A stretch of 63,789 nt of DNA, the filler included, from Olpidium bornovanus S191 (Eukaryota; Fungi; Olpidiomycota): NCBI GenBank assembly GCA_017911155.1. It is 28 parts of 28 records of this genome, joined end to end, with 100 filler letters (N's around TTAATTAATTAA, not from the genome) between each part and the next. Parts side by side here need not be neighbours in the genome. Positions count along the whole stretch, not along the records: positions 4,592 to 8,440 come from JAEFCI010005680.1; 27 more parts are not named here. One strand, written 5' to 3'. The translations under genes and the position numbers were made by a program. How positions within the stretch are numbered: position 1 is the stretch's first letter; every line of letters begins with the position of its first letter. Positions 1-63,789 of the stretch are shown here, piece after piece. The notes below the pieces were generated by a model, which was not told the origin of the DNA, searched no databases, and worked only from the letters and a program-made list of their open reading frames with translations.

Positions 1-254
1 CATGCAAGATCGCCCACTGCCGGCCAAATCCAGAGCGACCGGGTGCGGGACGTCTTCTCTAACGCGGAACCGGCACCGAAGCCGGATGACTCGAAAATAC
101 CATTGTTACCGTCTCACGCTCGAGGCCTCCTTTCGAAAGGGCGGAGACAATTGCTCCTGTCGGCTTCGAAACACTCACCACGCCAAGAGGGGCAGGTTTG
201 GGTCTGCTCGCCACGTGCCGAGGATAATGCGGTGAAGGAACGACAGAGCGGGCG

Positions 255-1119
255 TCACAATCCCTCGGCCAGCTTGGCGGCCCAGCTCCTACTGTCGCTG
301 GCCAGTGCCATCAGGTAATCGCTCCGCTGCACAACTTCGAAGCGGCACATTCTGCCCGGCTCGTGGCCGACAACCGACGCGTCCAGCATGCCGGTAGCGC
401 GGGGGCCAGAGTAGACGGCGAGGGCCGAGCAGACGAGGTTGGCTTCTCTGCAACGGCCGGAAACCGGGAAGCGACCAAAACGTTTCCCGTCAGAAAGCCA
501 GCGGGCACGGGAAGGCCGGCGGGCCGGTTGGTTACCGGGGCATGCCTTACGCGGACAGTATGCGCAGGAGGGCCACGGCGTCGGCGCCGGCGTGTTCCAA
601 GTTCAGCACGTCAACGGTGGCCGCGGAGCCGGCGATCCCGTAAAGCTGCGAGCAAGCGGCGGCGATGTGGAGGCGAACCTGAAGGTCCGTCAGCGGAACT
701 CGCGGAGGTTTATCAAAGACCCTGGAGGAGGCATTGGCATCGGTGGGGTGCAGCAAGCCCCCCCAAAGAAAAAGAAAATAAAAAAGAAACGGCGGGAACA
801 AGGCCGCGGCCACACAACGGCAGAGGGCGTGGGGTGCGAGAGAATTGAAGGGGAGAGAGAAGGACGTCAGGTCGGGAGCCGTGGCGGCAGACGGCGTTTC
901 GGAAAAAGCAAGCGGGTCCCTCTTGTTTCGTGCCACCCACAATTTCACCTTGAGGTAATGGAACTCGGTGCCGGACGCCACGGTCAACTTCCAGCGCAGC
1001 TTTGCCTGCCGCTTCCGTCCGGCGGGCGCGGTCGCGGCGGTCGCGGCGGTCGCGGCGGTCGGGGGGCGCGTTCCAGGGGACGGCATGGTGCGCCTGTCCT
1101 CCTCCTCCTCCTCCTCCAT
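255..1119 (-). CDS. RPP14: RNase P/MRP protein subunit of the Rpp14/Pop8 (Pop5-like) family, 3 exons
   Basis: Spliced translation ...TEFHYLKVKL|VFDKPPRVPLTDLQVRLHIAAACSQLYGIAGSAATVDVLNLEHAGADAVALLRILS|..EANLVCSALAVYSG...RMCRFEVVQRSDYLMALASDSRSW..*. It matches the Rpp14 motifs EYHYMKVCL, LFGEVDAALPLDIL, KLWSSLTL and CAFRVIQVSPFLLALSGNSR. Introns are GT-AG; stop at 255-257. Start could be the ATG at 1119 or the next Met (MPSPG). Confidence 0.85.
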
Positions 1120-1296
1120 GGGGGCGGGGGGCGGTGGTTGCGGCACGCCACCGACGGGGAAACGGGGCGGGGGAAAAGGGGAGGATCCTCCTCCGCTCTG
1201 CGCCCCGCCCGCTCTCACTCCGCGCGCCCCGCGCGCTTTTTCCCGCTGTGAAGGAAGACGAAGCTTTGAGGTCTGGCCGCCCCGCGCCCACGTCTC

Positions 1297-2791
1297 ATGG
1301 AGCTGGCGCCCGTCCCGCGCGCAGTGGCTGCCGCCGCAAGGGTCGCCCACGCGGCCGCCGCCGCTGCGGCCGCGGCGGCCGTTCCGCCGGGAGCCGTGAC
1401 GCGGACGCCCCCCGCCCTCAGAGCGTCCGTCGCCCGCCCGCCCCGGACTCGGGCCTTCGCCGCCCGCGCTGCCCCCGCTGCAGGCGCAGCTCGTGGGCAG
1501 GCCGCCGCCGCCGCCGCGCCGGACCGACTCCAGTCCTTCTCGAAACTGCTTGCCGACGGTCCGTCGTTTGCCGACTTTCTGAGCAAGCAGGAGGCGCCGC
1601 TCACACGTGAGGAGGCCTTGGAGCTGAGAGAGACGGTCTCCAGGGAAGCTGCCGCCGCGGATGCTGCTCCGGCCGCCAAGCAGGCGGAGCCCGCGAACAA
1701 GAAAAAGGCGCCGTACGTTTTACCCGTACGCTGTTGGCGCAGCCTTGCCCGTTCCCGCGATGTCTCAGAACCTCTGAGCCGCAACTGCCGCCGGAACCTT
1801 GCAGCGTCGTCCGCCTCCCGCCGTGGCTGAAGACCGAAATCCCGGGCGGCGCCAACTACGCGCGGATAAAGAAGGACCTGCGCGGTCTCAACTTGCACAC
1901 CGTCTGCGAGGAAGCGCGTTGCCCGAACATTGGTGATTGCTGGGGCGGAGGCGCCAACCAGACGGCGACGGCCACCATCATGATAATGGGGGATGAATGC
2001 ACCCGGGGGGGCCGGTTCTGTTCGGTGAAGACCAACAGGACGCCCAAGCCGCTAGACCCGAACGAACCGGAGAACACCGCAGAGGCGATATCCCGATGGG
2101 GTTTGGACTACATCGTGATCACTTCGGTCGACAGGGACGACCTTCCAGACGGCGGCGCCGCGCACTTCGCCTCCACCATCCGGAAAATCAAGGCTAAGTG
2201 GGTGACTCCTTTGTTTGGCCGAATGCTGCCGGCGTGTGTCTGTTGGAGAGCGAACAACGGTTTTACGGTCGGTGAGAACGTTCCGCTCGTCCATTCCCCC
2301 TCCCCTGCCTTTTTTTTTTCTCGCAGAGCAAAGCACATTCTGGTCGAGTGCCTGACCGGTGATTTCCAAGGCGACCTCGACTGTGTCGCGGAGGTGGCCG
2401 GCGCGGGACTAGACGTCTACGCGCACAATGTCGAGACGGTCGAGGCGCTGCAGGGATACGTGCGCGATCGGAGGGCGAACTACCAGCAGTCGCTCTCTGT
2501 TCTCGCTCACGCCAAGAAGGTCCGGCCGGACCTGGTAACGAAAACTTCCATCATGCTGGGGTGCGGCGAGACCGATGACGAGGTTTTGCAGACCTTAAAA
2601 GGTGAACTCGCGCGCCTCCTGAACTGTTCCAAAAGCGTCTAGGCTGTCGACCGGGCCCGTTGCGCCGGCCGGCAGACTATAAACTCGCACCCGCTTCTTT
2701 CGTGAACCTCGCTCAAACCGGTTTTTCGCAATTTTCTTTGCCAGACCTGCGCGCTGTGGGCGTCGACTGCGTCACGCTCGGCCAGTACATG
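1297..2791 (+). CDS. LIP5: Mitochondrial lipoyl synthase (radical SAM), 3' truncated at contig end
   Basis: Motifs [21 protein letters not shown] (CX4CX5C), [41 protein letters not shown] and [16 protein letters not shown]. Introns at 1713-1804, 2198-2326 and about 2602-2744. The Ala/Arg-rich N-terminus resembles a mitochondrial presequence. Confidence 0.97.
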
Positions 2792-2891
2792 NNNNNNNNN
2801 NNNNNNNNNNNNNNNNNNNNNNNNNNNNNNNNNNNTTAATTAATTAANNNNNNNNNNNNNNNNNNNNNNNNNNNNNNNNNNNNNNNNNNNN
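2792..2891. other. Artificial contig spacer (N44-TTAATTAATTAA-N44), first of 27
   Basis: Identical 100-nt spacers start at about 2792, 4492, 8441, 11387, 14289, 18737, 21897, 23912, 26203, 28287, 29694, 31693, 33468, 35189, 36370, 38635, 40207, 43345, 44681, 47846, 49066, 53033, 55302, 57062, 58439, 60120 and 61946. The core gives stop codons in all six frames. Confidence 0.99.
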
Positions 2892-3284
2892 CATGTCCTT
2901 AAAGATCCGGATGGCGTCATAATTGTCGACAAGGAGCGGAATAGGGACAAAAATGATGGACATTCGGGGATGTGTGGTTGTAGCGCCACAATCAAAAAAA
3001 AACAATCTGACAGTTAATCGTGGGATGGTTAATCGTTGCATTGACAGAGGAAATGTTAAGTAAAACGGTTTCACAATTAAGGACGGCATTGACTTGACTA
3101 TTTCGACCCGGAGGCGGCTTCGGTGTCAGAGCTGGCGGTATTTTTCGTCTGGTTCACTTGTGGTTTGGTTGGGACATGGCGGCGTTTGCGGGGACCGCAG
3201 GGGATCGTAAGAGGCGCGGTCGGCGGCGTCCGTAGCAAGCGCGGGGGCATCCAGGGTATCCTGGGGAAGCGCAAGAACTTTGAC

Positions 3285-3415
3285 TGAAGAAGAAAAGCGG
3301 AAAAGGAGGGAGAGAAGCGCACGCGAAGAGAAGCGAGAAAAGAGGGAGAGAAGCGCGCGCGAAGAAAAGCGAGGAAGGAGGGAGAGAAGCGCGCGCGAAG
3401 AGGTGAGAACATACC
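3285..3415. repeat. Minisatellite, about 3-4 imperfect copies of a ~33-36 nt unit (GAGAGAAGCGCGCGCGAAGAAAAGCGA core)
   Basis: Direct inspection; it gives the repeated peptide RERSAREEK in the ORF track. Confidence 0.8.
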
Positions 3416-4267
3416 GGAACGCTGGTTTTTTTTTTTTGTTTTTTTTTTGTTGCCAAGAGCGGCGCGGGGGGGGAAGAATCGCACGCGGGGAAGCGGTGAG
3501 AAGCGCGGCGACTGATTTTTTTTTTTTTTTTTTTTACGTGAAGAAGAGCGGCGCAGGGAGGGTTGGAAGGCGGGCGCGGAGCGCGACAACCGGTTCAACG
3601 AATGCGCGAAGCGCAGGCGGGCGCGTGGGAAAGCGGTCGCAGGGAGTCACGGAAGGGCTCGTAACCTGTTGGTTTTTGGTTTTGATAGATTGAATTAGTA
3701 TATAATATAATGAAGGGGCAAGCCGACTTCGCAGCGGACCCGACCTGCGGCAATGGAGAAAGAAAAGAGTAAGGTTTAGCAGAAGAGATGTATTTAGCAG
3801 AGCAATGGTACGAAAGGCTTAAGATTATGATTAGCATTGGTGTCAGGAACACTCGGAAGTCCGTTCCGGTGAACAGAAACAGAGGATGGCAGGAGGATGA
3901 TGGCATTTGCTTCCCTGAGTAGCATATGACAACAGATCAAGGAAACCAAATCAAGGAGGGGAGCGTGCGCGCCACGGCGGCCGCGGCGGGGAGGGGAGCG
4001 TTATGGGAGGGGGGCGGGGGTTATGGGGAAGGTGGGGGGAGGGGGTGGAGGAGAAGGATGCAACGCTGCTCTCTCTCTCACCACTTACGGCCACTGCTTC
4101 ATCAAGGTGAATCACGAAACCGGCCATGACGACCACCCGACGCTCAGACAATGTGCTCAGAAGAAACTCCTGGAAGCTGCTGCAAATATATACAGCAACC
4201 AGTCCTCCAATTTCCAGCTCTCTCTGTTGCTTCTTGACGAGTGTGGAACACTGGGAAGATTTCATAC

Positions 4268-4452
4268 CTCTCTGAGCTGGCCAACTCACTTGTCCGTGAG
4301 GGATTGTCCCTTTGTGTGTGTGGTTCCCTTTCAAGTTCCAGCAGAAGGACCGGTGGTTACAATCACGTAGCATGAGGGTTACGGTCACGTGGCGTTAAAG
4401 TCACGGGCGTGACGCCAAAAGCGAAAGAAACTCCTGTAGGCCCTAGCCTAAC
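4268..4452 (+). repeat. Dispersed repeat family, copy A (CTGAGCTGG...GTCCCTTTGTGTG...CACGTGGCG...CGAAAGAAACT...CCTAAC)
   Basis: Collinear similarity to 19785-20075 on a different contig. Confidence 0.7.
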
Positions 4453-5189
4453 GGTTCGGGAATAACATCAAATCTTACCTTTAGTTACGCANNNNNNNNN
4501 NNNNNNNNNNNNNNNNNNNNNNNNNNNNNNNNNNNTTAATTAATTAANNNNNNNNNNNNNNNNNNNNNNNNNNNNNNNNNNNNNNNNNNNNAGGTTTTTC
4601 CGGGGTAAGGATCAGGGGTAACCCTGGCGCTATCTCTGAGGGAGCGAAGCTCGACGAGGTGTGGTTAATTTCTTGTGTTGCAGCCGGACTTTGGCATTTT
4701 CCGAGTTCCATGAGTGCCATTCCGGATTCGCAACATGGTATTCCGAGATCCCGTTGCCAGGGTAACCAATCAGCCACCGGGCCCAGCCCCAGTCTGGCCC
4801 CGGTCCAGCTAAAGTCTCCCATTGGCCCGTCTTTAATTTTTTCATTTATTATCTTGCCCTCCGCTCCCCGTTCGCCCCGCCTCGTTTCATTTACATCCCC
4901 ACCCTCTTCGTAGTTCACTCTGTAGTTTCCTCTGTACATAAATAGCCGGTCTTAGCCGACTTTAGTTAGTTTCTTTCCCCACAAAATCCACTCTTGTACT
5001 CTAGTTAACCCAATATTTCCTAAAGAGGGCGCCAGAGGAAGCCCATCAATGGGTTTATGGCTTATCGAAGGGCCACGTGACATTGAGGGGGACACCCATT
5101 ACAGATTTCAGGGTAGTCAAGTTTCTCCCGTGTCACCAATTCTTTTGTCGGCCATGAGACGGTCAATTCAGGCTCCGTGGTGGTCAGGT

Positions 5190-5800
5190 CACGAGTTGGA
5201 CGGTTTAGGCAGGCTGGGCAGGCTTCCGAATCGTTGCCAGTCAATTATTGGGTTACACTCCTGCGACCAGGAGGTTTCCAAGATGAGGTCGTGCTTGATG
5301 GCGGGAGTCACGACGAACGACGTCTTCGAGGATTATGCTCGCCCCGCCTGGTCGCAAAGAGAGAGCTAGCCTTGGCGGGGTTGGCCGCTAACGCGATTGC
5401 CCGCGAAATGCAGCCGGGTTGGCGAGTATACATGTGAAAGTCTGCGGGCCAGCCAGTAGTTTATGAGGTTCAGACTCTGTTTATGAGGATTCCCCTGAGT
5501 TGAGGAGCCCCTGTATGAAGGGTACGTCTCCCTCCGCTGGCTGAGGGCCGGCAGTGGTCGAGTACCGCTGGCGATCGTTTCATGTTTGGCTTCTTCTTGA
5601 GGCGGGCCTGTTGGGGGGGCTCGGTACTCCCCCGCGGTGAAGTTCCCAATTGGCGCCGGGCCGTCGCCACCACTAGTGTTTTGAGGAACGCGGAATTTTC
5701 CGCTTTTTGGAACACGTGCCCCCGGCCATCCGAGCCCACGGCTGGCGTGACCGGCGCTCAGGACACAACTCTCCTGCAGCCAAAAAGACGTGAACAAAGA
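5190..5800 (-). mobile_element. Degenerate Ty3/gypsy gag-protease remnant
   Basis: Minus-strand SFVVTPAIKHDLILETSWSQECNPIIDWQ matches the retropepsin C-terminal pattern (F.V....DLILG.PWL...NP.IDW). Upstream is a DGPAP gag-like motif. Frameshifted. Confidence 0.55.
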
Positions 5801-6504
5801 CTCCTTAGTGGAGCACATCCGCGTCCTCAATGAGCGAAACAATGGTGCCTGCCGGGAAGTTCAATTTCATGCTGGTAAAACACCAGGTTTTTCAAAAACA
5901 GCGCAGGCTCGTTCACCCGCGGCGTGAATGTGTCCGTCCGTGGTTTTCCCGTTGACAAAATTACGCGTCCGCTTACAATCATTCCGACAGCATGTTACCA
6001 GATGAAACGGCTCGGGGAAGGTTGGTGGACGCTTTGGGCTTTGCCGCCCGGAGTGGCCATTACCAGGCTGCGACTACAGAAGCAGCGCGACGCAAGGGTT
6101 TGTGTTTGTGTCGTGGTCTGAAATGGGATGATGCCTTTCTTTTTTTTTTCCCGTCGTCGCAGACCGAAACAAGCGTGACCAACCAGGCCCTGCAGAAAAT
6201 CAACCAGGACCTGCGCAAGAAAAATAAAAGCAGCGAGAGAGCTGCTGGGTGGCGAGCATGTAGATCTGCGGCCGAACGGAATGCGTCGCAGCCGCGTGCA
6301 AACAGGTAGCGAAAAAGGCCGCCCAAAAAATTCAAGTCTGCCACTGGCGGGAACAGAATGCGCCATTTATACCGGCCCCCCCCCCCCACCCCCCCCCATT
6401 TCATTTCTTCCCAAGAAAAAAATCTATATCGCTTTCCGTTTCAGTTTCCTGCAACATACTTTCTTTAAATCTTATAATTGAATATATTATACTTATTGGA
6501 TTAT

Positions 6505-6800
6505 TGGCGTTACTAATGAAGCTCCTGTTTTGAGAGATTTTGATCTTGAACCGCGTTTCCTTAACAAATCGGTTGGCCTTTTGGTGAAATCCGTCCTAAC
6601 CCGGCAGCGCACCGGCCTGCTCGTTTTGCCAGCCGCCTCACTTGGCGTAAGCTCGGAATGCCTGGCCGTTTTCTGCTCCCGGTGGTCCTGCGTCCTCGCG
6701 CTTTCACGGATGCGTTTCCGATGCAGCCGCGCTAAGCGTGCCAAAATTCAGCCGAAGGATATTCAACTTGCAAAACCGCCTGCGCGGGGAGCACCTGAAC
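6505..6800 (+). pseudogene. Decayed histone H3-like fragment
   Basis: [16 protein letters not shown], then after a frameshift RLRGE, resembles the H3 C-terminus [21 protein letters not shown]. Upstream RDFDLEPRFLNKSVGLLVKS aligns without gaps to QDFKTDLRFQSSAIGALQES. A GTAAG...CAG intron lies between them. Stops and frameshifts are present. Confidence 0.4.
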
Positions 6801-7088
6801 GAGAGCAAAGATGCCTCGAGCGCAAGTTTCCGCTCGAGAATTGCTGGGAGAGGCTGGGCCTCCTGCGACTCTGATCTAAAGATGCCTTGATTTGCCAATT
6901 TCCGTTTGGTAAGTGAGGCTTGGAAAGGAGGGTGCGCCTTTTGTGACACGTTCCATTCGCATATTGACTTAAATGGCGTATGCACTACAAGCATGTTCTC
7001 GCGTGTGACCCCTCATCACAAGGCAGCGCAACGGCCGACAGTTTTTTTAATTATTTGGTTGTTTTTTTTCGCTTTTTTTTTTTGTTAT

Positions 7089-7243
7089 TGTTGTGAACCG
7101 AAAGAGTACGCTCTACGGTCACGTGATCAAAGATGCCAAGACCGGGAGGGGAGCTCCCCCTGGAGCTCTTCCTCCCGCCGTCAAACGCAAACAACGGAAG
7201 AGAAGAAGGGAACGGAGAGAGAGACCCCCCCCTTTTCGCAACA
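7089..7243 (+). mobile_element. 5' LTR (155 bp) of a Ty1/copia retrotransposon
   Basis: Begins TGTTGTGAA and ends TTCGCAACA (8/9 inverted terminal match, TG...CA). It is followed directly by a PBS and then gag. Predicted 5-bp TSD is GTTAT (7084-7088). Confidence 0.85.
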
Positions 7244-7257
7244 CGTTATCAGCACCA
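7244..7257 (+). promoter_or_regulatory. Primer binding site complementary to the anticodon arm of tRNA-Ile(IAU) (half-tRNA priming)
   Basis: CGTTATCAGCACCA is the reverse complement of TGGTGCT[I]ATAACG in the eukaryotic tRNA-Ile(AAU) anticodon arm, with an inosine:C pair. It abuts the LTR end. Confidence 0.8.
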
Positions 7258-7645
7258 TTTGCTCCTGCTCTCTCCCTTCGCCGCCGACGCCGCCACCGCC
7301 GTTGCGCTCCGCCACCGCCGTTGTGCTCCGCCCCCGCCGTTGCACTCCGCCGCCGCCGTTGCGCTCCGCCACCGCCGTCGCCGCTGCGCACCACGCCACC
7401 GCCGCTGCCGCCGCTGCCGCCGTTCGCCGCCGCTTCGCCGCTGCGCGCCACGCCGCCGCCGCCGCGTCGACCGTCGCGCTCGCCGAGACCGCCACTCGTT
7501 CTGCTTCGCGCCACACAAGCTCGCCCCGTTCGCGCCACACAAGCAGTCGCTCGTCGCTGCCACTGTCGCGAACACCATCACCCGTTCGCGTCAACCACAC
7601 CCACCGTCTCGCCCGCCGAGAAGAGAAGCCCTCCCCGCGCCGCCC

Positions 7646-8440
7646 ATGGACAACAAGAAGGTTTCGCTCGAATTCGAGCCCCTTGCGGCTGACAGGGAGA
7701 ACTACCTCCTCTGGGCCGTCCAAGCCCGGAACCTCCTTGTCGCGAACGAGGTGGACGTCGCAGTTGCCATGGACGACACCCCTGCCCAGCAGGCCAAGGC
7801 TGCCGAGTGCTCCCAGGCCATGCGCGCGAAGGCCATTAGCTACCTTTGGAGGCATATGGCACGCCCTTTGCTTGACCAATACGTCCTCAAACATAACCCC
7901 GCTGCGTTATGGAAAGCTTTGGCGGGACGTTTTAATAACCAACAGGTCCTGCTCTTGCCGCGCGCACAGGACTCATGGATGACCCTGCGAGTCCTCGACT
8001 ACCCGTCGATCGCCTCGTACGATGCCAAGCTCCACAGCATTGTTGCCCAGTTGCGCCTCTGCGGTGAGTCCGTATCGGAGGCGCAAATGATTCAGAAGAC
8101 CCTCTCCACCATGCCGGTGGCCTCGGCCGTGTTGGCTCAGCAAATGCGCAATATGGCCTTCCAGAGTTATGATGCGCTCATGACTCACCTCCGCCTAGTG
8201 GAGCGGAACCATGAGCTTTTGCTCAGCAATGCGGAACGCCGTCCTGCGGGGGCAGCGGCTCCCAAGGAGGCACACCATGCTGCTGCGCGCAGTAAAGGCA
8301 GGGACCGGATCAACAAGGGCAAGGGCAAGGGCAAGGGACAGGGTAAGGGCAACGGAGGGCCCAAACCTACTGGTGCGGCGCCCGCCGGAGCCTGGGGTGC
8401 CCAGAAGCGTACGCGTTACGTGGAGGGCCGCACCTGCAAA
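7646..8440 (+). mobile_element. Ty1/copia Gag (UBN2/Retrotran_gag_2-like), Bianca-like; uninterrupted, runs off contig end
   Basis: LEFEPLAADRENYLLW, RAKAISYLWRHM, NPAALWKALAGRF, LLPRAQDSWMTLRVLDYPSIASY, IVAQLRLCGESVSEAQMIQKTLST, FQSYDALMTHLRLVERNHELLLSNAERRPAG, then a GKG-rich linker ending at CK (likely the start of a zinc knuckle). Confidence 0.88.
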
Positions 8441-8540
8441 NNNNNNNNNNNNNNNNNNNNNNNNNNNNNNNNNNNNNNNNNNNNTTAATTAATTAANNNN
8501 NNNNNNNNNNNNNNNNNNNNNNNNNNNNNNNNNNNNNNNN

Positions 8541-11386
8541 CATGGTGGACAGGCAGTCCTCCGGCTCGTACAGCTCGTCGTTGCTGATCGCGAAACACTG
8601 CGGGAGCGCCAGCGAGTTCACCGAATCCGGTTTGATCCAGGCGTCGACCGTTCCGCACCTCCGGATCACCTTCCAGGTGTCGGTCACTTCGCGGAGCTTT
8701 CGGAGCCGGGCGAGCGTGAGCCCCTGCGTCCGGCACGCCTCCGCCGCCTCCTGGAACGTGTAGTTCCCGCCGGTCAGGATCCTCAGGTACCTGCTGCCGC
8801 CGTTGCACGATGCCAAAGGCGTCGCTGTGGGCGTCGCGGCGCCGGAGGAGGTCGGCACGACTTCGGTGGACGACGCCTCTGACGAAGAGGGGGTCGGGGT
8901 CTCTTCGGACGACGGCGTTTCGGAGGGTGTCGGGACCTCCTCAGACGCAGACGATGTCGTCTCCGAGGCGGTCGGGACTTCTTCCGAGGACGTTTCCTCC
9001 GAGGCGGTCGGGGCCTCTTCCGAAGACGTTGTCTCCGAGGCGGTCGGGCCCTCTTCCGAGGACGTTGTCTCCGAGGCGGTCGGGCCCTCTTCCGAGGACG
9101 TTTCCTCCGAGGCGGTCGAAGCCTCTTCCGAAGACGTTTCCTCCGAAGTTGTGGGCGCCTCTTCCGAGGATGTCTCCGTGGTTGTCGGGACCTCCTCCGA
9201 GGACGTCTCCTCCGAGGATGACGTGACTTCTTCCGAGGACGTCTCCTCCGTGGCGGTCGGGACCTCTTCCGAGGACGTCTCCTCCGTGGCGGTCGGGACC
9301 TCTTCCGAGGACGTCTCCTCCGTGGCAGTCGGGATCTCTTCCGAAGACAGCGTCTCCGCCGCAGAGGATGTCGAACCCTCTTCCGTCGACGAGGCCTCCG
9401 GTGTGGTCAATGACGTCATCGACTCGGATGGGCAAATGGGCCAGATCGTGACCGTAACGGTCGGAGTCGGGCCGGTGACGGTGATCGTCGCGACATCAGC
9501 CACCGGCTCGGTGACCTGCCTGCGGGCGAACCTGTTCGCCCGGCCGGAGAGGATCGAGCGGCTGAGCCACGAGGGAACGAAGCGTTTGACGAGCAGGCTG
9601 GCGACGCTCGTCTCTGTCGGGGCGGGCTCCGCGCTGGCGCTCGTCTCTGTCGGGGCGGGCTCCGCGCTGACGGTGGTCGGCGGCGCGGTGCGGGTGCGTG
9701 TTCGGCGGCGGCGCGTCGAGCTCGCCGCGGGCGTGCGCGTCGAGGTAGGCGAGGGCGTGGAATCGTCCGCGGTGGAGGGCTCTGCAGAGGCGGACGGCGG
9801 CGGAGCCTCCGGCGAGCTTGCGGCGGTTTGCGAAGGCGTTTCTCCAATGAAAACGGTTTCGACCTGCGAGGAAACGGTGACGGCTGGGGCGCGAACCGGG
9901 GGACCTGGGTCAGAGAGCAAATCGCGGGGGGGGGGGGGCGAACGAACGACGGGGCTGCGCCGGCCGCTCACTTTCCGTCCCGGGCGTCTGCTCGGGAACC
10001 GTGTCGGTGAACACGACGACCGTGCTCGTCAGGGTGACGTCTTCGTAGCTCGTGGTGACGGGCACGGTGCAGTCTCCCGTCACCGTGACGGTCTGCTCCG
10101 GCGGCGTCTCGGTGACCGTCGATTCTTCGGGGGAGGAAACCGATGACTCCGTGGCGCTGGCGGATTCGCTGGGTTTGGCGGACTCGGCGGAGCTGGACGA
10201 TTCCGTCGACGACGCGGCCGGTTCCGTCGACTCGGCCGAGCTGGCGGATTCCGTTTGCTCCGCCGAGCTTGAAGGCTCCGCCGAAGACTCCGTCGGGCCG
10301 GCTGATTCGGTTGACTCTGCCGAGCTGGCCGACTCCGTCGTCTCGGTTGATTCCGTCTCTGACGGGCTGGCTGATTCCGTGGACTCCGCCGAGCTGGCCG
10401 ACTCCGTCGCTTCGGTTGATTCCGTCTCTGACGGACTGGCCGATTCCGTGGACTCCGCCGAGCTGGCCGACTCCGTCGCTTCGGTTGATTCCGTCTCTGA
10501 CGGGCTGGCTGATTCCGTGGACTCCGCCGAGCTGACCGACTCCGTCGCTTCGGTTGATTCCGCCTCTGACGGGCCGGCCGATTCCGTGGACTCCGCCGAG
10601 CTGGCCGGCTCCGTCGTTTTGGTTGATTCCGTTTCTGACGGGCCAGCCGATTCCGTGGACTCCGCCGAGCTGGCCGATTCCGCCGAGCTGGCCGATTCCG
10701 TCTCCGTCGACGCCTCCCCGGAGCTGACTTCCTCGGTCGAGCTTTCCGGAGGTTCGGCTTCGGAAGTCTCCGTCGCCTCGGCGGACTCTGTTGACTCTGT
10801 CGAGCTCGGGAGTTCGGACGACTCGGACGCTTCTGCGCTGGTGGCCTCCGACTCCGTCGCGCTTGTCGACTCCGGCGGCTCTGTTGAGCTTGGGAGCTCC
10901 GTCTCGCCGGTGGATTCTGCCGATTCGGTCGGGGAAGCCGACTCGGTGGAGCCGGGCGATTCGGAGGATTCGACCGAGGACGTCGACGCGGGCTCCTGCT
11001 CGGAGCTTTCGGGTTCTCCGACGGAGCTGGCGCTTTCAGCCGTGGATTCCCCGGTCGGCTCAGACGCCGGCTCGCTTGTTTCGGGGGCTTGCGGGCCCGC
11101 GCGGATTTTGGGGGGGAAGTCAGGGCCGTTTTTTTTTTTTTAATCCTTTGCGTTCTTGAACCGCCCCCCGACGCGCGCGGCATTCGAGCAAGCTTACCGG
11201 AACTGGCGGGTTCCGTGGGTGTTTCGGACTCGGGCGATGTGCCGGGCTCCTCGGCGGACAAGGAGGAGGAGGAGGTGTCCGAGCTCGTCGGGGCGGGCTC
11301 CTCCGTTTCGCTTTCCGTCGGGGGGACGGTGGTGGTCACCGTGACCACCCTGGTGACGACGTCGCCTTCCGAAGCCGGCAACATGG
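8541..11386 (-). CDS. Ser/Thr/Glu-rich mucin-like repeat protein with a C-terminal C-type-lectin-like domain (both ends may be truncated)
   Basis: Spliced model with introns at about 11200-11087 and 9971-9885 (GTGAGC...CCCCAG). Contains tandem 69-nt units (SASSAESTESASPSETESTEATE) and 36-nt units (ATEETSSEEVPT). C-terminus: SCNGGSRYL...YTFQEAAEACRTQGLTLARL...AWIK...CFAI...EDC. Confidence 0.75.
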
Positions 11387-12606
11387 NNNNNNNNNNNNNN
11401 NNNNNNNNNNNNNNNNNNNNNNNNNNNNNNTTAATTAATTAANNNNNNNNNNNNNNNNNNNNNNNNNNNNNNNNNNNNNNNNNNNNCCCTCGCCCACTCG
11501 CCCTCCAAAAGAAAGATCAAGGCCCGCCTGTCGCCGTGTCAAGCGAACGCCAGAATGGGCCGAAACGCACTGGCCAGATTCGTCAGGCATACCGCCGGGG
11601 TTTCGGAAACGTGCCCGTAGCCTGCCGGTTCTGAATGGATCAAATCTGATCAGTCAGTGGGGCGTCAGGATTTCTCGGGCGGCGGAAGGCGGGTAACCGA
11701 GGGAAGATATGTTTGCGGAGTGGGTCTGATCGGTCTGTAGTTGTCCGGAGTTGTGTGGAGTTGTTGTAGAAGTAGAAGGGGGGGGGGGGGGGAGAAGCTG
11801 GCCTTCCCGTGGGCCGGCTTTTTGGGACTGCTGCGGCAACTGACCGGCGGGACCCCAGATCGGACTGTTCGGGAACGGCAGTGCGTCAAGACCTGAACAA
11901 GCTGCATTTATCCGGCCTCCAGACTTCTTCAGGAACGTTCGGTTCAGGCCTGACCCGTGCGTTTCGGGCCGACGGGTCTGAACGAAGCAACAGCACACTA
12001 CCGCAATGACCAACACCGCCCGCATCGCCCCTCTATCGGCGGCAATAAATAGGACAACCCCAACCTGACGCATGCCGATCCCATCAATTGGCTGCAGGTC
12101 AAAACCGCCAGGCTTTAAACTGTCGGTGGAGGCACCATCACCCAACGCCCTCAGGTCCGCAGCCGGGCTTTTCTCGGCAAAAGCACAGGCACAACCGAAA
12201 TTTATCTGCCAGACCGCAGAGAGCGGTGGACGGTCGCCGACACGGAGCCTGTCCTCCGCGAGAGCGGTTCACAACAAAACCTCAAGCCCGCACCGCTTTC
12301 CTGTTGAAACTGCCCGGCGAGCAAGGTATGTTTATTACCTGTGCTCCCACCGCTGACTGGGCGATTTGTTTCTTCGAGCCCATCGGCAAACCGACCAGGC
12401 CGCGACCTCTCGCGCGGGCGGACGAAGATGACAGCGCGGAAGGAGGCGGAATTCCAGCCAATCAGATTTTTTTTCATTCTTACGACCAGTGTTTTGCCGT
12501 GTTTTCGTTTGAGCATTGAGATGCTCGGAGACCGTGAAAAAAAAAAAAAACAAACAAACAAGCGGAGGTCGCGCGGCAACGTCAGCACACTGGTAACTCG
12601 CGTTGG

Positions 12607-13831
12607 TTATTTGGAGACCGCCTTCGCGAGGTCCTGGCGAATTGAGCAGCGCAGTTAGCTCGGCAACATCGGCAGCAAACGGTATTCGCGCCTTGATGTA
12701 TTATCCCACCTTGAGGCCGTCGATCTTTTTGTAACGTGAATCTTGGATGACAGCTGGCGGACGACGGCACGACGCCGATAGTTATAAGAGGAACGTTGGC
12801 ACACGGAAATGCTTTCAGGATATTCGTTGCGCAGAACTCACCCTGTCCGGCATCCGAGCTGTAGTCGCCAGACCACTCAACAAACGTAGAGTTGTTCTGT
12901 GAGGCACCGGTGTAACGTCAGTTCGACCATCGATGCGGAAAACCGCAACCTTTGGGCGGCCTATTCAAAATCCAAATTGACGCACTGCGGTGACACGCTT
13001 AAGCCTGATCGTGTGGATGGCCGAGAGGACGGTGACTGGCGGCTCCGACTCGAAAGTCTACAGATCGAACGCAGGGTATTCACTTGTCAGTTGCGCCAGC
13101 GTTCCGATACGTTCGCGATGGCCTTGCAGGATCGCGGCCATCGCCGCTCACATCGTATGTAACGAAGTGATCCAAGTCTGCGCCACAATGCAAACAGATC
13201 AGTGCTCGTCCGCAAAGTCGATTACGAGGTGTCCTCCACAGCGACCGTACCAGACAGTTCCACCAGCTTCACTTTCTGGACGGTGCCATCCTATCTCGTC
13301 CGCGAAGAATATAATGTCAGACTCTGAACCTCAAGCAACCACTGGCCAAAAAAACGTCCGGCAACATGCGAACCTTGAAAGTGATCTTGCGGACTGATCC
13401 AACTGGAGACGGCGGGTCGGTTTAAAACAACAAGTCTAGTGGGAAAGCAGAGAAGAGCAAAAGAGGCTCAGTTCCCCACCTTCGGACACGGACTTGCCGT
13501 CTTCGAGCGCGGAGCCCTTGACAATGGACCAGAATTTGAAGTCAAGCGGACGCACGGCGTTCCAGACGGCTTCCAACGGCGCCTCGATCACCGCGGACTC
13601 GGAGACGCGGGGAACAGACCTGAATCCCCGCGTGAAGGGGGAGGGCGTTGGGCGTGAGGGCGGAGGGCGGCGAACGTGGGCCGTTGTGAGAATTGCGGAC
13701 GCGAAGCTCGTCGTCGGCCGGGCGCACTTGCGGCAAACAGCCCTCCGCTTTTGTTTTTTTTTTTTTTTTTTTTTTTTTGCGTTTCACCCGTTTCCGGCGG
13801 GACGGGTCTTCGGGCCGGAGAGCACTTACAT
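12607..13831 (-). CDS. Bet v1-like / SRPBCC (polyketide cyclase fold) protein with many small exons
   Basis: Spliced translation VSESAVIEAPLEAVWNAVRPLDFKFW...|DGTVQKVKLVELS|DLDHFVTYD|TFESEPPVTVLSAIHTIRLKRVTA|NNSTFVEWSGDYSSDAGQ|AVIQDSRYKKIDGLK|DLAKAVSK*. All junctions are GT-AG and in phase. It matches the fungal Bet v1-like family pattern (STFVEW.G.FSSDA..VI.D..FK...L.DLAKAV). Confidence 0.8.
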
Positions 13832-14163
13832 GGCTGTAGTTACCTGGCGGGGCTGTTTTGTTGGCGGCGAGATCCTAGGAGAGGGGGGGGGGCGCGGGTT
13901 TGCGGGTTGCGGGTTGCGGGTTGCGGGTTGTGGTGTTGGGCGAGAGGGGCGGTTGTGCTGGAGTGCGCGCGCGGCACAGATTGCCCAAAGGAGGAAACAG
14001 CGCGCGACGAGACAAAAGGCAGAGCGTGAGCGACAGCGGACCGGAGGGACCGGCGGGCGGGCGGGCGTGGGAGAGGACGGGGGTGGGCCGATTGTTCACC
14101 TTTTCTCTTTATCTTTTTTCTTGAGCGAGTGTGGGGCGAGTGGGTGAGAGCGGCGGGGGGGGG

Positions 14164-14256
<93 letters not shown>

Positions 14257-15353
14257 CGTCCGGCGGGGGCGGCGGGGGCGGCGGGCGGNNNNNNNNNNNN
14301 NNNNNNNNNNNNNNNNNNNNNNNNNNNNNNNNTTAATTAATTAANNNNNNNNNNNNNNNNNNNNNNNNNNNNNNNNNNNNNNNNNNNNATATGAACCCTC
14401 CCTCGAGGGGGCGGCAGGGTGGTGGGATGGCTGGGGCCCTTGCTGCGAAGGTGCGGCCGTCGGGCTGTACGCGGGGCGGGTTTCTCTTCCTCCTGTAAAC
14501 ACACACATGCGACGCTGCAACGAAGCACGACCTACGGGGACTACGAAGGCGCGCCCAGAGGCCCATCGACACGGAGGGCGAGGAGAAGGAACACATTGCA
14601 GGACCCGGCGACGACGCGCGATGGCCGCTTCCCCCCCCCCCCCCCCCGGGGGGGGGGGCGGGGGGGGGCCCCCCCCCAAAAAAAAAAAAAAAAAAAAAAA
14701 ACAAGAAATAAATGCGATGGGCGAGTTTCTCTTCCGGGTTTCCTTCGAGCGTGCCGCGCGCTGCCTGATGTGCTCTTCGGGGAGGTCCGCCGCGCGCGCG
14801 GTGTGGCCGGCGCTTCTTGCCATAAAAGGGCCCTTTCTCGTTGTCAGGCAGAGCGGAAAAACCGCAAAAAAAACGAAAAAAAAATTTTTCTCTTGGAAAC
14901 CCACCCACCCCCGCCCCGCCCCCGCCACTCTCTCTCTCTCTCCCCTCCCGGCCATCCCCGCCGCTCGGCGCCCCACGCGACCCGTTCCCCTGCCGCAAAG
15001 CAACTCGGGTCCGAGGACCCTGCCTCCTTCCTTAGGCCGCCCGGCCCCGTCTTTGCTGCCGCCCGCTTCCTGAGGGGAGACGAGGAGGGGGAGGGGAGGG
15101 GAGGGGAGGGCAGAGGGCCCCCGATGTCCAGCAGAGCCTATGGCGCACGCCTGGAGCCGTCAAGGTGCGTCTCCCCGTTCCGTCCCGCGCTTCCTGCTGC
15201 CCGGCCCGGAGGCGCCCCGGGCCGGGCCTCCGGGTTTTTGCGCGGCTCCAGGCGATCCCGCTTGGTTTAGCGGCGGCCCGCCTCTTAGTTGCTTCTTCAA
15301 GCCGCGGGTCCCGCCGGCTGGCGGTCTCGGTCTTGCGGGGTTGGGCGGCTCCC

Positions 15354-16490
15354 ATGTCAGGCCCCCGGCTCGCGGCTGTGAAATCGACCGCTTCAGGAGT
15401 TTTTTTTTCTTTTCTTTCCGTGACTTGCGGGAGTATTCCTGAGCGTGCCTGCGCCCCGCGTGCCTAAGTTTTTCCAACCTTGCCGGCCCGACGCCACGAC
15501 TTTTCGTGCTGCCGCCGGTGACGCCAGGCTCCAGACCGACGAGGAGCGGTATTCCGTCCCGGAGAACTTCCTGGAGATCGAGGTTCGGAACCCCTTGACT
15601 CCCGGTACGCGTTTTCCTCCCCCCCCCCCCCCCCCCCCCCCGGGGAGAAGCTCGTGTTTTACTTCTCCGTACTGGCAACGCTGACAAACTGGCGCGGCCG
15701 TCGCTCGCACGTTCGTCCGAAGGAACCGGGCGGAAAATGTACACCGACTACGAGATCATCGCCAGGACAAACCTGCCGGCGTTTAAGTCTAAGGTGCGCC
15801 CGTAGGACGGCCCAGAGGGGCGAAGCGTGGATCAGTTTCTCATCGATTGTTTAGGCTAGTCGAAAACGGGTTGGATTCTGCGGCGGTGGGACTCTCCTTG
15901 CTGACGTTCTCCCTGCTGTGTTTCCCGGGCCTCCGTGATGCTTGGATTTGGTTATCTCTCCGCCGAACGGCAGGTATCGTCCGTGCGGCGGCGCTATTCG
16001 GACTTTGAATGGCTCCGGTAAGGGAACAACACTTTTTCGCAGATTTTGCAAAGTCCTTCCGCGGCTTGCCGCCGACCGTGTTTTTCTTTCTCGCCCGGTC
16101 CGCGGCGCCCGTGTTCACGTCGCCCAGGGACGTGCTGGAGCGAGAGTCGACGCGCGTGAACATTCCCTCGCTGCCGGGCAAGGTGTTCACGAACCGTTTC
16201 TCCGATGAAGTCATCGAGGCGCGTCGGGAGGGACTCGAGCGGTTTCTGCAAATGTATGAGGTTTTCGAGCGTGCAACGTCACGGAGGTCCCTTTCATTTT
16301 TGTCGCGCGCTCGCCTTTTTTGTTCCCCCCCCCCCCCCTGTCTCCGTCGTTCTTGACGCGCCGGGATTGCGGAATGCTCTTTTTTTTTCCGACGCACAGA
16401 GTCGCCGGGCACCCTCTCCTCCAGACGGGGAGCAAGGTTTTGGCGCCGTTCTTGCAGGACCCGAGATGGCACCGCGACCATTACAACTGA
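15354..16490 (+). CDS. SNX3: Sorting nexin-3 (PX domain)
   Basis: [13 protein letters not shown]|..[17 protein letters not shown]|[15 protein letters not shown]|[41 protein letters not shown]|[18 protein letters not shown]. Start codon is approximate. Confidence 0.95.
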
Positions 16491-17347
16491 AACCCCGCCG
16501 GTTTGTCATCCGTCAAACCGGCACACAATCGGAGGCACGCAAGTCTCCATTCTAGATAGCCCCGTTGTCTCGCATGCTCTCTGTCATGGAACGCCTTCGC
16601 CGCCCTCCGCACGCAAACCGCGAAGCAAACATGATGACCCTCTGCTGTACCAGCCATATCTCGGCCAAAACACTACATACCCAGGCGCCAGCACCCGCAC
16701 CTCCCCCCACTCCCCCCGCCCCGCACTTCCCTGCTCGCCCCGCGTTTATCGATGCCGCATTCCCGCTTTCTCCTTTCCCTGTGCGTCTGAACGCCCCTTT
16801 TGGTGCCAAGCCAACGGCACATCTTGGGTGAAAGTGCGATGCAGTGGCGACCAGTGCCGCGGCGCCACTCGGAGATCCTGCTCAGCCGGAAAAACGTCCT
16901 TCCCCCACACCGCCCCCAGCGCGAAAGCCGGGCAAAATTCGTCAAAACGCGACCTTTTTGCCGCCTGCGAGGTTTCCCCCCCCCGTGCGCTCGATGTTCG
17001 TGCCAAACACAATCCGACGATGCCGGGCGGCGGCGGTTTGCGAAGGCCGTGCCGACGGCCCGGTCGCGAGCCCCAGTATATCTTATTTAACTGCCACCGT
17101 CACGGATGCAATGGTGATCGGCTATATGCAGGATGAGAAGTGGGGATAAAAAAAATATAGAGGTATACCAACCACTCGCGCCAATAAGGCGAGATTCAGC
17201 GGAGAGGCAACAAAAGCGAGCATTTCGGCACCGGAATAGGTGGCGAGATCGGCGGGTCGGGGATGGGGGCACCCGGAGGAGGGTGCAGCGGACGAGAGGG
17301 AGGTCCCCTTCCCGCGACGCGGGGGCGACCGAACGCGCGCCACGCCC

Positions 17348-17565
17348 TCAGCCGGCGAATCCGGCCTCGGCGGCACCGCCCTCTCGCGCGCTCGCCGTCG
17401 GAGCGAAGAAAAAGCTGGCGATCAGCACGCAGTAGGCCAGGACGAGCATCGTGCCCTTGAAGTAGTTCGACTTGCCCTCGATGTACACGTAGCTCAGCAG
17501 GAAGACCGCGAAGACCAGAGACAAAATGTCCCAGTTCGGAAAAATCAACCTGGGGCAACAGGGTC

Positions 17566-17599
<34 letters not shown>

Positions 17600-18736
17600 G
17601 CCGCGGGCGTGAACGAGCGGGCGAGTAGCGAAGACGTGCAAAGGCGGGCTGGGCCCGGGGAGCGCGCCGCCGGCCGTACTCCCGGGGGGCCAGGGCTCTG
17701 GGACAACTCACGTGAACATGTGGGAGAAATTGGTGGACGCCGTCTGGGTGACCGCTGTGAAGGCCACCAGCGCCGGTATCTGCAGCAGCGCCACTTGAAC
17801 CGCGTACGCCGAACCGATTTCCATCGAGAGCGCGATGTTGTTGTACACTGCGAAAGCGATCGCGTTGACGAACTCAGTGACGCTCGGGACCTGAAATGTG
17901 CGAAGCAAGAAATTAGACTACACGTCATCTTTTCAGGACGGGCCGGTATTATTTCGGGTCAAGAGACGCAAAAACGGTCGACTCGCCAGAGCGAAGAGCG
18001 TCAAACCCAAAACTTTCTCGTCGATGCGCATGTGCTCAATGACAGGGTCGATGGAGTCGACAAGAACCTCTGCGCGCGGCGGGAAAGAACGCCCAAACGG
18101 GGCGCGGTGCGCGCAAACGTCAGTTTGGTTCGGGACGGCGTCCTTTCCGATCAGAACCGGAGTATAAACTTCAGCAAGCAGACCGAAACCCACCGGCAAT
18201 TGCGGAGAATAGCGCAGTGCAGGCACAGAGAACGAATGCGCTTTTCGTTTTTCCCCAGTTCGGAGCGTCATGTCCTCGCGGCGCATCTCCTCCGGGTCCT
18301 GTGGGGGACGAAGGCGACGTGGATGTCTCGAAGTTGGGCGGACAAGCCGGGTACCCGTACTTAGGCGTTCCCGCGACCGAACCGGGGATTGCGGACCTTT
18401 GGGGCTCCGCGGCGTTGTCGTCCGCGCCGGTGTCTTTGCGCGAAGCGAACCGGGACCCTCTAAGCGTGGAGCTGCTGACAATGCCGTTGAGGTGGAACGT
18501 AGCCGCCAGACGGTCGCGGATCACCGCAGCGGTATTAGGTGTAATGGTCCCGCAGGACGTGGGTGGTTGACCTCGCACGGTAGGAAGGGACTTGTTGCAG
18601 TGGGAGCAGGACGGCAGGTGGCTGTTTCCACCGTGAGACGACTGAAAACGGCATTGGCCCAGGCCGTCGGCGTAAATGTGCGAAGCGTGGGTCCGCAGGG
18701 TGAACCACAGTCCTGTGACGTACGCCTGAACCATGC
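17348..18736 (-). CDS. VNX1: Vacuolar cation/H+ exchanger of the CAX family (VNX1 type), C-terminal part
   Basis: HDAPNWGKTKSAFVL, GLTLFALVPSVTEFVNAIAFAVYNNIALSMEIGSAYAVQVALLQIPALV and YIEGKSNYFKG. Confidence 0.9.
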
Positions 18737-19784
18737 NNNNNNNNNNNNNNNNNNNNNNNNNNNNNNNNNNNNNNNNNNNNTTAATTAATTAANNNNNNNN
18801 NNNNNNNNNNNNNNNNNNNNNNNNNNNNNNNNNNNNCATGGCCCCTCGCCCCAGGACTGCTTGGAGATATAAAGTATTTCAAGGTCCAGGGGGCAGGGGA
18901 TGACACCCCGGGCGTCAAGACTTTTCGCACCGACAGAAAGTACGGGGGGTTGTGCTGTGGCACGATCCACCGCTCCGACCGTCGCCCAACGCTAAGGATG
19001 ACGCCAAGGAGGGCGTGGTGGCGGGCGGGGGGCAATGGGCGGAGGCGGAGGCAAGACGGACCCGGGACCCCGGGCCCAACCAATAGAATAGTCCCCCGAA
19101 GAGACTGCCAATAGAAGAGCCCCCCCCCCCTCCCACAATAACGCCACACGCGGGAATCCACTGCCAACCACATCCCCCCCCCTGGTAAAAGAGACTGCCC
19201 CGCGCGCAACTGCGCGCGAGCACGGAGCCCCGCGTGTGGACCACGACCACGGAATTATGCAAGTCCGTCGACATCGACGACCGACGTCGACGCACCAACC
19301 CGGCGACCATTTGGGCGCTGACAACGGATCAGCCGATGTCGGTGTATCTGTCAAATCGAAAGGGGCCTTGGTGAATATTGCTCCTTTCCCGGCAGTGGGA
19401 ATGACTTATTTGTCAAACGGCATTGTTCTGGGTGGTCAGGCGGTGATGGCGGCGGCGCAGAGGCGGCTGCGGCGAAGACGGCTGCGACGAGCGACTGCGA
19501 AGAGCGGCGGCGGCGAAGGGCGGCTGCTCCGAATGCGGCGAAGACGGCTGCGAAGAGGGGCAGCGGCGGATGGCGGCGGCGAAGAGCGGCTGCAGCGATG
19601 GCGGCGGCGGCGCGGCTGCGAAGGCAGCGGCCGCGGAGAGGGGCAGCGGCCGTCAAGTCAAAGTTTTCTTGGGCTCCTAACCGGTTAAAGTTTTTGGTTT
19701 TGCCATTACGCGTTAGGTCGTTAAAGATGGAGGGGTTCTGACCTAGGCAGTAAGGAAGGAGAAAGAGGAAGAAACTCAACACTT

Positions 19785-20075
19785 CTGAGCTGGGGAAAAT
19801 GGTTCACCTGCCCCCTGAGGCAGAGTCCCTTTGTGTGTGTGTGTGTGGTGTTAAGGGTTAGGGTTGTAGTGCCCAGCAGTTGTTGTGCCGGGTTACTGTC
19901 AAGTGGCGTGACTGTGACGATCACGTGGCGTGACTGTGACGGCCACGTGGCTTTATAGTGACGGCACGTGGCGTGACGATGACAGTCACGTGGCGTGACG
20001 GTGACGGTCACGTGGCTGACGGTGAAGGTCACGCGGCGTGACGCCGAAGACGAAAGAAACTCTCGTAGACCTTAA
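19785..20075 (+). repeat. Dispersed repeat family, copy B, with an expanded array of about 7 imperfect ~21-nt CACGTGGCGTGAC units
   Basis: Homologous to 4268-4452, with a TTAAGGGTTAGGGTT insertion and a tandem array at 19903-20043. Confidence 0.75.
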
Positions 20076-21786
20076 CCTAACAATTAGCGCCCGCCGGGTA
20101 ACTCGCGAGCACAGCGACAACCTGCGCGGGGATCGGAGGGCCGGGATTTTTCCCGTACATCGTTTTGTTGTTTGTCGGTTGTCCCTTTCCGCGCGGTTCA
20201 ATTCCCTTTCCTTTTCCCCCTCTCCCACGACGCTGTCTCGCCCGAGTCGGAGGGTAAAACGCGTGTCAGAGAAGAGGGGCAGTGGGAGGGGGTGGGGCTG
20301 TTGCCGTCGGAAGATCTTTAGCGCCTGAAACCGGGGCCTCGCGCGCCAGAGGGAAAATAAAAGGAAAAATGAGAAAAAAAAACAAGAGGAAGAAAAAAAA
20401 ACAAAACCGGCGGCGTTTTCCCGCCCCCTCCCCCGCAATTCTCACAACACGGAAACTTACCCCACGTAAAGCCTTTTTTCTTTGACAGGCCGGCTCCCGC
20501 AGGAACACGGACCGTACCCCGCGCGCGTCCGTTCTACACGGGCCCAAACGCTGGCCCGAAAAAAGCGGACGCCAAGTGTCGGCCGATCGTGACACGCCCT
20601 AGAGGAGCGCGTCGAACAGGGGACAGGGGAGGTGGGGGGGTTGGGGGGAAGCGGCGTGTAAATCTCGGCGTTCGGCACAGGGGACACCTGCCCCAGAGCC
20701 CTTCCTTTCGGTGTCACTGCTGTTCCCAATAACGCAGCCGTGGAAAAGGCCGGCCTCGCGGACGTGCAGACGGTTTTGGTGTCCAGCATAGATGGAGATA
20801 CTAGAAACAAAGAGGAGGGGCTCGGAAAAGCTGAGCAAGGCGTCAATTCTGAAGACAGAGGAGTCGAGGATATTGGATTGGATGCCCCTCGGCAAAAGCG
20901 CCGACGTACTGCAAAAAAAAAAAAAGAAGATGCGGGGCGCGTGACGAGGAAGTTCAAGAAAAAGTGTGGCGGCAATATTCGCCATTACGGCGGAGGCCAG
21001 AAAAAAAAAAGCAAAATGGGGTGGAGGGCAAGTCGACGAAATGAACAACGCTTCAATGGCGCAAGCTGGGATCTAATGCAATCGCAATTTATACCAGATT
21101 TTTCTGGCTTTCCACGCGCCGGTGCGCGGTAGCTACAGACACACGCACACCCTCTTAACCCTAACCCTACCCCTCCCTCTCTCTCTCCCTCTCTCTTTCT
21201 CTCTCTCTCTCTCATTCGCTGTCACGAACGTTGTCGGGATGGGCGCGACGAGCTCGGCCGGGCACGGCTTTGCCCGTCGACACGCTCGTCGACCGTCGCA
21301 CCGACGTTGACTTGGCCACGCTCCCGCTCCTACGCTCGTCGAACCCACACTCCGAGGGTGATGCCCGCGCCGATTGTACGACCGGAGCCCTCGCCGTCGA
21401 CCACCCCTCGGCGGGTTGACGGTCAGGCGATACTTCGGCTGGAGGGCAACGGTTGGCGCGTGGAGACGCGAGTGGGCCCGTTGTGTGTTCTATTTCGCGG
21501 CTCCTCAGTCCTCCCATTCACACGCGTCGTGCAAATTGGGGGGCGTGATTGCCTACTCCGAGCACGTGCTCGCACGCACACAAGCTCCTTGGGGTTTACG
21601 GGGTTATGGTTCGGGGTTGCCGCAACGGCACGGCGCCGGACAACAACTGCCCCGGGCGGGCGCGCCCAGCGATCGCGGGTAGGAAATCCTCGTCAGGCCG
21701 ACAGGGCCCAAAAATAAAGAAAAAATCGCCGGCTTTCGCCCGGCGAGCTCCTGTTTTCTCTTTGTTTCCGGAGTGTTGCGCGAAAG

Positions 21787-21828
<42 letters not shown>

Positions 21829-21996
21829 GAACATTGGACAAAAGGGGGGGCCCCGAAAACTTGGGGGGCGGAGGAGACGGGCCCACCGAACCCCCANNNN
21901 NNNNNNNNNNNNNNNNNNNNNNNNNNNNNNNNNNNNNNNNTTAATTAATTAANNNNNNNNNNNNNNNNNNNNNNNNNNNNNNNNNNNNNNNNNNNN

Positions 21997-23030
21997 CGAA
22001 TCGAGAAAATCAATGTGGAACCGCGAACGACGGGTGCCTCGTACGAAGAAAACAGGTTCCAACATCGACCCCCAGCAACACGCCGGAATCAAACCGTATG
22101 TGTCCTGAGTTCCCATGACAAAACGATTGCACCAAAAACCAGGTCGCGTAGAGCTGGTGTGCGTTGAAAGCGATCTGGTCGTTGACACGCCATGGGGTCG
22201 CAGTGCCACCATAGACGGCCCTTCAGTGGTGCTCCTCCACCGGAACGAAATCGAAGAAGCTGGTCCCGTGCGGGAATGGCCAGCTGCACGGTGTGGGCGA
22301 ACCGTGGCCGCTAAGGATCCATGGGCAGGTCCTTCGTCAGCGGACTTTCGAGTCGGCGACGACCGACTTCGAGATCAGCGACGACCGATCAACGAAATGC
22401 GCGAGGAACGAAAGCGTTAGGGGTGGCCCGACGAACAGCAGCCCAATACTCGCTTAAAACGTCATGCGTCGTAAATGAAGGGGCAGGGATCCACGTATCC
22501 GACTCGGGCTGGTATCCCTCCCATCGAACGCTGTAAAGAATATGGCGTCGACGAGGCGTGTGCTCGACGATGCGATCGATAACGTAATTTCGAGGTCTGG
22601 CTGCTCATCGGCGGAAGAAGCTGGAAGGTAGAAGCTGGAGTGGAACGCGAATGGGTTTGCGGCTGATACGGGGTTTGGAATAGTCTCGGGAGTAAGATCA
22701 AATTCAACGCTTCTGGGGGGTCGTCTGCCCTGCTTTGCAGGAGGGCGAGGAATGACTTCGGCTTCGTTTGGTAATTCCCTGAGTTTGCGCTTGACAGCAA
22801 ACGAGTCACCCTCAATCAATTTCTCGTCAGTCACCATCCCAACCGGGTCCTCGTGCTCACGGGCGTTTGCCGTGAAGGTGCGGCGTGGCATGGTTGACAC
22901 ATACACGGGAAAAAGGAGCACCTATGGTGAGTTGGTCGATACGCAGAGACCGGCGAAGAAACCTGGCAGTTTTACGCAAGCACTTGCCGGGTGCCCCTCC
23001 TCCTTCGTAAAGGCAGGCTGGGGCAAAAGA
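21997..23030 (-). mobile_element. Degenerate Ty3/gypsy gag-pol remnant
   Basis: A decayed knuckle-like AFTKEEGHPASAC, then at the contig end GLIPACCWGSMLEPVFFVRGTRRSRFHIDF, which resembles the start of gypsy RT (GLI.PS.SP..SPVFFV.KK...R..IDY). In-frame stops are present. Confidence 0.45.
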
Positions 23031-23119
23031 AACAGCGCGGGCAGAACGAACTCGTCCGGGCGAAGCTCCCTCTTCTCTCCCGCGGGCGGCGGCGGCGGGC
23101 AGAAAGAATTCTTCCCTTC

Positions 23120-23720
23120 TCTTCCGCGTGGGCGGGGAAGAACGAGCTTCTCTCTCCTGCGGCGGCGCCTCACGCGGCGGCGAGCTAAATGCGGCGGCGA
23201 GCTCCTCACGAGGCGGCGAGCTCCTCACGCGGCGGCGGCGGAGCAACTCTTCCCTCCCGCGGCGGCGGACAGAACGACTTCTTCTGTCGTGGAGGCGGCG
23301 GTGGCGGGCACTCTCTCCTCTCCCGCGATGGCGGCGGGCACTCTCTCCTCTCCCGCGATGGCGGCGAGCAGAATGCGGCAGCGGCGGCGCCTCACGCGGA
23401 ACTCTTCTCTTGAATGCGGCGGCAGCGAGCAACTCTTCCCTCCCGCAGGCGGTGGCGGAGCAACTCTTCCCTCCCGCGATGGCGGCAGTCACTCTCTCCT
23501 CTTTCGCGATGGCGGCGAGGAGAATACGGCAGCGGCGGCGCCTCACGCGGAACTCTTCTCTTGAATGCGGCGGTGCCTCACGCGGCGGCGAGCAGAATGC
23601 GGCGGCGGCGGCGCCTCACGCGGAACTCTTCTCTTTTCTCCCGCGCGGCTCCACCGACTCCTCCTGGGCTCAACGTCTCGGCGCGCCAACCCTTCTCTCC
23701 CGCGGCGGCGTCTCACGCGG
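23120..23720. repeat. Complex GC-rich minisatellite with higher-order duplication
   Basis: Recurrent modules AACTCTTCCCTCCCGC, CTCTCTCCTCTCCCGCGATGGCGGC and GCGGCGGCGCCTCACGCGGAACTCTTCTCT. Confidence 0.8.
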
Positions 23721-24039
23721 CGTCGGGCAGTCCCTCGAGTTGCGGACCCCGGACGTGCTGTTGCTGAACAGGAGGCTAGGCGTTGCTACCAGATGTGGTG
23801 TGCCGCGCAGGGAGCCTTTGTCTCTTTTCCTCTTTTCCGTTTTATTGTGTTTCGGGGTGCTGGGGAGAACAAGCTAAAAGAGAAGAGCGGGAAGAAAGAT
23901 GGGGGACATGANNNNNNNNNNNNNNNNNNNNNNNNNNNNNNNNNNNNNNNNNNNNTTAATTAATTAANNNNNNNNNNNNNNNNNNNNNNNNNNNNNNNNN
24001 NNNNNNNNNNNAAAAAAAAAAAAAATAAAAAAAGAAGCA

Positions 24040-26000
24040 GACAAACTCCCTCACCCTTCCTCTCAGAACGCTCCCAGAACCGCATTTTTCCGAAGGGCCC
24101 CTTGTTTTCCCTGAAGTGGGAAAGCAGTTTGTGCGTCGTCATCGCGCGGTTCTCTTTCATCACCTGGACCAGCTCGCTTTGCGCGCTTTTGCGGACACGG
24201 GCGTACTCCTGGTCGTTCAAGTCGGACAGATAGCGGGTGTGACCGGCGCCCTGCGGGCGCGACGGCGCCTCGATCGCGGTAAACGGCTGGTCGGCCGCGC
24301 GGTTTTCATCCGTGAAAGTTGCCGACGGCGGTCCGCACGCGCGCGGCGGCAGCAAATTCAGTTCGTCTTCACAAACGTCGCGCTTGCCGCCCAGGTGTTC
24401 CTCCCGAAGTGCCTACGTAAAAAAGAAAAAAAGAAATGGCGCCCGGGCCTGATGTAAGCCTTTGCAATCTGAAAGAGGGGAAGGAAGGAGGAGGGAAAGT
24501 GATGGGTTGGGGAGACGTAACGAGGTTTCTAGAAGTATTGCACCCACTCACTGCAGAAATTTTCTTCATTGCCATGCTGGCCATAAATCCGAGTTTTCTG
24601 CCAAATGCGCGCGGCACGACGGGCCTGAGGGAGCGCGGGGTGAACGTGATCTCCGTTTGCATTTTCGCGGAAGACATCCTCGTCGGCTGCAGCCCCCAGC
24701 CGTTATCGTGGTTGAAGTGGTCCGTATCGATGTTCACCTTCTGCACCTCATCTTTGTTCCCGTCCTCGATGAGCTTGGCGGCCGTCCCGTACTTCAAGTC
24801 TTGGAGGGACGGGGACCGGCCAGGGTTCGAGTCGCGCGGAGTTGACAAAACGCCCAAAGACAAACTCATCGGGAGCTTCTCAACCCGCGGCAGCGGGATA
24901 TTCGCCGTATCTGTTCCGCTCCTGCCGGAAGCGAATCCGGTCGCGGGCGGCGCGTTTTGCAATTCGCTCTGAGACTCGCGCGGGTTAGCGTGCGACGCGC
25001 GCGAGCTGCCTTCCGACTGAGCCTCGCTCCCCGCAGAGCATGCGCCGTTCTCGGCAAATCCCGGGGCGAGTCGCCCCTCTCCTTCGACGACTGTTTTGGG
25101 CCCTTCGCCGCGGCCGAGGGCCGTCGCCAGATCCATCAGCGCCTGGGGATCCCACTCTTCGAGAGAGCTCGGAACGACGTCCGGAAGGGTTTCCAACGGG
25201 CGCAGCCGGTTTTCGGCCGTTTCCGCGGGACCCGCGCGGTTTTGTTCGTCTGGCAGAATCTCCGGCCGCTGCTTGCCGGCGGAAGCAGGGCGAGCGACAG
25301 CCTCTCGGGTCGGACTGTTTTCGTCGGTGGCGGCCAAAGCATTATTTTCGCTGGTCGGACCGTTCCCGTCGCGCTGTCCGCCGGCAAGCGCACTCGGTTC
25401 GCGGAGATCCGGGGCCGCCGGCGAGGAGTTTGCAGGCGATTCGGTGGCATCGGCAACGACGGCGAGTTCGGCTGCCGCGCCAGAACGCATCTTGTCCGCC
25501 GGGTGCGAACTGCGAATCCAGAAGATGCGATCGCCGGGCGGAGGGCTCGGCGACGCATCCGGGGTCTCGTCCAAGGCGGCAGATTCCCCCGTAGCAGCGG
25601 TTTTCGGCACGATAATACGAAGTTCCGCGTCATTCTCCTCCTTGCTTTCGTCACTCACGCTCGTCGCACGCTCGGACGTCGTATCGGAAACTCGGGCCCG
25701 GGTTGCGCGGTTTCCGCTCGGCCGCGGGCCGGCCCCGGCCGCTGATTCAAATCCGCGATCATCGTCCGCCGCGGCGACGCCGCTCACTTGAGTTGTCCGC
25801 GGCAGACAGGGGGTGCTCGGCGCCGACTTTTGCTCGAAAATCCGGATGACATCCGTCACCGACAGACGGGGATGCAGATCGTCGGACGAATCGGCCAGGC
25901 CGCCGACGGATTGCGGTTCTTTCGATTTCTGAGGAGTCTCGGCGACCGCCAGGGAATCCATCAGGAAAACTTCCCGAATAGATTGCCGGACGGGGGGGAA
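24040..26000 (-). CDS. Hypothetical, largely disordered protein (multi-exon, partial)
   Basis: 574-codon low-complexity ORF plus a downstream exon after a TAG acceptor (ALREEHLGG...TRYLSDLNDQEYARVRK...). No family confidently recognised. Confidence 0.5.
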
Positions 26001-26302
26001 GAGGGAGGAGAGGAGGAGGAAGCGGGGGCGTGCGTCAGTAATTGCTGGATCAACAGGCGACAAGCAAACGAAAAATTGCTCGAGGCCTGGCAACCCCCAC
26101 CGGTGCTTTTGGATTTCGCCAATTCGCTGCCAAGCGGTTCTGGTGTACGTGTGCCTACGGGGACGAACTCGCTGGTAACGGCAGCCATCCTGATCAGGAG
26201 GGNNNNNNNNNNNNNNNNNNNNNNNNNNNNNNNNNNNNNNNNNNNNTTAATTAATTAANNNNNNNNNNNNNNNNNNNNNNNNNNNNNNNNNNNNNNNNNN
26301 NN

Positions 26303-28093
26303 CATGGTGGGCTGCGAAAAATTTTTGACTGGACGCCCCTCTTCAATGGCGCTAAGAACCTCATTCAGCTGCTCTCCAAGGAAGGCAGAAATTATTCCGG
26401 GAGGCGCCTCGTTTGCTCCGAGACGGTGCTCGTTCGAGGCGGAAGCGATACCGCAGCGGAGCAGACCGGCGTGCTTATAAACGCCAAGAAGCGTTGAGAC
26501 CAGAAACAGTAGGAAGCGGGTGTTGGTCTCTGGGCGGACTGTGGGATCCAGCAGATTGTCTCCGCAATCAGTTGACATGGACCAGTTGCAGTGCTTTCCG
26601 GAGCCGTTGACGCCTTTGAACGGCTTTTCGTGGAAGAGGACCTTCAGCTTATGGCGGTGCGCCACGCGGTGAAGAACGTCCATCGTGAGGAGGTTGTGAT
26701 CGACAGCAATCATCGCCTGCGAATAGAGAAAAATGCGTTAGGCTCCAGGGTTTTTTTGGCTCCCTAGATCAAAGAAGCAGAATCCCCACCTCCTCGAAGA
26801 TCGGAGCGACTTCAAATTGCGCCGGGGCAACCTCGTTATGGCGGGTCTTCACCGGAACGCCGAGCTTCCAGAGCTCCAACTCCGCCTCTGACATCGTGGA
26901 GAGCACGCGAGACGGAATGCGGCCGAAGTAGTGGTCCTCCATCTGCTGGTGCTTGGCAGGAGTTGATCCGAGAAGGGTGCGCCCGCAAACCTTCAGATCG
27001 GGACGCAGGGCGTATAAGTTGCGGTCGACCAGGAAGTACTCTTGCTCGGTGCCGAGCGTCGTGAAAACGCGCTGAACGCGGGGAGGAACGCCTTGGGGAA
27101 CAGGGTTCAGGAGGTTGAGCAGCTCGCAGGCGGCTTTCGACAGCGCCTCGCACGACCGCAGCAGCACCGTCTTCTCGTCGAGCGCGTCGCCGTTGTAGGA
27201 AATGAACACGGAGGGGATGTAAAGTACGGCGGTGTTGCCTGGGCCGGGCTGAATGAACATCGGAGAAGTGGTGTCCCAGATGGTGTACCCTCGGGCCTCA
27301 AACGTGGTGCGCATTCCGCCGGAAGGAAAAGAGGAGGCGTCGGGTTCGGCCTGCAGAAGCTGGCTTCCCGAGAAACTGTCGATGGCCGTAACCTGAAGCG
27401 CAGGAAAAAACCCGTTTTTATCTTTTTCCGGCCTGAAAGCGGGCCCGCTTTGGGGAGCACCAGGAACGCGCGTCTCCCCACGCTTCGCGTTCTTCCGCGG
27501 AGTTCACCACCCCCCACCCACCCCCCCACTGCGCAATCCGCAGGTGGCGGGCCGCTCCCTTCTCGTACCTCTTCGCCGCTCGGCGTAAAATGAGACCTCA
27601 AGTTAAGGAAAGAGTCCTGCTTTTCGGCGGTGGCGTCGGTCTGCGGCTGGAACCAGTGAGTGTAATGGGTGGCGCCGCGGTCCATGGCCCAGATGCGCAC
27701 GGCGTGGGCGACCGCGTCCGCCGTGACTTTGTCGAGGGCCTGGCGCCCGCGCATCTGCCTGACGAAGGACGCGAACACCGGCTTCGGGAGCGCCGTGGAA
27801 AGCGCCTGGAAAGCAAAAAAAAAAAATAAACGCGTCGCGCCCGCGCGTGAGCCGAATTACCGGCCAGCCTGCCCGGCCCACTCCTTCCGCGCGGCGCGCC
27901 TGAGATTGCGGAAAGGAGCCTTTCTCTCAGTTTTTTTTTTCTTTTTTCTTTTCACCTTCAAAGTAAAGACATTCTGGCCGAAGAGCTCCGCCGGGGTCAC
28001 GAGCTTGCCGTCGGGCTTGGTTGGATACTGAAACGACCGCGCCGGGCGCTCCACGGTGCCGATGACGGCGTCGAGGCGGGACCGGTGGGACAT
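26303..28093 (-). CDS. glnN: Glutamine synthetase type III (GlnN/GSIII), N-terminal about two thirds, with spliceosomal introns
   Basis: [123 protein letters not shown] and [12 protein letters not shown]. At least 3 GT-AG introns. Confidence 0.96.
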
Positions 28094-28231
28094 GTTTTGG
28101 CTCTGGCGGGACAAGTGGGCTGACGGAGAACGCAGCGGAGCCAGGCGAGGGAGGAGAGGGGATGTGGGGGGAGGGAAGGTGGGGGGGACGGGTCGCGCCG
28201 GGTTTTTGTCGCCCAAGAAAAACGCGCCTGC

Positions 28232-28282
28232 CACGTGACCAAACCGGGTCAAAAATACCAATCTTAATCACGTGACCAAACC
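28232..28282. promoter_or_regulatory. Duplicated 14-mer CACGTGACCAAACC (E-box core) upstream of GSIII
   Basis: Exact copies at 28232-28245 and 28269-28282, 140-190 bp upstream of the ATG. Confidence 0.4.
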
Positions 28283-28410
28283 CACGNNNNNNNNNNNNNN
28301 NNNNNNNNNNNNNNNNNNNNNNNNNNNNNNTTAATTAATTAANNNNNNNNNNNNNNNNNNNNNNNNNNNNNNNNNNNNNNNNNNNNCTCCCCCCCCCCCC
28401 CCCCCCCACG

Positions 28411-28443
<33 letters not shown>

Positions 28444-28546
28444 TTTTCGCCCCCCCCCCGTCGGGGGGAGGTCAGTCCCCCAGCCACCAACCGGCACTGC
28501 GGGAAAAAAAAAAAAACACCTCACGTACCCCCCGGGACCAGAGGAC

Positions 28547-29693
28547 ATGGCGTCCGCATCGTCGACCGCGCAAGTGACCGCCGAGCCTGCTGACCGCCAG
28601 TGTGCCGCCCAGGCCACGAGTTCCGTGCCGTCAACACTCCGCGCGCTTCCGTCAGTGGCACAGACGGCCCCGGCCGCTGCGGCGGCGTCTCCTATTCGCC
28701 CCACGCGCTGCGTCGCCGATTTCGAGATCGGCAGGGAGTTAGGTGAGGGCTCTTACTCCACGGTAGGGTCCTTCCAACACACAAGTCGTCGGGGAGGCCG
28801 ATGTGCGCGTTTTCCGCCCCCCACTCGACACTCCTTTGCCCTTTCTCCCGTACTGTAAGTCGCCTGTACGAGTAACGGGCGCACGACACCCGCCGACTTC
28901 GTTCAGGTCCACCTCGCCGTGGAGAAAGCGACCGGGAAGGAGTTCGCGGTTAAGGTGTTAAGCAAACGGCACATCATTAAGGAGAACAAGGTCAAGTACG
29001 TGGAGATCGAGAAAAGGGTACGTTGGCGTGCGATCCAGTTACCTTATCTCCGTCATGTCCGCCTCGCCAACTGAAGGATAGCCCAGCTGACCGTGCGTCC
29101 TCTGGTCAGGTTTTGAATACACTGCGGCATCCTTTCGTCGTGTCGCTTTATTACACCTTTCAGGACGCATCTAGCCTTTGTAGGCTATTTTGAAATCCCT
29201 CGCTTCCGGTACATTTGCGATAATGGTTTCGGTGCTCATCGGGACTTGGTTCAAACCTTGCAGATTTTGTTTTAGAATATGTGAAGAACGGCGACATGCT
29301 TGCTTGCATCAAAAAGCTGGGCTGCTTCAACTTGGCTGCGGCACGCTTTTACATTGCCGAAATCGTTGCCGTCATCGAGTACATGCACACGAAACAGATC
29401 ATCCACCGGGATCTGAAACCGGAGAAGTGCGTAGCAGGTTGGCTGAATTCTGGCTGTCTGCGTTTTCGGGAGGGAAGAAGTCTCCACGAGAAGCGATTGC
29501 CGCGTTTGACGCCGAGAGGTTCACGTGACTTGACGGCTGCTACGATAGCCTATGCTCTGGAGATTTTCGCCAGTTGACTGGTTTGGCAAATTATGTCATT
29601 CGCGACACACAGCATTCTTCTTGGTGACGACGGCCACATAAAGGTGACGGATTTTGGGACCGCTAAGATCCTTGGCGATACAGGGAAACATGA
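28547..29693 (+). CDS. PKH1: PDK1/Pkh-family Ser/Thr kinase, N-terminal part
   Basis: DFEIGRELGEGSYST|V, FAVKVLSKRHIIKENKVKYVEIEK, HPFVVSLYYTFQD, ARFYIAEI, IIHRDLKPEN|ILL and KVTDFGTAK. Confidence 0.93.
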
Positions 29694-30895
29694 NNNNNNN
29701 NNNNNNNNNNNNNNNNNNNNNNNNNNNNNNNNNNNNNTTAATTAATTAANNNNNNNNNNNNNNNNNNNNNNNNNNNNNNNNNNNNNNNNNNNNCCCCCCC
29801 CCTTTCCTCTGGCGCGGCCCGAAAAAAAACGGCTCGACGGCGGCGGGCCTTACCGCTTCCGAGGGCAAGGGCGAGGCCGACCGCGGATCCCCCGGGGGTT
29901 CCCTGCGAAGTCGCCGGCGCCGCCATGGGAAGCCGGGCAAAAAATCCCCGGGCAAGTCACGCGTCACGGGGATTCGCCGCGTTTAAAACGGAAAGCGTCC
30001 GCCCGCCCCCCGGCGCCCGGGGTGCGAGTTCCGCGGGCCGGGGGGAGGGGTGGGGGGGGGGGGGGGGGGGGGGAGGATGTCAGAACGACGCAAAAAAAGG
30101 CCTTTGGGGGTGAGCGTGGTTCTGTTTCCGGGGAAGACGAGACGTGTGAGCAAAAAAAAAGCCTGGATACGCCGAGGAGGAGAGGAGAGAATAAACGAGA
30201 AATAAAGCGGGGGTGGGTGGGGGAAAAAAGAGGTGCGGCAAAAAGTTTGTTTCCGTCGGGGCTAAAGGCGTGAGGGAGGCGTCGGGCAGGGGGGAAGTTC
30301 GTTGAGAAGGGGAGGGAAAGAGAGGGCGGGTGTGAGGAGTAGCGGCGTCGGCCAGTTATTCGCAGCTGCCGTTCGTTTTTCTTTTTTTTTTTTTTATAAA
30401 AAATAATAATTCGGACGGGTAAAAGTAGCCCTGTCGCGCGACGGAAAGCGGCGCCCGAACCCGCAGACAATAAAAAAAAGGTGGAAAAAGGCTACGGTTC
30501 CTTGCCGACGACGTCCGGAACCGCCGCCGCGGCGGACGGCCCGAGACCCGGAAGCGACGGCGGATCGCCTCGCGGGACGCTTGTTTGCTTGACGGCAGGC
30601 TCCGGCAGCTCGCCCTCCGGCGGCGCGGGACGGGTGTGCGGTCCGGACGCGCCATCGGGATCGGAGCCGGAGGGGGCTGCGGCCGTGTGCCCCTGAGGCG
30701 CGGGCGGCTCCGGGGGCGAGCGCGACCGCTGGTCGGACTTTTTTTTTTTTTTGGGAGGGGGAAGGGGAGCCAAAAACAAAAAAAAAGAAAAAAAAAGGTG
30801 TGAGAAAGAGACAGAGAACGGTTGGCCTCGTCGGTGAACACAGACGTCGGCCGGAAAAAAAAAGGGGGGGTGCGACGTTCCCCGCGGGCTTTTAC

Positions 30896-31548
30896 CTCAA
30901 CAAACGGCGACGGGCGATCCTCCCGCGAGTCTGCGGCCACCGGCTGGGCGCCCACGTTGTCGTGAGCCTGAACCGCCTCCGCGCCCGGAACGGAACTGGA
31001 GCGGGGGGCCGGTGCCAGCTGGGCGCACCGGTTGTCCCGAGCGACGTCAGCCGCCTCTGTTGCCCGAACAGAACTGGTGCGGGTCGCCGGCGGCAGCTGG
31101 ATGCCCCGGTCGCAACTTCCAACGTTAAGTGCGTCCGCGCCCCGAATAGAACTGGTGTGGGCCGCCGGTTGCGGCCGGCAGCCCCGGTCGTACGAGGGAA
31201 CGCGAACCGACACCGCGCCCAAAACGGAACCGGCGCGGGCCGCACCGCGCTCCGCCGCGTTGTTGACGCCGTCGACCGTGACGTTGACGGCTATGTCCAT
31301 CCAGTTGCGCTGTTTCCTGGGCTTCGCCTTTCGCCGCCAACGCCAGATTCTAGGCCCGCAAAACCAGGGGGCGGTCGCGGAGCTGCGACGCTTGACGGGG
31401 GAGGAGCGCCCGCTCTCCTCGAGTTTTGAAGTGCAGCCGGTGGCGTCTTGGATTGCGGACTTGATGTTCTTATCGAAAAGGAACAAGAACGGGTTGCACG
31501 TGCTGTTGAACAGCGCTGCCGTCGCGCTGAGGCCGTCCAACAGCGGGC
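30896..31548 (-). CDS. Exon encoding TM7, helix 8 and cytoplasmic tail of a putative rhodopsin-like (class A-type) GPCR
   Basis: LSATAALFNSTCNPFLFLFDKNIKSAIQDATGC follows a TAGCAG acceptor and resembles the TM7 NSxxNPxxY plus helix-8 Cys pattern. The tail has three ~26-aa imperfect repeats. Confidence 0.5.
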
Positions 31549-31910
31549 CTGCTAATTTGTCACCAGAAACAGGAGGGCGAGGCCGGGCGGAGACCGGGAG
31601 CGGAGTGTCAGCTGTCGGTCGCAATTTATCGCCACCGACACGGCCGCCAAGGTATTCCTGCAGCGCAAGAGCAGGCGGGGAAAACGGCAGGGNNNNNNNN
31701 NNNNNNNNNNNNNNNNNNNNNNNNNNNNNNNNNNNNTTAATTAATTAANNNNNNNNNNNNNNNNNNNNNNNNNNNNNNNNNNNNNNNNNNNNCATGTCCA
31801 GTAAGCGTCGTGACCGTTCGGGTTTGGCCGACGGGGTATTATAGGCGCAGGGTTCTCCGCCGGCAACTTGTTGACTCGAACTCCGCCTCTCCCGTTTTGT
31901 CCGATTCCAG

Positions 31911-46190: not shown

Positions 46191-47027
46191 TCAGGAGAAC
46201 TTCGGCCGCTTCGCCCGGTGGTCGGCTTCCGCGAACGACGCCGAAAACGGGGCCGGGGGGGCCGCCGCCGGCGGCAGAAGGGTCCCGGGCGATGACGCGG
46301 GTGGCGGCAGCAGCTGCTGCTGCTGCGGCGGGTCGCCGCCTGCCGCGGGTCCTAACCCCCATTGCGCGCTTTGCGGCTGGTGCTGGCGCTGGCGTTGCCA
46401 CTGGCCGTGTCGTCCGCGCTGCTGCTGCTGCTGCTGCTGGGCCGCTGCTGCGGCGGTGGCGGCGGCGGCGTACGACAGCGCGCCGGAGTCCGGGCCAAAA
46501 AACTCCCAAGCGCCCGCCGGCAGGTCTTGCGGGTACCCGGTGGGGCCCACGTTGTAGGCGGCGGAGGAAACCGTCGTCGACGGCGGCGACGACGCCTCGG
46601 CGTTGAGCGGCGATACCGGCTGCGCCGGTTGGGTCTGCCGCTGGTACCCGGGGCGTTTGGCCGCGTCCGGTCGCCTTTTCCGCACTTCCCCGGTTGCCGC
46701 GCCCGCGCCCGCGCCCTCCGTCCCTTCCTCGATTATCACCTTCAGCGCCGCCGCCGCCGCCCCGCCTTCCGTGCAGTCCGAATCTTCGATCACCTTGAAC
46801 GGCGCTGCTCCCGACCGCAGCGGCTCGCGGCAGAACTTCGCGAGGACGCTGCGGAGCCCCTGCGTGGACATCGGTTTCGCCAGCACGTCGTTCATCCCGT
46901 TTGTGAGATATATGACGCGTTCCTGCGCGCTGGCGCTGGAAGTCACGCAGATGATGGGAGTTGTGCGGTCGAATTGTCGGATGCGCGTCGTTGCGGAAAT
47001 GCCGTCGAGGTTGGGCATTGATATGTC
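46191..47027 (-). CDS. SKN7: Skn7/Prr1-like response regulator: C-terminal half of the receiver domain plus a Q/A-rich tail
   Basis: |DISMPNLDGISATTRIRQFDRTTPIICVTS...YLTNGMNDVLAKP...L..VL.KF follows a TTGCAG acceptor. It closely follows the Skn7 receiver pattern. Confidence 0.8.
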   Translation of the reverse strand, partial: DISMPNLDGISATTRIRQFDRTTPIICVTSSASAQERVIYLTNGMNDVLAKPMSTQGLRSVLAKFCREPLRSGAAPFKVIEDSDCTEGGAAAAALKVIIEEGTEGAGAGAATGEVRKRRPDAAKRPGYQRQTQPAQPVSPLNAEASSPPSTTVSSAAYNVGPTGYPQDLPAGAWEFFGPDSGALSYAAAATAAAAAQQQQQQQRGRHGQWQRQRQHQPQSAQWGLGPAAGGDPPQQQQLLPPPASSPGTLLPPAAAPPAPFSASFAEADHRAKRPKFS

Positions 47028-47178
47028 CTGCAATACGACGACGGCGGTCCGCGTGAGTTCTTTTTTTTTCTGAAAAGAAGAACGGGGCCTCACTTTCCCG
47101 CGCCCCCCCCCCCCCCCCCCCCCCCCCCTCCCCACCACCCCCCCCCCCCCCCACCCCCCCCCCCCCCTCCTCCCGGCG

Positions 47179-47639
47179 ATGTTTTCGAGGTGTCTCTGTT
47201 GCGGGAGGAAAGCCGCCGCCGCGCAGGTCGTCCCCGTCGACGAGAAGCCGGCAAGTCCAGCGGCGGAGGAGGAAAAGGTGCTGCAGGAAAATCCGCTGGG
47301 TAGGCAGGTTTGCGCGGGCGGGGAGGGGGGGATGGGGGGGAGCGTGATGACAAGAGTTTTTCGCCGTGTGCGGGCGGGCGAAAAAAAGAAAGAAAGAAAG
47401 AGGGGCGGGGGAGAGAAACCCCGGGACGCGCTTGCCGTCTTTGGGTTTGGCGGGAAGAAAAGGAAAAGAACTGTAATTCCCGTCCTCCGCTAACCTCGCA
47501 ACGTGCCAAATCGCTTCCCCTCCCCATTCCCCGATTCCTCCATCCGCTTGACACATCTTAGCCATCGAGGACGAGAGGCTTACGAACCCGCCAAACCTTC
47601 ACATCGAAACCACGGGCGCCGAAACTGATGCGACGTCGG
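47179..47639 (+). CDS. 5' exons of an unknown protein with an N-terminal Cys cluster (possible palmitoylation)
   Basis: MFSRCLCCGRKAAAAQVVPVDEKPASPAAEEEKVLQENPL|gtaggc...ttag|AIEDERLTNPPNLHIETTGAETDATS|gtgagg; splice phases are consistent. Confidence 0.5.
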
Positions 47640-47697
47640 TGAGGCAGGCGTACACACTTCGGCGGCCCGGGGGCGAGGGGTGTCCCCCGGGCGCCTT

Positions 47698-47728
<31 letters not shown>

Positions 47729-48329
47729 CTTTTTTTTTTTTTTTCCTGCGGGGGACGGGCGGGCCGGAGGGTGGAAGGTGCGCTGCGAACAATCCCTTCG
47801 ACCGAACAATTCAACCCCTCGCGAGGCCGCAAGCAAGACGAGTTGNNNNNNNNNNNNNNNNNNNNNNNNNNNNNNNNNNNNNNNNNNNNTTAATTAATTA
47901 ANNNNNNNNNNNNNNNNNNNNNNNNNNNNNNNNNNNNNNNNNNNNCAAAAAAAAAAAAAAAAAAAAAAAAGGCGCCGCCTCCGCACGGCGCCGTTTCCCC
48001 AGCGCGCAGAACAACAACGCGCACGCGGGCGCGCCGGGTGCCCCCCCCCCCTTCTCCGGGCGGGAAAAGTGGGCAAATTGCACACCCTCTCCCGCCGCGC
48101 CTCCGGCCCCCCCCCTCCCCAACCCGTTCCCCCCTTTCCGCGAGCGCGCTGCGGACGGGCGGACGGAGTGACCGCGCGGAAAGGGGGGGGGGAGGGGGCT
48201 GCCACGCAGGGGGGAGGGGCGATGCGCAGGCGGAGGCGGAGGCGGCGGGACATTGGCGGCGCACCCCGGGCCACGGCCGGCACGTACAAAACGGCAAAAG
48301 CTGCGCGGTCGCCTCTTCTCTCTCTCTCC

Positions 48330-48361
<32 letters not shown>

Positions 48362-49165
48362 TTTTCCCCTTCTCTCTCTCTCTCTCTTTCGCTCTTTTCC
48401 CTCTCTCTTCCGCCCTCAGGCCTCCCGCCTTTTCCCGCCCGCGCGTGCGCGCCCCTCCCCCCTTTTCTCGCCTGCCATATGCGGTAATATCCCGGCGGGG
48501 TGGCGGCGGTGACAAAAATCCCCCACCATCCCGTGCTGGCCGCGTGTAAATGTAAACCCGCCCGCGGGCGCCTGCCGGCTCGGCCCGCGCGCACAAAGCA
48601 GGCCCCGTGGGGAGGAAGGGCAACCCCGCCGCTTTTTCGTTCGCGATAGGAAGCGCTGACGGGAGGGAGTTACGCCATTGGAGGAGGGGAGGGGAGGGGA
48701 ATAAGGAGCTGGGTTTGCGTGCGTGCGCGCGCGCGTGCGTATGTCTCTCTCAATTTCATTTTCGATCCTGCAGGTTGTTTATCAGCAAACGTGACCCGCC
48801 GGCAATTTCTCCTTTTTTTTTTTTTTTTTTTTTTTTTAGGTTTCTCGGTTTTTTCGGGTTTCGCTGACGACCGGGGGTGCCGGGTGGGGGGGAACAGCGG
48901 GGGAAATTGACGGGCACGGAAAAAAGGGTCTTTGCGTGGGGGCGCATGTACTTTATATACAACGGGAGCATCGGAATACATCTATGTACAACGGGAACGT
49001 CGGAAACGGCTGCGGCGCCGGCGGGAAAGAAGAGAACTTCCCGTGCACGTAGTAGCGGCAAATTGNNNNNNNNNNNNNNNNNNNNNNNNNNNNNNNNNNN
49101 NNNNNNNNNTTAATTAATTAANNNNNNNNNNNNNNNNNNNNNNNNNNNNNNNNNNNNNNNNNNNN

Positions 49166-52100
49166 CTCCGGTTTGACTCCTGCGCGGCTCGTGCAGATTG
49201 CTAACTCAGCTAGGTTGGTGATTTTCCGGGCAGGCGTTAACGGAGTTGAGGCCTCTTCAAACGGATGCCCAGCTGATGGTACCATGGCTGGGGATAATAA
49301 CGAAAGGATACGCTGCATACGCTCAGTGAGTCTCGTGCGAACTTTTCATTTCGATCGAACTAAGCTGACCGGGACTACGTGCAGGGTGGCCCCGGAAAAG
49401 TGCGCCGCTGCCTTCCCCGGAGTCTTCGCCATGATTTTCCCGGGCCTCCAGTCGTCGTCCCAAACGATCATCGAGTTTTCTGCAAAGTGCCTGGCAGAGC
49501 TGTTTCCCATCTGCGTCACTGATGCAATGATAATCGAAGCGGCCGCCTCCTGTGAACACCGGCAGAGCCACGCGGCGCAAAAGAAAAAGCAAACGCGGAC
49601 GCCGTTGGAGACTGTTGTTGCTGCGTGCGAGCAGGGCCTGGGCTTCCGATTCAAGTGTGGTTGGGCCGGCGTGCTACTCATCATTCGCGCGTTGTTCGCG
49701 GTATGTGAGGCTGCTGCGCCCATCGACGGTCCATCGCCTGTTTGACTGACCGAAACCGTTGCCCTGCAGCGTTTGGGACGGTCGGCGACGCCTATCTTGA
49801 GCAAGATGATCTTGATGTTGGACGACTTGCGGCCGGAACTGCAGGAGGTTGAGGATGCGACAATTAAGCTTGACATTGACAGCACGTTGGCGGCAGCCGC
49901 GAGGGCGGTAAAGCCGGCTGCATTCCTGAAGACTCTGCCGCTGAACCTCGATCGGGAAAAGTGAGTGCTGGCAGACGCATATTTAAACCAGGCGTAGTCG
50001 CCGTATTAGACTGTAACTCCCCCACCCTCCCCCCTTCTTTCGGCAGAGATGCCAAGGCCCGCGGACGGGCGTATCTTCTTCCGCTCCTCAAAGATGCGCG
50101 CTTGTCCGAGTGCGATCTGGCGTACTTCTCCAACGCGCTTCTCCCACTTTCCGACTCCCTGCGAGCGAAAGCGGCCGCGTGCGCGGAGGAGAACCGCGTC
50201 ATCCAGGCCAAGGTGTACGAGACTCTGGCTCAGCAGATCTGGTCGCTGTTCCCCGAGTTCTGCAACCTGCCGTCGGACGTATCCGCTGCGATGACACCGG
50301 CATTCGTGGAGAGGACGGCGAGCGAGTTGTACGGCTCTCCCGTGCTGCGTCCTGCACTGTGTCAGGGGTTTTATTTGCTGATCGACAAGGCGCTGGTCGT
50401 GGTCGGCGAGAACGTTGCGGACGAAGAGGTTTTGCGCCGGCAGTCGGATGTGGAACATATGGCCAAGTTCGCAACCAACATGTTGTCAGTGCTTTTCAAC
50501 GTGTTCAGCCAGACACCGGCAGACTCACGCGGCCACGTCGTGGAAGCCATCCGGGCGTTCCTTAAAATTGCGTCTCAGACGGTATGCGGTCTCTGAACGC
50601 AACTTACGCGGGGCTGATGCGGCTTTTCGTCTGCTGACACTATGTCGCTCTTCCGGTTTGGTCCGTGTTGTCGATGTAATGCAGGACATCCAAGCTACTT
50701 TCAGGAAAGTCACCACTGTGCTCGCCGACGCTCTCGCCAACTTGGAGAAGCCCAGCAACGACGCGACGTTCCGGCCGGCGCATACGATGCTGGACCTTGC
50801 GCTGCTCATGATACCCTACTTGGAAGTGCCGCTGGTGACGTCCTTGTTCTCTCTGGTTGTTCCCCTCTTGGTTTCTGAGACGGCAGCGGAAGACCCTATA
50901 CTCCAAAAGAAGGCGTACAAGGTGCTTCGGGCCATTGGTGACATTGAGGCCTTAAAGATCGGGGTCCTTCAATCGAACATCGCCGACATTCAGAAAAAAC
51001 TCATCGACAGCAGCGAGGTGACGACGGCTTCCGCGAAGAAGGTACTGCGGAGGGATGTTTTCTGTCCGGAGTTCATCACAGACAAAGGACGGCTGCTAAT
51101 ATCCAAATTTATATCAGGATCGCCTGTTGTTTATGATCCAAGTGGTGTCGCTTCTTCCGGCCTCCGACCTTTCGCTAATTCCTTCTCTCGTCTCCGAGGC
51201 CGTGGTCAGCACGAAGGAGGTCAACGAACGGGCGCGCAACGTCGCCTACGACTTGCTGGTTGCCATGGGCCGCAGGATGAGTTCAGGGGGCGTGATCGTG
51301 CGGTCGAACATCGATGCCATGTGCGACGCAGGAGAGAACGGGCAGGAACACGAGGCGCAGACAGTGCCGGCAACGATTGATGAATATTTCACGATGGTTG
51401 TCGCAGGCCTGGCGGGTTCCACGGCGCACATGGTTTCGGCGACGATCATGGCGTTGAGCCGCCTGCTTTTCGAGTTTAAGGACAGCCTGGGAAAGGCTCT
51501 GGTCCACCAGCTCATAAGCACGATGCACCTGTTTGTGATGGGCAACAACAAGGAGATGGTCCGCGCCGCGCTTGGGTTCGCGAAAGTCATTACGGTGTCG
51601 CTGCCCGTGGACACCCTGCAGCCGCACCTGCCGCAGCTGGTAAGTTCAAAAATTTTGCTTTTCGTTCATGCGCCTGCATCTTTTTGTTACTAGAGATACT
51701 GACTGCATTTCCAGATCACCGGTATCCTGGCCTGGTCCAACGAGCACAACTCCCATTTTAAGTCCAAAGTCCGCCACATATTTGAGCGCCTCATGCGGCG
51801 CTTCGGTTACGATGCGGTGCAGAGCCACGTCCCTGAGGAAAGCAAGAAGCTTGTCGTGAACATAAAGAAGCGGAAGGAGCGGGCCAAGCGGAAGAAGAAC
51901 GCCGCTGCCGCCGCCGCCGCCGCTGACAGCGACGACGACCAAGGCCACGCGGCGCACAAGAGACTTCCCGGGAGCGCGTCAGGGGACGCATACGAGGACG
52001 TGCTTTACGGCAGCGAGAGTGAGATTGATGACACGGAGGACGAGGATGAGGAGATGGCATCTTCCGCAGCGGCGATATCCGCCAAGGGGAAGAAAGGGCC

Positions 52101-53032
52101 CAAGAAGGCGCAGAACAAGAATGCCGACCAGTGGATCAAGGAGGACGAGGACGCGCCCCTGGATTTCCTGGACCACAAAGTGGTTTCCCGGGTCACCGGT
52201 GAGTGAAGATGTTGCGACATCCGCGTCGCGCCGCAAGCGTTTTACATGTGAGAGTTTGCCGTTGACAGCGTTTGTTTTGAAACTGTTTGTGTCCACGTCA
52301 GCGTCCAACCCCGCCGCGCGTCGGCAGCGCGGTCGCGGCGACCTTGCCTCGTCTTTCGCGACCGGTGACGATGGTAGGCTCGTGTTCGCGGAGTCGGAGT
52401 CGGAGGACGAGGCCGGCGCGGCCACCGCCTCCGCCTCCATCGCCGCCAAGGAAATTGCGAACGGCTACTACGAAGCGGTAACGTCGAAGGACGGGTTCAC
52501 ACGCACGTCAAAGAACCGGATCAAGTTCGACAATAGAAAGCGCGGCAGGGACGACGACGCAGAGCCGATGGACATCGATCAGCCGGACCCTCCTGCCGGC
52601 GGCGTCGCCGGAAGGAAGAAACGGCACCAGGGCCGGCAGCAGAAGGCAGAGCGGATCGGGCAGGGGTACAAGGCCAAAGTGAGTTTACGGTTTTTTTCGT
52701 TTTTTTTTTTTATGGTCGGTGGCGCCACGAAACGGACGAAGCGCTGACGTGTCGTCGCGGCGGCTCTTTTTGATTTTCGCGGAACCCAGCACGCCGACGG
52801 TGATGTCAAGAAGAAGAACATGCCAGACCCATACGCGTACGTGCCGCTCAGCGCGAAGATGTTGAAGAAGAGGTACGCCTCCCCTCCTCCCGCTCCTTCC
52901 GCCTTCCGTGACATGCCGTTTGCTTCTGGAGGCGGCGGACGTGGTTTTTTGACGTGATGTCACCCTTCTTGGCTTGTAGGGGCGCGCCGTCTGCAAGGCC
53001 TGTGATCGTCAGGAACACGGCGAAATCAAAGC
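49166..53032 (+). CDS. RRP12: rRNA-processing protein Rrp12 (NUC173 domain), multi-exon, both ends truncated
   Basis: LPLNL, RGRAYLLPLLKD, YETLAQQIWSLFPEFCNLPSD, LQKKAYKVL, STKEVNERARNVAYDLL, VAGLAGSTAHMVSATI.ALSRLLFEF, FKSKVRHIFERLMRRFGYD and DGDVKKKNMPDPYAYVPL. Confidence 0.95.
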
Positions 53033-53132
53033 NNNNNNNNNNNNNNNNNNNNNNNNNNNNNNNNNNNNNNNNNNNNTTAATTAATTAANNNNNNNNNNNN
53101 NNNNNNNNNNNNNNNNNNNNNNNNNNNNNNNN

Positions 53133-53330
53133 CCGGAGCAGAGGTCCCAAGCCCGCAGCATTATCCGGGGGTCGTCGGACGTCCTTCCAGCAGAAGCTTG
53201 CGTCCGCTGCCCAGCGACGGCACGGAGGGCCGACGGCGGCTCTCCCGGAATGCGTGTGGGCGCGGGGCTCTGATGGTCGGCCACCGGAGCAGAGGTCCCA
53301 AGCTCGCAGCATCATCCGGGGGTCACTAAA
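53133..53330. repeat. Direct repeat of about 41 nt at 151-nt spacing (CCGGAGCAGAGGTCCCAAG...ATCCGGGGGTC)
   Basis: Copies start at 53133 and 53284, with further partial similarity (CTTCC.GC.GAAGCTT). They lie downstream of the gypsy gag on its strand. Confidence 0.8.
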
Positions 53331-53749
53331 TGCCCTTCCTGCCGAAGCTTCCGCCCGCGGCCTTTTGGGTCTTTTTATCTGCGCGGTCTTGGACAACCAT
53401 GCCTGACGTATTTCCCGATTTCCGTCTTTTCGCGCCCCGGGGCAGATCTTGGTCGATCTCCTTGACAAGGTGACGGTGCCGGGGGCGTTGGAGGTGTTGC
53501 TTGCTGACCGGGAGAGCCTGCAGAAATGGTGCCAACACGAGTTATCCTGGCCTGAGGAGACATGCGTGTGGGACCGGCTCGGGGCCCTCCTCAGAAGTCG
53601 GGAGCTCCGCTACCCTCGTGTGCGAGAACCTTGGGGACGTCGGGCCAAGCCTGGGCGCCCGCGGGCCATGGCGCGTCGCCAGGGAGCCCCGGTCTGCCTC
53701 ATTCTTCCGCACCGACCGGAGCTGCGTGCCCGGTCCCTTAGGAAGTTCA

Positions 53750-54524
53750 TTTCAAGCTTTCCGTGCGAGAAGGTGCCCGCGACCTCAGAATGCGTCTCCC
53801 TGTCGTGCCTGCGGGAGATCGATCCGGAGCGCAAGATTTGCAGTAGAAACACGCGCCTTTTGCGCGTAGTTCCTTTTTTTGGCATCTTTCTCGCCCATCT
53901 TCTTCTCGACCGGTTTCCTTCGGTCTCGAAGCTTTTCTTGGACGCACCGGACGCGTTCCTTTCGCGGGACTTCGATCCTGTCGTTTCGCCTCTTATTGAA
54001 AGGCGATCTCGTCGAGTTCTTCCGCTCCCTTCACGGCCTCCTCGAACGTCTTGACCTTCATGACGGTGAGGTCAGGTCGGAGGGATGGCTTCAATCCTCG
54101 CTTGTACGTCTGCAGTTTGTCTGCTTCCGTCAAGTCGGGGATGCAAGCGGCTAGCCACTTGAATTCTTCCGTGAATTTCTTTGCCGACCCACTCTGCTCA
54201 AGTTTGTGGAGTTGCGCCCGCACATTCTCCTCAGCTTGTGGGTCACGGAAGGATCAGACAAAGGCACGTGAGCGATTGATACCATATTGCGGCATCATCT
54301 TCCAGCATGGCGTTGAAAGCGGTCCCGTGCTCACACGCTTCCAGCTTCATTAGGTCGGAGTACTTATCAAAATTGCGCATGAAGGTGCGCAGGACGTGCG
54401 GCCGACTGTCTTTGCCGGTGAAGTTCCGCATTGAAGAGTGCACAGGCTTGGCAACAGTACGCTCTTGTTCCGAGGGCTTCTCGCGTCGCTCTTCCGTGCT
54501 GGACGCATCCGTGGCACGATTCAT
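53750..54524 (-). mobile_element. Ty3/gypsy Gag (Retrotrans_gag-like) with a broken zinc knuckle; pseudogenised
   Basis: FTGKD, LEDDAAIWY, LHKLEQSGSAKKFTEEFKWLA, EADKLQTYKRGLKPSLR, TFEEAVKGAEELD and ELRAKGACFYCK. In-frame stops and a frameshift are present. Confidence 0.85.
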
Positions 54525-56366
54525 TTACCGATGACCTGGCGTTTGTCTCGTTCTGTGCGCTCGCGATGCCGTTGCTCAAGTGCGACTTCTGCCCTCGACT
54601 CAGAGATGCGGTAGTGACACTAACTGAACCTATGTTGGGAAGAACTTCTTTGGAACATATCTATGGCTGTCCGACTGCCACAGACAGAGCATGGCTATCG
54701 TTGGTGACGCTTTTTTGATTTGCAATTTATTTTACTCAACCTAAATTAACTCTCTAATTTCCGAAATGACCGTTTTTGATGCAGGCAAAAAAATCCTCAG
54801 AGACCGTGAGCTTCGAGCCATTCCAAGGATATAGCAATTCTCCAGCTGTCGAAACCAGCGTAGTCCGACCAGACTCCAGTGTTTCCACGTGCGCGACGCC
54901 TTGCCTTTGCCGATTAATAGGACACCAAAACGTTTTACCGAATTCTTTTGTTGTTTTGTCTGTCGCGCGTATGGGGAGAGGATTGAACATTAACCGACAC
55001 CAAACCTCCATTCCACCACTGGATGGCCGCGGGTTGGTGAAGCCAAGGCAATCCAAGGACCTTACAAAGTCATTGTAAATGGGTGCCCTGCCGTATTGTT
55101 AGCCTCGCCGTCCTAAACTAATTAGAAAACATAGAACTTTGTCAAAGATACCTAATACGTGTTTTTTTTGTTTGTGAGGTGCTGAGCTCAGTCAAACTTG
55201 CCCATTCGTACCCAAATGCAAGCTCAACGGGGAAGTTGATTCCAAGGTTTTTCAGCGTCTTTCAATCCTTGCCAACAAGCCACGGAAGAACCTCCTCCTT
55301 CNNNNNNNNNNNNNNNNNNNNNNNNNNNNNNNNNNNNNNNNNNNNTTAATTAATTAANNNNNNNNNNNNNNNNNNNNNNNNNNNNNNNNNNNNNNNNNNN
55401 NGGGTTGGGCGCGAGCCGCGGAATTGACCCTGAAGTTCCCGTTCCAGATATTACGATGCACTTTACCACGGGTCTTGTACTGCGCGTTACGGCGCCGCCG
55501 TTTTTGGGCACCCATTTTTTTTGTTCCTGCTTCCTTCTGCCTGAGCGGGCCAAATTCTTTTTTGGAATTCTTGCGGCACGGCGATGCTGTACGGACGGGA
55601 GAAATCGGTGAATTCTCGACTTCACCCGCTTCGATTCGGCTGCGACGTCTCTTCCGCGGCAAAGGCGCGTCGCCCCCCCCCCCCCCCCCCCCGCCCCCCC
55701 CCCCCCCCGCGCCGTGCGAGAAAAGAGGCCGCCGCCGTCGACGTCCCCCGTTCCTTTTTCACGCTTTACAAAAAACAGGGAGGTTCCGACGGCGGGCGCG
55801 TCGCCGAGTTCCCCCCCCCCCCGTCCCGGGCGGCCCCCCGGACACACCGTTCCTATGCGCCCTTTTTTCGCGTTTCGGGGGCCCCCCCCGGTGTTCGACG
55901 GATTATGTCCGGCAGCGGGGGAAGGACACCCCGGCGGCAGCTTGTGCTCCAGCGAGCTGAAATTGGTGCGGTTTTGCGTCGAAGAAGGGGGGGGGAAAGC
56001 ACGCGGGACGGTGGGCGGCGTGCGCGGGGGGGTGTTTGGGTGTGGAACTCTCATTTTTTTATTTTTTTTTTTTTTTCATTTTCCCTGGACTCATCTTCTC
56101 TTACCCCGGGCGCCCCTGAATTTGGCAAAGACGCGATCCGGCAACCGCGGGGAACAAGGATTTTTCCCCGTCTCAGGCGCCACCCACCCCCCCCCCCCTT
56201 CCCCGCGCGCGCCTTTCCCTTCTCAGGAGTGGGAAGCCGAGAGCCGGGGGGCGGGGGGGAAGGGGGGGGGGGGGGGGAAGGGGCCGGCGCGCTACACGCA
56301 AATTCGGATGCATCTTCGCATCCAGGTAGGCACATCTCGTAGGTCTCGGCACATTATCTCCAGGAA

Positions 56367-56911
56367 ATGGCGCCGCCGACCCCCAGGCGAACCTACTCGG
56401 CGGTCGTCTCCCTGCGCGCTGGCAACCGAATCTCGGCCGCGATGATGACGCTGGGCTCGGGATCATCGCCGTCAAGATCACCTCACTCAGGCGCCGGGCC
56501 CGCGAGGCGGAGCGGGCGGTTCTCCCTTGTGCCGCTCAGGCTCGGCAGCGTGGCCGGCGGCGGCCGGCAACACCCGCCGCTGGCGGCCGCAACCGCGAAT
56601 TCCGAAGAGACGCCGGGCGAAACATCCTCGAGATCATCATCGGGAGCTGCCGGACCCGACGGCGGTGGCCGGGAACCGTCATCGCCGCACGCGGCGCCGG
56701 AAGCTGAAACGGCCGGCGGCGCAGCGGATCCTGTTCCGCCGTGTGAAGACGGCGGGCCTTCCCCGTCGGTGCACCCACAGTTCCGCTCGAAAATGGTCTG
56801 CGAGCTCAAGTGTGCTGCCTGCGAGGCAGTTGTGTGCTCCCGCGGAATGAAGGCCATCCTGCTTGCCGACACCCGTGTCGAGCTCTATTCAACCGATGCG
56901 CCGCCAGTAGG
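56367..56911 (+). CDS. FAM72: FAM72-family protein, first exon, with a long low-complexity N-terminal extension
   Basis: FRSKMVCELKCAACEAVVCSRGMKAILLADTRVELYSTDAPP matches FAM72 (F..[39 protein letters not shown]). Donor GTATGT at 56912. Confidence 0.85.
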
Positions 56912-56924
56912 GTATGTCGATGTG

Positions 56925-57002
<78 letters not shown>

Positions 57003-57161
57003 GTGACCGGCAGAAGGACGGAAGGGAAGGGAAGGAACCGGAATTTGGGTGACGCCTGACANNNNNNNNNNNNNNNNNNNNNNNNNNNNNNNNNNNNNNN
57101 NNNNNTTAATTAATTAANNNNNNNNNNNNNNNNNNNNNNNNNNNNNNNNNNNNNNNNNNNN

Positions 57162-57349
<188 letters not shown>

Positions 57350-57438
57350 ATGCGAGAAAGAACGAGAACGCCGCTCGCGTTTGTCTCCGTTCGCTGAGCG
57401 CAGAAGCCCGCGACGCCCGTTTCGACTCGCTGTTCCAG

Positions 57439-58076
57439 GTCGTCGTATTCCTGCAGGGCCGCTATGCCGGCAAGAAGGCCGTCGTGCTGAAGAACTACGA
57501 TGAGGGCACCAAGGAGCGCAAGTATGGTCACGCCATCGTCGCGGGCGTCGCGCGCTACCCGCTGCCCATCACCCGCCGAATGGGCAAGAAAAAGGCCGCC
57601 CGCCGGTCGCGCCTCAAGCCGTTCATCAAGGCCGTCAACTACAACCACGTGATGCCCACCAGGTAAACTGAGCGGCGCTCTTTCCGTCCAGCTTGAACGC
57701 GGAACCTTTCCCCCCCCGGCCCCCCACCCCCCTTCCCCCCAAAGTTCTTCACTTCCCCTCTAAGCCCCAGGCTGACCCGATGGACCGTTTCTGGCTCGAA
57801 AACCGCCAGGTACGGCATCGAGGTCGATCAACTCAAGCAGGCCGTCACGCCCGAAACTTTCAAGGAGCCCACGCAGCGAGCCGCCGCCAGGAAGGCCATC
57901 AAGAAGATTTTCGAAGAGCGGTACGTTCGCGTTGCAACGGGTTTTCCCTTGGCGCAAACCCCCCCCCCCTTCCCCCCTTTCTGAACCCCCGTGTCTGACA
58001 GGTACGGTCCCGCGCGTTGGCCTTCAGGTACACGTCCGGCAAGAACACGTGGTTCTTTGAGAAGCTCCGTTTCTAA
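57439..58076 (+). CDS. RPL27: 60S ribosomal protein eL27, first exon missing
   Basis: VVVFLQGRYAGKKAVV, YGHAIVAGVARYP, KPFIKAVNYNHVMPTR|Y and FEER|YTSGKNTWFFEKLRF*. Confidence 0.97.
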
Positions 58077-58538
58077 ACCAGTTTTAGTAGAAAATTTCAG
58101 TCGATGCATGACCTGTGGGAACCCTGTTCCAAACGGCCGGTCCGGTCCCGGAAGAATTTTTCATTTTGGGGGGTGGGATGGTATGGGTTGGAGTGCGCCC
58201 CGGGGCTGCAGCATCTGCCACTCCGCCACGTTGAGTGCCGGATGCTTGTAGCTTGGTGGAAATTGCGTTATGTCCAGAGTTGTGAAATGGGCTTCGGTGA
58301 AGTTCACACGGTTCTGCCATGACGTCATTGCGCAGTAGCTGCAAAGTTTGGCATCCAGCGGCCCGTGTTTGTGAACGTAACCTCAACACGCCAAGGCAAA
58401 TTGACCAGTGGGCGCTGGAAGGACGGCGTCGAGTGCAANNNNNNNNNNNNNNNNNNNNNNNNNNNNNNNNNNNNNNNNNNNNTTAATTAATTAANNNNNN
58501 NNNNNNNNNNNNNNNNNNNNNNNNNNNNNNNNNNNNNN

Positions 58539-59129
58539 CAGGTCGACGGAAGAGAAAAATTTCTGGTTATTCCCGGTCTGTTAGCACACGCGTCGATAGC
58601 AGCGGTTCCATTCGGCTTTGGGACGTGCGAAATGTTTCTCTGTACCTGCTTGGTTCATGGGATCAAAAGCCGACCCTGTACTGAAACACGCTGCCCTCCC
58701 GCGACTGCTGTACCCGGCAGCCCGGATCGAGGTCATAGGTCGGGCTGGCTCCCCAATTCCTCCCGCCGCCGTGGTCAGGCCCATTCGCGACTGAACGCCC
58801 CTGATGCCGCCTCCGGTCTGAAGAACCCGGCCGGCAGACGTGCGGTAACCGGTGGTAACTGTTTCGGCAGGCACGACCAAGGGAACCACGGGCTTGCTGT
58901 CGAACCCGGAGTACACATCATCTTCGGCGGCAGAGCCGTCGAGATTCGCCGCGCTTGAGTATCCGGTCGATGAGTCCCCCGCCGGGAAAGCGCCCGGGAA
59001 GTAGGTTCCGCCTTCGCCCGCGCCTGCACCGACCAGCGTGTTCGTCGACCCCGGCCCGCCGCTAAAGGGGGCCGCTGACGATCGGCCGGACTGCTGTTGT
59101 TGCCGCTGCCGCTGCTGCGCTTGGAACAT
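58539..59129 (-). CDS. IFT88: Intraflagellar transport protein 88, N-terminus
   Basis: EDDVYSGFD, YRTSAGR and ARPMTSIRAAGYSS...GSAFDPMNQA match the IFT88 N-terminal motifs (EDDLYSGY, RTSHGRR, RPMTAVRAAGFT, GSAFDPLSQ). Confidence 0.85.
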
Positions 59130-60024
59130 CCTGATCTGGTGGCGCGACGATGATCGGCTGCGATGAACGGAGTGACAAGCCCGTGCCAACGACCGATCGG
59201 TTAGAAAGGCGGTCAGGTCGGTCGGTCGGCGCAGTCAACGGTTGGTGCAACGGGGGACACGCGATGGAAGGAATTGCGAACCCGGGCCGCAGCGCTTTAC
59301 CCTCAAATAACGAAGCAAAACGCCTTGGCACCGGCCGCGCGTCCTCGCATGAACCGACTAATTTTTTTTTGTTTTGCAAATAAGCGAGCGGGGGTCTCCT
59401 CCTCCTCGGCGAAAAGCAAGGGCGATAGAAGGAGAACCTGAAAAATTTGCCTGCTGCGTCGGTGGTGTGCGTGTGTGTGCAAAAATGTGGCCGCTCCCTG
59501 GAAGAGATGCAAACCCCGCGGCAGTCGCGTGTGTTGCTTCGGCCGCAGGGTGAAGCGGAGGTGGAGGGTGGGGGCCTTGTGACGCAATCAATTTTTTTTG
59601 GACTTTGCCGCGAAAAGAATCGTGCACTGGCTGGCGTTGCAAATCTGTGAATCTGTGAATCCCGCATATCTGCAAAAATGGCGAATCCCCCAAATCTGCG
59701 AATCTGGTTTGGAAGAGAATGAAACATAGCAGAGAGGATGTGAACGGAAACAGCGCAGAAGAGGACATTGGCAGAGGAGCGGAGAGCAGTAGGAAAGGAG
59801 AACAGAGGGGAGAAGCCAAAGCTGAGAGCCCGTGCCATTCAGGAAGTCTGATTCTCCAAGCCCACCAGTGAAGCGAAACTGCGAATGTATCGCATAGGGA
59901 CGGAAGGTGGGCGTGTTGAGCTAGTAGAGCAACAAAAAACGCGTAAAATTGAAGTTCCCGCAACCGTCGCCCAAATGTTTTTTTCGTTCCCGCGCACTAG
60001 CGCAACCCTAAATGCAGAAACCCG

Positions 60025-60067
<43 letters not shown>

Positions 60068-60420
60068 AACCCAGTATGCAATCCCCCAGAGGGCGGCGCC
60101 AACCAACAAGAATCGCCCCNNNNNNNNNNNNNNNNNNNNNNNNNNNNNNNNNNNNNNNNNNNNTTAATTAATTAANNNNNNNNNNNNNNNNNNNNNNNNN
60201 NNNNNNNNNNNNNNNNNNNCATGTGCTTGTTAACGGAACGCGTTGACGGGTAACGCGCTGCATAACGGTAGTATTTGCAGCAGTCAACACCAACCCCCCT
60301 CCCCTTTCCCAGGATCCCCCAGAACTACCTTCAATCTCCTTCTGCTCCTCTCTCCCTTCCGCCTTCTGACCGAAGCGGGAAGGGGGCGGAAAGGGGCCTG
60401 CGCGCCTCTTTTTTGTTTTT

Positions 60421-60988
60421 TCACTTCCCCTCGCCCTCGACCTTCTGGTACGAGTTCTCCTCCAGAACCCTCTCGAGTTCGGCGGAGAGGCGGTCGACGT
60501 ACTTGGAATCGATGAAGACGTGCGTCTCGTCGAGGTCGTCGATGACGAAGCGCTCGGTCCTGTCCAGAGTGAGGATTATCTGTTTGACGGCGCTGTCACT
60601 GGGCCAGCAGCAGGGCCCGGAGAGTGCAGTTGGAGCGCGTGAGGGAAAAGAAAAATAAAAAGGCATTCCGCCTCTCGGCAACTTTTTGCCCCAGAAAGCA
60701 GGGCGCACAGGGGAAGAGGCCGGCGACATGAGGTGGCCGTACCATTCGACAAGCACGCCTGGGAAAGGCGACGGAGGTGCCCAAAGGCGAGGGGGACAGA
60801 ACGAGGGAAACGGTGGGCAGGTGTTATAGAAAGAGAGAACGCGAGAGAGAGAAAAAAGAGAGAGAAAGCCAGGTAAGATGGGGGTGGGAGGGGTGGATGG
60901 AGACGCGGTGTCGGCTAAGGCGGGGAGGGTCACAGGGAGCGAGCAGCCCGACAAGTACAAGAAGCGGACCCGCGGTTGCCTTGACCAT
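60421..60988 (-). CDS. TFB5: TFIIH subunit Tfb5/TTDA, 3 exons
   Basis: MVKATAG|VLVEC|DSAVKQIILTLDRTERFVIDDLDETHVFIDSKYVDRLSAELERVLEENSY...*. Confidence 0.92.
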
Positions 60989-60999
60989 GTCTTTCTTTT

Positions 61000-61031
<32 letters not shown>

Positions 61032-62045
61032 TGGTATTTTTTTTTTTCTTCTTCTTTCTTCTTCCTCGGTTTCGGTCGCCGTGCGGGACGGGACGCCGAG
61101 GCGACCTGGGCGGAGGGGAAAGAGCTCCGGTTAGGTGGGTGTCGGTGTGGTGGTGTGTGTTTAGGTTGGGCGGGCTGGGTGAAATGAACTGAAAAAAAAA
61201 AATGTGTGGGCCCCGCGACCGGACCGGGTTTCTGATGCCCGCGCCCGCTGGTTCGAGAGACCCGCACCCCTTTCTCTCCCACTTGCGCGCGCTCGCTCGC
61301 CCCCTCGCCTATCGTGACGGCCAGAGGAACAGCAAACCAGGAAAGAAGCCTCGTTATCGGAAAAATCGGGTTGAGACGGGTTCTTGGCGGCGATCCAGTA
61401 CGGGGGTGGCTCGGCCGGTTGGCGAAAACGGGCAAGGGGCGTGGCGCCCGCAACAGTCCTGAATTGGAGCGATCTCCAGGGTGGCTGGCCGCCGCGTTCG
61501 GGACGGATCCCAAACTCTTCCAGCCGTCATGCCATCATTAATATTGGTATTAGAATAAACACAATAATATGCAAGTGGGGACGAAATGCATCGTATTACA
61601 TGCGGAGAGCGGTGCAAGCTTGCAGAGACAGAATGCGGCAGACGGCTCGACGCCCTGGGGAAGTGGCGACACACGAGTGCTGCTGCCATGCGCGTGAGGG
61701 CGGGCATGCCCTGGAGATCTCCCGCCAGAGGATGTCCTGGGGGGCTGGGGGGGGGAGGGGAAGGGAGGGAGCGGGGGGGAAAGTAGGGAGGTGATGGTTT
61801 GCGGCGGGTTGGAGCCGTTCCTCTCCATGGCCCCTCAGGTATTGTACGCACGGACCACATACCGGACTCTCTCTGTCTCTCTCTCTGGGCAGAGACCCTT
61901 AACGTTCTGCGAATGTCGACCAAAATAGTGTACACAATGTGAGAGNNNNNNNNNNNNNNNNNNNNNNNNNNNNNNNNNNNNNNNNNNNNTTAATTAATTA
62001 ANNNNNNNNNNNNNNNNNNNNNNNNNNNNNNNNNNNNNNNNNNNN

Positions 62046-62810
62046 CATGAGGGAATTCGGGATCCACCACGTCAGGCAGGCCGTGCAGCGCAACCAGTTC
62101 CTCCGCGCGCTAGTGATGGCCTCCTCCGGCTCGCCCGGCGGGTCTTCCGCCGCCGCGGCGCTCCTTATTCTCCGAGGCTTCTCGGCACACTTCTTGGCGA
62201 AGGAGTGGTCGGCAGCGTCCCCCATGTAGAGGCCGTGGACGTCGTCGAATTCCACGACAACGTTCGGTCCCGGTTTCTGGGAATCGCGGCCGGCGATGTG
62301 GACCTTTCTCGACCTCCGTTGCCCGCCGCCGCCGCTCGCGGACGACGGCGGCGTCGTCGCGGCTTGCAACGGCCGTTTCGCGCTGCTGCCGCCGCCGAAC
62401 CCCGCCAGGAGCGGCCGGACGCTTTTCCGGCGCGTCGAGGGGAAGGCGCTGACACGCACGTTTCGGACCGGACCGTCCGAAACGACCGAGGACTCGTACG
62501 GCGGGGCTTCGAGACGCGCCGCCCGGTTCCCGTCGCGGCCGCTTTGCTCTCCGGGCGGGGGCGCCCGCTCGACGGCGGCGTTTCTCGCGGCCTGACGCCT
62601 ACCGTTGGGAAGCTCCGGTGGCGCGCCCAGCGCGTAGTAGTTGCCGCCAGCGGCCACCACCACCTGCGCGCTCGGACCGCGCGCGGTCGCGGTCCCGCCA
62701 GTGAAACTCGGCGCCAGGATCCCCGGTGCTTCTTCGGCGCCGTCCAGGTCGCCGCCGGGCAGCACGTCCCCGGCCATCGGCACCCCGGCGCCCCGAAATC
62801 GGTCGGCCAT
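62046..62810 (-). CDS. CHS: Chitin synthase (division 2, class IV/V/VII type), N-terminal region without a myosin motor
   Basis: A disordered N-terminus leads to TSARRNWLRCTACLTWWIPNSLM, the motif that precedes the AWREK segment in division-2 chitin synthases. Confidence 0.65.
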
Positions 62811-63364
62811 TTCTCTTTTTTTTCCAGGTCCTGCGACGTCCAAGCGATCTGCGGGGCGGCGCAAAAGCCAAAAACGGAACAATGTAGGATAAAATAAAAT
62901 AAATAAAAAGCGGTTTCCGGCGCGCAGTCTGAGGGCTCGAAAAGGTAAGGGACGGCGGTCGCCGTTCCACTCCTCCCTTCCCCTTACCGTAATGTAAGTG
63001 GGCTGCCGCCTGCGGCGCGTCCGCTTTTTCCCGTTTCCCCCGGCTGAAAAGCGAAGCGTCGGGAATCTCCGCCTTCGTCTCTCTCTAAGAACGGCGGCGG
63101 CGGGGATCTCTCCGTTTTTCTAACCCGTTTGCCTTGTCGCTTTGTCGTGTGATTCGATCCGGCCGCCCTCCCGAGAACGCGGCGGGATCTCTTTTAATTC
63201 TTCGTTTTCTTTTGTTTTGTTTTCTCTTTTGATTTTGACGCGCGGGGCGGGAGGCGTCGGAGCCCGTGGGCCACCCCCGCTCGGGCGCGCGCCCGGAGAG
63301 AGGGCGGGAAGGGAAGGCGACGAGGTCGGGGGAGGCGACGCGCCGCGCTGCTGTCCGCGAGGGC

Positions 63365-63406
63365 GGGGAGGGGGGGGGAGAGGGGGGGGGGGGGGGGGGG
63401 GGGAAA

Positions 63407-63437
<31 letters not shown>

Positions 63438-63445
63438 GGAGGGGG

Positions 63446-63535
<90 letters not shown>

Positions 63536-63580
63536 GGGGGGGGGAAGGTGTGTTGTGTGTGTGTGTGTGTGTGTGTGTTG
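63365..63580. repeat. Poly-G tract of about 180 nt followed by (GT)n
   Basis: Direct inspection; the length is probably unreliable. Confidence 0.9.
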
Positions 63581-63789
63581 TGTGCGCGTGGTTCGTGTGT
63601 GGTTGGGGAACCCCATTTTTCGCACCCTTCGGGGAAAACCGCCGGGCGGGGAGACACGATCCCGCGTGAGAACTCACCGTGTAAAAAAACAGCACCAAAA
63701 AAAAAAAAAAAAAAAAAAAAAAAGGAAAACCGCGGCCCCGGGGCCCAACAAAAACACACCCGGGGCCCCGCCCCCGCAGCCCCCCGCCC

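Follow-up and report, generated by a model that had tools for sequence, protein, structure and literature searches.

Rpp14 of animals and Pop8 of yeasts denote a subunit of the nuclear RNase P/MRP enzymes, in which the protein is the partner of Pop5 (PDB 6AGB, 6AHR) and has an alpha-beta sandwich fold common to Pop5 and the bacterial RNase P protein. Fungal Pop8 was linked to Rpp14 by published profile searches (PMC1636426), and the two proteins sit at the same site of the RNase P holoenzymes (PMC8509007). The human RPP14 mRNA also codes for HTD2 (PMC4705651, PMC8509007); in this vertebrate arrangement a single mRNA carries both open reading frames one after the other, the HTD2 frame being within the 3'UTR. 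In yeast, FAS II mutants are impaired in mitochondrial RNase P, and the rationale of the connection between RNase P and mitochondrial fatty acid synthesis is still termed enigmatic (PMC3790967). Both observations had been cited in the original prediction, which read a head-to-head RPP14/POP8 and LIP5 gene pair in Olpidium bornovanus as a possible coupling of RNase P with the mitochondrial fatty acid synthesis (mtFAS)-lipoate pathway, and both are correctly described there.

The window analyzed here, that is the whole stretch of DNA, comprises 63,789 nucleotides with filler included, and the gene pair occupies its positions 1–2791, which are contig JAEFCI010011476.1 of this root-parasitic fungus, 2791 bp in length and taken whole. 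The Rpp14/Pop8 gene lies on the minus strand with its ATG at 1119–1117 and the lipoyl synthase gene on the plus strand with its ATG at 1297–1299, so that the two are head-to-head with 177 bp (1120–1296) between them. These coordinates agree with the start positions and gap predicted earlier, and the predicted range of 255–2791 is exact, the stop codon of the minus-strand gene being at 257–255. As in the human bicistronic mRNA, an Rpp14-family gene is thus physically linked to a gene of mitochondrial fatty acid synthesis and lipoate formation, whereas the Olpidium partner, lipoyl synthase, is located upstream, on the opposite strand and on a separate mRNA.

Transcript evidence was taken from two public runs of different studies (X1 and X2), as assembled spliced contigs. 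Two further runs (X21 and X24), with a species label that is probably not Olpidium itself, contributed no reads. All five introns (448–550, 722–940, 1713–1804, 2198–2326 and 2602–2744) were GT..AG on the strand of their own gene and were precisely spliced out in both X1 and X2 contigs; because exactly these five introns are skipped, both genes are real, spliced and expressed. Contig depth was alike for Rpp14/Pop8 and lipoyl synthase in the two runs (13.4 vs 14.8 and 60.5 vs 50.2). Rfam and tRNA scans gave no match near threshold.

The lipoyl synthase gene has at least four exons, with its 3' part beyond the contig end and the C-terminus of the protein outside the contig. Exon 1 (1297–1712, joined 1712/1805) encodes an Ala/Arg-rich N-terminus followed by the start of the LIAS_N domain (E 0.012, residues 72–119); with 9 Arg+Lys, a single acidic residue and 32 Ala among the first 70 residues, this N-terminus looks like a presequence. 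Exon 2 (1805–2197) completes LIAS_N (E 3.9e-20) with the auxiliary cluster motif CX4CX5C and opens the radical SAM core (Radical_SAM, E 7.6e-07), matches TIGR00510 lipA at positions 15–137 with 180.8 bits and is 80–85% identical to other fungal lipoyl synthases. Exon 3 (2327–2601, joints 2197/2327 and 2601/2745) continues the Radical_SAM match (E 1.4e-09) and covers TIGR00510 positions 142–229, and the partial exon 4 (2745–2791) is crossed by X1 and X2 spliced contigs, its frame open to the contig edge. The TIGR00510 match is collinear over exons 2 and 3, each exon scoring less than the cut-off set for a complete protein, as fragments should, and the gene is 100% identical to the deposited Olpidium protein. 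Judged by these domain matches, the plus-strand gene is a mitochondrial lipoyl synthase, and the predicted LIP5 identity was confirmed by LIAS_N, Radical_SAM and TIGR00510 alike.

The protein resembles yeast Lip5, human LIAS and bacterial LipA in its LIAS_N domain with CX4CX5C, its radical SAM core and its presequence-like N-terminus, and departs from them in the radical SAM motif as deposited. Translation of the deposited contig at the radical SAM CX3CX2C motif reads C-T-R-G-G-R-F-C, in which the middle Cys is missing owing to a G at position 2010 (plus strand) that makes this residue Gly. Both X1 and X2 contigs carry a G to T change at 2010, giving Cys, and Cys is found here in 119 of 120 homologues, the sole Gly being the deposited Olpidium protein. 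Since the transcripts read T, the G which replaces this essential radical SAM cysteine is probably an assembly error.

The minus-strand gene is without annotation in the public record and consists of three exons encoding approximately 180 residues. The coding part of exon 1 (941–1119) specifies an acidic (Glu6-Asp) and Thr/Ala-repeat N-terminus, the DNA of which is made up of tandem repeats, and ends in FHYLKVK. Intron 1 (722–940) is 219 nt long, GTGGGT..CAG, with a pyrimidine tract ahead of the acceptor, and is followed by exon 2 (551–721), intron 2 (448–550; 103 nt, GT..AG) and exon 3 with the stop codon (255–447); X1 and X2 contigs lack both introns and share the exon 2–exon 3 joint 447/551. 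There are 7 acidic and 7 basic residues among the first 40, so that this N-terminus is no mitochondrial presequence.

Protein searches with this gene were performed per exon or on open reading frames. Exon 2 matched the Pfam Pop8 family (PF20976) at E 1.5e-06 and 28.6 bits against a curated cut-off of 27.2, covering profile positions 15–53 of 74, a marginal score which fell to 26.6–27.2 bits once flanking translation was joined to the exon 2 query. In the PDB, the translation of 258–446 from exon 3 had as its sole match human Rpp14 (RNase P subunit p14; 6ahr_H, residues 89–120 of 124, E 0.033), and exon 3 gave no match up to E 10 to human Pop5, which is paralogous to Rpp14 and belongs to that holoenzyme too. 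Two separate exons therefore match one subunit under its two names and in collinear order, which upholds the identity of the gene: on the strength of these matches, the minus-strand gene is the Olpidium orthologue of animal Rpp14 and yeast Pop8, the subunit of nuclear RNase P/MRP. The RPP14/POP8 assignment of the original prediction was accordingly borne out, by an HMM match above cut-off for exon 2 and by the human Rpp14 match for exon 3.

The Olpidium protein is a small protein like its yeast and human counterparts, fitting Pfam Pop8 in exon 2 and the C-terminal part of human Rpp14 in exon 3. It is longer than human Rpp14 (124 residues, PMC4705651), carrying at the N-terminus an extra acidic and Thr/Ala-repeat stretch of approximately 45 residues, and it is too diverged for single-sequence searches to reach its relatives. 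Neither exon 2 nor exon 3 retrieved any homologue in word-index searches, and phmmer, run exhaustively against 1.8 billion representatives with a query reaching from the end of exon 1 through intron 1 and exon 2, gave 0 matches. Exon 2 had no match in the PDB, and a protein atlas gave no usable match for exon 2 or exon 3. These empty searches, together with a Pfam score at the cut-off and a PDB E-value of just 0.033, are what would be expected if the gene encoded a lineage-specific small protein with Pop8 and Rpp14 matches arising by chance. We regard this as unlikely, as the two independent exon matches follow one another in the correct order and fall in the appropriate parts of the proteins (profile positions 15–53, then residues 89–120), their joint chance probability is very low, and both the size of the protein and its expressed, spliced status suit Rpp14/Pop8. 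Competing Pfam matches of the minus-strand gene were at chance level only (E 0.07 or worse), and there were none in the PDB.

The spacer between the two ATGs (1120–1296), a putative bidirectional promoter which includes both 5'UTRs, is 73% G+C, with a G-rich left half and a C-rich right half about a GGATCC pivot (1184–1189) and an inverted repeat at 1163–1185/1189–1211. Of the six GGGGCGG sites that the window contains, four fall within the spacer, GC-box-like motifs are present in both orientations, and there is no upstream ATG in either inferred 5'UTR. The Rpp14/Pop8 transcript contig reaches 1143 in X1 and 1167 in X2 while that of lipoyl synthase begins at 1159 in X1 and 1236 in X2, these 5' ends being those of assembled contigs. 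The ends abut or overlap within the spacer (Rpp14/Pop8 to 1167, lipoyl synthase from 1159), and because they meet inside these 177 bp the two genes probably use one shared bidirectional promoter, as had been proposed; the mirror-image strand composition and high G+C content fit such a promoter. The arrangement is similar to GC-rich, TATA-less bidirectional housekeeping promoters in its head-to-head layout with less than 200 bp between ATGs, its high G+C, its GC-box-like motifs both ways and its abutting transcript 5' ends, with the difference that in Olpidium, where the data are assembled contigs, shared regulation is presumed. A single compact, GC-rich, TATA-less promoter would then drive both genes outward, and the two would probably share basal, housekeeping-type regulation.

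The same transcripts bear on whether the two genes are genomic neighbours at all. The O. bornovanus genome was obtained from non-axenic zoospores and assembled into 13,695 short contigs (PMC7865070), and no single independent contig among those compared spans 1143–1236, so that contiguity over the spacer is given by the deposited contig and by transcript contigs of the two runs which have 9 nt of the reference in common. A chimera produced by metagenome-style MEGAHIT assembly is nevertheless a scarcely credible explanation. The Rpp14/Pop8 transcript follows the contig as far as 1167 and that of lipoyl synthase follows it from 1159, which leaves no junction position uncovered by one of the two, and the spacer holds no long repeat able to seed a false join.

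We then come to conservation of the pair, for which 11 lipoyl synthase loci of 11 other fungi were compared, representing seven major lineages (drawn from Blastocladiomycota, Chytridiomycota, three subphyla of Zoopagomycota, three subphyla of Mucoromycota and Ascomycota), none of them close to Olpidium. As the searches had yielded no Pop8/Rpp14 relatives, synteny was examined from the lipoyl synthase side. None of the 11 loci had an annotated Pop8/Rpp14 neighbour, and the upstream neighbour of lipoyl synthase was a different one at each locus. A hidden gene was sought at ten loci, where Olpidium exon peptides compared with six-frame fragments gave nothing better than E 0.5 and the Pfam models, run on 64 ORF fragments of the divergent strand upstream, revealed no Pop8 or Rpp14; for the eleventh locus (Aspergillus) only annotated genes were checked. 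These screens could have missed a neighbour that is diverged and unannotated in some other fungus, since Pop8/Rpp14 evolves very fast, as the phmmer result indicates. The microsynteny survey suggested with the original prediction, carried out here from the lipoyl synthase side, therefore found the adjacency absent from the 11 loci, and with the screens of ten loci also negative the proposed ancestral coupling was not sustained. Gene identities, layout, probable shared promoter and literature background of that prediction stand, and its ancestral coupling is unsupported.

As the 11 other fungi are without the arrangement, we interpret it as a shared-promoter pair of the ordinary kind, with no conserved tie between RNase P and lipoate synthesis. 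We consider it likely that these are two unrelated housekeeping genes whose head-to-head order, with no conserved or selected coupling behind it, came about by accident in this one lineage with its compact genome. The competing view is that the adjacency was selected, whether ancestral or independent, and co-regulates supply of an RNase P subunit with lipoate synthesis in parallel with vertebrate RPP14-HTD2. The coding of HTD2 by the vertebrate RPP14 mRNA, the impairment of mitochondrial RNase P in yeast FAS II mutants, and in Olpidium the spacer common to both genes with similar contig depth in two runs can all be cited in its favour. We nonetheless judge it highly improbable. The yeast effect concerns the mitochondrial enzyme (Rpm2/RPM1) and not Pop8, the Rpp14/Pop8 protein is without a presequence, and the adjacency is missing from the other fungal loci. 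The idea was also proposed only after the pair had been seen in a very large scan, and with some ten RNase P/MRP subunits, about a dozen pathway genes and hundreds of fungal genomes, chance adjacency is expected (an estimate, not a computed value).

A narrower form of this idea is that Olpidium independently linked Rpp14/Pop8 to the mtFAS-lipoate pathway through the shared promoter, possibly with a second, HTD2-like cistron in the off-contig 3' part of the mRNA. The Rpp14/Pop8 3'UTR (1–254, minus strand) runs past the contig edge: X1 and X2 spliced contigs cover positions 1 or 3 to 447, and the X2 contig (1009 nt) extends 164 nt beyond position 1, so that this 3' part is unusually long at no less than 418 nt. 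Within 1–254 there are stops in all three minus frames, AUGs open only one 14-codon ORF and another at 3–1 on the contig edge, and third-position GC enrichment was absent from every frame (0.66/0.53/0.62 vs at least 0.77 in exons). The sole Pfam match in this segment was at chance level (Carla_C4, E 0.23). The visible 254 nt thus contain no second cistron start and no hot-dog dehydratase ORF, and the mRNA continues for at least 164 nt further. To extend the contig leftward, a metagenome scan was made with a word of 24 nt, and it retrieved nothing but a chance match of 26 nt beyond which the similarity ceased. An independent, Olpidium-specific coupling has a low prior, because the hypothesis is post hoc, the protein lacks a presequence and the yeast link is through Rpm2/RPM1, and in the form given here, second cistron included, we hold it to be extremely unlikely.

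If the coupling were real, it would be a second, independent genomic link of RNase P with mitochondrial fatty acid and lipoate synthesis, and an independent origin in Olpidium would mean that RNase P and lipoate synthesis have been linked repeatedly and under selection among opisthokonts, instead of in an isolated vertebrate case. The evidence points instead to an ordinary divergent housekeeping pair in one lineage. The practical gains are modest: a deposited lipoyl synthase model is corrected in its splicing and in a probable base error within a catalytic cysteine codon, and a previously unannotated Rpp14/Pop8 gene is newly identified in a phylogenetically pivotal fungus.

The contig JAEFCI010011476.1 (2791 bp) belongs to a metagenome-style assembly obtained from non-axenic zoospores (GCA_017911155.1; 13,695 contigs, 29 Mb total; PMC7865070). 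Lipoyl synthase is the only gene annotated on it in the public record. The Rpp14/Pop8 gene on the minus strand (255-1119) is unannotated there, and its product was missing from both large protein collections searched. The model which we derived from the sequence has its ATG at 1119, exons at 1119-941, 721-551 and 447-255, and introns at 940-722 (219 nt) and 550-448 (103 nt). The lipoyl synthase gene on the plus strand begins with an ATG at 1297 and has exons at 1297-1712, 1805-2197, 2327-2601 and from 2745 to the contig end. All five predicted introns, which have GT..AG ends on the proper strand, were skipped exactly in the transcript contigs of two public runs from two studies (X1 and X2), indicating that these contigs were assembled from spliced RNA and that both genes are expressed. 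The two genes lie head-to-head, as in the original prediction, with ATGs 177 bp apart. Two large runs of raw RNA reads with the same organism label (X21 and X24) contained no reads at the locus and were no test of expression; the label probably refers to host or habitat, with the fungus present in some samples only.

The original assignment of the minus-strand gene to Rpp14/Pop8 was borne out by two of its exons. Exon 2 matched the Pfam Pop8 family (PF20976, profile positions 15-53 of 74) with an E value of 1.5e-06 and 28.6 bits, marginally above the cut-off of 27.2; the score dropped to 26.6-27.2 bits once flanking translation was joined to the exon 2 query. When exon 3 was searched against the whole PDB, the only match, at E 0.033, was to residues 89-120 of the 124 in human RNase P subunit p14. 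No Rpp14/Pop5-family model was found in the Pfam scan of this gene and no Pop5 chain in the PDB search. Exons 2 and 3 thus separately point, in the correct order, to the Pop5-partner subunit, in line with the proposed equivalence of fungal Pop8 and Rpp14 (PMC1636426; PMC8509007). No single-sequence search returned relatives of the protein, a result in keeping with a small protein that evolves fast and belongs to an isolated lineage. A 26-nt exact match between 299-324 and positions 6885-6910 of an unrelated metagenome contig (Ga0182027_10007568) was taken as chance, DNA and protein being otherwise dissimilar. The N-terminus is acidic and repetitive and lacks presequence character, as expected of a nuclear subunit. 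The DNA encoding this extension (1020-1117) contains 3.8 tandem copies of a 9-nt unit, which encode a Thr-Ala-Ala repeat, and (TCC)7, which encodes a run of Glu; tandem repeats of this kind are prone to length variation.

The original identification of the plus-strand gene as lipoyl synthase was upheld: it was matched by Pfam LIAS_N and Radical_SAM and, collinearly across exons 2 and 3, by the lipA equivalog model. Other fungal lipoyl synthases were 80-85% identical to the Olpidium enzyme, and its N-terminus is rich in Ala and Arg and nearly devoid of acidic residues. The gene encodes a mitochondrial lipoyl synthase. A homologue search also returned a deposited O. bornovanus protein 100% identical to the reading frame. 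That model, BJ554DRAFT_3620 (429 aa; 1297-2642), disagrees with the spliced transcripts on each of the three introns: 12 residues are added at intron 1, the 43 residues encoded by intron 2 are kept in frame, and translation carries on into intron 3 as far as a stop at 2640-2642, while the real gene proceeds from 2745 (exon 4) off the contig end. A G at 2010, right after a run of G, replaces the middle Cys of the radical SAM CX3CX2C motif with Gly. Both spliced transcript contigs have T (Cys) here, and Cys was found in 119 of 120 homologues, the lone Gly being that of the deposited Olpidium protein; the G is probably an assembly error.

The spacer between the two ATGs has 73% G+C. Its plus strand is G-rich in the left half and C-rich in the right half, so that both 5'UTRs, read in the direction of their own gene, are rich in C, and it pivots on a GGATCC palindrome between 23-nt imperfect inverted arms. 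Four of the six GGGGCGG sites of the contig lie within the spacer (6% of its sequence). Transcript contigs, which do not reveal true start sites, extended to 1143 (X1) and 1167 (X2) for Pop8 and started at 1159 (X1) and 1236 (X2) for lipoyl synthase, so the 5' ends of the two transcription units abut or overlap slightly, a signature of a compact bidirectional promoter. The overlapping coverage also counts against a chimeric contig in which the two genes were falsely joined. The depths of the two genes were similar within both runs, but this mostly reflects the amount of fungus per sample, and regulation common to both genes is therefore something we infer.

In the 254 nt that remain on the contig downstream of the Rpp14/Pop8 stop, third positions were not enriched in GC whichever frame was read, all three minus frames contained stops, and Pfam gave nothing beyond one chance-level match. 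No AUG occurs there other than that of a 14-codon ORF and one at the contig's very edge. In X2 the transcript contig carries another 164 nt to the left of position 1, making the 3' part of the mRNA 418 nt or longer, compared with a coding sequence of 543 nt. This extension could be a long UTR or an overlap with the transcript of a convergent neighbour; a second ORF is the least likely of the three readings. Six differences separate the contig from the transcripts, and three of them cluster, at 79, 93 and 98.

To assess conservation of the pair, lipoyl synthase loci with 5-6 kb per side were taken from 11 other fungi: Paraphysoderma and Catenaria (Blastocladiomycota), Spizellomyces (Chytridiomycota), Conidiobolus, Basidiobolus, Piptocephalis and Dimargaris (Zoopagomycota), Mucor, Rhizophagus and Lobosporangium (Mucoromycota) and Aspergillus (Ascomycota). 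The upstream neighbours were all different (Q_salvage, bHLH, mitochondrial carrier, WD40, Complex1_LYR, GIDA/MTO1, LSM, or none called), and Pop8 was found at none of the 11 loci. Because the Olpidium gene had itself escaped annotation, ten loci were screened for hidden genes, Aspergillus being assessed via annotated genes only. When all six-frame fragments were searched by phmmer with the peptides of the three Olpidium exons, no match was better than E 0.5. In Pfam, none of 64 ORF fragments from the divergent strand upstream of lipoyl synthase hit Pop8 or Rpp14, while the positive control (Olpidium exon) was recovered. S. cerevisiae LIP5 and POP8 are presumably on separate chromosomes, and we take the same to hold for human LIAS and RPP14. 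Given the survey and these locations, the adjacency is not ancestral, contrary to one form of the original suggestion. Neighbours with mitochondrial roles occur elsewhere: a Complex1_LYR protein in Catenaria (L009, 3721-4331; LYR proteins bind acyl-ACP), GIDA/MTO1, of mitochondrial tRNA modification, in Lobosporangium (L010, 1572-4288) and a divergently placed mitochondrial carrier in Rhizophagus (L007, 3138-4430).

A selected coupling of Rpp14/Pop8 with lipoyl synthase might seem favored by the rarity of such a neighbor: in a genome of several thousand genes, of which about a dozen belong to the pathway, we estimate the chance for one given gene at a fraction of a percent. But by our estimate any of about ten RNase P/MRP subunits would have done as well, the number of windows scanned was very large, and the hypothesis was framed only after the pair was seen. 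The mechanistic bridge is also weak, as the original prediction had itself cautioned, since the yeast link is that of FAS II with the mitochondrial RNase P Rpm2/RPM1 (PMC3790967) and does not involve the nuclear enzyme which contains Pop8. We regard the neighboring of these two genes in O. bornovanus as very improbably the product of selection for such a coupling.

What the first reader, a model, noticed from the sequence alone, without database searches (positions are those of the whole stretch)
7089..8440. Plant Bianca-like Ty1/copia retrotransposon with a half-tRNA-Ile primer site in a zoosporic fungal genome
Seen: a 155-bp LTR (TGTTG...CAACA), an abutting PBS CGTTATCAGCACCA, a GCC-rich leader and an uninterrupted Gag, so the element looks young. 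Established: CGTTATCAGCAC pairs with the anticodon arm of tRNA-Ile(IAU), which means priming by a cleaved half-tRNA rather than the 3' CCA end. The junction ...ACA-CGTTATCAGCAC and short LTRs are hallmarks of the land-plant Bianca copia lineage. From memory, the Gag aligns block by block with plant Bianca Gag (LEFxALDxxGxNYLSW; RAKAMIFLRHH; DPxxLWxxLxxR; LPxARYDWxxLRLQDFKSVxEYNS; ITSQLKLCG; LEKTFSTF; LLVAEQNNELLMKNHExRPTG). The high GC and the flanking poly-T tracts match this genome, which argues for integration rather than plant DNA carry-over. Inference: horizontal transfer between plants and a root-associated zoosporic fungus, or an unrecognised ancient fungal sister lineage of Bianca. The I:C pairing in the PBS also implies priming by the ADAT-edited tRNA.
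Basis: partly seen in the sequence, partly recalled or inferred. Interest (0 to 1): 0.85.

Follow-up and report, generated by a model that had tools for sequence, protein, structure and literature searches.

The report
Plant-type copia retrotransposon in Olpidium
This is the front end of a jumping gene of the plant "Bianca" type, primed by half of an isoleucine tRNA. It sits on a contig assigned to the root-infecting zoosporic fungus Olpidium bornovanus, which hints at an old plant-to-fungus transfer but does not prove one.

Summary
Window 7089-7243 is a 155-bp LTR (TGTTG...CAACA). CGTTATCAGCACCA abuts it at 7244-7257, followed by a 388-nt, 75% GC leader and an open copia Gag that starts at 7646 and is cut by the contig edge.

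The piece is contig JAEFCI010005680.1 of the O. bornovanus assembly. A second, diverged and defective copy lies on another contig of that assembly, with homology starting exactly at TGTTG. Public runs hold near-identical copies with different flanks, so this is a multi-copy family.

The 12-mer CGTTATCAGCAC sits directly after the LTR in an Ipomoea element, in bryophyte-type elements and in both Olpidium copies. Neumann et al. 2019 describe this as the Bianca half-tRNA-Ile (I34) primer site.

All named Gag relatives are land plants. In trees the Olpidium pair joins a clade that holds a moss element, not the angiosperm Bianca clade. The root is not resolved.

Cucumber carry-over is very unlikely. 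However, the assembly is a composition-binned metagenome, the contig carries no fungal marker gene, and no RT is available. Both the host and the transfer therefore remain inferences. Identical 14-mer primer sites also occur in unrelated environmental copia families.

The parts
4592..7083 (.). Flank upstream of the insertion. It has 53% GC and homopolymer tracts, and no recognisable gene or RNA.
   Evidence: No Pfam family for 8 ORFs. No Rfam match. GC figure. Stretch 6708-6911 occurs with 0 differences in a soil metagenome, X7.
7084..7088 (.). Candidate 5-bp target-site duplication half (GTTAT). It cannot be verified because the 3' end of the element is off the contig.
   Evidence: These are the five bases before the LTR start. 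The Ipomoea relative has a verified 5-bp TSD, GAAAT. Bianca TSDs are 5 bp in 96% of elements.
7089..7243 (+). 5' LTR, 155 bp, with terminal inverted repeat TGTTGTGAA / TTCGCAACA.
   Evidence: Homology with L004 644-779 begins at TGTTG, with 122 of 135 positions identical. Loose ends lie 'before 7089' in 5 contigs of X3 and 1 of X5. The termini match Ipomoea L011.
7244..7257 (+). Primer binding site CGTTATCAGCACCA. It is complementary to the anticodon arm (about nt 27-40) of tRNA-Ile(IAU). The C at 7250 lies opposite inosine 34.
   Evidence: The 12-mer is identical and LTR-abutting in L001, L003, L004, L006-L009 and L011-L012. Neumann 2019 reports Bianca as half-tRNA-Ile with I34. Chance expectation is 0.01.
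7258..7645 (+). 5' leader, 75% GC, GCC-rich, with 19-bp tandem repeats at 7290-7384 and a 16-bp exact repeat at 7505/7529.
   Evidence: Repeats, composition. L004 has a comparable GCC-rich leader.
7646..8440 (+). gag (Ty1/copia capsid protein). 265 codons are open and the frame is cut by the contig edge at the first Cys of the expected CCHC knuckle.
   Evidence: Pfam PF14223 E 3.2e-9. 731 relatives at E<=0.001, best 2e-42. 52.7% identity to Olpidium KAG5457091.1, 40-46% to bryophyte-type Gag and about 35% to angiosperm Gag.

Best explanation
Window 7089-8440 is the 5' part (5' LTR, primer binding site, leader, gag) of a Ty1/copia LTR retrotransposon of the Bianca kind.

Mechanism, inferred by analogy with copia/Ty5-type half-tRNA priming and from what Neumann et al. 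propose for Bianca. The element RNA anneals through the 14 nt directly after U5 to the 3' end of a 5' half of tRNA-Ile(IAU). That half is cleaved in the 3' strand of the anticodon stem, near nt 40. Inosine 34 pairs with the C at 7250. Reverse transcriptase then extends this half-tRNA into the LTR to make minus-strand strong-stop DNA. Gag is translated from 7646 after a long GC-rich leader. In relatives, protease-integrase-RT-RNase H follow in a separate reading frame or after a stop.

The element belongs to a multi-copy, internally diverged family in the GC-rich eukaryote that was binned as Olpidium bornovanus. Its sequence composition has shifted far from that of all plant relatives. Most likely the family entered that lineage by an old horizontal transfer from a land-plant lineage of the bryophyte type, and it has since been propagating there.
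For: Element anatomy and boundaries.

Bianca-type features:
- Identical LTR termini and identical 12-nt primer site in a complete Ipomoea element with TSD and PPT, in bryophyte-type elements, and in both Olpidium copies.
- The literature gives half-tRNA-Ile(I34) as the Bianca hallmark, with a GAG:_:PROT-INT-RT-RH layout.
- All named Gag relatives are land plants, apart from one Olpidium protein.

Host:
- The contig is JAEFCI010005680.1 of GCA_017911155.1.
- A second copy lies on JAEFCI010010652.1.
- Gag GC3 is 0.73, against 0.31-0.56 in the plant copies.
- No relative above 53% identity exists in any named plant, so this is not cucumber DNA.
- Both Olpidium copies share ...GCACCATT after the core primer site. 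Three of the four plant and bryophyte families have G at that position and the fourth (L003) has A.

Phylogeny:
- The Olpidium pair (100/98*) plus the moss-containing clade form one split (99/96*), apart from angiosperm Bianca.
- That clade holds a Ceratodon purpureus protein and a contig whose eEF1A is 96% identical to that of a liverwort.
- A related group that lacks this primer site roots the tree outside both clades.
Against: - The Olpidium assembly is a composition-binned metagenome from non-axenic zoospores washed off cucumber roots.
- The contig has no fungal marker gene. Its unique flank is missing from the runs that hold the element. A GC-rich alga or protist host is therefore not excluded.
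- No RT, RH or INT of this family from this genome was available, so the formal lineage assignment is untested.
- AU tests do not reject Olpidium outside all plant sequences (p 0.33) or with angiosperms (p 0.12). The Gag composition is deviant, which can distort trees.
- Most members of the 'bryophyte-type' clade are unnamed metagenome sequences.
- Priming by a tRNA-Ile half has not been shown experimentally here.
- The host tRNA-Ile sequence could not be obtained.
Confidence: 0.5

Rival explanations
1. Mis-binned contig. The element is real and Bianca-like, but its host is another GC-rich eukaryote from the non-axenic zoospore wash, for example a green alga or other member of the green lineage, or a protist. 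In a green-lineage host it would be an ordinary vertically inherited relative of land-plant Bianca, and no cross-kingdom transfer would be needed.
For: - The assembly was made by tetranucleotide binning of a 187-Mb mixed assembly, and contigs without any hit were kept.
- Both contigs that carry the family hold only transposon sequence.
- The tree position, outside angiosperms and beside bryophytes, is what a non-vascular green-lineage host would give.
- The unique flank is absent from runs X1 and X3, which hold the element.
Against: - The element occurs in five runs from two studies labelled as one much-studied organism, and in another organism's run. This fits a common root endoparasite better than a stray alga.
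- No named algal relative appeared among the looked-up hits.
- The primer-site extension differs from that of plants and bryophytes.
Confidence: 0.25
2. Old vertical lineage. A Bianca-like copia lineage with half-tRNA-Ile priming predates the plant-fungus split, or is at least old in fungi. It survives in Olpidium, and there was no horizontal transfer.
For: - AU does not reject Olpidium outside all plant sequences (p 0.33).
- The two Olpidium subfamilies are deeply diverged, with Gag about 50% identical.
- Half-tRNA-Ile primer sites occur in several unrelated environmental copia families, so the priming mode is wider than Bianca.
Against: - No other fungus appeared among the named relatives in searches of 1.8 and 5.8 billion proteins.
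- With the primer-site-lacking group as outgroup, Olpidium is nested beside the bryophyte-type clade.
- This scenario would need losses in nearly all fungi, animals and protists.
Confidence: 0.12
3. Carry-over of cucumber (culture host) DNA into the assembly.
For: The fungus was grown on cucumber roots and the preparation was mixed. All named Gag relatives are plants.
Against: - The best named plant match is only 33-37% identical, and no Cucumis protein was found.
- Gag GC3 is 0.73 and the leader is 75% GC, against 33% GC for a dicot Bianca locus.
- Two deeply diverged subfamilies share the same GC-rich style.
Confidence: 0.02

Closest known systems
Bianca lineage of plant Ty1/copia retrotransposons (Wicker & Keller 2007; REXdb, Neumann et al. 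2019)
   Same: - The primer site is complementary to the edited 5' half of tRNA-Ile and abuts the LTR.
- The LTR is short, with TGTTG...CAACA termini.
- The Gag is homologous (E 1e-34 and better), and its relatives are Gag-only ORFs.
- A long leader lies between the primer site and gag.
- A stop separates gag from protease in the sister copy L004.
   Different: - The host is assigned to a zoosporic fungus, not a land plant.
- Gag is only about 35% identical to angiosperm Bianca and lies outside that clade, beside bryophyte-type elements.
- Primer-site positions 13-14 are CA rather than G(A/C).
- GC3 is 0.73, with a GCC-repeat leader.
- At 155 bp, the LTR is shorter than in the relatives examined (231-357 bp).
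- RT/RH/INT, the formal criterion, was not available.
Bryophyte-type Bianca-like elements (Ceratodon purpureus KAG0605124.1; metagenome loci L001, L002, L005, L006-L009)
   Same: - They are the closest Gag relatives (40-46% identity) and share one supported split with the Olpidium pair.
- They have the same 12-nt primer site and LTR ends in ...AACA.
- They have separate gag and pol ORFs.
   Different: - They are AT-rich to moderate in GC (39-47%).
- The primer site continues with G.
- The leaders are of a different kind.
- The Olpidium pair is sister to them, not inside them.
Half-tRNA-primed copia elements (Drosophila copia, yeast Ty5, Volvox Osser; genus Hemivirus)
   Same: The primer site is complementary to an internal part of a tRNA (the anticodon arm), not to its 3' CCA end, and it starts directly after the LTR. 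This implies a cleaved 5' tRNA half as primer. This comparison rests on established knowledge, not on a test made here.
   Different: Those elements use initiator tRNA-Met. This one uses tRNA-Ile(IAU) with an I:C pair. No Gag similarity to them was examined.

Membership tests
Bianca (Ty1/copia lineage, REXdb) | Primer binding site complementary to the A34-to-I edited half-tRNA-Ile, directly after the 5' LTR | tested here: met
   CGTTATCAGCAC at 7244-7255 is identical to the LTR-abutting site of a complete Ipomoea nil element and of bryophyte-type elements. Neumann 2019 reports this site type in 92% of Bianca elements. The tRNA itself was not retrieved by a tool.
Bianca (Ty1/copia lineage, REXdb) | RT, RNase H and integrase domains cluster with Bianca in phylogenies | not testable with these tools
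   The contig ends inside gag. The only other copy (L004) breaks off at the protease. A metagenome scan with the Gag found no close relative.
Bianca (Ty1/copia lineage, REXdb) | Gag homologous to Bianca Gag | tested here: met
   E 1e-34 to Ipomoea and Euphorbia Gag-only proteins. The Ipomoea protein sits in an element with the Bianca primer site. However, the tree places the Olpidium Gag outside the angiosperm clade.
Bianca (Ty1/copia lineage, REXdb) | Gag ORF separated from the PROT-INT-RT-RH ORF (GAG:_:PROT-INT-RT-RH) | tested here: inconclusive
   The window is cut before the end of gag. In L004, gag is followed by one in-frame stop and then the protease motif DSG, but that copy is defective. 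Relatives L001, L005 and L011 have separate ORFs.
Bianca (Ty1/copia lineage, REXdb) | 5-bp target-site duplication | tested here: inconclusive
   Only the 5' side (GTTAT, 7084-7088) is on the contig.
Bianca (Ty1/copia lineage, REXdb) | Host is a land plant (the range in which the lineage was defined) | tested here: not met
   The contig belongs to the Olpidium bornovanus assembly GCA_017911155.1. No named plant has a close copy. The host assignment itself rests on binning.
Ty1/copia (Pseudoviridae) | Copia-type Gag, and integrase before reverse transcriptase | tested here: met
   PF14223 E 3.2e-9. The domain order was seen only in relatives L001 and L005, as rve/gag_pre-integrs before RVT_2, not in the window.
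Half-tRNA-primed (hemivirus-like) elements | A cleaved 5' tRNA half serves as the primer | not testable with these tools
   Only the sequence complementarity and the position of the site are shown. Cleavage and priming need small-RNA or cDNA data.

The most novel reading that the evidence does not exclude
A Bianca-type retrotransposon crossed from a land plant (bryophyte-type lineage) into the lineage of the root endoparasite Olpidium. There it re-tuned the outer two bases of its primer site to the fungal tRNA-Ile, shifted to the host's GC-rich composition, and diversified into subfamilies that are still active. This would be a documented plant-to-fungus transfer of an LTR retrotransposon lineage along a parasitic interface.
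Probability: 0.35. Interest if true: 0.75.

Novelty: new member of a known kind. Interest (0 to 1): 0.5.

Why it matters
Bianca and its edited half-tRNA-Ile primer site have been described only in plants. A resident, diversified family in a zoosporic root parasite would extend the lineage across kingdoms. It would also give a concrete case for testing retrotransposon transfer at a plant-parasite interface, including whether a primer site adapts to a new host's tRNA.

Olpidium sits at a key node of fungal phylogeny and its only genome is a binned metagenome. The finding therefore also flags that transposon-only contigs in that assembly need a host check.

The side result has independent value. 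Several unrelated environmental copia families carry the same 14-nt half-tRNA-Ile site, so this priming mode is wider than the plant literature suggests.

Tried and rejected
- ARAGORN found no tRNA in the piece and no tRNA-Ile in any fetched locus. The host tRNA-Ile could therefore not be compared. What I say about positions 27-28 of plant versus other tRNA-Ile rests on memory and on the primer-site patterns, not on a tool.
- A metagenome scan with the Gag protein found no close relative, so the full element, RT and 3' LTR were not recovered.
- The RNase H fragment on L004 (2984-3430, minus strand) belongs to another copia and is only 31% identical to a bryophyte-type pol. It was of no use for classification.
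- Rooting the Gag tree with very distant copia Gags (L111, L088) gave a branch about 7 long. I do not rely on it alone.
- AU tests were indecisive.
- Pfam on flank ORFs and Rfam gave nothing. The bacterial promoter/terminator scan is not relevant to a eukaryote.
- The ESM Atlas look-up only repeated 'copia Gag, mostly Streptophyta'.
- Cluster look-ups of 10 further clade members gave no names.
- Organism names of the sequencing runs are coded, so I could not tell whether organisms A and B are a crop, Olpidium or something else.
- The TGTT/AACA paper (PMC5659011) concerns the Ale lineage and is not relevant.
- Cucumber carry-over was rejected on identity and composition.

Full report
WHAT IS THERE

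The piece (window 4592-8440) is identical to contig JAEFCI010005680.1 (3849 bp) of assembly GCA_017911155.1, Olpidium bornovanus.

From 7089 to 7243 lies a 155-bp LTR with the terminal inverted repeat TGTTGTGAA...TTCGCAACA. CGTTATCAGCACCA follows directly at 7244-7257. A match to its 12-nt core with at most one mismatch is expected 0.01 times by chance in the window.

Next comes a 388-nt leader of 75% GC with 19-bp tandem repeats at 7290-7384. From ATG 7646 an open frame of 265 codons runs to the contig edge. That frame is a copia-type Gag (Pfam PF14223, E 3.2e-9). It stops at the first Cys of the expected CCHC knuckle, as comparison with the sister copy shows.

The gene caller's longer product, which starts at 7133, is an open frame through the GC-rich LTR and leader. 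Homologs align from residue 1-8 of the 7646 start.

BOUNDARIES AND COPY NUMBER

A second contig of the same assembly (L004 = JAEFCI010010652.1, protein KAG5457091.1) carries a diverged copy. Homology starts exactly at TGTTG and covers the LTR, with 122 of 135 positions identical. It continues through the primer site plus ...CATT, while the upstream flanks are unrelated.

That copy is defective. Its gag has a frameshift, a single in-frame stop precedes the protease motif, and the element is truncated at about 2640. There it abuts the RNase H end of another copia in the opposite orientation.

Contigs of public runs from two coded organisms and from metagenomes cover the LTR and gag at 90-100% identity. 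In run X3, five contigs leave the window exactly before 7089 into different sequences. The LTR start is therefore confirmed independently, and the family is multi-copy with near-identical members elsewhere.

The unique flank 4721-7042 is mostly absent from those runs. Stretch 6708-6911 occurs without a difference in a soil metagenome. The flank has no recognisable gene or RNA.

THE PRIMER SITE

Neumann et al. 2019 state that Bianca elements, alone among plant copia lineages, have primer sites complementary to a half tRNA-Ile whose A34 is edited to inosine. The share is 92% of 260 elements. They also report 5-bp duplications, a mean length of 6.1 kb, and a Gag ORF separated from the PROT-INT-RT-RH ORF.

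I fetched the locus of an Ipomoea nil Gag relative. It is a complete element with the following features:
- LTRs of 231 bp with TGTTG...CAACA termini
- a 5-bp duplication, GAAAT
- a polypurine tract
- the site CGTTATCAGCACGC directly after the LTR
- separate gag and pol ORFs

The same 12-mer sits directly after ...A(A/T)(C/T)A in every relative whose 5' end was available. These are the near-complete metagenome element L001, then L003, L006-L009, and both Olpidium copies.

The I:C pairing point is already published. Actual priming by a cleaved tRNA half is inferred, not shown.

After the 12-mer, three of the four plant and bryophyte families continue with G and the fourth (L003) with A. Both Olpidium copies continue with CCATT. 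From memory, plant tRNA-Ile(AAU) has C28 and some other eukaryotes have G28. If that is right, the Olpidium copies would be tuned to a non-plant tRNA. I could not retrieve the host tRNA-Ile, so this is a prediction.

RELATIVES AND PHYLOGENY

An exhaustive HMMER search found 731 relatives of the Gag at E<=0.001, mostly Gag-only proteins of 200-350 residues. A profile search returned about 100 more. Every named one was an angiosperm. The only non-plant name among the proteins I looked up was the Olpidium protein.

Gag identity to the window is as follows:
- 52.7% to the second Olpidium copy
- 40-46% to a group of mostly environmental sequences
- about 35% to angiosperms, which are 52-62% identical among themselves, monocots included

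The environmental group contains a Ceratodon purpureus (moss) protein. It also contains a contig whose eEF1A is 96% identical to that of a liverwort, 93% to angiosperms and about 75% to fungi and animals. I therefore call the group bryophyte-type, with the caveat that most of its members are unnamed.

In maximum-likelihood trees the Olpidium pair (100/98*) and this group form one split (99/96*), apart from the angiosperm Bianca clade (100/99*). A further group has Bianca-like Gag fused to pol and lacks the tRNA-Ile site in the fetched loci. It falls nearest the root when distant copia Gags are added, and it is a reasonable outgroup. With that rooting, Olpidium is sister to the bryophyte-type clade and nested among plant lineages.

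The support is limited. AU tests do not reject Olpidium outside all plant rows (p 0.33) or with angiosperms (p 0.12). The window's Gag also has a deviant amino-acid composition. A recent transfer from an angiosperm host can be set aside. An old transfer, or a transfer from an unsampled green lineage, is the best fit but is not proven.

WHOSE GENOME?

The Olpidium assembly was made from non-axenic zoospores washed off cucumber roots grown in sand. It was binned by tetranucleotide composition from a 187-Mb mixed assembly, and contigs were removed only if their best hit was non-fungal and they lacked a strong fungal hit. Transposon-only contigs such as these two carry no marker, so their assignment is by composition alone.

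Cucumber DNA is very unlikely for three reasons:
- No named plant protein exceeds 37% identity.
- Gag GC3 is 0.73, against 0.31-0.56 in the plant and bryophyte copies.
- The leaders of both copies are GCC-rich.

A different GC-rich eukaryote in the wash, such as a green alga, is not excluded. In that case the element could be a vertical relative of plant Bianca. Against this, the family turns up in five runs from two studies labelled as one heavily sequenced organism, and in a 2012 run of another organism. That fits a widespread root endoparasite. The names are coded, however, so I cannot verify it. I put about 0.7 on an Olpidium host.

SIDE RESULT

It nevertheless recovered at least six copia families in which an LTR end is followed by the identical 14-mer: L054, L068, L088, L092/L102, L111 and L126. 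Copia Gag or RT lies downstream in L068, L088, L111 and L126. In L054 the RT lies upstream of the site, and no coding hit was found in L092/L102.

The Gag of L111 has no BLASTP similarity to the window's Gag, and tblastn with the window Gag found none in any scanned locus. The pols are 23-28% identical to a bryophyte-type pol.

Identical 14-mers in unrelated elements point to a common tRNA template. Half-tRNA-Ile priming is thus not confined to Bianca, and the site alone cannot assign an element to Bianca outside plants. Here the Gag homology carries the assignment.

VERDICT

The formal RT/RH/INT criterion is untested. The fungal host and the horizontal transfer are plausible but unproven.

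I found no paper on retrotransposons of Olpidium and none on Bianca outside plants. This is a new member of a known kind in an unexpected host, of moderate interest. The interest would rise if host linkage and an RT phylogeny confirm a cross-kingdom transfer.

Noticed in passing
L054 1889; L068 (minus strand) 142 and 5210; L088 550; L092/L102 (minus strand); L111 277; L126 (minus strand) 130 (oriented coordinates): At least six copia families in metagenome contigs carry an LTR end followed by the identical 14-mer CGTTATCAGCACCA. Their Gag and pol are unrelated or only distantly related to Bianca. In L088 and L126 the gag ATG follows or overlaps the site. L111 has TGTTG...CAACA LTR termini and Gag GC3 of 0.79. 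Half-tRNA-Ile priming seems wider than the plant Bianca lineage.
   Followed up: partly
L004 644-779 versus window 7089-7243: The LTRs of the two Olpidium copies are about 90% identical, whereas their Gag proteins are only about 50% identical and the leaders barely align. This points to strong constraint on the short LTR or to LTR exchange between subfamilies.
   Followed up: partly
L004 1440-1510, about 2400, 2640-3430: The second Olpidium copy is defective. Its gag has a frameshift, one in-frame stop lies between gag and the protease motif (next to a small palindromic duplication), and the element is truncated at about 2640. It abuts the RNase H end (with an internal stop) of a different copia on the minus strand, so the contig is a nest of transposons.
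   Followed up: yes
window 4615-4652: A segment of about 40 nt at the contig start has very high depth in runs X3 (about 3600) and X1 (about 160), with unrelated sequence on both sides in those runs. It is a short high-copy or highly expressed motif of unknown nature, with no Rfam match.
   Followed up: no
window 4727-4755: TTCGCAACA-TGGTATTCCGAGATCC resembles the LTR end of the element (TTCGCAACA) followed by a TGG-initiated stretch, like a 3'-CCA-type primer site. It may be the end of another LTR cut by the contig edge, or it may be chance.
   Followed up: no
L001 379-1460: The 1.1-kb AT-rich leader of this bryophyte-type element contains about ten copies of the motif (T)ACTAAC, which is the yeast branch-point consensus, between AT microsatellites. 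Its meaning is unknown.
   Followed up: no
L134 1784-8379, L135, L136: A related group has Bianca-like Gag fused to pol in one ORF of 1004-1438 residues and a lysine/glutamate-rich extra ORF just upstream of gag. It is assembled as a tandem or circular unit of about 5.3 kb and has no tRNA-Ile primer site in the fetched DNA. Its host is unknown.
   Followed up: partly
window 6378-6396, 7062-7083; L004 1-29, 213-228: Long homopolymer tracts (C11AC8, T8CGCT11, T29) lie in the flanks of both Olpidium contigs. This shared style is consistent with one source genome.
   Followed up: no
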